Source: Rhizodiscina lignyota (Eukaryota). From it: DNA of 64,000 nt. Of the stretch, positions 1-64,000 are shown piece after piece (position 1 is the stretch's first letter; every line of letters starts with the position of its first letter). Below the pieces are notes generated by a model that saw only the letters and a list, made by a program, of their open reading frames with translations, was not told where the DNA came from and did no database searches. A program made the position numbers and the translations under genes. The DNA lies in assembly GCA_010015805.1 (NCBI GenBank), contig ML978123.1, forward strand, positions 1,674,001 to 1,738,000, written 5' to 3'.

Positions 1-454
1 CTTTGAGGTAAGACTGACTGTCTCGAAAAGCCGCGTGGCGCTGATCCGTCTCTCAGCTCGAGCTTGCGAACCCAGAGGTGCCGTGGGATGTACAAGAGCG
101 ATTTTTTGCGAAGCAATCAGGCATAAAAGTTTTCATCAGGCCACGAAAGCATGAGTAGTCATAGTGCCCGTGAACCAAGGGTAGCTTGCAGGACTTCATG
201 AATTGCTACCCCGGTTCGAGAGTGGCAAAAGGGAAAGCTGTAACGCCTAAGAGGAGGCAGTTCCTGCACTTCAATGTAAGCGAGACTATAACAAAAGCTC
301 AGTATTACGTTCTTCGGAGTACATGTAACAGTAACAGACCGTTGAAAAACTTGCGTACTTTTATTGCTGACTCTGAATCATAACTGTTCAGTATTCTGAA
401 AGCAGTGGCTATCCTTTTTCTCATTCTCAAACCTGGTTATCGACTTTTCCGTTC

Positions 455-1758
455 TCAGGCATCTTTCTTGTCTTCATGGTATCCATCCGCGCCGTCCACG
501 ACGCCATACGCCCCGCCGCCTCTCCCAAACATCCTCCGCAAATCTCTCGCAAGTACTTCCGGCCGCTCCCACGCAGCAAAATGCCCTCCGTCACTTGCCC
601 AATTCTCAAAGACAATGTTGCCAAGCGTTCTAGTGAAGGCGCGCGGAATCCCCATGACATCTTTTGGAAATTGAGTCAACCCGAGGGGAACATTGTTCCA
701 CGCAAAGAACGCCTTGTCCGCCGGGATACCATAAGGAGGTGTGGGAGTCTCGGCTTCGAAGTATGTGCGAACAGATGCTCCTGGGCCTGCAGCGGAAAAC
801 CAGTAGATTGAAACCCATGTCAGGATCTCGTCCTCCGTCCAAGGGTAGTTGTCTGTCCAGTGGAGCAACTTCTCGTATATCCAGCCGAGTAGCGCAACTG
901 GAGAGTCCGCGAGGCAGTAAGCTACGGTCTGCGGGCGAGTCTGGTGTATCTTGTAATAAGCATTGCCTGTTGTGATATAGCTCCATGCGCTCTTCAAACC
1001 CTGCCATTCGAACTTGGTCCAAGGGATTATAAGGGCCTGCAAAAGTCGAAGCGGTTGCTTGAGCAAGTTCATGGGATCGAAGAAGACGAAATTGATGTGC
1101 ACGGCTCGCAGGTTTTCATGATAATTTCGGCCCATCATTTGAGTTATTAAGGAACCCCAATCTCCCCTTGGGCTACGTATTCTTTGTATCCAAGAGAAAG
1201 CATCAGCTTGTGGCACACCTCTCCGTAATGCCTCAGATTGAATCCTGTCTGAATGTCGTTGTCATATTAGCATTGAAACTTAACGGACCTTCTGAGCACA
1301 TGTACCTTTGAGACACCTTCGGAGAAACCGTAGTTCGGCAAGCTGGGAGCAACGACATGAAATGCCGGGGAGTCAGCGCCGCCTTCAGTCAGCAATGGCA
1401 AAAGCTTGGTGACTTCTAGAAAGTTGCCAGGCCAACCATGGACGAACAAGAGAGGGATTGCTTCCTTCACCGAAGATCTCTGATGGATAAAATGAATGTC
1501 CAGGTCACCGAATTGATCGGTTGAAACGGTTTCGGTATACATCGGTAAGCGATTGAGAGCTGCTTCGTGGTTTCGCCAGTTCGGAAGATACGTCTTGAGC
1601 CAGTACTCGACCAAGCGATGCATTTCTGATACTGGCACGCCCTGTTCAACGGTGAAGCCAATTGGCTCGTCAGGTAAACGCGCCATCTCCAGCTTCTTCT
1701 GGAGCGTCTCCAAATCAGCATCCGAAACGTTCAACTGAAATGGCATCGGGTTCGGCAT
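455..1758 (-). pseudogene. Microsomal-type epoxide hydrolase (EHN + alpha/beta hydrolase), interrupted by a 1-bp frameshift (pseudogene or sequencing error)
   Basis: Exon 1 (1758-1306) has PFQLNV..DL..L and LLFVHGWPG..FHVVAPSLPNYGFS. Intron ~1305-1250. Exon 2 reads TGFNLRHYGEVCHKLMLSLGYKEYVAQG, then needs one extra G at 1164-1167 to continue GDWGS...HINF...DSPVALLGWIYEK...GGHFAAWERP to the stop at 455. Confidence 0.85.
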
Positions 1759-2757
1759 CGTCGGTTTCGAGCAAGGGTTAAGCAAAAAGATTAGATGTGA
1801 ACGAAAGTCTTTGGAAACGCTTGAGTTGAGAAGATCGCTTTGCTAGCAGTCTTCTATTCAATCGGGTGCTGCGCTGGCGGAAGATGAACAGGAGGCAAAG
1901 TAAATCCAGAAGTAACCAAAAAGAGAATACCAAGAACACTGTTTGGATTGGCCGTTATGATGCATCATATGCTTGCAGCTTGTGTTGCCTAAATGGGTTG
2001 TGCCTCGGAGATATTAAATACGAAAGAAAAGGGGTTGTGGAAGAGACAAGACACTTCAAGCGTTCTCATCCTCCATCCTTTCAGCCACTGCACCCTGACG
2101 GTGCAAACTTAAAAGAGACAGACTCCTTCTGTGGGCTTTAAAGCCTAAGTGGTCACACATGTGTTGTCTAATCTTTGCACAGCATTTTTCTGCAAATAAG
2201 AGAAGCACGGAATAAGTACGGAGGACCGCGAATTTGGAAATGACGCTCAAGCCACCCGATATTGCGTGATTGAAGAACGAGGCTCTCTTTAAACCCAATG
2301 CCTGCCGCTCCAACGCCTCGAGGCGATTGCAAAACTTCTCAGACATATTGTCGAACACCTTGACCAGTTTAATAGATCATGTTTTGGAAATTTCTTCTTC
2401 GAGTACCCACATTGTGGTCGCCAGACTGAGTGGCTGGACCAGCCTCAAACACCCCCCCTGTCTTCTATGCGGTAGGAAATGATTGGACCGCCCGAACGCC
2501 TCGCAGCTTCAACTTCAGCTACAAACTTTGCTTGTCCAATTATCATCGTACACACTTATCTTGCGCTACGTAGTTGACGTTATTGTGCTCCATCAGCGAT
2601 TCCCCCGCTCTTTGTGTTGCGCTCTTTCATCGCTGTACAACATCCTCCGTCACCATATTCCCAGGTCTGAACTGAATCAAAAGTCCTATAGAACGTATCC
2701 TCACACTCTGGCACACTTCCTCACATTTTATTGAAGTCCTTCTAGTTTTCCTTCACA

Positions 2758-3988
2758 ATGTGTCGCTGGTTTGCATACATTTCCCCCGAGGAGCCTTGCT
2801 TGCTCTCAGATGTCCTCATCACCCCTGCCAACGCCATATCAAAACAATGCTCTGAGCACTATCTTCCATACCTCCTCCCGCATGGCGAAGAAAAAGAGCT
2901 CGACGATTCCAGAGACAAGTTGCTGCAGATGCGCAACAGTCTTTTGAATATGGACGGGCTTGGGATTGCCTGGTACACGTCTGCCGCAGAAAATTACGTC
3001 AAATCCGTCCAAGGTCCACGACCAGCGCTGTACAAATCGCAGTCACCTCCTTCGAACGACTTCAATTTCAAGAATTTATGCAACAACACGGAAACTCATT
3101 GTGTTTTCGCACACATCCGCGCTAGCAGTGGTTCACCAGGTATGGTCTCAGATCCTTCTGGATATCCTCGTCGATCACATGCAGCTAATGCGAATGGTAG
3201 TGACACAAGTCAATTCCCACCGTAAGTCCAGGGCCAGGTCCAGAGATAGAGGCTAGTGGTAACTTACTTGCTTGCCAGCATTTGTGTTTGGAAGACATGT
3301 GTTCATGTAAGCTTGAGCACCGCGGTGTCAGCCAATGTGGTACTATACTAAGTGAAACCGTAGGCACAATGGCGTTATTTCCAACTTCGTCGACATTCGT
3401 CGTGACATGAGCGACAAGCTCAGCTATGATGCTTATGCAAATATTCTTGGCTCCACCGATAGCGAGCATGCCGCTGCGCTCTATATGACGCATCTGACGG
3501 CCGGACAAGGCATGGACACCTGGAATAATGAGTATCCTCTATCAGACATGCTGAAAGCAATGACGAAGACTGTGATCGATATCATGGAACTCCAGCACAA
3601 AACTCTCGGTAAGAAGGCAGCTCCAAACTCCCTGAACTTCTGCGCAACCTCCGGCAAGAGGATGGTGGCCATACGCTTCCGCAACCATGCGACCGAGCAA
3701 CCTCCAAGTCTGTATTGGAGTGAGTTTGCTGGCCGCACTCTCAATCAGAAGTACCCCGGCCAACCAGATTCGCCAACGGCCGTCAACGAGGAAGCGATTA
3801 AGGGAGATGATGAGAGGATTGGAAAACATACGATCATTGCGAGTGAACCAACCACGTACGACGAAAAGGAGTGGCACTTGATACAAAAGAATCATGCTCT
3901 CACAGTTGATGAGCGTGGAGTCGAGACCGAAGTTCCAATCGAATATGATCCGAAGCTCAATGCTGCAGATCCATCGGCGAGTGGCTAA
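2758..3988 (+). CDS. Class II glutamine amidotransferase / Ntn-hydrolase (DUG3/EgtC-like)
   Basis: N-terminal MCRW (Cys2 nucleophile), NMDGLGIAWY, FAHIRA, NSHPF, MHNG, GSTDSE, IASEP. Exons 2758-3139, 3201-3221, 3279-3306 and 3364-3988, with GT-AG introns. Confidence 0.88.
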
Positions 3989-4625
3989 CTTCCCCCCATT
4001 CAGAGAAGAAACAAAATCAAGACAGTCCCTATACCCTAATGAGTATTTCAGAAATGTCATTTGGTTTTTAACATGTCACTCCAGTGATTGTATCGTCTCA
4101 TACCCCTCACCTCGTCAAATCGATGTTTATTGGTGACTGGCTGGACTGTGCGCAAGATCAAAGGATAACGTTCCTGTAGCAAGTTCCGACACGTCCGACG
4201 GCATTTAAAGCATTTCGAAAGTTTATATGCCCATCACAATGTGGGTTAAGCGCTGATGGTCACTGATTTTCATTCCGCGGACATCGGCTGTCGGCCACTG
4301 GCCCACTACATGACCGTACAGCAGAGCGGCTCTCGAGTGTAGCGCAAACAGATCGGGCTCGGTATGCACACTCAGGTCGCCGAGTTCCTTCATCCAGCTC
4401 ATGTTGGGCACACCGCTTTGCCGCTCGTCAGACCCTACTGTTTCACTCCTTTAAATTTGACCTTTCTCATTTGTGCCAATTTCTCATACATATAAACCGC
4501 AACCACGACACTGCAAATCAACTGTTCTTCACAACACTTGAAGTTTCTGTTTGCTCTAGTCACTTATCGAAAGCTATTTACCCTTTTCTCTCATATTAGA
4601 GACGATCCTGTCCTGTTTATATACA

Positions 4626-5566
4626 ATGGGACATCCAGCAGAAGGAGTTCTCGCCAATGACCCACCAATAGCGCTTGTTGAAGAGCGCAAAAGCAGCGAG
4701 ATGAGCTCGAGGCAGCTCAGCATACAAGACCAATCAAAAGAGAATCCTTCAAGTACAAGTGAAGCTTCAACCAAAGAACGACTTGTCTCCCACCTCAGTG
4801 CTCCAATTCGCGTCAGCTTCCTAGCTGAGCTCGAGCTCATTCTCCTCACATTCGCCACAGGTATCCAAGATGCAACCACCTTCCCAGACTACCATTGCTT
4901 CGCGTCCAACCAAACCGGCAATACTGTTATGCTCGCACTCTCCACCACGGTACCCGGCCTGGCAGGAACGCTCTTCATAACTGAGAACATTGGCGTCAGT
5001 CTCGCCCTTTTCCTCGCCGGCGGCTGGATCACAGGCCAAATCAGCCATCACTTCGTGAACAAGCGGAGCAGGTGGTGGCTACTGTTGTGCAATTTCTTGC
5101 AGACGGTGCTAGTGTTTGGCGCGGCGGCCATACAGTTCAAGTTCGGCGTGCAAAGGGAAGGTTCGCGCGCGCTCGCAGTTCTGGCACTGCTGGCGTTTGC
5201 GTCTGGGAGTCAGGTTGTGCAATCGAGGAGTTTGGCGATGACCGAGATATCGACAGCCATGGCGACGGCTGCCTGGGTTGACTTGTGCGTCTCGTAACCC
5301 GTTTGCCTGACTTTCGTGGAGATTGCTAATGGGCTAACAGAATGATCGATTCACGACTCTTCCATCTCAAGAACAGGCCCAGGAACCGTCGTGCCTTCTT
5401 CCTAATCGCCCTCGTATGTGGGAGCTTCGTCGGCGCGGCATTGTACCGTAGCGCGGGTTCTGCATGGGCAATATTCGTCTCCGCCGCAGCGAAGCTTATC
5501 GTGACTGTGCTCTACTTGTTCAACTCACCGGAAAAGAAACAGCCGAGCAATGGAGATGTGTGCTGA
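4626..5566 (+). CDS. DUF1275 (YoaK-like) membrane protein
   Basis: LTFATGIQDATTF..FASNQTGNTV and TAMATAAWVDL motifs, several hydrophobic helices. Intron 5285-5340 (GTGCGT...CTAACAG). Confidence 0.85.
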
Positions 5567-6985
5567 GAGGCGAGATTATCGGTTAGAACGGAAGGTTTGA
5601 GGTGGTTGGCAGAGCATGGAGTCGATCGGAAAAGGGTCAAACGGGAGTACCCGAAAACGCCACGACGGCTGTCGGGGACGACTGCCGAGTATCAGGCTTG
5701 TAGAAGGCGTTACACAACAGCGAGTTTGGTAATTTCTCCCTTATAGAATAATTTGTTTGGTCTAGCGATTTAGCGTTGCGTCTATGTTAGAGATTCAAAG
5801 GGGTCGGAGCACCAGATCAGGTCTTTTCTTTAGTTAGACTTCTATCCTAATGGCTTGAATATTTCTTTCCGGTACTCGCTCCTCGCATTAGATGAAGCTA
5901 CTCGGTTACGTCACACCGCAAATGGGTGGCCTTTCCACTTGGCAGCAAAGCAGGGGAAGAACAGACATTGCATGTTGCTTTGGTGAAAGCACCAAATTGT
6001 ATATTGCTTGATATATACACGAAGCGATAGTATTTTCGACTTCGACTTACGGGGTAGAAGCAATACCATTGCCTCCGACCTCTCCTTATTGTTTGTACCG
6101 TCCTTTCTTTTGGACTAGAAATTTATTTACAAGGACTATGTTCATGCCTGGTCCTACGGGTGCAGAGATTGACGTGAGATATCGCACTTGCTAATGTCGG
6201 GCGACGTTGGACGACTATGCAGGCGAATTTCATGTCACCAACCAACGCTCACCCCCGGGTCGAGTGTGCATGAGATGCACATTGTCTTCCGAATGCCAGG
6301 ATTGTACTCCGTAGATTGTGCGGCGTGTTGTCCTGACTCCTGCGGCCTGCCACGGGGAGCTTCCTATTTTAGGCTGAAATTTTGTTCGGCGACCATCGTA
6401 TCATCGTATGTATTGTCCTTGCGCACAGATGTTTCTCTCCCTGACTCGCATACACTGTTACTGTAGCTGGTAGTCTTTGATTGTACAAAACGTCGGTCTT
6501 TTACTCGAGCTGCACTGTCGACTTGTACCACACTGAAGTGTAAATTATTGTTCTTCCGTTCAGATTTCACAGCTGCTTTACTATTCGTGATCTTGTTGAT
6601 TGTGGCCTTTGCACTTCCTGTCCTCAGGCACAATTGATTTGCAGCTTATGCTTGCTCGAAGAAAACTTCTTCCGCTCAGTTCACACTACTCGGACGCAAA
6701 CTCTGGTCGCTTACAGTTGTTCTTCTTTAGAGGACACCAATTGATCGTCTCTCTCTTGCCGGACGCGTCTGGTAAGTTTCTTTCCCAAGTTCGAGACCAC
6801 CATCCACCAACACCTTGTCTGTGGCAAGAGTCTCCCCGTGGCACCGCGTTTGCTGTTGTATAAAAGCCAGCTCTTCAGCTCATCCCGGGTATTCAATGTC
6901 AAGGTAACCCAGTCAAAACTTTCGCTCGAGGTTCGATACAGAGACCTAAAGTGTGGTGCATGTAAATGGTGTGTTCAACAACATT

Positions 6986-9201
6986 TTACCCAACTTGCGC
7001 TTGTTGGATATCCGACGACCACATCTGGTCAGCCCAATCCCACAGAAGTCCTTGTTGATTGTAATATGGATGCAAAGGCGTCGCCGAGCTTGGTCCTTGA
7101 ATCGGTGCTGTGTTATCCATAAGGGGATTCATCCAACCCAAATCGGGCTGTTCCGCCGATGACTGAGACTCGAATGGGGTAGTACTGACCCTGAAATCGG
7201 ACGCAGTTGGAATTGCTCCGCCCGCAGCTGTAGAAGGAATCTGTAGAGGTCCCCCCACTACATCCTGATCCTCCGTGTCGCTTGTGTCATGCTCGTCGAG
7301 GACTGCCGCAAGAGTGGCATGACTTGAAGTCAAAGGGCTCGTCTGCCCTTCTCTCGGAGACTCAACGTCACTTTGAGTCCCATCAAGATGTCGTATCATA
7401 TTTGCAATGTCCTTTTGCTATTTTCTCGAGTCAGCCTTAGTTGATATAGTTGTCGCTTAATTGAGAATGATAAGAGCGGAAGAGGTCTTTAGACGTACGA
7501 TGGTGATCATGGTTGGATACAGCTTTGAGAGTCTGCTCAAGGTTTCCGAAAATGCGCGCAGATAGCATAGCCCTAAGGCGGGATCCAGTCCGCTTGGAAG
7601 ACCTTTTGTGAAACGATGGCATGCATACAATATGGCGCATGAGCACTGATACAAGCATACTGCAATAGACGGGTCGCTAACGTAGACGTCTTTCACAATG
7701 TCATAAGTCGTCAAAACGAGCTCTCCAACAGCAATTGCATGATCGAGTCCTTTATCCTGACAGTATTTGCTGTATTCGCTGGATACGGCGTTAAGAACAG
7801 CAGGTTTCACAGCCTCTTTGAATCCAGGCGTGAGGATTCGGTAGAGATCACAGTGGCACTGATGCCACCATATGTGTAACATGATGAAATCGGTCCGTCT
7901 TGATGAAAATGCACGAACCTCAACGGCTCGAGGGCTGAAAAGAAATTCTTTCGGAAGGGTATCGAAGATTTCCGCAAGATCGTTCTCAAACTTTTCCATT
8001 TCATGCCTCGAATGCTCAGGATTGAGACCGTTGAGAATTATGTTTTTTGTGTATCTGAATAGTCGTTAGCTCGGGATACAAGGAGTTTCTGGTGTATGCA
8101 CTACCGTAATATCCGATGGCGGACGTCGATGACCCTCAAGATACAAGCTTGGGCAGAGAGAGAAACTTCTGAGGTTGAAGGACTCGCCAGGCTCCCCGTC
8201 TGGACTGGCGTATCAAACTCGAAATATCGTTCTCTACAGGGAAGCTGGACGTGGATGGTGTCTGCTTCACACAGAGTGTATTCAACCATGCCTCCGGCAC
8301 ACATTTTATCAAAGGCAAAAATTGACCACATCAGTCTCCGCCGGCTTTCTTGCGCCGTAAATGATGCGGCAGCATTTTCCCAGTGTAAGCGCATGGCATA
8401 CGCAGCACGTACAGCAATAGCCAGGAGGTTGAAAACTTTTCCAAACTGCTGATCCGCTGCTCGATCGAACAAGACAATCATTAATGTCTGCAGATGGCTT
8501 AAAGATATATGACCGATATTCTGTAAGACAGCAGTTTCCGCTCGGTCAGTCCACGAAGACTTGTAGTCGCTCGCTATCTCTTCGCCCAAGAATCGTGCCG
8601 AGGCTCCGCATATCGCCCATGTCAAATAAGATGGAACCTGCCCAGCCGACCATGCCTGCAAGAAGTCTGCTCGGTGCAGAAAGTTGAAGACGGGTATTGG
8701 ATAGATATACTCAAAGAACGCATCGATGAGCTGGCGGGCCAAGTTTGGTTCATTGCTCATCGTTCCATTGAGCGAAGGGTCTTGCATGGCTGGGGAAAGT
8801 GCTCCTGCGCTGCTTACCGGTCGTTCGACTGAAGCAGCTGAGGTTGATATGTCCATAGCAGGCGAATTGGTGGCTATCCGTGAGTCGTCCTCTGTAGACT
8901 GTCCCTGTTTTCTCTGCCGCTTTGAAGGAACGTATCTACACTCGATATCCCGCTCCCGACATCGGCGGCAACTTGGTTCTTCACCCGTGCATCGCGCCTT
9001 CTGGGCGTGGCAAGCAATACATGCTCGCCCAACGCGGATCTTCGTTACAGCAGGCCAGTCGCTCGGGGAAGGTGTTGTTGATCCAAAAGCTGCCGATCTT
9101 GATAATGAGCATGGAAAACCAAGGCGTGTACATGCAGCGCAGCCAGCAGAAGTAGTCCGGCACCGAACCTTTCTTTGGCGACACTGGATACATGCGGGCA
9201 T
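6986..9201 (-). CDS. Zn(II)2Cys6 transcription factor with two tandem binuclear clusters plus a fungal-specific TF domain
   Basis: CIQCRQRKVRC-X6-CAAC-X6-C and CIACHAQKARC-X6-CRRC-X6-C; FF..IYP..NFLHR and ESRRRLMWSIF..D motifs. Introns near 8103-8056 and 7498-7418. Start uncertain (possible upstream intron acceptor near 9245). Confidence 0.85.
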
Positions 9202-9896
9202 GGCAATTGACTTTCCGTGTCGCTTCAGATGGTCACGCCCCGAACTGATCGTTAGTGGTAAGCAGGAGCATCTCAATCAGCTTATTCTTTGCGATCTGCA
9301 AGATATGAGTACACGAAGTGTGCGTAAGACGGTGAGAAAGCGTTTAAAGTGAAGCTCATGCTTTCTGTGGAGTCCATAAGATATGACGAGTCTGTGCACG
9401 ATGGCGGAGGCGAGGACTCGCTTGCTCGAGAACGACCCCTGCCGTTTTCGGAACGCTAACGTGCGCCTAGCCGATTTCCGGCCTCCTTATTTGCCTGCTC
9501 TTCAGTCTTCTTCCTACTGTTGCTCGGCCGACAGCGCAGATAGATCATGTTTCTACGTATATGTTATTCAGGATCATGATATCTATGTACAAACCATCTT
9601 TTCATGAACTTAGAAAGTAGAATAGAAGTGGTAGCATCTCAAGATCGCCCTTCACGCATACCGTGCAGTACAATGATATTATTAAGTAGAAGCAAAACAC
9701 GATGCTCTTTAATCAAAACTTAGGAGACAATATACTAAAAATCTACCTATGACGATATTGCCGTGAGATCCACACCACTAAGTGGTTACGATTCGTGCAG
9801 ATATCCCGGCGGGAAGATTGCCGAGCTTATGTATGAAGTTCTGCACAATGCTCCTCCTGAACATCTTAACTTTATCATTCCCATTGCAAAAACAAG

Positions 9897-10360
9897 ATGC
9901 CGGTCTATCACATTGGTGCTATATTCTCACTTGTTTGATCTAGAATACAGTGTCTAACAGATATTCATAGTGCTGTTCAAACTGAAGCCCGGAACTTCTC
10001 CGGAAAAGATCGAGGAGATGAAGGCGACTGGGTCAGCCATGGTCGGCCAAGTCCCAGGTACCTACTGAATTGCAGAGGAATTAACTACCTTCACGCTGTA
10101 CTAATTGCTTGGAGGTCTCATAAAATTCGATTGCGCCCCACCGCTTGCGAGTACGGCTCACAGGGCAAAGGGCTTTGACCTGGGAGTAGTGGCGGTTTTG
10201 GAAAAGGCTTCAGACGTTGCCGTTTATGCCGATCATCCAGCACATCTCAAGTAAGGATATTCTTCTGTCTAAAGCGTTTCTAATATCAATCTTTTGTAGG
10301 GTGCATAAAATGCGGGAGGCTATCTGCGATGACACGCTGGCTTATGATCTCGAATATTAA
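9897..10360 (+). CDS. Stress-responsive A/B barrel (Dabb) domain protein, ~105 aa; absent from the ORF track
   Basis: Spliced by hand (9897-9915, 9971-10057, 10115-10250, 10300-10360): MPVYHIVLFKLKPG...MVGQVPGLI...RAKGFDLGVVAVLEK...YADHPAHLKVHKMREAICDDTLAYDLEY*. The HIVLFK, GF and Y..HP.H motifs are typical of Dabb. Confidence 0.85.
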
Positions 10361-11772
10361 TCTTGCGTTGCACGCACTGCGCAATGACCACATCAATTTT
10401 CAGAGGAAGAACCGTAGAATCATTTTAACCAATGTGAATTGATGCACTTGAATGTATTCGCAAACCGATGTATACTCTGAACCTGCCCATTACTCTCCTT
10501 GCACCCTCTGGAGAATTCCACTGAATATGCTCGTCTATGGAGGAAGATGAACACTGTCGCCGCTGCATCAGGATATATCGAGCATGCTCTTCGCTCTCAT
10601 CATTTCATCAGTGTAATGAATCCCAAATATTCCAAAACAACAAGCAGAAGCGCCAGCCAGAACGATGACTTCACAGGCAATACCGATCTCTTAGAACATC
10701 AAGGGTGATTTGGCTTGGTAGAACTTGAAAGACTGCAACAAGAAACGGATTTTACTTTTCAGTGTAAGCGTGAGCGTACTGAAATCTCAGTATAATATGC
10801 GTTAGATGGTGCTTATCCGAGATTGCAAACTCACAATGAATACAATTCGTCTTTACTGAAGAGGATGTCGAGCTGTTGTGGTGGAGGATTTTTTGATACA
10901 CTCGGGGGTGTTCGGAGATTGCTCCCGGCCTCAGCTCACCTCATCACGAGGAGAACATCAATGTCTCCCTTTAACGGGATGAAGATGCTGACTGGACGAC
11001 AGACCTCTCCTATCCTCTCGCTGAACTGCTTCTTAGGTGTTCGTGCTCTTAATCAGTTGAATTCTTTGAAACTTTCGATGCACTTGGCAACCCCGAGATC
11101 GCGTCCCTTTCATCTTCAACTCTTAAACGACTCCGTTGCCATACGACTACGCTGGATCCGTTCCGTGGTGCGCCGTGCCTTGCATGTTATCTGCCAAAGG
11201 ATCAATACACATCTTTCCGATCGGCGCTGGTTCTGCACATTTCAGACGGTATCACAGACTCCGCCATTGCTTCTCAAGGTTCGGGGAGATATCGAGATAG
11301 CGAGGGCATGGGAATTCACCTAAAGCGGCTAGCAAAATGTGTCGAGCTTCCAATTCCAAGACAGGTTGTCTGCACGCTCCCAACACAAACCAGGACTCTT
11401 TTCGTATCGTCTTCTTGATCAGGATTTCGATGACTAGCATCACCGCCCGAATTACAAATTCAATGCCGCCATGCCGCCGCAATTCCATGTCTATAACGAA
11501 ATAGCTTTGTCGCGCGATTTTCTATACTGATGGTGCCATTACTCGATGTCGATCGATTCAGTATCCTTCCTGTCCGATTAAGGAAGCTGTGATGCCTCGT
11601 AGGCATTAGCCTAAACTTCAATTCTTCTCTTATCATGTTTTAACAATTGACATCGCACGAAAACGTACCTTTCCATTCATCACTCTTTCATGACTGGTGC
11701 GCTGAACTACTCGCATTCTCCAGACACTTTCATATCTCGGCGGCAGGCATTCAATACTTATATCAGAGTGAA

Positions 11773-14235
11773 ATGAGTATACTCAAGATGATCATCAGCT
11801 ATTCGGCTTTCGCTGCTTTCACTCTCTTGCTCTGTAACGCTGCAGCTCTTCCGGATTCACATGCAGTACACGAGAAGCGAGAGGCCACCTCGGAGAGGTG
11901 GATTAAGAGAGACAGGGTAAATGGTTTGACAACTTTGCCAGTGCGGATTGGTCTGGCTCAGAGCAACCTCGACCGTGGATATGACTACCTTTTGGATGTG
12001 TATGTGCTCAATGACCGTTATCATCCCCTTTAATCGGAGAGGCCAAGTTCTGAGCGTGTGCCAGTTCTCATCCAGACTCGCCGAACTATGGAAAACATTG
12101 GACAGCTGAAGAAGTCGCCAAAAAGTTTGCGCCATCTGAAGAGAGTATCGGCGCCGTCAGAGATTGGTTAACCTCATCCGGGATCGATCGAAAAAGAATC
12201 TCTCATACAACTAACATGGGCTGGCTTACTTTCCATGCTACAGTCCAAGAGATGGAGAACCTTCTGCACACGGAATATTACCACCACGAAGATAGTGAGA
12301 CGGGACAGGTTATCCCTGCTTGTGATTTGTACGTGTCAAGTCGTCCGCTGTTTAGATTTCTTCATGAGTCGATCTGATACAACATTGCAAAATAGATACC
12401 ATATTCCTAACCACATAACGGAGCACGTCGACTTCGTTACCCCAGGAGTTGGTCTCAACGTTCGTAACCATCCGCAAGGGGGTCCGCCAAGCCCTTGGAA
12501 ACGAGGCATCAACGACCACCACGAACCGGCCAAATTTCAAGAATTTCCGCATGAGAAGATTCACAACAATAGTGACCTGGCGACGTGCGATATTGCTATT
12601 ACTCCGGCTTGTATTCGGGCACTCTATGATGTTCCACTTCCAACAACTGCGGTGAAGGGAAATACGATTGGGATTTTCGAAAACGGGAACTTCTATGCAC
12701 AGGAAGACCTCGACCTCTTCTTTTCTAACTTCACCCCATATATCAAGAATGGAACGCATCCAATATTGGATTCAATTGATGGCGGTGTTGCCCCCGTTCC
12801 TGTTGCACAAGGTGGAGGAGAGTCGGCGTTAGATTTGGAGCTTGCTTATCCTCTTATTCATCCGCAACAGGTTACTTTGTTCCAAGTGGACGACATCAAT
12901 TACTCGAACGGCAGCCTTAACGCTTCTGGAATCTATAATGACTGGCTTGATGCAATTGATGGCGTAAGCTTTGATATATGACCCGTATTTGCAGACGGAA
13001 CAACTAACCGCGCTCACAGTCGTACTGCACATATTCTGCTTTTGGCGAGACAGGAAACGACCCGTCGGTAGATCCCGTGTATCCGGATCCTCTCCCTGGC
13101 GGTTGGAATCATCCATTGCAATGTGGAGTGTACAAGCCAACCAACGTCATGTCGGTCTCGTATAGCGCTCAAGAGTATAATCATCCAGTCAATTATCAGA
13201 AGAGGATGTGCAATGAGTAAGTGCTCAGTTTTGAATTCGATTGATCGTTTCGGAGTTCACATCATCAGCTCTAATTCTGCGTAGGTTCATGAAATTAGGA
13301 CTTCAAGGGCACTCCATCTTCTTTTCCTCCGGCGATACTGGCGTTGCAGGAAGGGCCACTGATCCGGCTCCGAATGGCTGTCTGGGTCCCAATCACACGA
13401 TCTTTAATTCGCGATACCCAAATAGGTATGTCCTCGGTTACTACAACCTCAACAGCATCACAACAAGAACTGAATCTTTATTGCAAGCTGCCCTTACTTG
13501 ACTGTGGTGGGTGCCACCAAGGTCTACCCCGGACACACCGTGTTTGAACCGGAGTCCGCAGCGAACGATCTCGCCGGCGCACCATATAAAACAGCCTATT
13601 CCCCAGGTGGTGGTTTCAGCAACATCTTTCCCATTCCACCGTGGCAGGAAACTGCTGTTGCATCATACTTCAAGCATCATAATCCGCCGTATCCATACTA
13701 TTCGGGTAATGAACCTCTCGGGTACGGAGGTGGGCTGTACAATCGTAGCGGCCGCGGGTACCCGGACGTTGCTGCCAATGGTGACAATATTGCCGTGTAC
13801 TCTGCTGGGAAAGCTCATCTCAGTGGTGGAACGAGTGCAAGTAAGCTGTTTTGTTTTACTTATCTCTCCTTTCTCCTTACCGGTGAAAGTGGGAGAATGT
13901 TGGCAATAACGTCGTTGTTTTAGGCACCCCAATGTTCGCATCGATCGTTAATCGCATTAACGAAGAACGCTTGTTGCGTGGGAAAAGCCCGGTCGGGTTC
14001 ATCAATCCTGTATTGTATGCCCACCCTGAAGTGTTGAATGATATCAAGAACGGCAGCAATCCCGGCTGCAACACGAATGGGTTTACAGCAGTTGACGGGT
14101 AAGTTCCTCCTTCACACATACATTGAAAGGTCTCCTCGTAACGTGAGCTCACCACAAAATAGCTGGGATCCATTGACTGGCCTGGGCACTCCAAATTTTC
14201 CCAAGATGCTGGAGCTTTTCCTTCGCTTGCCATAA
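11773..14235 (+). CDS. Secreted S53 sedolisin-family peptidase (aorsin/tripeptidyl-peptidase-like)
   Basis: Signal peptide; prodomain (HAVHEKR..W, SHPDSPNYGKHWTAEEV); catalytic ESALD, SSGDTG and GGTSAS; RGYPDVAANG; C-terminal GWDPLTGLGTPNF. About 7 GT-AG introns. Confidence 0.92.
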
Positions 14236-14875
14236 ATTTAGTTACGATGAAAGAGCCCTCGCCCTTCGGGCGCGGTCTGAATCAGCTAAAGACAGCAAGG
14301 AGAGAACGAACGTAGCAATGATCAGATCATTATAAAGGACTTCGTAATGTAGTCTTTATCACCAAATTAGCCAATACCGCAGCAAGCTATATATTGACTT
14401 GAGTGTCAGAGTTGTCGATGTTGAAGAGCGATGTCCAATCCTTGTACTATTTATTTTACGCGCTAAACCACTTTGGTTAGTGATGTTGCCGGGCCAATCA
14501 GACGCGTCGGTTCCTTCAAACCTCTCGCAACATGAAGCTCCACAGCGCGAAGCTTTCTCTCGTTTCTGACCAAGCGCCACAAGCTCCGAAACTGAAACAA
14601 TGGGTGACCCGCTCTATTCAGAGACCTCTTTAGTGACCAGTCCCTTCAAACTACCTGTTTCCGCGTGAGACTGACGCCTCACTTGACTCTTCCAGCATCG
14701 TTGTCACGCGAAGGCTCCCTTTGTCCTTGACAATGTCTTGCTCCTTCTTTCTTTCGATTGATGTTGGAAATTTTCATTCATTTTCTCTCAGGATATTCTA
14801 CAGCATGTGGTTATAGCAAATCCTCCTTTCCTACTATAATTTCTGTACATCGCGCAGGCCGCTCCCTTTCAGTAA

Positions 14876-15838
14876 ATGGCGCTCAGCCAGATAATGTCCT
14901 TCCGTCACCTAATCACGCTGCTTGCAGTGCTACTGCCTTTCGCAGCTGCTGGCCCAATTTCCAGGCGATCGCCGTTCTTCATATGGCCCTTCTCTCCCTC
15001 AAACGATGTTGCGCTCCGCGAAATCATGCCGCAACGAAGAGATAATGGCGGTGGTGTGCAAATAACGCCACTCGTCACGACCACGATAACTTCGACCCCG
15101 CCTGCAATTACTCTCACCGACCCGAACGGTAGCTCAGCCGGCGAACTTACTCCAGCTGCGTCCGTATACACTACACTTGTGCCACTTCAAGTAAGCTCAA
15201 GCAGCTCGCTGAGCAGTTCAACTCCACCTTCATCAACTCCACCTTCATCAGCAGCGACTTTATCGTCGCCAGCTCCGGCTACTTCAACCAAAACTTCTTC
15301 AAATTCTTCGTCACGCGCATCTGACACGAAATCGTCGTCAAGGCAATCGAACTCTACGTCAAGCTCCCCTCCGAGTTCTTCATCGCACTCCAAGGCCCCG
15401 AAATCCCCAACGTCATTGATCTCGACAACACGCGGCAGGCTGCCTTTCACCTCTGTTTCTGGTGTTGCTTATGCTACGGAGACGCTTATCACGACCGTCC
15501 CTGCTGCCGCAATAGCTGTGAACTCGTCAACAACTGGATATTCAAATTCATCTACTACAGCAAATGCCACCTCAGTGACCGCAGGAAGACATACCTCAAC
15601 TTCAACGGCGAAGACAAACATCACGGCGATACTCCCATTCTCGTCAGTTTCAGGAGTGCTCTACAAGACGGCAACCATCCTGACTACTGTTTATCCTTCC
15701 CACAACGGTACGACAGGCCGAAGCACGGCTATACAGCATCCATCAAATAGCACTGCACCTGTAAAGACCGGATCTGCTTCGGGTGGAGCCCATAACGGCA
15801 ACTCTACCGCCTCGGCGCAAAGACTCAGCAGTTCATGA
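14876..15838 (+). CDS. Secreted Ser/Thr-rich (mucin-like) protein; similar composition continues in frame past the TGA to 15976
   Basis: Hydrophobic signal peptide (HLITLLAVLLPFAAA), S/T-rich body, many N-x-S/T sites, internal repeat LPF(T/S)SVSGV.Y.T.T..TTV. Confidence 0.7.
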   Translation: MALSQIMSFRHLITLLAVLLPFAAAGPISRRSPFFIWPFSPSNDVALREIMPQRRDNGGGVQITPLVTTTITSTPPAITLTDPNGSSAGELTPAASVYTTLVPLQVSSSSSLSSSTPPSSTPPSSAATLSSPAPATSTKTSSNSSSRASDTKSSSRQSNSTSSSPPSSSSHSKAPKSPTSLISTTRGRLPFTSVSGVAYATETLITTVPAAAIAVNSSTTGYSNSSTTANATSVTAGRHTSTSTAKTNITAILPFSSVSGVLYKTATILTTVYPSHNGTTGRSTAIQHPSNSTAPVKTGSASGGAHNGNSTASAQRLSSS

Positions 15839-16190
15839 GGCACTGCTATCACAAGATCCGCGGCAGGCAAGACCACGACAGTCTTTGTGACGACCAGTGT
15901 TAGCGCTGTTCCGGCGGCTGGCAAGACAGGGACGACGGGTGTGGCACCAATACCACCAATGTCTTCTTCCACATAGTTAGAACTGCTTATTATAGCATAT
16001 TTTCACTTCTTGTAGCCCATTTTTTGATGGTCGTGATGCACTGGTGCGCTTTCACCAAAGATGGGACTTTGTATGTATTTGGATAAAGATCCAATGGAAA
16101 AATCGATATATTTACAAGTTATTCTACAAATGGCCAAAACGCTATGCAACGCTGTTGCTCAGTTCGTCGGGTGAACAGACAGGATACAGC

Positions 16191-17796
16191 TCAATGTTGT
16201 CTCCGCTTCCTCTGCTGTTTCGCATTGTCTTCCTCTTTCTCCCTCATCTCTTCTTCAATCTTCTCAACCTCTTCTTCATTTTCCACCGCCTTCTCTGTCA
16301 TTTCAATCGCCTTTCCCACATTTCTCTTTACGCGTTCATTGACATTCCCACCACGGTGCTGTACGTCGGGAAGAACTCCATCTTTAGCCGACGCATCAGA
16401 CGGTGGAGTTGTGGGTTTCGTAAATCTGCTGTTCTTCGCAAGATTGATTTTGTCCTTGACGTCCTGCTTGATCTGCTTCTCCTTGTCTGAGAGCGCGTTC
16501 ATGATTTCAGTACGAACATCCAGTCCTGCTTTGAGAGCCTGAGCCTCGGGGGTTGCAACATGACCATCTTTGAACGCTTCATTCAATGCGGTATACCACA
16601 CAGGGCTGTTTCTTCCCTTGTCCTTCAGTTCTCGAACGACTTGCTCGACGGTCAAACTTCCCATCTCTTTCAGCTGTATTTGATGCGCGTCCCAACGCCA
16701 AGCCTGCTCTTGTAGATGCTCAAGACTGGCCAACCATCTGCCTTCGTCCCTTAGCGCTTGGATCTCTACAGCATAAACGCCTCTTGGCTCTACCAGAGCC
16801 TTCGCCATAGCTTTCAAGACCTTCTCTTCGATCTTCATCATCTCGCGCTGAGCTTCTTCTTCCGAGATACGAATGGCCTTGGCGAACTTGAGGATCCTCT
16901 CTGCATACGCAGCCGCCTCTGCAGCTCGGCGCCTATAGTCCATCGCAATTGTACATGCGAAGTTGCCACGCCAATCCACCTCTTCTCTCCATGGTCTACT
17001 TCTCCCTCTGCCTACGGCACCGTGTGCCTCACCCAACCAGACGAGCCCTCGAGCTTGCCATTTCTCCGCCTCAGCGCGCATCTCCTCGGCGATCTGCATG
17101 CAGTTTCCGACCTCCAGATCCGCCCTCAGATTTCGCCATCTTATTTTCCCGGCCTCTTTGAGCCTCTTCAACGCGCCGTTAAGACCCTTCGTAATCCCAT
17201 CCTGTACGTCCTTTCTCTCGCTCAGTTCCTTAACCTCGCTCTCTTCCTCTCCCACCCCTTCCGCCTCGAGCACGCGTAGACGCTGCACTGCGTCTGCTGT
17301 GTCTAGAATTTTCGCGTCTCGTCGCGCCCTGTGTTCTTTCCTTTGCAGGAGCAGATCACTGGCGCTGGGTATGGGCGGGCGTTCCGAAAGCGGCGCACCC
17401 ACGGGGGAGATAACGGCAGCGAGGCGGTGGCGTACGGTCGTCGAGACGCGGAAGCCGGACATTATGGAGACGATGTCACCGAGACGAGCGGTATTGGAAG
17501 GATCGTGCACGAGGTGGTCGATGTGGGTTGTGAATTGCTAAAGACTTCCATCAGATTTGTTCCACATTTTGCTTGATCAGGGGGTATGGATATGGTAGAG
17601 GATTAAGCGCTTGAAGCCCAGGACTGGACGCGTGGTGATCGTAGCACTGATTTATTACCTTTTGCACCCTCTTGTTCCAGATTGGACGAGTAATTCGGAC
17701 TTTGACCGTCTTGCTCATCGTACCGGCTGATACCACCACGCCCATGGCATTCTTGGTCTGGCGCTGGGCAGCTTGTAGGTTCTGAATCGTCGCCAT
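16191..17796 (-). CDS. Mitochondrial ribosomal protein uS17m-like, with a long helical C-terminal extension
   Basis: Exon 1 has GVVVSAGTMSKTVKVRI...WNKRVQK. Intron ~17658-17538. Exon 2 has QFTTHIDHLVHDP....RLGDIVSI..G.RVS..VRH (S17 OB fold), then ~370 aa of charged sequence. Confidence 0.8.
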
Positions 17797-18871
17797 GTCG
17801 TCCAGCCTTCACGTGGCTTCTCTGCACACGCCTTAGAGGTCCCTGAAGGTTCTGCTAGGCGAACTGCTCATGGAGGATGAAATGTGAGGGGGCGTCCAAA
17901 TTCGCAGCGGAAAGGGCGAGGAGCTGCAATGTTGCAGCTACAAATTTAGGAGCTGCGGATTCACAGGTGATGAGCTCAGTATCGTTGCATTGGCGCAAGA
18001 ATTGGTACGACGAACTTTTTTCGTCGACTTCCACGAGAGCCTGACGTGACATGGATGCGCGGTGCTTAGCGCGGCATGCAAGTGACAAAACAGTTGAGCC
18101 CCATCGATCAACTGAACGGCTGCAGCAAGAACAAGTTTTGTTCTTCAGCACAAGCGAGAGCACCCCTGAAAGCTTGATTAAATACATACTACAGCTTATT
18201 TGTCGAAGACACGTGGCTTTAGTAGGTATGACCTATATTAGCGAATGAGAATATACATCCTCGCGGTTCGACACATTGTAGCCACGACGCAACTATTTTG
18301 TCATCCACTTGTCAGGTTGTGCGGTTCGCATGGATCAAGCGCGCGCTTAGTGTAAGATCTCAAAGGCTCTGCAGCCTCCTTGCGGGCCGCAATTTTGAAG
18401 CTCAACCTCATCATCACATGCGGTAATTGCTTAGGTCTGGTGCGTAATGGACAATAAGCAATTTCCAGAATGAGAAGACAGCTACGGAGTAATTCTATCA
18501 CTTTCTAGTTCTCTCCTTGGAGAAAGGCCATGCAAAAATTTGAAATCCGAGTATTTCCCGCTACCGCGGTATTCTCCGAGTTGCAGCGACATCATGTCAC
18601 GATAAGAGCCGCATTGCGGCTTTTTCTCGCACGAGACTGCTTTCTCTCGCCCGCTGGGTGGGAGAGAACGATATCGGAAGTAGGCCTGTTATCGTTAGCT
18701 TACAGTGCCTTCAGTGACTAGACCAAATTTCGCAGCAAGATCGTGAACATTTCGGCCATTGGTCGGGCCCCACTCCGTACTTAGGTATTGTATATATATG
18801 TGTACACAGGACTCATTCTGTGGTTAAAATATCATCAGTATTATCTACTTACAACACATACCCACCACAAT

Positions 18872-20566
18872 ATGTCTCAACCAACATCACATACGCCCTC
18901 GCAGGGCCACCACCATGACTCTCGATTGGACAGGGTCGAGACTCGACAAACGCTTCACCAATTAGGCCTCTCAGAGACCTCGCCGCCAGTAGACGTCAAC
19001 TATCCTGAAATTGGTCGTCCCGAAGATCCTGTCTTTCCTGAGGAGTACACACTCGAAACCGAGACTGGTCTTGTCCCTGCAGAAACATTGGAACAAATTC
19101 GATCAAAAGAATCTGTGATTTCACGACGACGAACGAGAAGGGGCAGCATATCTTCAGTAGATATCGAAAAGAAGGGAGCCGATGAACCTGTCGAATTCGT
19201 GACCTTCAAAATTGGCGACCCAGAGAACCCGCACAACTGGTCTCGCATGTACAAATGGTACATCACTATCATCGCATCGCTCCTAGTCGTGTGCATTGCA
19301 TATGGTTCGTCATTCGTCACTGGTGGTCTGGGTTTAATCGAGGACAAATACAACGTCTCGCTAGAGGTCGCCATCCTGACATGTTCTATCATGGTCTGTG
19401 GCTTCGCAGTCGGTCCTCTCCTGTGGTCTCCTCTATCTGAAATCATCGGCCGACGACCTGTCTACATTATCTCGCTCCTTCTCTACACCATCTTCAACAT
19501 TCCCTGCGCTCTATCTCCCAATATCGGCGGCCTTCTCGTCTGCAGGTTCTTGTGCGGTGTCTTCTCGAGCTCTGGACTCTCCTTGGCCGGAGGTACAATC
19601 GCAGATATTTGGAATATCGAAGAACGTGGTATGGCCATCGCATATTTTGCGGCAGCTCCATACTGTGGCCCAGTCATTGGCCCCATCGTCTGCGGTTGGA
19701 TCAACATCGGAACACACCGATTGGACTTGTTCTTTTACACGAACTTGGCCTTCGCTGGTGCCGTTCTGGTTCTCGTCGGCCTCGTCCCCGAGACCTACGC
19801 TCCTGTCATTCTCAAGCGACGCGCTTCCAAGCTCAGAAAGGAGACTGGGGATCCGAACATCATTACAGAGCAAGAAACAGTCAAGCTCACACTCCGGGAG
19901 ATCATTCGAACCAGCTTAATCCGGCCAATCACCATGATTCTGACCGAGCCGGTTCTGGATCTCATGTGCATGTACATCGTGCTCATCTACGCGATGCTCT
20001 ATGCCTTCTTCTTCGCTTACCCGGTCATCTTCGGAGAGCTCTACAACTATAACGACGGCCAGATTGGTCTCATGTTCATCCCCATCTTGATCGGCGCCGG
20101 TTTCGCTCTCGTCGCGACTCCATACATCGAAAAAAAATTCAAGGAAGTCTGCCTTCGCCGAAAACCGACTCCTGAAGATCGCCTGATCGGCGCTCTCATC
20201 GGCGCTCCTTTCATCCCCATCGCGCTCTTCATCCTCGGCGCCACCTCCTTCAAGCACATCATCTGGGTCGGTCCGGCTTCCTCGGGCATCGCCTTCGGCT
20301 TCGGAATGGTCCTCTGTTATTATTCGGTCAACAACTACATCATCGACTCGTACCAGAAATACGCTGCATCTGCTCTGGCCGCTAAAGTCTTCTTGCGATC
20401 GGGCGGCGGTGCGGCCTTCCCTCTATTCACCACCCAGATGTACCACCGCCTTGGCTTGCAGTGGGCCTCCTGGCTGCTTGCCTTCATTGGTGTCGCGATG
20501 GTCTTAATTCCTTTCTCATTCTATGTGTTTGGAGCTAGAGTCCGGGCAAAGCTCAACAAAAACTAA
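18872..20566 (+). CDS. MFS drug:H+ antiporter (DHA1 family), intronless
   Basis: DPENPHNWS, GPLLWSPLSEIIGRRP, GGTIADIW..ERG, PETYAPVILKRRA..LRK.TG and AASALAA motifs; about 12 TM segments. Likely start is MSQPT at 18872. Confidence 0.92.
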   Translation: MSQPTSHTPSQGHHHDSRLDRVETRQTLHQLGLSETSPPVDVNYPEIGRPEDPVFPEEYTLETETGLVPAETLEQIRSKESVISRRRTRRGSISSVDIEKKGADEPVEFVTFKIGDPENPHNWSRMYKWYITIIASLLVVCIAYGSSFVTGGLGLIEDKYNVSLEVAILTCSIMVCGFAVGPLLWSPLSEIIGRRPVYIISLLLYTIFNIPCALSPNIGGLLVCRFLCGVFSSSGLSLAGGTIADIWNIEERGMAIAYFAAAPYCGPVIGPIVCGWINIGTHRLDLFFYTNLAFAGAVLVLVGLVPETYAPVILKRRASKLRKETGDPNIITEQETVKLTLREIIRTSLIRPITMILTEPVLDLMCMYIVLIYAMLYAFFFAYPVIFGELYNYNDGQIGLMFIPILIGAGFALVATPYIEKKFKEVCLRRKPTPEDRLIGALIGAPFIPIALFILGATSFKHIIWVGPASSGIAFGFGMVLCYYSVNNYIIDSYQKYAASALAAKVFLRSGGGAAFPLFTTQMYHRLGLQWASWLLAFIGVAMVLIPFSFYVFGARVRAKLNKN

Positions 20567-21138
20567 GAGCGGATACTGGATTCTTCGAAATTTTGCTTTT
20601 ATGTTCTTACAAAAGTTAGACTTGATACCCTAGATGAGTGTTTCGGCGCATGGTTAGGTAATAACGGTAGAGGTGGTTGGAATAGTGTATATTGAGACAT
20701 TGTATAACAGGAGAGGCGCTTTAAATAAGTGTATAATAAGGACGAACTAGAATAAATGAATCACTCAAACTTTCGCAGCCTCGAACCTCAAGAGCTAGAT
20801 GATTTGTATGATAATTGGCACAGCTTTTGACGAGGTGAAGCAGATAAAACATTCAAAATTGGGTTAAACTGGAGGAGTCACACCGATCTTAAATCGAATA
20901 ATGCTTAAAACTTTCCGCAGGAGACTTTATCGACAGGGGCTTTTAGGTATCATGCTCTCGTATAAATACACACAAAACTGCTCATGTGAGCGAGGTATAG
21001 TCGTTTGAAAGAAAACCATCTAATACTCGTTGAAAAACGCCCCGCTGATGCATTCTTCCATTTTGATCGATTCGTGGTTGTCCGATCCTCCCCAATTCGG
21101 GCATCATCCATTAAGACATCCATTGTACAAAATCTCTT

Positions 21139-22884
21139 TTAAGCCGCAGGCTGAACAGTAGTACCATTCTGCTCCTCCTGCTGCGCACCCTGTTCCTTCG
21201 TGCGGAACGGCATGCCCGACGGTGCCGATTTTGCTTCCTCCAAAGGAGGCAAGTCAGTGCTCAAAGGTGTGACAGTACCCTTACCTTGGACCTGCACTGA
21301 CTCGCGGCGCATCTTGACCTGCTTCTTCTCCGCGACCTCAGAGATGCGTGTGAGCTCTTGCACAAAGGATTGGCCCCACCAAGCGCTGTTCAGAAGAGCA
21401 GGTTAGTTTATGCAGAATTTAAGCTGACGGATGAGAGTGGACTGACCTGGTATACTTGTTCACGTATTTCGACAGCTTCTGGTAGTTCGCAGCGCGTTGC
21501 TCCTCGCTCATAGTCACTGCATCGTGAATTGCGTCCGCCAGCTCCTCCGTGTTCCACGGGTTGATGATGATGCTGCCATTCAGGCTTTGCGCCGCACCGG
21601 TGAACTCGGATAGGATCATGCTGCCATGTCGCTTCTGCTGGCACGCGATGTACTCGTAGCTGACGAGGTTCATGCCGTCGCGGGTTGAGGATACGAGGCA
21701 GACGTCGCTGACAGCATACAGCGCGATGAGCTCGTCGAACGACACGGACTTGTGCATGAAGTGGATTGGCATGAACTCGATGGTGCCGAACTTGCCGTTG
21801 ATGCGGCCGACTAGCTCATTTACGACGGCGCGCAGATTTTGGTATTCCTCGACGTCTTGACGGGAGGGGACCGCGACTTGAACAAGGACGACTTTGCCGA
21901 TCCATTCGGGGTGCTCGGTAAGGAAGACTTCGAGGGCGTGCAGCTTCTGTGGCACGCCCTTGATGTAGTCGAGGCGGTCAACGCCGACGATCAACTTGAC
22001 ACCTTGGAATTTGCGCTCGAGTGTAGCGATACGCTCTTGGACCTTCTGTTTCTTCAGACCCTCCGCGAACTTCTCAGGATCAATGCCGATAGGAAATGCG
22101 CCGACAGTGACAACCTTGCCTTGGAACTCGACTCCGTTCGGGGTTGTCGCAAGGCCAAGGATTCTTGAGCAGCTGCTGAGGAAGTGCCTCGCGTAGTCGT
22201 AGGTATGGAAGCCGATGAGATCACAGTGTAGGACGCCGAGCAGGATTTCGTTGCGGACGGGGAGAATGCGGTAGATCTCGCTGCTCGGGAATGGGGTATG
22301 CAGGAAGAAGCCAATTTTGACGTTCTTCTTTGAATTGTCGATTTCCTCGCGGAGCATTTCGGGTAACAGCATCAGGTGGTAGTCGTGCACCCACACGAGG
22401 TCGTTGTCGTTGACGTCCTTGGCAATCGCCTTCGCGAAGAGACGGTTTGCTTCGGTGTAGGCCTCCCAGGCCGACTCGTCGAATGTAAGTTCGCCTGGAT
22501 GGTAGTGCAGCAGAGGCCAGAGGATTGAATCTGCAACTTATCAGCCCATGATCAAACCATGTTTACCAAATACATACTCGAGAAGCCATTGTAGTGTCTA
22601 TCCGCAAGCTCATCAGCGAGCATGATGGGTACTGCATTGTACTCCTCCTTCAACTGCTCCTTAAGTTTCTTAATCTCATCCTCGGGCACCTCGAGGCCGG
22701 GCCAGCCGTACCACTGGAAGGTGGTGGACTTTGCGAGACCACTCAAGCCACTGACGAGACCGCCAGAGGACATAGAGAAGTCATATTTGCCTTCCTCTGA
22801 GCGCTTGATTGTAATTGGCAGACGATTCGAGACGAGCAGGAGGCGGCCCTGCTGGGAGTCGCTGGGTTTATTCTCGGAAGACAT
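21139..22884 (-). CDS. TPS1: Alpha,alpha-trehalose-phosphate synthase (GT20)
   Basis: LLLVSNRLP, SSGGLVSGL, WYGWPG, HYNGFSNSILWPL, WVHDYHLM, GFFLHTPFP, GVDRLDYIKG, RDGMNLV. Introns 22577-22531 and 21446-21386. Confidence 0.97.
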
Positions 22885-23653
22885 CGCGAATTCGACGTTG
22901 GCCTATTACAGGTTCGGGGGATTGCGCGTTCGATGAGGTCGAGTGGTTGCGGATGTGGTTCGTGACTTGACGTAATGAACGCTATTAAGAAGGTGGAGAG
23001 AGGGAGGGTAACACCGTTGCCGTATGGTGAGATTGGTTTTGCTTGTGTCCAAGCAGCACTAGAAGGCTTGTATACAGATATTCGGCGGCCTTGTCGGTGG
23101 GAGCAGGACGTTTAACTACACAAAGAAATTGGCGGAGGCGGATGTTAGAGTGTTGGAGATTCAAAAGGTATCATGATTGGGGATTATGTTCCGCAGAGGG
23201 ACTGGGGCTTGCGTGTGAAGCTCTCAGGTACGCAGATTTTAAATTTGGGCAGCTCTGACCCTCCAGTGACGTTGTTACCAAAAACAAGGCGCCGGGAAGC
23301 AGCCGGGGGCGGCGCCGGGTAAGACTGACGCCTCGCTCCGTGTAACAGAAGCAAACATGACTCGCTACCAGTCCCACCTGCCACAGTTCATCCGATTGGC
23401 ATAAAGGAAGCTCAATTGCACTCGCCGGGATGATGCCGTGGAAAAAGACTGCATCGTATTGAAGAACTCGATTGAGCAGCATGTGACGCTAGTCTCCGCA
23501 AGCCGCCGCCGAAGGATTGGTGGCCCCTGCGCATAGCCGCAACACCAAAGCTGTGCTCATCACCATTTTGGCCCTCACTACTCGAACGCGCAGACTACGC
23601 GTATTTCCATATCAGTGCGAAAGAGTGAGTGCTCAATCTAGAAAGCTCGCGCC

Positions 23654-24788
23654 ATGTCGGATTCAGAACCGAACTCATCAGCTCGGTTACCCTCGGACCC
23701 GAAACTCGAGGAATGCCTGCGCGACATCGTGTCGCGTGTATTCAAATCCGGCAAGCATGAAGACTTGACCCTGAGACGCGTTCGTACAGCCGCAGAGGAA
23801 GAATTGGACTTGCCAGAGGGCTTCTTCAAGGCAGACGTGAAGTGGAAGGACAGGAGCCAGGAGATCATAGGCGATGAAGTTGTATGTACAATAATCTACC
23901 ATGTTCTAACTCTCGATTCAAAGACTAATTGCGGTTTTTGTTTTTTTACAGTCTAAGCGAGAATCGCGACAAGAAGCGCCATCAAGTCCCGAAGAGAAGC
24001 CCAAGCCTGTGAAGAAAGCGCCTACGAAGTCCAATGGCGCAGATGCCTCGAAGCGCGGCACAAAGCGTCCCTCACCAGACGCGAAACCCGAACCTATCAA
24101 GAAGCAAAAAGTAGCAGACTCTGACGATGAAGGATCCGAGCTCAGCTCAATAAAGGATATCGAGTCGGACAAGCAGCAGGAGCCTGTCGTCTCCAGTGCG
24201 AAGCACACCCAGGATGATGAGGAACAGCTCCCAGAAGAGAAGGCTGAAAAAGTCGACGAATCCTCAAGCGAGCTGTCCAGTCTCCTAGACTCGCCTCCAC
24301 CGAAGAAGAAGAAACGAGAGAAGGCCGATAGCACAAAGAAGAAACCTGCCAAGGCGAAGAAAGAGAAGGAGAAGACCAAGTCGAAGGCTGTAAAGGTCTC
24401 AAAACCTGCCAAAGCAAAAGACAACTCCGACGCATCACCACAAGAAGCTGAAATCAAACGTCTTCAAGGCTGGCTCGTGAAGTGCGGCATCCGAAAGCTA
24501 TGGCACCGCGAACTCGCTTCATTCTCGACCGACAGTGCAAAGATATCACATCTCAAAGAAATGCTAAATGATGCTGGCATGGATGGGCGCTACTCTGTCG
24601 AGAAGGCGAGGCAGATCAAGGAGAGAAGGGAATTGGCTGCTGATCTTGAAGCGGTGCAGGAAGGGAACAAGATGTGGGGTCAAGAGAGTGGGGAAGAGGA
24701 AGAGGCTGACGAAGCAAGACCAAAAAGAAGACTTGCGAAGGGACTGAAGGACCTCGCTGCATTTATGGATGATGAAGAGAGCGAGTGA
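23654..24788 (+). CDS. HIRIP3-like / DEK-C domain acidic-basic chromatin protein
   Basis: N-terminal LTLRRVR..AEEELDL..GFF; K/E/S-rich linker; C-terminal EIKRLQGWLVKCGIRKLW...KI.HLK.ML...GM.GRYS.EKAR.IKE.REL. Intron 23882-23951. Confidence 0.7.
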
Positions 24789-25329
24789 TAATGATACGAT
24801 GCTTATGCCGTCATGGGAGTCGCATGGTTGGACTTGCTGATAGCAATTTAGGAGTTGCTCAACTAGTCCGACATCATATCGTCAGGTGTTTCGCACGATT
24901 TGCATGGAGCATTAAACAGTTTATCAAATGACATCGTGACTACACAGAGAGTCACAGCCTCCTCTGTTCTGTCCCCTTCCGACCAAGCTCCCACTATGCG
25001 CGAGGGCACGCTCTTCTAGCTCGTACACTTTCCTCCACTCGGCTTGTACCAAGTGCCAAGACTTGGTGGGATGGAAATTTCTAAGACGAAGGTGTTCATT
25101 CCTCCGCGAGCGTGCGAAGGCTATGTTCGGTTATCTCTGGAGTCCGCTCACACCGTTCGCGCCGACTTACGAAAATTCATAAACTCGCGCTGTCCACTTT
25201 CTTTCGCCAGAAACATAATAACCTCGAACTCCCATTCAGGGTATCCTTGTCTTCTTTCAACTGTGGTATACGTATAAGAAACTAACATATATGGCTTGAA
25301 TAGTTTCTATCCAAATCCAAATAGACTAA

Positions 25330-25552
25330 GGCTATGTGCGGTCTGTCAGGTTTCAGCTCCAGATATAACGTTCCAGATACAGTATGAGTAGGTGCATGTA
25401 TCTGAAATGTGGAGTGGGTGCTCGGCTAGATTTAGAAATAAGCGCACTATTTTTACCTAAAATCTCATACGACCGAACAACCCCCCCAGATCCAACCCCA
25501 GGCTCGAAATTTACTCTCATCTGGAGCTGGAATTAACAGACCGAACATAGCC
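25330..25552. mobile_element. 223-bp MITE, PIF/Harbinger (Tourist)-type
   Basis: Left end is GGCTATGTGCGGTCTGT...CAGCTCCAGAT (25330-25364). The reverse complement of the right end (25519-25552) is GGCTATGTTCGGTCTGT...CAGCTCCAGAT. TAA flanks both sides (25327-25329, 25553-25555). No coding capacity. Confidence 0.8.
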
Positions 25553-26524
25553 TAACAGTCCACTTCGCATTAGCACATCCGCCTGGCAATTACATTACTA
25601 CTCCGTTTGAGTATGGCACAGTCCATCTATATTCTCTTCGATCTTAAAGAAACGCTCAAGTTCCTCACGCCCTCCGGTCTCCTGCTCAATCTCTACACGT
25701 AGTTTCGGCGGCAAGAAACCGAGTAGGCGACGCTCTTCTTCCGATACCAGAGTCAAATGGATTTTGGCTGCCTTAAAAACTGCTGAGCGATTCATTTCTC
25801 ACACGAATCGGCTTCCGTCTGACTCCGTGGGCGGATCTCATTGTAGGACCTCGCCGATGACTATCCTTCGCTGTAGATGAAAGATTTGTCCGTTCGCAAC
25901 ATTCTTCTTCTGGACGATAGGTATGCTTGAAGTCGAAGTAGTGCCTCGGTCGCACGTTTCCACTCCGCCTTTGCTGGTTTGGAAGATTATATCCTCCTCT
26001 TCCACAGTTGACTAGTAGCACGTCCCAGTGGATCCATTCGGGCGCCATCGTGTCGCTGGTTCGGTACAAGCCGTAAGATTCGAACCCCAAGGGTCTGATT
26101 AGTTGGTAGAGACGTGTAAACACATTTGGATGGAGCTGCCGGTGCCAGTCGAGCATTTCTCTTCCGTGTTACTTCCATGCTATATATCACCTATCCATCT
26201 CTATCCTGTCGGCATCGATGCACTAATGCTTATGAATTTATCATTATCAAAGCAGAAGAGCCGACCACTCTTCACTTCGGCTTCAACATCCGTATGACGG
26301 GCTGGACTTTCGGTTGTGTTTCTTTCTCGCACTTTCATTATCATCATCAGTGATTGTCTCTTTACTTCGCCATGTCATGACACAGTATCGCATTTGCGAA
26401 TCTACCTGCCCTTCATAAGCTGAGGTTTTGAGCGCAAAAATTTCGATGAACTCGGTAGCACACTCTTCTCTGTCCATAATGGCGTGGCATATCTTCACGT
26501 CCTCTTCCATAATCTGCACATTGC

Positions 26525-28311
26525 TCAGTCCTGCTTAAGACCCACCTTCCCAATCTTTCTCAGACCCCAAAGACTAACGCCCAGCGCCGCCAACGTCAAC
26601 GCAAACAGGTACCAAAAGCTTGCATGATATCCTTCCAGTAGAGCCTCAGGGCTGCGCTTGTTCTCATACTCCGATCTCGCCGTGACGCTTGCCGCCACCA
26701 CAGCCGCAGTCGCGAGGCCTACGGACTTTCCAATCTGCGAGACTGTGTTGAACACACCTCCCGCAAGCGCCTGCGTCCGGGCCGGAAATACGGAGGTGAT
26801 GACCAAATTCGAGATTGTGAACAGCACATCCGAACCCACTGGATTGAGAAAGAGTGCAGGGAAAGGCCCCGCCCAGAAACTCCAGCTTGGCATTGCGAAG
26901 GCCATGATTAGAGGCGAGATGGCAGACACGACGAGCGAGATTATGATAGCGACATCCGCGCGGACGCGGTGGACAATCAGAGCCATCATGATGTTCACTG
27001 TTGCGCCGGCAGCGGGAGACGGCAGGAAATGCACGGATGTGTTGATCGCGCTCATCTTCTGCACGTCTTGGAAGTACAGCGTCAGCAGCAGCTCGAGTGC
27101 GTTGAAGGCCCCCCAGACGACGAAAACGTTGATGCAGATGCAGGTGAAGACCTTGTTTCTCCACAAGGAGTTCGGAATGATGGCAGGACGGCCGAGGCGC
27201 TCTTGACGCCCGCACCAGTAGATGAAGGCTGGAATGAGTGCAATGGATATTGCGAGAATCGTAATGGTTGAAGAGTCGCGGATGCTTGCGGTGTTTCCAG
27301 TTAAGATCCTGCAGGATTGTCAGCTGTCGTTGATTCTGATGCGTTGCACTCGACTCACGCAAAGACATAAGACAGCATTGCCAATGCCGAGCTCGCGAGT
27401 ATGGCTCCAACCCAGTCGATATCAGAGCCCAATCTCTTCCAAGTGATGGGATCATTCTCGCCAATAGTCTTCGGCAGACCCCATATCGCGACGACTAGAA
27501 TAATGGTATTCATGATCGCCGCCGTGTAGAAGCCCCATCGCCACCCTATAGTGTCTGCAAAGACACCACCAAGCGTAAGTCCAATGGTAAACCCGATCGG
27601 CTGCCCGCCTCCCATCGCGGCGAACGCAACATTGCGTCTCTTTCCCGGCGCGAAAGAATTGGTGATGATGGACACAGCGCTCGGCAGGCAGAACGAAATG
27701 GCGATGCCCGCCAGAGCACGGAAAAGGATGAGCTGTGGGCCGTTCTGCGAGAGACCGCAGGCCAGGGTGAAGGCGCTTTGCAGCGCGCAGCCGAGCAGAT
27801 ACATGTGTCGACTACCCACGACATCGGCAATGGAGCCGAGGAGGAGAAGTGTGCAACCGCATGTTAGAGCGTAGATTGATGCGGGCCTGGATATCGTCAG
27901 TCAGATGTTCTTCACCAAGACAGCATACCAGCTGCAAATTAGAGTGGATAATGTGAAATGATGTACATACCATAGCAGCAAACTTTCACTTAATCCCAAA
28001 TCTCTTGCAATCGTTGGCAGTGCAACAGTCACCAGTCCCGACAGCAAACTGCTAATTGCCGTGATACATGTCACCGAAACAATCACCACCAGCGTCTTCC
28101 CTTTCCCCAAGTTGGGATGCTCTATGTCCTCATCCCTCGTAAGAGGGGCTCTTTGCCCAGCTTCTCGTGATCGCGATTCAGATTCAAGGCGGTCAAGTGG
28201 TACTGATGCAGGGACGGCAGAGTCGACGGATGTGGTTAATGCTGGGTGGTATGCCACCGGCACGCTTTGGAGCTCAATCTCTGTTGTGGACGTCGAAGTC
28301 GACGACATCAT
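26525..28311 (-). CDS. MFS transporter (14-TMS DHA2/aminotriazole-resistance-like)
   Basis: VTVALPTIARDL, ADVVGSR, RALAGI, GG..ADTIGWRW.F, IDWVGA, QALAGGVFNT.SQIG and LLEGY..FW motifs. Two introns (~27969-27887, ~27358-27309). Confidence 0.9.
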
Positions 28312-28880
28312 GGACAATTGAAGAATAAGAGAATTGGTATCATGGGCACAGGTGTCAAAGACACACAATTGTATAAATTTTCCGCATATACGCTAATGAC
28401 TAAATACGATTCTATGAAGTGCGTCGCCAACGGAATTGAACCGTCTTGTCGTTTGCCATACGTCATAATACGGAAACCGAAATAAATCTGCGCCAAGCTA
28501 CCTTGTTTAGGCAACTGCACACCATAAAATGAACGACAGGGGAAATGCGTAGAAAAGGTAAAGTTGAAACTGTTGAATCCATTCATTTCTATCCATTCCG
28601 TTTCGATGGCAACGAGGTCATCTTCTCCCGAGACCGTGCATCTGTCTTTATCGTTGAAGTAATAGTACATTGAGAATTTTCTTGACTCTATTCGTAATGG
28701 AGTGGAGGCGTCGCTATCAAAGTCAAGCAGTGTGCCTTGAGGGAAGTTTGATCCAGCAAGAACTACCCGCGATTTCATCGTTACGTCCACGATAAACCCA
28801 GTAAAAAAATTCATAAACGCCCTCGCAATGCGTGACAAGTATGTGTACATCGAAGAGTCGAAAAGACGAATCCGATGGCC

Positions 28881-31019
28881 TCAAGGGAATGACGGTCCGC
28901 TCGTGAGAACGGATTTTTGCGCGAGCGTCATCATCTGCGCGCTGCTGAGGCCAAAGTCCTGGCCGATTCGGTATAGTCTTCCGCGAATCCACTCCCGCTG
29001 CCTCATAGGGACGCAGTCTGTATTGCCAATGACAAAGAGTGGCCAGGAGAGGAAATATCCGCCCGTCGCCTCGGCTGCGTGAATTTCCTGTCCGCTATCT
29101 CTAGCTCTCGGCTGCAAATCGATCTCCAGATGGAAAGGCACGCTTGAGCAAACATCATCTGCCATTGTACGCGCAACGTACATAGCATGTTGCTGCATGC
29201 CGTGAACTGTAATGAGAGTTTCTGGAGCTGGGTCTGACAGCGCCCCAGACATATTCAGAATGATCTGCTGGCAGAAGATGCGGCTGACGCGGTAGTCGTT
29301 GATGATGTTCGCCATGAACAAGTCGTCGTATATGTGCACCGGACCTTGCCATTGTGGCGCATTGAAGACGTCTACTGGCTCTTCAAGCTGCATTCGCACT
29401 GTGCGATGGCCCCAGTCTTCTGGGAGTGTTAGATACCAGTGCTCGAGCCGGCCGTCCACTTCTTGAGCCATTTTCATGATATGCATGATCTCGGCATTCT
29501 TATTTAGACTGGGAGATTGGGAGACTACGTCAACTGCGTACCGACGGAGGTTTGGAAGGTCGAGTGATATTATGGCGAGGCGATTGGCGGGATTTTGTTC
29601 GAAGTTGTCGTCGCATGTCCAGCCCTTTGGGCCAGGATATTCGTCAACGGGTTTAGCGCGTTGTATTGCGCTTGTGAGCTATTTCTGTTAGCTACTTTCT
29701 GAGATATAAAATGTTTTGAGTAATGCATCTCACCATGCACATCCGTATTGCGCGAAACAGCCCAACGGACTCTTTCGTTTTCCATCCGTCGCTACCCCGC
29801 AACTTTGCCAGAGCAACTGCTCCATCAACGTGATTTGACCAGGCGGTAGGTTGTTTATCGGTTGAAGCGACTGCCTGTAATGGGCCCTGTTAGATACATC
29901 AATGATGATGAAATAAGAGGGAATGAGAGATACTGTGATGGTGGAAAGGGATTTGAACTGTGGATGTCGTGACATACCTCGTATAGAGAAAACATTAATA
30001 TCGTCATTAATGAGTGATCCGATGCTGCGGTGAGGGGATCTTGTATCGCCTCATTGATCTTATTCAGCGCTCTGCCGTACGCTTTTCGAGCGTCGACTTT
30101 CAATCGTGAGTTGCCAGGATAATTGCCTAGGGCAGAGAGAGCCACAGCATGTGTAGCTAGTTGTAAAGGTGAGTCTGATGAGGCTTGATTGTACATTGGT
30201 ATTAGGTATTCCAAATACCCTCGACCGCTACCGCTATTGAGGGGAAGATAGACGAAATTTCGAAAGAAAAAGGATGTCGCCGCTGCTTCGACTGAGTACT
30301 CCAGTCCTGCCGGAATTGATGACACCCAGAAGGACGGCGAGGAACAATCTATGTCGAAGAAAGGGAATTTTGGGTCAAGAGCTGCGCGCTCAAAGAGGGA
30401 GCTGGCAGAAAGCTGAGTGAGAGCATCGCTAAATTCGTATTCGATACCATTTTCAGTGGATTCGACAACAGCTGGTTCGACAAAGTCTGCTGCTGCTGCT
30501 GCCGCCGCCGCCGCCGCGGATGGACTTCGCTTTGGACTTTTAGGAGAGCAAGACTCTTCAGATTGAGTTGATGGGGTGGACCTGGAGAACTCGAGAATCA
30601 GCGTACGGTACTCGAGAGATCAGATCCGAGGAGAGACGATGCGATCTAGATCTGCAGCCACTGGAGTATATGGGGAATGTAGTGGCTCTCCCTCTCAACC
30701 TTTCCCGAAAGAGGCGTGCAGCGCGAGGAGATGCTTACCGAGAGAAGCTGGTATTCGAACGATTCCGATTCGAAGCCTTCTGAGCCCTCTTCTTGGTGGC
30801 AGACGTCTCATTGCGGAAGATTAAATCGAATTCGTCTGGATATCCAGGGCATTCTCGACCGGACTTCTTGCAATTGCCACAAGCTGGTCGAGCCTCATCA
30901 CACTATTCGCCCGTCAGCGTCACGGCCCGCATTTCAAATGAGGAGATAGTTCCGCGTACCTTAATCCTCCTCGTCTTGCAGCATTGACACCCTCGACTGG
31001 GCTTCCCGCAGTATACCAT
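28881..31019 (-). CDS. Zn(II)2Cys6 transcription factor
   Basis: MVYCGKPSRGCQCCKTRRIK|CDEARPACGNCKKSGRECPGYPDEFDLIFRNET, split by intron ~30959-30904 and so missed by the ORF track. Later AATSFFFRNF, YGRAL..IN.AI.DP and GGYFLSWPL..R.WI..RL..IG..FG motifs. Confidence 0.88.
30489..30517. repeat. (GCT)n(GCC)n trinucleotide tract encoding about 10 Ala in the Zn2Cys6 TF
   Basis: gctgctgctgctgccgccgccgccgccgc; reads SAAAAAAAAAADF on the minus strand. Confidence 0.8.
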
Positions 31020-32536
31020 ATTGGAGAGGTACTTGAGAGCTTACTGAACAGTGAGTGGTCACTTCGTCTTCTGAATGCGGTAATTGTAGAGAAGAAACAT
31101 GTAGGCGACCGGGTGGAAAAAAGGGTGTAGCGAATTCGGCAGAATGGCTCCGCTTTCTCGTTCGAATGCAGCGAGTAATTGATCCTTCGAGAAGTCAAGG
31201 CGTCCGACAATTGAATGCAATCACCTCTACCTAAATGAATTTCGAGATTCCTCAGGTTGACGCGTTCTCACAGGGCGCAGAGCTCCATGACATCTGTTCT
31301 ATTTGATGAGATCGGCCCGTCGAGCAGGGCAGCGGATTTGGCCAAAGGGCCGGTGCTCTTCAAACGCGCAAGCTCTTCGCCGAGAAAGCGGTACCGTTCC
31401 TGGCGCTGGTGGTACTGCTGCGGGACTTTGGTAAGCCATTGGCGCCTGAAGGCTACGGAGTCCAGTTTAGGGCTGGCATGGCAGAAGGGCGACGTCGGCA
31501 TGCCCGCCGACCCATCTTGTGATTGCACAAGTCGATACGAATGTTGGTGCAGCGTTTGGGGATGCCAGAGGAGGCGCAGCAACGTCCAGGGGAGGGCGGA
31601 AAAGTCGATCCCTCCGCTCCCCGCGGGCGGTAATCGCCGACGGGAGTATTATTGAACATCAGGAGACGGCATGTTGGAGATAGCATTTCACGCAAGATGC
31701 TCCTTCGGCGCTCAGTTGAAGCGCAGGAATTTTGATACAGACGCTGCCCGAACAGTATCTTTGACCTCGCCCCGACAACTCTTCGAAACCATCGAATACT
31801 GTCTCTCTTGTGCTGCTCCTCGGAGAATAGCAACGCATATTCTGCACGCTCGACATCGCGCTTGACCCAACGCGGTGCCGGTTGCGAAGTGGCCTTGGTG
31901 GCTTTTGCACGTCTCGCTTCCGAACAGGGATCGTCGTTGTTCGCGCAGACTGCAGTAGCCCTACGCAGCACCCTGGCTCATCTATAACAGCATTACGTGC
32001 GCAAAGAGCGCTTTCGGGCGAAATTGGACGTATAGCTGATGCTGTAGGCCGGTAGATTGTGCCCCAATGGGTATTGGCGTGTAGAGCCTTGAACAGTCAT
32101 GTCTGCCTCACAAGGCCAACTCCGAATGTTCTTACAATGCATGCATGACTAACCATCCAGCTCGCTGAGCGATTAATCTTCTTTTACACAGCTCATTGTC
32201 TGCGCGTCATTGTCTGGCGGCTCGCCAAATCAAAGTACACGGTCTTTTTCTCCCCGCTGGAGTTCGTGTCGAACGTCGTGAGAGATAAAGCTGCGCCCCT
32301 CTGCACGTTATATGGCTCATATCAGCCACGATCCAAGCCATAGCAAGGGGTGATGAAGCTTAAGTTCGAGCAGACGCCAGGTTGTCTGGCGTCGCGAGCT
32401 ACCTAAAAGATATAAGAAGATTCGAGACGCGTCATTACGCGTATCCTTTTCGTATCGCGCTGCTAACAATCACTGCTCGCGTAGAACAAGCCGGCACCCC
32501 TTCTTAATTTTGCTGCCTGGAATACGGAGTTCGGAC

Positions 32537-33568
32537 ATGGCCCTCAACGCGCATGAAAAGCTTGACATTTTCATAATTGTGTACTTCTCCTTGGCACTTC
32601 CGTTTTCGCTATGGGTTTGTAAGAAGCAAGGTTTTGGCCGCTCCTTAGGATGGCTGTACTTGGTCTCTCTCCCAATCTTTCGCATTGCTGGATCCGCTTG
32701 TACTATCGCAGCATATCAAGACGCGCAGCGGCCATCTCCTGGCTTGTTGGCGGCCGGTGCCATTCTGAATGGACTGGGTTTGGTTTCCCTAGAACTCACA
32801 CTGCTAGGGCTGGTTGAGCGAGCGTAAGGTCTACCTTGGGTCGAATGGAGCAATGGTTGACGAAACACTAGGAATGCGGGAATGCAGAATAGGTTTAGAT
32901 ACGCCTCACGAGGACTTCCGATGTGCCATATACTGCTTATCATTGCAGCTGGACTCTCCATCTCCGGCGGAATAAATTCTAGCGAGTCTCAAAGTCAAAG
33001 CTCTGTGGATACTGGACATGCTTTGAGGAAAGGCTCGGCGATTGAGCTACTGGCCGTCTTTCTCATCCTTGTTGCTGTCACTGTTGGTATACTAGTACGA
33101 GTCAATCAGGCCTGGGCTGGAGATCGACATATCCTCTATGCTGCTGCGATTAGCTTTCCTTTCCTGTTGGTACGAGCCATCTACACGGTCATCATTGCTT
33201 TCGCTACGAGTTCGGCTACATTCAGCGCAACCAGTCCAAATGTCTACGTTCAGGCATTCATGGTGAGCGAAGATCCACATCTTGCCAGCATTGTTTCTTG
33301 AGGCTAATTCTGAATCAGCAAATACTGATGGAATGTATCATCATTGCACTGTTTATAGCCGCAGGACTTACAGTTCCTTCTGTTCGACTGGCTCCAGAAG
33401 ACTTTAAGGAAGCAGATCCACCAGGGAGTAAGTTACTAGACGTGTAAGCAACGCTGGTCTTCTAACACTTCCACAGTAAGCCAGACCAATTCCTCACAAG
33501 CTCCGAATATACAGCCAGGAAATGACGTCGAGCTCGGTACCTTACCCGCCCGCTCGCAAGGACCATGA
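32537..33568 (+). CDS. Fungal multi-pass membrane protein (RTA1-like/DUF7702-type)
   Basis: About 7 hydrophobic segments; motifs GFGRSLGWLYL...RIAG and PFLLVRAIY. Introns 32824-32871, ~33263-33318 and 33428-33476. Confidence 0.7.
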
Positions 33569-34112
33569 TGAGGCTTTTGGGAAGATACGATTTTGCATTT
33601 TGTCTTGGATGTTTGATACCCATTAAGGCGCGGAAAGGTGAAAGGGAACAGCGCGGAATTCTGCCGACGCACGAATGTCGATTTGCATGATACCAGGCCC
33701 AGAGCCATGATGTAAAATTCTACCCATTCTCGAGCATTTGAAGTAGCATCACAGCGTATCGAATTTTCATGAAATGATGTTCTTGAAGTTGCACACTCAC
33801 AAACATGCGGCCGCTTTCCCCAGAATTTGAACCCGGTCTGACACGCTAGTGGCGCATGCCAAGCCATGTTTCGAGAAATCCAAGAACAGCTGTTCAGAAG
33901 CTCCCAACGCCTGCACCCACAACCTTCATGATATTCAATCCTATCTTCCGTGCGGTACCCTAAGATACCCCTCTACCCCACTTCTAGGAGATGCACGTTT
34001 TCTACTGCCCATTCGACCTCGACGTTTGGCGAAGCTTCTGACAGCACACGCACCCTAAAATCCATCGACATCTCGAATGTCAGTCGCGAAGAAATAGGAG
34101 TCGCAGAGCGCG

Positions 34113-37100
34113 ATGTCCGACTTCCAGATGTTCCATGCCCTCGGGCAAGGCTCGAGTGATCCGAATCAACCTCAAACCGAACCTGCTGCACCTCAATTTC
34201 GCCCTCCGGTAGCTCCAAGTCCAGGCGGATATCAGCAAGCAGGTTCAAATGCCGGCGCGCCTCAGAGTCAATATGGAGGAACTCCGCAGTCAGGCTACTC
34301 GGGATATGGTGCTCCTGGACAAGATCAGGGATACTTTCCTCTGAACAGTGGGCAGCAGATGCAACAACAACCACAGGATGGCATGGCGGGTTTGACAGAA
34401 CAGCTGGGAAGCATGGCGATGGGTGGCACAGCAGGCCCACATAGGCCACGGAAGAAGGACAGACATGCCTACCATACACTTGATGCACCTACAGGGAGCT
34501 CACAAGCTTTCAATGGTGTACCTCAAGGAGCTGGTCCTCAATTTCTCAACCAAAATGGACCACAAAGTGCGCCTGGGACGCCAGGAATGGCACAGTTCCC
34601 AGGTGGAGCGAATGCGATGTATCAGCCTCCGAATGCTGCAACGCCGATGGGACATTCAGCGCATGGCGGAGCACCGGGCGCGCCAATGGCAGGCAGTACT
34701 GTCACATCCGCTCAAGGTCGGGTGGATCCAGAGCAGATACCGAGCGTGCCGCGCTCTCGAGATGGACCAGCACAATATTACCTCGAACATGTTTACCCAA
34801 CGATGGAGAGTCACCTCCCTCCTCCTGCCGCGGTCCCCTTTGTCGCTTATGATCAGGGCAACTCTTCCCCTCGATTTGCGCGTCTTTCCCTTAATAGCAT
34901 TCCCGCATCAAATGAACGGTTATTGCAGACTGGACTACCTCTTGGAATGGTATTGCAGCCATTAGCAAAACTCCAGGAAGGCGAGCAACCGATACCACTC
35001 CTGGATTTTGGAAATACGGGTCCGCCGCGATGCAACAGATGCAGAGCGTACATCAATCCGTTTATGACTTTCAGATCTGGTGGCAACAAATTCGTGTGCA
35101 ACATGTGCAGCTATCCGAATGACGTGTCGCCTGAATATTTTTCACCTACCGACCCATCTGGTGTGCGCGTGGACCGACTTCAGCGGCCAGAGTTAACCCT
35201 CGGAACTGTCGAATTCACCGTACCAAAAGAATACTGGGCTAAGGAGCCAGTTGGCATCAGATGGCTGTTTCTGATTGACGTTACCGCCGAGTCGTGCAAC
35301 AAGGGCTTTATGACCGGATTTTGCGAAGGCATCATGAACGCGTTGTACGGAAGTGATTCTGCGGCAGAAGACGAAACCAACGGAGAGAAGCAAACGTCAT
35401 TACCTCCGGGCTCTAAAGTGGGTATCGTCACGTACGACAAGGAAATTCACTTCTATAATCTCAGCGCCAGCCTTGACAAGGCTCAAATGATGGTCATGCC
35501 GGACATTGAGGATCCCTTTGTTCCTCTTAGTGATGGTCTCTTCGTAGATCCAGAAGAGTCGAAAGCAGTCATCACTTCGCTTTTAACCCAGTTACCGACT
35601 ATGTTTGCTGATGTAAAGAACCCGGAGCCTGCGCTGCTGCCGGCTTTACAGGCCGCTCTTGCTGCGCTTGATCACACCGGTGGGAAGATAGCGTGTGCAC
35701 TTTCCGCATTGCCGACCTGGGGTCCAGGTAGGCTATTTATGCGTGATGATCAGAAAATGCATGGGACCGATGCGGAGAAAAAGTTACTCACAACAGAGCA
35801 CCCTGGGTACAAGAAGCTGGGCGCTCAGTTGGTGGAGAAAGGAATTGGTGCCGATTTCTTCATGGCGGCGCCGAACGGCGGCTACTTGGACATTGCAACA
35901 ATAGGTACGCCACCAACTGCAAATCAAATAAAAGAAATGCTAACTTCCCTCCAGGCCATGTCTCTTCTATTAGCGGCGGCGAAGTGTACTACTATCCGAC
36001 ATTCCACAATCCACGGGATACTTTGAGATTATCGAAGGAAATCAGGCACACAGTGACTCGCGAAACAGGCTACCAAGCACTCATGAAAGTGCGATGCTCG
36101 AATGGTCTTCAAGTTGCCGCATATCACGGCAATTTCACTCATCATACATTTGGTGCCGATCTCGAATTTGGTTCGATTGATGCTGACAAGGCCATTGGAG
36201 TCATGTTCAGCTATGACGGCAAGCTGGATCCAAAGCTCGATGCACATTTCCAGGCTGCCTTGCTTTACACGAGTGCGGATGGGCAGCGGAGAGTACGCTG
36301 TATAAATTTGGTCGCAAGCGTGAGCGAAGCCATGGGCGATATCATGCGCCTCATCGACCAGGATGCCGTTGTTCATCTCATCGCCAAGGAGGCTGCTGCA
36401 CGGATCCCGGATCGAACACTGAAAGAAGTTAGAGCTGCCATTACTGAGAAGTCCATCGACGTCCTCGCGGGCTACAGAAAGAACAGCGCGGGTTCACATC
36501 CACCTGGGCAGCTTGTTCTGCCAGAAAACCTCAAAGAGTTCAGCATGTACACACTTGGCTTGCTGAAGTCGCGAGCTTTCAAGGGCGGTAGAGAACCTAT
36601 GGACAGGCGGGTTCATGATTTGCGCCTGATCAAGGGGATGGGCACAACTGAACTGTCGCTATACCTATACCCTCGCATATACTCGATCCACAATCTTGAT
36701 GAGGGCGATGGCTTTGCAAACGAGAATGGCCATCTAAGGATGCCTGCCGCTATACGTGCCTCCTTCTCTAAGGTAGAAGAAGGTGGCGCGTATATCGTCG
36801 ACAATGGACAAATCTGCCTATTATGGCTGCACGCGCAAGTTTCGCCGCATCTTTTGGAAGATTTATTCGGGCCAGGAATGAACAGCCTACAAGCGCTTGA
36901 TCCATTCTCATCCACGCTGCCCATACTGGAGACACATCTCAATGCCCAAGTTCGCAACATCTTGCAGTACCTCGAGACCAATAGAGGCAGCAAGGCGCTG
37001 ACAATACAGCTGGCGAGGCAAGGACTCGACGGAGCAGAGTTCGAGTTTGCGAGGCTGTTATATGAAGACCGGAACAACGAGGCGCAGAGCTATGTGGACT

Positions 37101-37282
37101 GGCTAGTGCATCTGCACCGCACTATACAGCTTGAGGAAAGTATACCCTACATTGAGGCAACCCTCCCATTCCAGGGCTGACTATATATACAGCTTTCCGG
37201 CCAGAGGAAGAAGGAAGAGACCGGGGATAGCAGCACCATGGCTGCGACTTTTGCGGGGCTTCGGACACCGTACTGGGGTTGA
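34113..37282 (+). CDS. COPII coat Sec24-family protein (Sec24C/D, Sfb3/Lst1-like)
   Basis: Low-complexity P/Q/G N-terminus, DQGNSSPRF.R, zinc finger PPRCNRCRAYINPF..CNMC, RPELTLGTVEF, vWA trunk FLIDVT, GQLVLPENLK and gelsolin-like domain. Intron 35905-35954; last exon 37193-37282. Confidence 0.93.
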
Positions 37283-37555
37283 GCGTTGAACAGCCGTTTT
37301 GGAGTACTTAGCATCTGTTGGCATGAGCGATATGATATCAAAACCGCGCTGCTTTACATATTAAGCCAGCTCTCTACCTCCATAATTTTGTTCCCTCAAA
37401 TCCCTGCCTTTCTGTGATTGGTCGAAGATTGCTCTTGGCACCTCGGCACGGAAGATCGAAACGCCGCGCACATCGTCGCTTAATTTCGACTTCGAACATC
37501 AGCCTTCAAAGTTTGCGACAGCAAAGGCATTTGACAACAACAGCCACTTGCCAAA

Positions 37556-38201
37556 ATGCCTACCAGATACACGAAGACGCGGAAACAGTAAGTGCCAAGT
37601 GCCCCTCTTCCTATTGCTCGATCATGCGGCCCAATTCATTGCATCGCGCAAACGCTCTTCGAGCAAACTCGCGCATCCAAACTTCACCCAGAAGAGGAAT
37701 TTCGATAACTAACATTATCACCACAGCCGCGGCCACGTCTCCGCCGGTCATGGACGTGTAGGCAAGCACAGAAAGCACCCCGGTGGTCGTGGTATGGCTG
37801 GTGGCCAGCACCACCACCGCACGAACGTCGACAAGTACCATCCGGGTTTCTTTGGCAAAGTCGGCATGCGATACTTCCACAAGCTGCAGAACCAATTCTG
37901 GAAGCCAGTCATCAACCTCGACAAGGTACGTTTCTATTTTATCTACGGCGTTCTATTGGTACTGACGAAGGTGGTGCCACAGCTCTGGTCCCTCGTCCCC
38001 GTCGAGAAGCGTGACGAATACCTCAAGAACAAATCCGCAGACAAAGCTCCCGTCCTTGACCTCCTCCCAATGGGCTACTCCAAGGTCCTCGGCAAGGGCC
38101 GCATCCCCGAAGTCCCGATAATTGTTCGCGCACGGTACTTCTCGAAGGACGCCGAGAAGAAGATCAAGGAGGCTGGTGGCATCGTTCAGCTGGTTGCATA
38201 A
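37556..38201 (+). CDS. RPL28: 60S ribosomal protein uL15 (L28/L27a)
   Basis: [60 protein letters not shown]...KVLGKG...[10 protein letters not shown]. Introns ~37588-37725 and ~37926-37982. Confidence 0.97.
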
Positions 38202-38920
38202 ACATTCTGTTCGCTTCACGGGTCCTGATAACAACCGGCGCGCTTGGGGTTACATATGCATTGCATGGAAAAGTATGAAGGGAGGCCGAGACCGGCGACT
38301 CAGCGTGGTAGCTGAGGAATGCGACTTGTTTCTGAGATAGAAGAATACAAGCCATTCCTGAACAAACCGATTCCCGACATGTAAGCGTGGCATGTCGAAT
38401 AAGACACTGCCGCAGAACAAGATATTCCTCCCCTGCAAACAAGGAGCGAGTTATAAGGTAGGTTTACTGTAAGAATGCGCGCCTTCACTTGAATTCTTTG
38501 TTCCACGCCTGGAGTAGGAAACATTATAATTCTTCCCGAAGCTCACCGTTAGTGCTTTTACCATCCCCGAGCCACCCTCAATGACCAACCCACCTCGATT
38601 TCTGTACCGCAGGCTCAGTGTAGCCCGTGGACAAGTCAATGACAAGGAAGCCAAGGAATGGCAGGTTTGATATGAGTTTTGTGACGGCAACGAAGAGCGA
38701 TCAGTTGCGCGCGAGGTGAGAAGTTTGCATTTGTGGTGGTTTGGAGACATGCTCCAATAAGGCTAGCACACTGAGGCTCTGGAATTTCCATTAAATTAAT
38801 CTATTCCGTAATGTTTCGTGAATAAGAACGCCATTGACCCATCGTGAAACCTTGATATTTCCACCATCTTGCTCGTGCCGCCTTCCTCTGTTACGCATAC
38901 GCGGCTTGCGCCAGTGTGAC

Positions 38921-39691
38921 CTACTTCTGGTACACAATCTTGCGAATAGCTTCCTGCTTCTGCGCGAGCGCCTTCTCCCTACGTTTCTCTATCGGAGCAC
39001 CAGTCTTCGGGGTCGAAATCCACCAGTGGGGCTCCAAGAGTTCGAATTGCTCCAGATTACGGAACTGGTCCAGCTGCATAGGGACCATGTCGGCCGTGAG
39101 CGCATAATCTTTCTTCGTAACCTGGATCTTGACACCCTTCAGCGTGCGGTAATCCTTCCCCACCTTCACCAACTTCTTCAGGCTCTCTTCCCTCCACTGG
39201 GCCGCCCAGAAGCACACGCGCGTTTCGGTGTAGTCGCAGAGGAAGTCCCGCAGGACGATGCGTGAGATGTGGCGCAGCGTGTCGCTGAAGAGGTCCATGA
39301 ACCACTCGAGGTCGTAGATGCTGACTGAGAGCATACGAGTCCCGAATACGAAGTGAAGCACTTCGCTGCGTGTCTGGCGGTCGACATGGCTGATACGAAT
39401 GATGTTGAGGTGGTGGTTGGTCGGTATGTGCCTGCGGTGTGTGACGACTATGGTGTTCTCGATCAACCCAGCGTACTCATAGATCTTATAGCGAACATCT
39501 TTGGGGAGCTTGAAAATGGGGAATGGGCCTGGGGTTGGTAGTCTTGGTGCCGCTCGAGGCTCCGGGTGTAATTTTCTCGTATGGCCTGGTTGCTTCGTGA
39601 TAGTTGTGTTTGGATATCTTCCACCTGGAGTGTTCTTCTTGACGACGCCGGTACGAGGACGTCCTCCTGCGACTGATTGAGGCGGTCCCAT
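38921..39691 (-). CDS. Hypothetical fungal protein with an F-box-like (2EXR/DUF7730-type) motif
   Basis: Long ORF containing FPIFKLPKDVRYKIYEY followed by RQTRSEVLHFVFG. Start uncertain (39691 chosen). Confidence 0.6.
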   Translation of the reverse strand: MGPPQSVAGGRPRTGVVKKNTPGGRYPNTTITKQPGHTRKLHPEPRAAPRLPTPGPFPIFKLPKDVRYKIYEYAGLIENTIVVTHRRHIPTNHHLNIIRISHVDRQTRSEVLHFVFGTRMLSVSIYDLEWFMDLFSDTLRHISRIVLRDFLCDYTETRVCFWAAQWREESLKKLVKVGKDYRTLKGVKIQVTKKDYALTADMVPMQLDQFRNLEQFELLEPHWWISTPKTGAPIEKRREKALAQKQEAIRKIVYQK

Positions 39692-40374
39692 TGTTGACCG
39701 GAGAGGGCGGAATACAGGATTGCGGCTGAGAAATTGAAAAGGGTTCCGAAGGAAGGGTGTTGCACTAAGATCGAACGTAAACAACATGATGAAGGTGTTG
39801 AGAAATGATCCCACGGCAACACATGCCTCGAAATCTGGCCGACTCCACTAGATCACGGACTGCCTGTGTTGAAATTCAAGAGATAACGACGTGGAGAAGA
39901 AGACGCAGCTTTGAGCTCTTGAGGAAGTTAGTAAAGATCTTGTGTTTTATAAGAGGTTGATTAGAGTCGTGAACCTGGTGAGCCCGGCCACGAATTGAGG
40001 TTCGGTGAAACAGTGGGAATTGTCACTGCGAACACTGGGAGAGGAAGGAATTGCAAAAGCCTATTAGGCACCTATCTGCCTGTGAGGTAGATGACCATCT
40101 CCAAGCTTCTAACTTTTACTTCATTCAGGAGAGGTCTCCCAAGCTCTTCGAAGACTTCACTCGCACCTCGTTTATAGCGCATCGTAGTAGCGCGTCAGCT
40201 TTCATGTTTCTCGCCTCCCAGCTCTACTCAGGCAGATGACACAAGATTACTTCACACAGAAACAATAGATTCGTAGCCAAATGGAACTGGAAATGTCTGG
40301 CACGAGCTCGACTGAAAATGACGGTCTAATACTTACAGACGGACGCCTCTATGTACAATGCTTCAGGCTCCGAG

Positions 40375-41409
40375 TTATAAAGCGCCATCTGTTCTCAGCT
40401 TCTCATTTCCCCATGGCTCGCCCGTCAAGTTTGTTAAGCCCTTCGAGTTCTCGCATGTATTCCTCCCGCTCAATGGACCTGGCGTTGGCACCTTCACACC
40501 CTGCGCTGTGTAACTCCTTCCTTGCTCATTGATCTCGCTTCCACTCTTCACATTTCTGTCCTCACCCGTGATCGCTCCTTTGCCTGCCTCACCAGCCATA
40601 CCCGCCGCGCCTCCTCCAGCACCAGTCGCCTCGGCCGCGTGTTGTAATGCCTTGAGAAGCGAGATGGTGGTGTCATAGGTGAGGTCTTCGTAGTAGTCGT
40701 CGTTGATTTGGACCATTGGTGCATTGACGCATGCACCGAGGCATTCGACTTCTGAAAAGGTAAACAGTCCGTCTTTGGTGGTCTGGCCCGGTTGAATGTC
40801 AAGATGGTCTGATATAGCTTTCATGACGGCGTCCGAGTCGCGGAGCATGCATGGGGTCTGCCAAAAATTCGCGACCATCAGCTTAACACGATAAACAGCT
40901 TTTCTTCTAGGTATCATACCGTTGTGCAACACTGGACATGATACCTGCCCACTGGAGTGCGGTTATACATGGTGTAGAACGTCGCAACCTCGTACACCCG
41001 CATCGGTGGCATCTCTAGTATTCGAGCCACCTCATTCATCACGCTGATGCTTGTGAAGCCATGCTGCCGCTGTCCGAGGTCAAGGAGCGGCATCACTGCC
41101 GCCTTCTTATACTGTGAGGGGTACCGTGCCACGATCTCCTTGATGAGCTGTTCATTCTGTGCGTTGAACTTGAATGGGATGGAAGGGTTGTTATCCGCAC
41201 TATCGCGATGCTACAGAAGATTAACATTAGTTATACTTCCAAGGTATAATGTATCACAGAGCAGCTGTGGAAAGGAAACGCACCACATTGAGATTGTCAC
41301 TTCTCCTCCATTGTGTCGTAGAGAAGGCTCTTATGGGTGTGGAGCGCTTTGCAGGAGCAATGGCTCGTGAGATATGAGCTATTCTGAAAGGATTGAGCTT
41401 TGATGCCAT
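40375..41409 (-). CDS. NUO-24: NADH:ubiquinone oxidoreductase 24-kDa subunit (NDUFV2/NuoE homolog)
   Basis: Mitochondrial presequence, [45 protein letters not shown]; 2Fe-2S ligands CTT|TPC and [11 protein letters not shown]. Two introns. Confidence 0.96.
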
Positions 41410-41974
41410 CCTGTTTGTGGAGATGAGAGCACACTGCTGCGACGAGACGGTGATGAGTTGATGTTGATGGCTTCCAATTGCGCGAGAACTTCGGGAATTG
41501 TGGCCAATCAGCGTCTATGTATTAGAGCTAGAAAGTCCAGTGCCTGAACAAGCATTATGGAGTAATCCCTGTCGAATTCTCTTATTTCTGATTTTGAAGA
41601 TAGATTTCTACATAGTATGTCGATCAATTTATACATATCTCGGAACTTTCAGTTTCGTTCGGTTCTCTGGGGGTTCCTCGACGACCGACTCCTAACCGTA
41701 CGATAAGTATTTGGTCGGGCCGGCCCCACTGAGAGCAAAGACGTGCAGAAATAGTTTTCAAGAGCTACTTTCCTCTCTTCTGTGTTTAATCTTTCAATTT
41801 CATAATCTATCTCCTCTGATGTTTATATAGAGTGGGTCTTGCAGGTCGACTCCGTCTAAGCGCCCTTGCCGAATCAGCATCTTGTTTTTCGATTGACAAC
41901 GTCGAAGCGATATTTGAACTTGTTTTTAACGTTACGATTCTCCATTGAATTAAATTTTAGGACAATCTGCAAGT

Positions 41975-43338
41975 ATGCGTTTTTTACTTGTACTGAGCTT
42001 ATTGGCTCTTGTAAGCTGCGTTGCAGGGAATGAGCTATGTCAAGGGTGCCGGCCAGTCGAATATACAATATCTCCTGGTGAGCAGAGCCAGATGCACAGC
42101 GGTAGTTATCTCGGTTACTAATCTTCATCAGGAATCGGCATAGATCTCACAATGGATTATGGGTAATCCAATTGAGCCAAGTTCCGTTTATTTCGCTGAT
42201 GAAGTCTTAAGGACGGTATCTGTTCAACTCCGCAATGGAACCTACGTCGACCTTGGGAAGATCGAAGGATCCCACGCATACCTGGCACTCATGAAGCAAT
42301 TCGCTGAGGATGCTTCAAGTGTGGCTCGAAATGAGCCTCCTATAATGTTAGTCATCTGGCTATCACGCGATGCTCTTCGCTCTAAACGCTGAGACATTTA
42401 GACCACCCCTCAACTTCGATCGTCCGGCTCCTGCGTATGATCCTCGGTGGCCAGACGCATATCAGTCGCTTGGCACAATTCCAAAAATGATCAAGATGGC
42501 AATGAAGCCATTCCAGTCGTTCCTCCAAGACGCTAATACCGTCGTTGAGCGACCTCTTCCGCCTGCGGACGTCCATACAAAGCCTCTCTTAGACATGGTC
42601 ACATCTCTCACACAGAAAGCAAAATTTGCTTATCCGGATACTGCAGACTTTGTCTTTTTTGGTACCCCTGACACACTCCGCATTGATACATCGATAGTGC
42701 CTCGGCTTCGGCTTGCATGTCGTCTGGCTGGATTCGAAGAATGGGGGCGTAATGTCGGCTCCTCGATGCTAGCTGTCTCAGACTACTTCCAATTTGCACA
42801 CGAGTCTAATGAGGATGACTTCTCGCTTCAGAAACAAGCGCGAGCTCTCGTCATTCAGCATACTCAAGCAGCACTGAGTCTTGCCATAATCACAACCGAT
42901 GATGGAAAAGTGCACGAACTTAGCAAGACTGCCTCGTATGTCAAGCCGCCTAATGATCCGAGCAATCCCACGGATAGGAAGAAATTCGCTCAAAATGCTC
43001 CAAACGCAATCAGAGAATTCCTCAAAAAGGACAACGAAAAGAAACAGAACTTCGACCTCGAATTCGATGACGTATTTCTTCTTGGAGACCAGGCATCGCA
43101 GCCGGAATTCATAGAGGCGATAGAGAAGGTATTCCATTCAGAGGAAAGCAACAAGAAGAAATCTAGGATTCGTACGCTTGACACGAAAGAGAGCACTTTT
43201 GCATCTGCCAGGGGTGCCGCGAGGCTAGCAAGGTTTGGGTTGCTGAATGCATTCAATGGTTGCGTTCCAAATGATGGATGTCCCTCGCCACCGGAGGACG
43301 AAAGCGAAGACATATCGAGCGACAAATCAGAACTGTGA
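41975..43338 (+). CDS. Secretory-pathway actin/Hsp70-fold (NBD-like) protein with C-terminal KSEL
   Basis: Hand-spliced exons 41975-42077, 42132-42162, ~42212-42346 and ~42402-43338 give MRFLLVLSLLALVSCVAG...GIGIDLTMDYGTVSV...FDDVFLLGDQASQPEFIEAIEKVF...FASARGAARLA...KSEL*. Confidence 0.65.
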
Positions 43339-43421
43339 ACTCTCAACTATTTAAATTGATTTCAGGAAGTCGAGTTTAGCGCAAATCTTAGCGTGTGTGG
43401 AAAAGAAGTAAATTCAGACGC

Positions 43422-44830
43422 TCACGCATTCTTCCGCGTCCAGCCACCTTCCTTCTCAAACAGCGGTCCGATTGTCTTTGCAACATGGACAACGTTTTGG
43501 TCCGTATAGCGTGGGGAAACAAGGCTTAGTCCGATCGGCAAGCCATTCTCGCCCGCGAAACCCGGAATGTTCAGCATCGGCGCGTGCAGAAGCGTCCACA
43601 TGGAGCAAAAAGACTACAGCCACCCAGTAAGCATAGAAAGAGCAGCGTGGTTGGAGAACTTACAGCGTCGCCCGTATTATCTAGGCCTTTTGGCGCTTCA
43701 TCAACTGCTGAGGGCGTTAAGACGGCATCATACTTGCTTGCAATGTCGTCCCAGACCGGTCTCAGCTTTGCAGAGCCATCGTACGCTTCAAGCTGCGCTT
43801 TCCTCGAGACATTTTTCTTGTTCTCGACGTGACCTTGCATGATGTCGTGCAACAGGTCCTTACTCAGTGTATATGCTCCCAAAAATGACGTTCTCCCTTC
43901 TCCTGCAAGCACAGCCTCATGCCATGGTACGAAGTTTGCAAATTCTTCGGGCAAGTCAATCTCCTCCACGGTGGCACCCTCCTTCGTCAGAATATCTTTT
44001 GCCTTCTCCCACGCATTCTTAGTTCCAGGTCCTGCCTTTGGCCACACATGTGTCTTGATGAACGCGATCTTTGACCCCTTTACGGAGAACGGCTCGCTCG
44101 GTACAGGCTTGTCGTCTTTGAGCTGGAAGACTTGCGACAGGAGCTCCAAGTCTTCGGGCGAACGTGAATATAGGCCGAGAGTATCACAAGTCATAGAGTA
44201 TTGCGCCAATCCCTCTCGTGATATCGCTCCCCAAGTTGGCTTGAATGCATAGATGCCATTAAACGAGCCTGGCCGAATCGTACTTCCACCAGTCTGCGTT
44301 CCTAGTGAAAGCGGAACCTGGAAATCTCCACACGATGCTCCCGAGCCTGAAGAAGACCCACCAGGTGTTCGTCCGGGATCGTGCGCACAAGATGTAAGGT
44401 TTTGATGCACATCACCCTGGCTACACGCCGCGAACTCTGTCGTCGTCGTCTTACCAAAGATCAGTGCTCCGTTCGCGCGCAGCGTCATGATGTTCCCCGC
44501 GTCGACTGTGCTTGGCTGATTCGACACGAAGATCGGTGAGTTATGCTGTGTCGGCATGTCCTTGGTGAGAATGACGTCCTTGACTCCGACAGCGACACCA
44601 TGTAGAGGCCCTCTCTTTTCTGGCGCGATTGCGTCGAGCTCGCGAGCGCGAGCGAGCACCAAATGTGGATTCAGATATGCCCAAGCATTGACTTCGGAGT
44701 CACGCTGTTTGATCCGGGAAAGAAGGGATTTGGCATAGTCTTCTACTGTCATGTCCCCGTTACGCATCAGCGTAGCAGCTTCGCTGGCAGTAAGCCGCCA
44801 TGGCTCGGTTGGTACTGTCATTGAGCCCAT
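43422..44830 (-). CDS. Amidase-signature family amidase (malonamidase E2-like)
   Basis: GPLHGVAVGVKD (Lys), GKTTTTEFA, TPGGSSSGS (cis-Ser) and LGTQTGGSTIRP (Ser). Intron ~43663-43615; last exon SFCSMWTLLHAP...GLPIGLSLV. Confidence 0.92.
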
Positions 44831-46306
44831 GTTTATTTAGAATCCCTTTCAATGTTCGTTGACTGTGGAATAGTAGATCTCTTGCTGCGGATCCTGATAT
44901 CTCTGGTACCAGATCCGAAGGACTGCTGTTATATGTATCCGTACGCGGAGCGGACGACAATAGCGTACGATATCGGCAATTACCTAATTCGGCTAAGACG
45001 CTTTGAGTATATCTCTACTGCCTCAGGATCTAAGACTTTGTCGAATACCAGTGGTGCAAAGCTTATCAATATATTATTCCCTCTGGCGTGAGGGTTGCCG
45101 ACTTCCGAGTTCGGGGGATGGCCGAAGATAGAGTGGCTAACTTGACAGAGGGGAAAGCTAGCAATTGACAAACTCTTACGTACTACACCATCAGGTCGAC
45201 AGTTTGGACCTAACTTCGACGACAGAGCGTCTGCTCCTGCAGTGACTATTCTGAAATGGACCCCTTTTGTTCGAGAGGAGGTCAAAGACGGCGGAAAATG
45301 TCGCTCCGTTGGGATCAGGTGACTTCCAAGTCCGACGCTTCGAGAAGCGTTTGATTGCTCTCTTTTTGACCATCGCCAGCTCCTTCAGAGGGCTTCTTCT
45401 GGGGATAGCGAAAATTCGGTAAAATCTCTGTCGAGGAACTCACATCAACAGTGGAAGGGATGGAAGGAACTTAAAGGTTGCATTCAGGTAAGGAGCGGCA
45501 ATAGAACTGCCTAATCTTATCATCTAATCTGATCATCTCGCCTAATCAAACCCCTTGTTTAGCGTCAGCGCACGTTTTCACTTCCTCTAACCTGGAAAGA
45601 GCGCTCATCCGTCCACTGGCAGCACTTCAAGACCGAGTTGGTGATCAGCATCGCATGTCCAATTAGCAAGGGAGTCTGCATTGCTGGGACGTCAGTGAAG
45701 AGAGGATTTTCACGTCGCGCAACCGCACTTCGATCCTTCGGCCACCAGTCTAAACGCCGACTTGTCATTCGATGGACTGAAGATGCGCTCAAGGTCTTCT
45801 GCGTCTCATTGTACGGCAGAATTTATCGGCCAGAATCTCTAAGTGTTCCGGCTCTCGAGGGTGAGAAATTAGCTGCCCCGATGGATGCTGGAACAGCACA
45901 CGACAGTGAATTTCTGGTCTTCAGCTTTGGCAGGAGCTCGGCGCGAGATATCTTGGCCAGTATTCATCGAGGCCCGACGACCGTAAGAAACTCAATTTGT
46001 TTTTATCGAACTGACTATGCACTTCAACCGGTCGATGTATTCTAGCTATAGCTCTCCAGCCACTGCCTTGAACACGCCACATGCTTGGGTGAGCTTGTCC
46101 CTGCTGGTGTCTCTTGGCCAACCCACTCCTCTCCTCATTCGAACATTTGGCCGATCACTAGAGCTGAGGTTGCATTGCACGCGGGAATTAGAAGAATTAT
46201 AGTACTAGCTTATTGAATCATTCCGCTCTTCCTGGCTACCAACGATGGAACCATCTTTAGGCGCACCATTTCAGACCCACCATTGGCAAACTTTTCTCTC
46301 TTCCGT

Positions 46307-46341
46307 CCAATATAAAGATCTGATAAGACTTGATCTGATAA
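46307..46341 (+). promoter_or_regulatory. CCAAT + TATA + two tandem ATCTGATAA (SreA/SRE-type GATA) boxes upstream of the siderophore transporter
   Basis: CCAAT at 46307-46311, TATAAA at 46311-46316, ATCTGATAA at 46318-46326 and 46333-46341, about 90 nt before the ATG at 46428. Confidence 0.7.
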
Positions 46342-46427
46342 ATGCGAAGGTGTTCTCCTCCTTTTCAATATAGTTGTATTTGTCGTTTTGGAGTCCTGAA
46401 TCACTCTGTATTTCCTGTCTCAGAGCC

Positions 46428-48463
46428 ATGGCTTTTAATATGCGCCACCTGGTCTCAAAAGTCCCTTTCGCAGGCTCTCAAGCGATCAGTGGGAACGAGA
46501 AAACTGACGAACAGCATCCACAAAATATCGATCTCGAAGGGAAACAAGCCGGAGATGTAACTGCTGATACGGAAAGCCAATATGGCCCATCTGTTGAGGA
46601 GACTCCAAGCGAAGACGCACAGGAAGGTGTCCAACAGGTCGAGGCAGTCACCCTCGTTTGGACGAAGCAAGCTTTAATTTTCGCGTACCTCTGGTATGTC
46701 GTCAAATGTGCTTTCGAACGCGTCCTTTAAACCATGTTGACGAGCAATACAGTATCTTCTTGGTCTTCTTCATCAACTCGCTCCAGCAGCAGACATCGAA
46801 CAGTTTGACGCCATATGTCATCAGCGACTTTGAATTACATTCTTTGATTCCGGTCACTGGTATTATTTCTAACATCATGGCTGGGGTGATCAAGCTCCCT
46901 GTTGCCAAAGTACTCGATTTGTGGGGCAGGTCTGAAGGCTTCGCAATCATGACCGCACTGTGCACTCTTGGCCTGATTCTCATGGCCGTGTGCGATAATG
47001 TGGAAACTTATGCGGCCGCTCAGGTCAGCCTTCCGCACTGAAATGGAAAAATCGGACTGCGAGCTAACGGGATCGGCAGGTTTTCTACTGGATTGGCGTT
47101 GACGGCATGCAATATGTCCTCGATGTCGTGATCGCAGACACGTCCTCGCTCAAGAACCGTTCGATCGCATTTGCGTTCTCAACCTCGCCATACATCGCCA
47201 CAACTTTTGCGGGCCCAGCGGCAGCACAGAGCTTCTTGAGGAACAGCACATGGCGATGGGCATTTGGAACGTATTCGATTGTGATTCCTGTTGTCGCTCT
47301 CCCAATCTTCAGCGTACTTCTGCTGAACCAGAGGAAAGCGAAGAAATTGGGTGTCCTTCAGAAGGAGAGGAGCGGCCGTACTGCATTTCAGAGCATTTGG
47401 CATTATGCTGTTGAGTTCGATGGTAAGGCTTTGGATTCCGCATTGGAAATTTGATTGATGGAACGCTGACAGAATGTAGCACTGGGTGTCTTCTTGATCG
47501 TTGCAGGCCTCGTCCTCTTCCTCCTACCATTCTCCCTTGCAGGATATCAAACAGATCAATGGCGCTCCGCAAAGATCATCGTCATGCTTGTCATTGGTGT
47601 CGTCGTCCTGATCGCCTTCGCTCTTCATGAGCGCTTTCTTGCACGCAAGCCGTTCATTCCTTTCCATCTGCTGGTTGACCGCTCAGTGCTTGGTGCTAAC
47701 TTGCTTTCGGGAACGTTGTTCATCGCATTCTATTGCTGGGACGGCTACTTCACATCATACCTGCAAGTAGTGAACGGCCTCTCCGTCTCGGACGCGGGCT
47801 ACGTCGCCAACACCTATAGCATCGGCTCCTGCTTCTGGGCATTCGTCGTTGCATATTTTATCCGCCTCACCGGTCGTTTCAAGTGGCTAGCGTGGATCGG
47901 AATGGTCCTTCAGATCCTTGGTGGAGGACTCATGATCCATTTTAGGCAGCCAGACACTCCTATCGGTTTCGTCGTTATGTGTCAAATTTTCATCGCATTT
48001 GGTGGAGGCACTCTGGTTATCTGCGAACAAATGGCAGCAATGGTAAATTTCATCTCAATCCGATCATGAGCAACTTGCTTACTGACTTATTTAGGCTGCT
48101 GTTTCGCACGGCGAGATCGCAGCTATTCTTGCCATCTTGGGCATGTTCGCGTCCATCGGTGGCGCTATTGGGTCATCCGTGTCTGGTGCGATATGGACGA
48201 ACACGTTGCCGGGCGAACTGATGAAGAGACTCCCCGCAGATGCGATAGATGACTTCGCAACGATATATGGAGACCTCACGACACAACTGAGCTATCCGAA
48301 AGGCACTCCAGTACGGGATGCGGTGATTGGGGCTTATGGAGTCGCGCAGCAGAGAATGTGCATTGCAGGGACTGCGATTTTAGTGCTGGGATTCGTTTGG
48401 ATCGCCATGTGGAAGGACTACAAGGTGTCGGAGATGCGGCAGGTCAAGGGCAGAGTCTTCTAG
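46428..48463 (+). CDS. Siderophore iron transporter (SIT/ARN family, MirB-like)
   Basis: DAQEGVQQVEAVTLVW, PYV.SDF..HSL, LP.AK.LDLWGR.EG, YAAAQ, ADTSSLKNR, WRWAFG, EFD, IGGAIG..VSGAIWTNTLP, IYGDL..QLSY..GTPVRDA...AY and QVKGRVF*. Four introns. Confidence 0.93.
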
Positions 48464-49007
48464 ACGCAAGTTGCATGTACGATACTGTCGAAATAGTTCT
48501 AAGAGAAGATGACTAGCTCTTGTGTTGAAATCAAGTGACGAAGGAGCTAGTCACATGAGTTCGCCGAGTTTGAGAAGCGTTCTACTTTCCTTCTGAGAGC
48601 CGAAATCTACCTACGCATCGAGACACATTGGAAGCTACCTTGATGGGAGCTATAGTATCCCATGACTTTCACGGATTTTAACAACTGGCCATCCTTACTT
48701 GAAGACATCTTGACATCACTACTACCATGGCCTACTCCAACGCTTTAACTTACCTTGCCTCCGTTGACGTCAGTAATAGGCTAGTTAACGAGATTTGCCA
48801 TTTGAACACGACGCCGTCCTCAACTATTTCTTTTTAAACGTGTTGTTCCATTTTCTCTATAGGTTCATTGCTGTAGCCTTATGACAGCGTCGGTGCGTTA
48901 GACGGCATAGAAAGTTACACTGTTACAGCTACAAGGGAACTTGACCTATCATTATCTTGAGTCCGCCTCAGCCTCAGCCTCGCGAAAGGATAAGCGCTGG
49001 CGCATAA

Positions 49008-50720
49008 ATGTCTTCATCTTCTCTCCCATACTTTATCGATTCATTTCATACCCATCTGATACATCATCTTTTCATATTTCGTCGCGTACGCGGCGTTGCA
49101 TTGCGTTTACGTTGTCTTTGTTGTTGTGTCCTTCCGGACGTCATGGAAGGGTACTACAAGTTTTACGAGAGCGTCGGCCACGATTACTTTCCCTTATATT
49201 CAGACTTTGATGAAGCCATTACCACCATAGACATTCTCGAGCTGTGCTTTCATCCGGAAAAGGGGACGTATGGGAGCCAGACCCATCACATACATTCTCC
49301 AGATATAGTAAACTGGCTGCAAAATGCGCACGAATGTACAGAGGGTCCGGACCACAGAGTCACTCTCCAGATTGCTTTGATCTCGGTGGATTTTTTGGCC
49401 AGCCCATACCGGTGTCGCATACCGAAAATCACTATAGAACAACTCGTTGACCATTTTGGCCTCAGGATTGTGCACGAATACCATGGAAGCCTTCCATATA
49501 CCAACTTCGCAATGCAAAGTCCTCCCAAAGCCAAGCATGAACCACGATATACGTACTGTGCGAAACTACCCGGGGCACTGAACATTGAAGTATCATATGA
49601 CAAGACTTCGAGGTCAGCTCGTGGGATATTTTGGGCGGGAGGGAGCGACATGGAGACTAAACAGCAAAGTTTAAAATGCTACAATGGACCAGCAGCCAGG
49701 CATGGGCTGTATGCGGCCATGGGTGCTGCAATATATGTTCAATTTCAATTTAATATGTCCCTTCGCATAAGCGAGAAGGAACAGCGGGTGATAGCGACAG
49801 AACATCAGACGGGCTTCCACAATTGGGTTAATAGGGCCGATGACCTCAAGGTCTCTGATAAGAAGCTTCGCAAGTTATCTTCTACACTGACAGGACTCAA
49901 GACGATGTTAGCAAGGTACGAGCGACAAGCAATAGCTGTGATGCGAATTATCGATTCTGTCTCCTGGCATATCAGCCATTCTGAAGGCACACAGCACCTT
50001 GACTCTGAAGGCTCTCTCAATGGCGATAGTATTGGTGCAATGGAAGAGCTTTGCACATTGACTAAAGAGCGACTGGAATCTCAGAAACCTGTTATAGACG
50101 AACTGAAGACGAGAGTCGACGCTCAACTAACGGCTGTTTTCCACCTCATATCGCAAGAGGACACACAGCTGAACATATCGCTCGGACGAGATTCTAAAAC
50201 ACTGGCCGAAGCAGCCCAGCGGGACACTAGTTCGATGAAGTCGCTCGCCATTCTCACCGCGATTTTTCTGCCTCCGACCGCGGTAGCTACCATCTTCGCA
50301 ATGCCGTTCTTTGATTGGACCCATAGCGGCTCTGGACCCGTGGTGAACCACAAGTTCTGGATTTACTGGGCGACTGCCATCCCACTCACCATCGCTACGG
50401 TGACCATTTGGTGGGTGTGGATCCGGAGGGAGAGTGACTTCAAACGAAAACTGATGGAAGTCGAAGCCAAGTTGAAAGAGATGAGAGTGCGGTTTAAGGA
50501 AAAGCGTTCCGACGAAGAGCAAGAAGAGGCGGAAGGGACTAGCTCGGCACACCATGAGGGATCCTTTATCGAGCGCGAATCTGACGCAGCAGATCTCGAG
50601 GCGAGCAGTGAGCGAGCCAGCGGCGATGGGCCGAGAAATTCCGTCAGGCAGTGCTGGCGGAGAGCGTTTCGGTCAAAACGGCCAGCGGATGTGGAGTTAG
50701 CGAGCATGGACTCCGAATAG
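49008..50720 (+). CDS. Fungal CorA-like domain protein (two C-terminal TM helices)
   Basis: 570-aa ORF with a helical region followed by SMKSLAILTAIFLPPTAVATIFAMPFF...FWIYWATAIPLT. True start may be the Met at 49143. Confidence 0.75.
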   Translation: MSSSSLPYFIDSFHTHLIHHLFIFRRVRGVALRLRCLCCCVLPDVMEGYYKFYESVGHDYFPLYSDFDEAITTIDILELCFHPEKGTYGSQTHHIHSPDIVNWLQNAHECTEGPDHRVTLQIALISVDFLASPYRCRIPKITIEQLVDHFGLRIVHEYHGSLPYTNFAMQSPPKAKHEPRYTYCAKLPGALNIEVSYDKTSRSARGIFWAGGSDMETKQQSLKCYNGPAARHGLYAAMGAAIYVQFQFNMSLRISEKEQRVIATEHQTGFHNWVNRADDLKVSDKKLRKLSSTLTGLKTMLARYERQAIAVMRIIDSVSWHISHSEGTQHLDSEGSLNGDSIGAMEELCTLTKERLESQKPVIDELKTRVDAQLTAVFHLISQEDTQLNISLGRDSKTLAEAAQRDTSSMKSLAILTAIFLPPTAVATIFAMPFFDWTHSGSGPVVNHKFWIYWATAIPLTIATVTIWWVWIRRESDFKRKLMEVEAKLKEMRVRFKEKRSDEEQEEAEGTSSAHHEGSFIERESDAADLEASSERASGDGPRNSVRQCWRRAFRSKRPADVELASMDSE

Positions 50721-50859
50721 GTACCTGCACCTCAAAAGTGCTTCAGCAAAGTTTTCCATTGACGATATGCACAAATCTCTCTTCCGAAAATAAAAAAACG
50801 TCTATACATCCAAAACAAGCCCGTATTTGAAACCCGCCCACCAAACCTCTTTTTACTGC

Positions 50860-53800
50860 TTACACGCTCCGACTGTACCCACTAAACAAGCTCCTTCCAC
50901 CTCTGCGCTTGAGAAACTTCCTCCCCTCGTCCGCCCAAAACACCGTACTCGCCACCGCAACAAGAAACACGAGATCCATCAGCCCCAGCGCCTCGGTCTG
51001 GAAGATGCGCTGCAGCGGCGGGAAGTAAATGACCAGGCACTGCCCCAGCAGGCTCCCGCTCACGCTCAAATTGAACATGCGATTCTCGAAGATGCCGATC
51101 TCGCCGCGCAGCACGGACTTGCCCTCGCTGCGACAGGTCAAGGCGTTGAACATGTCGAACAGCACGAACGCGGTGAACGTCATGGTGGTGTCGCGCGCGG
51201 TAACGACGCTGTTGTCGGCCATCTCCATGATGTAGATGGAGAGTGTGCCGAGCATGATGATGCTTGCGGACTGGCCAACGCGCTGCAGGACGGCGCGAGT
51301 GAGGACGCGTGCGGTTTTCGAGCGTGGTGGGCGGTTCATGATGGCGGGATCGACGGGCTCGACACCGAGGGATTGCGCAGGCGGGCCATCCATTAGAATG
51401 TCTGGTTTGGAACATTCTGTTAGTAAGAGTAGTAGGGGACAGTAAGAAGGGGGGAAACGCACTTATCCAGAGGATCTGCATCGCGTTCAGCGGATTCTTG
51501 AAACCGAATACCGTTGCGAGGAGCACGAGACTCAGCGCCGCAGCACTGGTGGAGAGCTGGAAGGTTAGGAAGTTCTGGATATTGTAGAAGATGCCTTTGC
51601 CCTCCTCAATAGCGTTCAGGATGGTCGAAAAGTCGTCGTCCGTGAGGATCATATCAGCCGCTTCTTTAGCAACATCGGTACCCAGCTTGCCCATCGAGAT
51701 CCCAATGTCCGCCTTCTTCAGCGCAGGCGCATCGTTGACGCCGTCGCCCGTCATGGCAACGACATCACCTCGACTCTGCAGTGCCCGCACAATCTTGAGC
51801 TTATGGTCTGGACTTGTGCGCGCAAAAATGCAAGTCGAGATCATAGCCTGCGCAAGCTCCTCTTCCGACATGCGATCGATCTGGTCGCCGCGCAGCACTG
51901 GCAGCGCAGCCGAGCTGTTCATATTGATCGGCATACCGAGCTTCTTGCCGATTGCGACAGCCGTAGTCTCTGCGTCACCAGTGATCATGATGACTTTGAC
52001 GCCGCCAGCCATGAGACGCCGTATCGAGCGATCGACACCTTTGCGCGGGGGGTCGTTCATACCGACGATGCCAGCGAAGGCGAGGCCTTGGTAAACAGAC
52101 TCGTCGTTGACTGGCTCTGAGATTTTGTCTGCAGGGAGAGAGGATGGCGTTGCCAAGGGGGTAGAGTTGCCGCTTCGTGATTTGACGTGTGATAGGCCAC
52201 GAGATGCGTCCCGTGCTGGGCCGCTTGCAAAGCCTAGCACTCGGAGGCCTTCTTCAGCCATTGACTCTGCAGCTTTCACGGCCTCCTTTCTTCGTGCTTC
52301 ATCGAGGATAATTTCTCGGCCGTCAGCTGTGATATACGTGTCACATCGCTTAAGTATCTGTTCGAGCGCGCCTTTGATATACGCCACATCAGCTCCTGCG
52401 TTGCTGGTGTTCGCCTCAGGAGATCCTTGGATAACAACACCCATCCATTTCCGTTCGGAGCTGAAGGGCGTTTCGTACTTCCGTCCTCCAATCCTCTCGC
52501 GGACATCGGATTCGCTAAATGAATCTAGCAGATCCAAGAGGGCTACGTCCGTAGGTTGACCGGCCCACCTACTTCGAAGGCCCGAGGTCTCATCGCTTGT
52601 GGAGGCCAGAACCGCAGCTGAAGACGCGGTTGCATGTGTGCTGGAGCTTCCGCTTAGAAGACGGGCATTATTGACAATGTTGCCTATTCTAAGAATCGTT
52701 CGTGTAGCAGAATCCAAGGCCGTAAGGCCTTGCTTGCGCATGACATCTATTGGCGCTTTATCGTCAAAATGCCAGATCTTCGTAACAGTCATGTGATTCG
52801 TAGTCAAAGTCCCTTTAAGAGTTAGCTGTGCATAAGACGTTGCATCAGTAGTACAAACCCGTCTTGTCACTACAGACCACGTTCACACTTCCTAGCGTTT
52901 CTACACTTGGAAGTCTCCTGACGATGGCATCTCTCTTGCTCATCCTCAGCACCCCCAACGCCAAAGTAACGGTGACAATGATCGGCAAGCCCTCTGGTAT
53001 TGCTGCGACCGCCAAACTAACGCCGATTTGGAACATGTTAAGGAAGGTCCACCCACGCCAAAGGCCAATAAGCATGATGAACGCAATGACAGCAAAAGAA
53101 ACATAACTCAAATCTTTTCCCAGCCGGTCCATGGAAAGCTGCAAAGGTGTACGTGGAGATTCGATTTCTTGCAAAGAAGCAGAGATTGCGCCAAATTCAG
53201 TGTCGGCGCCTGTACCAATGACGAGACCCTGGCCGTAGCCTGACCGCACGAGTGTGCCCATGAAAACAATGTTGGTTTGGTCGTTAAGACGGATGTCTGC
53301 GCCGACAGTTCCAGTAGCAGGAGAGGCATATGCTGGTGATCGAGGACGAGAGTTAGGGTCGTAAAGATCCATTCGAGCGCGGATGACACTTGGAGATTTC
53401 TGGACGGGTTCGTTTTCGCCTGTAAGGTTTGATTCGTCTATTGAGAGGTCTGCTGCGTGAGTGATGCGAATATCGGCCGGGATGCGGTCGCCAGTGTGGA
53501 AAAGGACCAAGTCGCCAGGAACAAGCTGCGTGGCTTGGACAGTATTCGAAAGGGCTTCCGCAGCCTCTAATGACCGCGCGGTGTCTTGAACGCCTGAAAG
53601 ATCATCCAACTCTATGCCTGCCGTCCCATTCTCCTTTGGTACTCTTTCTGGCCTCGTGTTGTTCGCCGTGCTATCTCCGCGGATGATGTGCGCGAAATGT
53701 GGTACCAGCTGGTTCAAGGCCTCCAGCGATTTCTCTGACCGGTATTCCTGCACGAAACCAACCGTGACGACAATTGTCACTGCTACAGTGATACTGACAG

Positions 53801-54251
53801 CATCTTCGTAGTTGCCCATGATAAACGACACGGCTGCCGAACCAAGTAAAAGGAGTATCAGCGTTTCCTTGAATTGTTTCAGAAACCGTAGCCATAGCGG
53901 CTCCGGCTCTTCATGAGGCAGCTCGTTCGGCCCATTCGTGTGGAGGCGCGAGAGAGCCTCGGCGGGCGAGATGCCATGCGTGAGCGAGGAGGTTAATCGT
54001 TCGGCGGTTTCTTGAGGAGTAAGGATCGCATACTGCGATGTTATTGTCTGTTCAAGCAAAAAGACGGTTAGTGAGCATATCAACAGCGTAGAGGCAAAGG
54101 CTTGGGGTCGTACAGATGCACCTGGCCTTGATTGACGATTTCGCGACTGGGGTCTCGACGTGGCTGCTGACGGCAAATTGGGCGTCTCTGGGCGCAGACT
54201 GCTTCCAGCGACATTGTATAGAGGTAATGCCGGCGTGGTCGTCTTGGACAT
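50860..54251 (-). CDS. PMR1: Golgi Ca2+/Mn2+-transporting P-type ATPase
   Basis: [92 protein letters not shown]. Three introns; likely start MSKTTTP at 54251. Confidence 0.95.
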
Positions 54252-54991
54252 GGCTTTGTGGCCATAGGACGGCGGCGCAGAAGATGCGCGTTCGTGGCTC
54301 TCGCCCGCTGCGAGAAGGGGTATTGAGCTCGCCGTGCCTGCTATCGGGGCCAATTCCACATTTGCTTGCGCTCCGGACAACGTCAGACTCGAGTAACTGC
54401 TCTACAAGAGCGTGCGGAGGGCGACGGTGAAGAAGGTGGCGCAGTGGCTGTTTGCGGAGATGTCTGGATCTGCTCTCGTATCTGGCGCGCTCCTGAAACG
54501 AATTTTGGGATGGCCAGGTGTTCCTCAGGGACAGGAATCACATGGATGGGCGGAGAGGCGAGGGAATGAGTGCGACGGTCGTCGTTGGGCTCAGGGTGTG
54601 TGGATTGAGAGAAATTGTCAGATTCACTCGAGCTATGGGGGTTCTGGAGAAGCTCCATACATGTCCTTTTCTGGCAGGAGATCCAGGACGGCCTCGTACG
54701 GACAAAGACTAGCCGCATGCGAGTGGCTATGCAAGTGGATTCAAATGCCAGGGCATGGAAGCAGAGCCTCGTCTATCTACAGTTATCTAGACATAATTTG
54801 CACATTAGTAGACCTCCGAAGACGCCGCGCAAGCAGAGCCACTGGAATTTAGCTGGGACGAACTCGCGCTGCGGCGAAATGCCGGACTGGGTGGAAGGCT
54901 TGGCGCCCTGAAATGCGGCGGCTGGGGACTTATTCACGTCGCAACCACCTCACCACCCTTTGCTTCACCACCCATCCCCCACTTTGCAACA

Positions 54992-55130
54992 ACGCGTTGA
55001 TTGCTATTACATCTTGCATTTCTGCAGTCGCATACTTGGCCTCTCTTGCTCCATCTACTTTTGGCCTCTGAAATTTGCCGGTGTGGACGCGCGTGGCGCG
55101 TCGCTCACCACATAAACAACGCAAACGCGC
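54992..55130. promoter_or_regulatory. Cluster of MCB-like (ACGCGT/CGCG) elements upstream of RAD21
   Basis: ACGCGT at 54992-54997, GACGCGCGTGGCGCGTCG near 55086-55103 and AACGCG near 55124. Cohesin kleisin genes are classic MBF targets. Confidence 0.5.
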
Positions 55131-55219
55131 CGCATCGTCAACGCCAATCTCATCCATTTCGCGGCACTTGAACACAACAACGTCCGACTATCATCTTAGA
55201 GATCCTCCTTCAGCTCAAG

Positions 55220-57138
55220 ATGTTCTACTCGGAGACATTACTGTCTAAGACGGGGCCGCTGGCTCGCGTCTGGCTTGCTGCCAACATCGAGCGCAAGCTC
55301 AACAAACAGCAGATTCGGGAGGCAGATATTTCGAGTAGTGTCGATGCTATTGTTGACCAAGGACAGGCGCCAATGGCGCTTCGTCTGTCTGGCCAATTGC
55401 TCCTTGGTGTCGTCAGAATCTATAGCCGCAAGGCGCGCTATCTCTTAGAAGATTGCAATGAAGCGTTGATGAAGATCAAGCTTGTATGATACGCGCTTCC
55501 TGCAGAAACGCATCGCATAAGCTAACTTGTCATTAGGCATTCCGTCCAGGCAACGTCGATCTACCCGCGAATCAGTCTCACACGGTCAACCCTGCCAGTC
55601 TCATCATGCCCGACGTTCTCACAGAACTGGATCTTCTTGCGCCAATGCCTGACCCAGACTTGCTACTTGCAGAACCCAATGAGCTTCCTCCCGGGACGAA
55701 AGATCCTACCTTGCTTGATTTTGGCACGAGTCAGCTCCTCTCTGAGTCTGTTGAACAACCACGTCTTTTTGACGATGAGCCGCTACTCCTACCAGATGAC
55801 GATCTCGAAATTGACATTCGCGATACTGATGACTTCAGCATTGAGAAGCCGCGAGATGCACCAGCCCCACGTACATTGGCAGAAGAGGTCGAGGACAGTG
55901 GCCTCAAGTTTGGCGAGGGTGACGACCTCATCTTGGACTTCGACGATGAACCAGCTCCTCTTAGACCGAGCATCAACCTTCCACCTTTAGAAGATATGGA
56001 CGTTGACATGCCACCGGTGGATGATGCTACTATTCTTCCTCCTGACGATGAAGCAATCGCAGTCGCAGAGTCGCCTGAGCGCCGACGCCAATCAACGTCT
56101 CCACTCTCTGAAGTGCGCCCAAGTGTTGAACGAGACCTCGAAGCCTCCTTCCAAGTGAACGACACTACCATGGAGCCATCGGAAGAGTTTATTCAGCAAG
56201 CCCAGCGTGCCAAGCGCCGTCGCGTTATCCAAAATGACACGGATACCGAACTACACTCTTCCCAGATCCGTGCACAACAGAATGATCGCTCGAAGATCCT
56301 AAAGCCTACCTCCTTCCTCCCACGTGACCCCATTCTGCTCGCTTTAATGAACATGCAGCGCACTGGTGGCTTCGTCTCCAACATCCTCGGCGATGGCCGC
56401 AATCAAGGTTGGGCTCCTGAGCTTCGCGGCGTCCTATCTGTTGAAGTTGTCCGCCGCTCTGGCGACCTGAAGCGCAAGCGTGACAGTGGCGTTGCAGACC
56501 TCGGTCTCTCCGACGAAGACCAGGCCCGCTCTGCGGCTGAGAAGACACCTCAGCTGGAATTTGACCAGGACGACGGTCTCGGCATGGACCCAGGTGCTCT
56601 GGACGTTGGTGGCGATACCACCCTCGGCGCTGGCGCCGCGGAAATCGAGGACCTCCCTGCCGTCGCAGGCCGCGAGGAGGAGGAGCCCGAACTCGATGAA
56701 GACGAGATCCCGCTCTCCCCTGTACCAGACCACTTCGACGAGACCACCATGCCCCTCCTACACCCCGAAGACGCCGGCCCCATCAGCCAAGGCACGCAGC
56801 ACGCCGTACATCTGTTGCGTCAACGCTTCGGTGACGCGGCGAAGGACTCTCCCGGTCAACGGCAGAAGACAAGCGTGACGTTTCAGCAGCTGTTACCCGA
56901 AGCAAAGACGAGTAGAGTCGATGCAACGAAGATGTTCTTTGAGGTGTTGGTCCTCGCGACGAAGGATGCCGTGGCGGTGGAGAAGCAGAGCACTGATGTG
57001 CTAGGTGGACCAATTAAGATCCGTGCGAAGAGAGGTTTATGGGGACAGTGGGCGGAGGCTGGTGCGGGTGGGGAGATTGCGAGTCAGGAGGTCGGTGATG
57101 ATGGAGAGGGAATGGCTGAAGTTGATGTTGAAGCGTAG
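55220..57138 (+). CDS. RAD21: Cohesin kleisin subunit Rad21/Scc1/Mcd1
   Basis: MFYSETLLSKTGPLARVWLAAN...ALRLSGQLLLGVVRIYSRKARYLLEDC; C-terminal winged helix ATKMFFEVLVLATKDAV. Intron 55483-55537. Confidence 0.96.
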
Positions 57139-57507
57139 TGATTACGGTGCGGCAGTTTGGGCATGTTCTTGGGGGCGAGGTGGGATTGGAGCATCTTCAA
57201 CTTGGACATGGGTTACGCTGTTGAACGGATTACCTTTCTTTCTTGGGGGAAAAGCAGAATACCCTTTACTGCAGTCGTGTTATTTGGGACTGGTATTGGC
57301 GTGAAGGGGTGGGTACCTGTATACTAGAGTACAACAGGACTTTGGTATCTCTTTTGGGAATTGGGTTATCGTGCTCTGCTAGGTACATGCTTTGAGTAGG
57401 CTCTCCTCGCAAATCGCATCAGCTGAAAGAATAATGATCAAATCGCGATCCATAACCATTTGGGCTATATGAAAATGCGTTTCATTCATTAGCCTGCTAG
57501 ACGCTCG

Positions 57508-58370
57508 TTAACATTCGCCATTCTCCTGACAGGAGTCCACCGGGACTGAAGGATTCTCAGGCACCTTCGTACCTTTGACCACGCACACTCCAGGGCAATC
57601 CGCACCACCATGCTTGGGATCGCAGCCATCTCCTTTCATATCAACACAAACCAATGGCTTCGGGCACGGCTTACCTGTGAAGCCTCCACAACTTCCACCG
57701 GTTTTGACACATGTACCGAAACAATCTGTGCATTGAGAGTTGGAGTTATAGCAATAGTATCCATCCGCGCAAGGCTTGCCCACAAACCCGCCGCAGGTCT
57801 TTGAAGGAGTGCAGATACCGATACAATCGGCACCCCCTTTGCTAGGGTCGCAATCATCGCTTGGATCATCAAGGCAATCATATCCAGCATCGCACTGCTT
57901 CCCGAGCAATCCCCCGCAGCTCTTGTTCTCCGATTCCGGGTTAGCCGACGTTGTAGCTCGCGCGGTTAACGTTGTAGACTTGGTGGGTGTGCAGATGCCT
58001 GGGCAGTCGGCGCCGCCCTTCTTCGGGTTGCAATCATCACTCGGGTTGTCAACGCAGGTATAGCCATAGCCGCAGGGAAGGCCGGCAAAGCCGCCGCACG
58101 ACTTGTAGCATGTGCCAGAGCAGTCAGCACCGCCATTTCCCGGGTCGCAGGAGTCGGCATCGTCAATACAAGCATAGCCAGATGGGCAGGTGAGGCCGAG
58201 AATGGTACCACATTTGCTGGGCGTAGTCGTCGTTGCTGGCTACGGGTTCTGTCAGCCGAATTCAGGACAACAGAGGGGTGGATAGAATCTGTGAAAGTAA
58301 TACTCGCCTTTGATGCAGCTGTGACTAGAGCAGCCGGAATGAGTGCTATAGAGAGATAGAGGAACCTCAT
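57508..58370 (-). CDS. Secreted cysteine-rich protein with five 6-Cys repeats
   Basis: Signal peptide MRFLYLSIALIPAALVTA; intron 58307-58240; repeats of CGG(F/L)xGxxCxxGYxCxDxPxDxCDPxxGGADCxGxC. Confidence 0.85.
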
Positions 58371-58937
58371 TTTCGACTGAATGGTGGACGACTGAAAAGA
58401 GCAGATAATTGCAGAGTTTGAGAGCAAAGACGTTGAGCAATAAGACTGATCAAGGAAATTGAAGTAACTACTCAGCACGTCTCACTGCCCTTCATTCCAA
58501 TATATGTAAATTTCTAAAGACGTACAATCTCCCATCAAAAAGGTGCCGCTCTCTCAGCTGCTGAGGAGAAGCAGCCCGGAAATCCTCTCTCCACGCAGCC
58601 ATTTACGAAATACCAAGATCCAGAAACAGCGCTCACGAAGCTGTGCAACTATATCATCCCTTGCGGGCAATTTACGATCGGCCACATAGCGAATTAAACG
58701 TGTGAAGTGGATCGACGCCGAGAGTATTAATATAGCAGTGGGATGACAGGAGGTTGGAGAATACGGGCTTGGCGGTTCAGGGGAAACGAGAGTGGAATGG
58801 GGGAGGAGTTCTCGGCGGTCTAGCCCAAAACATGCATGGCTTAACTAGCGGATCCTGGGGTGGAGATCTCGTGTCCTTTAAAAACACGAGCTGTGTTACG
58901 CTTCTACATGGCATTGTCTTACAATATATCGCAGTCA

Positions 58938-60692
58938 TCATTCAATCTTTTTGAAAAATGCAAGATGTTCTGGCATCGCCACCTCAGCTTGATACCGCAT
59001 TCCTTGAACGCCACCTTTGGCATCAATGACAAATTGCACCTTGAGCGCATGATCTGTAAGCCAACTGCTCGGCCCAAGACGTTGATGGGACCACCACCAG
59101 TCCCCGGAAACGTGATGCAAAGTCGCTGAGACATCGCAATATGCTGTTTGTAGGCCTCCAGAACGAAGATAAAGCTGGAGACCAGGCGCTGCGCCTTTCG
59201 ACTTTTCTTCTGAATTGTGTTCTTGCTGCTGTGTCTGAGAGACACTGCCCTCTTTGCTCTCTGACGTTGCAGCTGATATCCTGAACTCGTGGTATGCTGG
59301 ATGCTGGTATATGCCTTCGTAGTGCTGTAACGGTAAGGTTGGATTGAGACCTGTTTCAATACTTTTTTCTCCGAAGAGCCGCTCCAATACTTTATCTGTC
59401 GCCATACTTTCAGTTGCTCGCGCTTCGGTGTCTCGGGCTGCTTGAGCCATGTCATGGCGTTCGTTCTCGGGTGTTTGGAGGAACTTGTCAAGAAGATACC
59501 ACGCTACAACGTCTTGTGCAAGACTGTATGTATTCTGCATGATCACTACCGCCCACCCGCAGTCCTCTTCGCCCTCTTTGAGCTCGGTTGGCGTAGGTGG
59601 GACCATTAGCATGAGTGCCATATAGCCAGCAGTTGCACCACTGTGCCAGAGTATTTCTCGGCCGCGATATACTTGGGAATAGAGACCCATGCAATACGCT
59701 CGCGGTCCTGTTTGCGGCCTCCTTGGATCGGGGTCTGTTAACATCTTCGGCGTACGAATGGCCATTGCCGATTTTTCTCTGAGGGCCATGGGAAGGCCAG
59801 ATGGTTTCATGAGATGCTTCACCCAATGTTTGTAGTCAAGCACGTTAGATATAATGCCTCCGGAGCCTTTTGCTGGAGCTATGCTCTCGAATGGTACGAC
59901 TTCATACTCTTTTACGTCCGAATCCCACAGATAGCCTCTCGCAACTTTTGCCTCTTCATGTTTCTCGGCAATTTCCATGGCATCGGAGAGAGTATAAGTC
60001 GTTTCATTCATACCCAATGGGTGAAATATGTGCTGTTTCAGCAATTCCTTGAAAGGACGACCGATAGTTGTTTCTGTTGCATACGACACGGCGGTGTACA
60101 TGAGATTGCAGTACTCGAACTTTTCTCTCAACTCGTTGTGCAAGGGAAGCTGAACATTCCCAGATTCAGAATCAGGGCTCGAGCATTTAGTGACGTAAGA
60201 AATCGGGAAATAAGAACGTGGAAGAGATCAATGCAGACTTACATGCCTCATTTGTCGCACAAGATCGCGATTCGAAGGATCCCCATTAATCCAAGTCAGA
60301 TCGTGCCTGGGCATACCGGTCCTCATCGAGAGGGCGTCTTCGAGAGTGATATGGTTAGTCGCCCACTGACCGTTCGGCGAGCCCTGATCCAGTACAAAGT
60401 CATCTCTTATCAGCTTCGCCAGAGGGGTCTTCCAGCTAACTTCTGGAAACTGTTCGTCTTCAACCAAATGGGCTGCCATCGAGGCGGTGAAAGACTTTGT
60501 TGTAGAGCCGGCGAAAAAGAGTGTGGACGGTGTGACGGGAACTTTATCTGCAATGTCTGAATAGCCATACCCCTTTGCCCAAGTCCGGTTTCCATGAGTG
60601 ACGAGTACAGCCATCCCTGGAGTCTTGAACTCTTTCATTGTCTCCTCGACAAATTCGCCTAAGGCCGGGTCGCTAAAATCTTCGTACTCCAT
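58938..60692 (-). CDS. Beta-lactamase-like serine hydrolase (AmpC/PBP family) with a DUF3471-like C-terminal domain
   Basis: PGMAV.V, F.AGSTTKSF (SxxK), FEYCN (YxN), IFHPLGM, GSGGIISNV.D, WHSG and YEGIYQHPAY. Intron 60242-60150. Confidence 0.9.
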
Positions 60693-62528
60693 CTTTAATG
60701 ACGGAGTTTATGTTATGAGATACTCCTTCTGCTTCTTTGTCTCAGGGTGCCTGGGCAAGGTTGATACCCACCGGGGCTTATCGTATATTTCCGCGAGCGA
60801 TCCCAGAGATGCTAATCAGAGTAATTCCACTCTGTATGAGCATCGGCAAAAGCACAATCGCTGAGGGATCAAACTTGGCATACAACAGCAAGAACAATGC
60901 TCAAAAGATGAAACGACCTTGGGAGTGTTGCTATCGTCTGAATCTCACGAATGCTTGAAATCACGATCTTGCACTCAACCACATCCGGTATAGCGCAAGT
61001 CCTTCCGGGGGATAAAGTGGAAGGAGGAAGTCGCATCCGATCTCCTCAGTTCATTCTCATATCCACCTTAGTTCGTTCTCAAATTCAGTTATTTCCGTCC
61101 ATCTCACTCTCTGTAGATTAGTGTATTTCATTACGGATCGTATAGGAGAGTACATCTCCCTAGTCATTGATGTGGTCCGCGATCTATTGGAATCAACACC
61201 GGACTACTGGCGCCGCTGGCTCGTCGATAATACAAAAGCAAGACGAGCATTTCAGCAAGAACTGGATAACCTATGTACTTCTTCCTTTCATCCCCGCCGC
61301 TACTACTCTTATCGATCTTGCACATTGTGGCGACTAGTCACCCATCACTCCCAAACATCCTAAGTGGACAGACCGTAAGAATGCTACCTTCGTCGACGTT
61401 CCATTACCTAGCATACTACTGCTGAAGCGGATACTTTCACGAGGGTTCAGGAACAGTCATGATCGTGATTATCAAGAGTGTCAGAGAGGTGTTGAACGAA
61501 TGGTGATTGGAGAATTTTTAGAATTTTTATAGAATTCTTTTAGAAGAGAGCGAATCTTGGAATAAGCAGAGAATTGAGAGCGAGAAGGAGGAAAAGGAGT
61601 CAAAACTCTCAGACGCGTCGCGTCTGTGCCGTGGTGAATCTACACGCGTCGCTGCGGTCTAAGGAACGATCCCGACTTCTCCGAAAGCCACAGCCCTTCA
61701 TCTTCCTTGCGGATGAAGAATATGTACGAAATGCCCACGAAATGCTTTATTTCGTCCGTTAGCTTGCTATCAGCGTCGTGGCAGTTGACACTACCTAATG
61801 ACACAGATATGGCGATTATGGTGCAACCTTCCTGCCTTCTGTGGGAAGGTCGGGGACACGCTAACTATCGCTTCAGAATGATCTCGTACAGGCCCCATAT
61901 CTCGTGATGTACCCCACAATGATCGACGATCAGCATTTCTAGGGTGCCTTGACATCAGGGGAAATATACTCCAACCAGTTTTCATCCCTTCTACGTATTT
62001 CTTGTGACCACATTTCTCCCTTTCATCTTATATTTATTATACCGCTCTAGAATAAATCAGGTAAGTAAATCTATGCATACTTTTAAACAACCTATCATTT
62101 TCGCCCATAGAACTATCGTACTCATGTTTAAGGCACCAATACCGGCTGTTTTTCTCCAGGGTCTCCCGGCGCTGATGAGAGCAATCGCCTCTTTTTCACC
62201 GGGATCTGCACAGGATCTGCAGATCGTCCCATTTGGTCGATCGCTGGCTTATCCATGCAAGGTACACAGGTGGCGAGAATCGTATAAATTGTTTCAACAA
62301 TTAGAGTATCTGTTGTTCACGAATATGATTCGACATTGACATCCGCTGCCCTATCATCAGAATTAGCCTAATGAAACGGGAGAAGAGATGTAGTACAGAG
62401 TTGGGGGGCCATTAAGAAGTTGCGACGAAGTATAAGTAGCCCTCTCTGATTCTGTAAAGTTGAATTCCTCAAGTCCGCAAATTTTGCTTGAGTTCATTCC
62501 ACGTTTAAGAACGTACCGGTCTCCAAAC

Positions 62529-63161
62529 ATGTATACATTCGTTCTCCCAGTGTTCATCTGTTGTATTGTGCCAGTCTTCGCGGCCCCTCAGCCTAAGCCG
62601 TCTCTAACGTTGAATCTTGGACGCTCTGTATCTGTGTTGTAAGTCAAATTCATAATCAGCATCAATATTACCAATAACACTGCAAGCAGCGAGGCGGCAC
62701 CTAACAATCTTTTCAACCGCCAAAGCTTCCAATGCAATAACAACGACGCCATCGGCACGGTCTACTTCTCAGGTACCGACCCGAACCAGATCACCGCGTG
62801 CGGGGAGAAGTACGATCCGAATAGCGCGAGTGCCGCTGTGTGCACCAATTATCCACACCCAGGTGTCTCGGACTTAAAGGACCTCTGCGGCACAGAGATT
62901 CAGATCAATTCTCTTACGAACGGAGAGACAGTCTTCGTGACATACAATGACCTCAACGCAAACTGTGGACAGCCAGATGATCCGTACGGGCCTTCACAGC
63001 TGGATCTCTCGTATGTTTCATCTCGTTGAATACATGTCTACAGTGAACGTTACTGATGCAGCGTCAGGCCTGCGGCATATTCATCGCTTGGCGGCGTCGG
63101 AGAAAGCACGATAACAATTGATTGGAACTGGCAATTAACTGAGACATGCTTGCCAATATAA
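62529..63161 (+). CDS. Secreted expansin-like / RlpA-type double-psi beta-barrel protein
   Basis: Spliced by hand: signal MYTFVLPVFICCIVPVFA, then ..VYFSG..TACG...AAV...LCG.EIQI..GETVFV...LDLS|PAAYSSLGG...ITIDWNW. Introns ~62639-62689 and ~63011-63067. Confidence 0.75.
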
Positions 63162-63518
63162 TCACGCTTAGGTGTTGCCACCAAGGAAAGGACTACTGAA
63201 TAACTCCAGGTAGAAATAGCTGATGCGTTCGCAAACAGCATCGATGAGAAGCCGCATAAGTGGCGGTAGACACAGTGTTTGGCCAACCGGTAAATGTACT
63301 AAGACCGAATCGTCGATATCTCGCGAGCGCTACTAGCTTCCGTCATTAAATTACGGAGATAGTTTCATCTTCCTTGTCACGTTAATAAACGTATTGCGCA
63401 TCCTGTCTCGGCTTCGTCCACTTCGCGTGTTGTGAATAATGATGGCGTCGTTCTGAAACTCTATGTTCACCTACGCTCGCTGTATGAGTTGAACGCAGCA
63501 TCCAACGAGCGGGCAGCA

Positions 63519-64000
63519 CTATATTGTAATCTGCGTAATTCCGTCGATGTGCTTAAGGTAGAGGCCTGCTTGATGTGAGTTGATGCATAGAGAGGTTGAT
63601 ACGGGATACATACGGCCAACAGTCCAGCGCTTCCCAAAGCGTCGCAGATTAAAACGCAGCTCATCAAGGTCCTCGTCAGGTAGCTCATGCCCACAAAGGC
63701 GAACCGACATGGCAGCAGCGCGCGATAAAGCGCAAAGAGCCACCACTGAGACTCCGTCGGCAGTCTCGTCACGTACCATGTAAGTTGCTGAGTTACACTG
63801 ATCACGGACCATACGCAACAGTGACTGCAGAAGCAGTTTCTCCTTTGAATGCACCTCCAGCTTTTCGGTGCTTGGATTCACTGTTTGTAAAGCAAGCAGG
63901 GCGCTTCCCAGTGGACGTGGTCAGTAAATGAATGTGATCGAGGACAAGGCACCTTACATGGCGGCAAGAGATGTACTATCACAGTATGTATATACATCCG
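63519..64000 (-). CDS. 3' part of a gene extending beyond the window (possibly a fungal TF C-terminus)
   Basis: Open frame with helical protein-like sequence ending ..LRFNLRRFGKRWTVG, similar in style to the L..f..RW ends of fungal TF domains. Exact end uncertain. Confidence 0.4.

Follow-up and report, generated by a model that had tools for sequence, protein, structure and literature searches.

The last intron of a Sec24-family gene in the window (the whole 64,000-nucleotide stretch of DNA analysed here) lies at 37136..37192 of the plus strand and has GA-AG ends. Judged from the DNA, the chances are about even that it is a rare U2-type GA-AG intron spliced at 37135^37193. In the proposed course of events a single T-to-A transversion at 37137 would have turned a consensus-type GTAAGT into GAAAGT in this lineage, with U1 presumably still pairing in the old register. 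The last intron would then be excised at 37135^37193, probably with lower efficiency than a GT intron. The result would be the normal protein of 1020 residues, with tail-less proteins as by-products of transcripts left unspliced or cleaved at +5. The case concerns one base of one gene, and would be a further instance of a known rarity, with an unusually clear ancestry and no new mechanism.

The Sec24-family gene (34113-37282) comprises three exons with 1020 codons in all, and its features given below are all on the plus strand. Exon 1 (34113..35904, ATG at 34113) contains 597 codons plus 1 base and, compared with an annotated orthologue of 1020 residues (P0003), covers residues 1-596 from the first Met at 66% identity. 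Intron 1 (35905..35954) has 50 nt, is in phase 1 and belongs to the GT-AG type, with the signals GTACGC ... TGCTAAC ... CCAG; once it is removed, the reading frame carries on into exon 2 (35955..37135), whose 3' end encodes ..VHLHRTIQLE. Exon 3 (37193..37282) contains 29 codons, which form a conserved C-terminal tail, and the stop TGA (37280-37282). Its product is LSGQRKKEETGDSSTMAATFAGLRTPYWG, followed by the stop (protein P0001).

The five Sec24 domains were identified by Pfam above the curated cut-offs and in their usual order: zinc finger (PF04810) and trunk (PF04811) in exon 1, and beta-sandwich (PF08033), helical (PF04815) and gelsolin (PF00626) in exon 2. The product is a Sec24 rather than a Sec23, all 14 of the 14 solved sequences matched at E <= 1e-5 being Sec24 proteins. 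Among the solved sequences human Sec24C gave the best match (E 1.3e-54), and the human proteins Sec24A-D (E 1e-50 to 1e-54) scored better than yeast Sec24 (E 1e-33). Several NCBI matches to exon 2 bear the name 'Sec23p-Sfb3p heterodimer component', and by the names of its closest matches the gene appears to be an Sfb3/Lst1-like member of the Sec24 family. The host is a Dothideomycete-like fungus.

The alignments to the solved chains of human Sec24A-D stop at residues 389-391 of the 393-residue exon-2 query, where the chains end. As the solved Sec24 chains stop at QLE, the known fold is complete at this point and the 29-residue tail lies outside it; the window protein thus differs from human Sec24A-D and yeast Sec24 in having this tail past the end of the solved core. 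The tail is common to the fungal homologues retrieved, mostly Pezizomycotina among those whose records bear names. The original prediction had named the gene as SEC24 and LSGQRKKEE... as resembling the C-terminus of filamentous-fungal Sec24C/D. The Pfam domains together with the solved Sec24 matches bear out the former, and exon 3, being the conserved tail of the orthologues, bears out the latter.

The last intron has 57 nt, is in phase 0 and reads GAAAGT ... GCTGAC ... TACAG. The last base of the Glu codon GAG of ..IQLE is 37135, and the donor region (37133..37143) is GAG|GAAAGTAT. It matches the fully U1-complementary consensus CAG|GTAAGTAT, as quoted in the available parts of PMC5714493 and PMC6280755, at 9/11 positions, with mismatches (counted by eye) at -3 and +2 only. 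The branch-site motif GCTGAC spans 37176..37181; its branch A, base 37180, precedes the 3' end by 12 nt. The segment has the sequence marks of a GA-AG intron, beginning with G, closing with AG and carrying a branch motif at the usual distance. It also has the context reported for GA donors that work, in which AG closes the exon and A stands at +3 (GAG|GAAAGT). The other signals are intact: the exon-end AG, A-A-G-T-A-T at +3 to +8, CTGAC and YAG.

Among the donor and acceptor pairs tried, the conserved tail was regained in full by 37135^37193 alone. A candidate cryptic donor GT was identified at 37140..37141 (+5/+6, GTATAC); paired with the acceptor at 37192, it would remove 53 nt and shift the frame, which then stops 13 residues past QLE, and its combination with any AG within 37150-37260 never restored the full tail. 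The in-frame pair 37139^37218 was rejected, as it would lose the conserved LSGQRKKEE and its acceptor lies among purine-rich sequence that lacks a branch motif. Donors of U12-type (minor) introns are of the [AG]TATCCTT type, a consensus to which both GAAAGTAT (37136) and GTATACCC (37140) fail to conform. When the segment is left unspliced, the frame continues after QLE as ESIPYIEATLPFQG (14 residues) and runs into a TGA (37178-37180) that stands directly before CTA (37181-37183). This TGA is the sole in-frame stop in the 57-nt segment, and the TGA CTA (37178..37183) overlaps the branch-site motif. The coordinates and signals in the original prediction (..IQLE at 37135, 57 nt, GAAAGT, GCTGAC, TACAG), its out-of-frame nearby GT and its in-frame segment with a lone TGA-CTA stop were all confirmed in the sequence, and the GA-AG join that it proposed is the one just described. 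With GT replaced by GA at the donor, the conserved tail needs GA-AG splicing. If the intron is spliced, gene callers restricted to GT and GC donors will mis-model the C-terminus of this gene.

Scanning metagenome contigs yielded 80 loci (L001-L080), with the anchor motif in 80/80, and exon 3 was located by pattern in 69 of them. The intron lies exactly after QLE in 37/69 loci (28 distinct sequences), and 32/69 are intronless, QLE passing straight into LxGQRK. The loci without an exon 3 match (11/80) comprise nine that begin with GT after the anchor and two that continue in frame. Since it stands exactly at the intron position of the relatives, the 57-nt segment is more than a chance pattern; the comparison of loci marks it as an ancestral phase-0 intron that some lineages have and others lack. 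The orthologous last introns are GT-AG in all 28 distinct sequences, a GA donor being found in 0/28. Their length is 48-72 nt in 26/28, and a CTRAY motif was identified 10-17 nt from the 3' end in 26/28 (12 nt in the window). In L012 and L015 the last intron is expanded, to 346 and 399 nt.

An RNA contig of a relative (run X2) comprises 3328 nt and matches the exons at roughly 80-88% identity. This contig is without intron 1, with exactly 50 letters absent (a skip of 156, with 106 letters between). After 37120 it has 30 letters whose by-eye translation is HIQLE and then directly LAGQR, that is, the spliced junction.

Two protein searches were performed with exon 2 as the query, one for longer proteins (best 120 of 899 matches at E <= 0.001) and one for proteins of near length (best 120 of 508 matches at E <= 1e-50); pooled, they comprise 238 distinct homologues among the matches listed. 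Spliced or intronless models account for 85 of the 238 listed, with QLE followed by L[AS]GQRKK... and a median tail of 29 residues, and 74 of these 85 tails finish with a hydrophobic residue, Trp and up to 4 further residues. The largest group (141/238) is formed by intron-ignoring ORF calls with Val (GTN) after QLE, and Ala (GCN, a GC donor) follows QLE in 5/238. The others have Leu (two, intronless and missed by the pattern), Pro (one) or Thr (one) at this position, end at QLE (one) or are without the anchor motif (two). Glu after QLE was identified in 0/238 of the listed homologues. The five with Ala, also intron-ignoring ORF calls, are P0051, P0072, P0160, P0161 and P0207; they suggest GC-AG donors at the same last intron in several lineages, so that donor position +2 would have changed more than once.

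The closest relatives among the matches listed are P0123 (94% identity), P0122 (88%), P0143 (87%) and P0002 (86%). All four have Val-Ser after QLE, which fits GTNAGY and so indicates a GT donor, as read from the read-through residues only, whereas the window has Glu-Ser from GAAAGT. In the same four the read-through enters exon 3 in a different frame, which means that none of these introns has a length divisible by 3. Val-Ser in the closest listed relatives and the count of 0/238 for Glu argue that the GA is a young derived T-to-A change at +2 (base 37137), which would have occurred after the split from the 94%-identical relative.

Splicing of the last intron as a working GA-AG intron is favoured by a branch site, an acceptor and an exon 3 with its stop that are all undamaged, by the near-complete U1 match of the donor region and by the GC donor indicated at the same site in five listed relatives. 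Set against this, GA is a weak donor, and cleavage at +5 is here a frameshift. The absence of GA from the 28 introns and the 238 listed homologues gives no sign of long-term selection, and an intact exon 3 is equally expected from a very recent harmful mutation. The window was also screened for donors of the form G-N-N-N-G-N with a branch motif, YAG, a length of 40-130 nt and open frames on both sides. The counts were similar for each donor type (GT 40, GC 32, GA 47, GG 41); therefore this crude screen cannot separate introns from chance, and so nothing points to a general GA tolerance in the genome. The single other GAAAGT candidate, at 8795-8858 (+), was rejected for being antisense to a minus-strand Zn2Cys6 transcription-factor gene.

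Natural GA-AG introns of the U2 type have the same G at +1, A at +2 and AG acceptor as the window intron. They amount to about 0.01% of annotated plant introns according to the available part of PMC10668435, and to 14 among 222,263 human introns in that of PMC5714493. Working GA donors of a copepod, Eurytemora affinis, and of a tunicate, Oikopleura dioica, have the same exon-end AG and A at +3 as the window donor, although these animals have thousands of GA introns and the window one site (PMC5714493 and PMC7072748, in excerpt). The SYMRK gene of Trema/Parasponia is described in the available text of PMC10668435 as fully functional after a single change to GA. In intron 12 of Trema orientalis SYMRK, as in the window, a single base changed in an otherwise good donor; however, that GA arose from GC and the window GA apparently from GT, and function was kept in SYMRK whereas the window intron is known from DNA and we infer its splicing (same source, in part). 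In Fusarium graminearum, also a filamentous ascomycete, GA-AG is among the non-canonical junctions identified by RNA-seq (PMC3577648, as excerpted). The human FGFR1-3 GA site (Brackenridge 2003, as cited in the text at hand) is an alternative donor aided by a conserved element and by a GT close at hand.

The closest counterpart in sequence is a reporter in human cells. As short introns of fungi are recognised through intron definition, the transfer from a human reporter is uncertain. The reporter site CAG|NNAAGTAT (Erkelenz 2018; the available sections of PMC6280755 serve for this and the following statements on it) has nearly the same 11 nt as the window donor and the same GT at +5/+6, and it depends on SR-protein and TIA1 enhancers, whose carry-over to fungi is uncertain. 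A near-identical site, CAG|GAAAGTAT, was used at +1 with exonic enhancer help. The donors ranked GC > TT > AT > GA > GG > CT; the GA site required an enhancer, and with both enhancers the +5 GT was cleaved as well (PMC6280755). If the window intron is spliced, it is a clean natural experiment, with a change at +2 only in a conserved housekeeping gene whose ancestral state is known, and it would show the reach of full U1 complementarity for a GA donor in a filamentous ascomycete.

The main alternative, possible but held at distinctly less than an even chance, is that the donor has been disabled by a recent loss-of-function T-to-A change in this isolate or lineage, leaving a protein without the conserved 29-residue tail. 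The transcript would then follow one of two routes, either retention of the intron, with an end 14 residues past QLE, or cleavage at +5, with a frameshift and 13 residues. Consistent with this are the weakness of GA in the human reporter, its dependence on enhancers and its shift to +5 (PMC6280755, in the sections available), the GT present at +5/+6 of the window intron and the shortness of both alternative products, which end near the normal stop. A GA unique among the relatives sampled is also what a young variant should be. Moreover, the tail lies outside the solved Sec24 fold, and its loss would be tolerated because it is an addition to a core fold that finishes at QLE. However, the tail is strongly conserved across classes, as seen in the 85 listed homologues and the hydrophobic-Trp motif of 74 of them, so its loss should cost fitness. 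No decay was identified in exon 3, its stop, the branch site or the acceptor, and the context of reported working GA donors has been kept. Should splicing fail, the isolate would be a natural mutant whose Sfb3/Lst1-like adaptor has no tail, and would offer a handle on the role of the conserved C-terminal tail.

Both the spliced and the disabled reading take the GA at 37136-37137 as real. It is very improbable that the true base at 37137 is T in most nuclei, and that GA comes from a sequencing error, an error in the consensus or a culture subclone. What is seen, a donor that fits the consensus perfectly but for one base, is how an error of this kind would look. No run listed as containing this DNA is catalogued as RNA. 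A Logan contig of the public run X1, the one run found to contain the stretch, with 81,142 bases and a mean word depth of 155, is genomic, being long and spanning introns and intergenic DNA. Compared with 35000-38300 (3301 bases) it has 0 differences and reproduces the GA. The base given at 37137 by the original prediction was hence found again, GA and not GT, in a separate contig. A random read error would not survive in 3301 identical bases of a separate assembly at this depth, and a slip of the assembler or of the consensus is ruled out as the source of the GA. X1 is possibly the same sample as the window assembly and not an independent isolate; it may even be the same read set, in which case it is not independent at the read level. 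Contigs also lose rare variants, and a minority T allele at 37137 is compatible with the X1 contig.

Two further readings give the 57-nt segment a role of its own. Highly doubtful is a newly arisen tunable switch, in which partial GA splicing would produce tail-bearing and tail-less forms and UGA-CUA readthrough a third, with the tail restored after an insert of 19 residues. The least credible of all is the regulated C-terminal switch of a COPII adaptor put forward in the original prediction, with a spliced, a truncated and a TGA-CTA readthrough product, the last with a 19-residue insert. It drew on the length of 57 nt, divisible by 3, and on the sole in-frame stop being TGA followed by CTA; UGA CU(A) is leaky in fungi and animals according to the available part of PMC4207609, which agrees with the published context that had been invoked. 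The orthologous introns, in which a GA donor, a length of 3n and TGACTA occur in 0/28, 10/28 and 1/28, do not sustain a conserved three-isoform switch: all 28 have GT donors, their lengths leave remainders 0, 1 and 2 in 10, 9 and 9 cases (chance level), and the single TGACTA, in L076, is out of frame there. The introns of the closest listed relatives shift the frame, TGAC belongs to the CTGAC branch motif found in many orthologous introns, and the GA, being one young change, leaves no time for a designed arrangement. The refuting condition set out in the original prediction, GT donors throughout the orthologues with neither length nor TGACTA conserved, thus applies to the switch, while the GA base is unaffected by it.

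The TGA CTA of the window is the same as in the peroxisomal readthrough isoforms of Ustilago and human (Stiebler 2014, PMC4207609, in the portion available). In those isoforms the stop is the normal one of the mRNA, and context and extension are conserved; the window TGA CTA, in contrast, lies inside an intron, where it coincides with the branch site, and lacks conservation. On these comparisons, both the TGA CTA and the in-frame length are best read as coincidences of this single intron. Slight readthrough could occur if unspliced RNA is translated, and nothing suggests selection for it.

Other elements were identified in the neighbourhood and elsewhere in the window. Rfam families at gathering thresholds gave 0 matches across 1-64000. 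The Zn2Cys6 fungal transcription-factor gene lies at 8101-9276 on the minus strand and contains PF00172 in two stretches and PF04082. The next gene downstream of the Sec24-family gene encodes ribosomal protein L27A/uL15 (37713-38198, plus strand, PF00828), with an apparent internal intron in a stop-free frame and further 5' exon(s). A 192-nt contig of X2, of depth 2.6, has 0 differences to 38024-38215 in this ribosomal protein gene, unlike the X2 Sec24 contig, in which about 15% of positions differ. Such identity means either that the gene is extremely conserved or that X2 contains traces of the organism of the window. Finally, P0120 is a model of 1204 residues filed under Carpinus fangiana, a tree, and is 75% identical to the Sec24 exon. 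It extends beyond the tail into an apparent neighbouring ribosomal protein gene in another frame, and looks like a fungal contig within a plant assembly, its gene model being a fusion.
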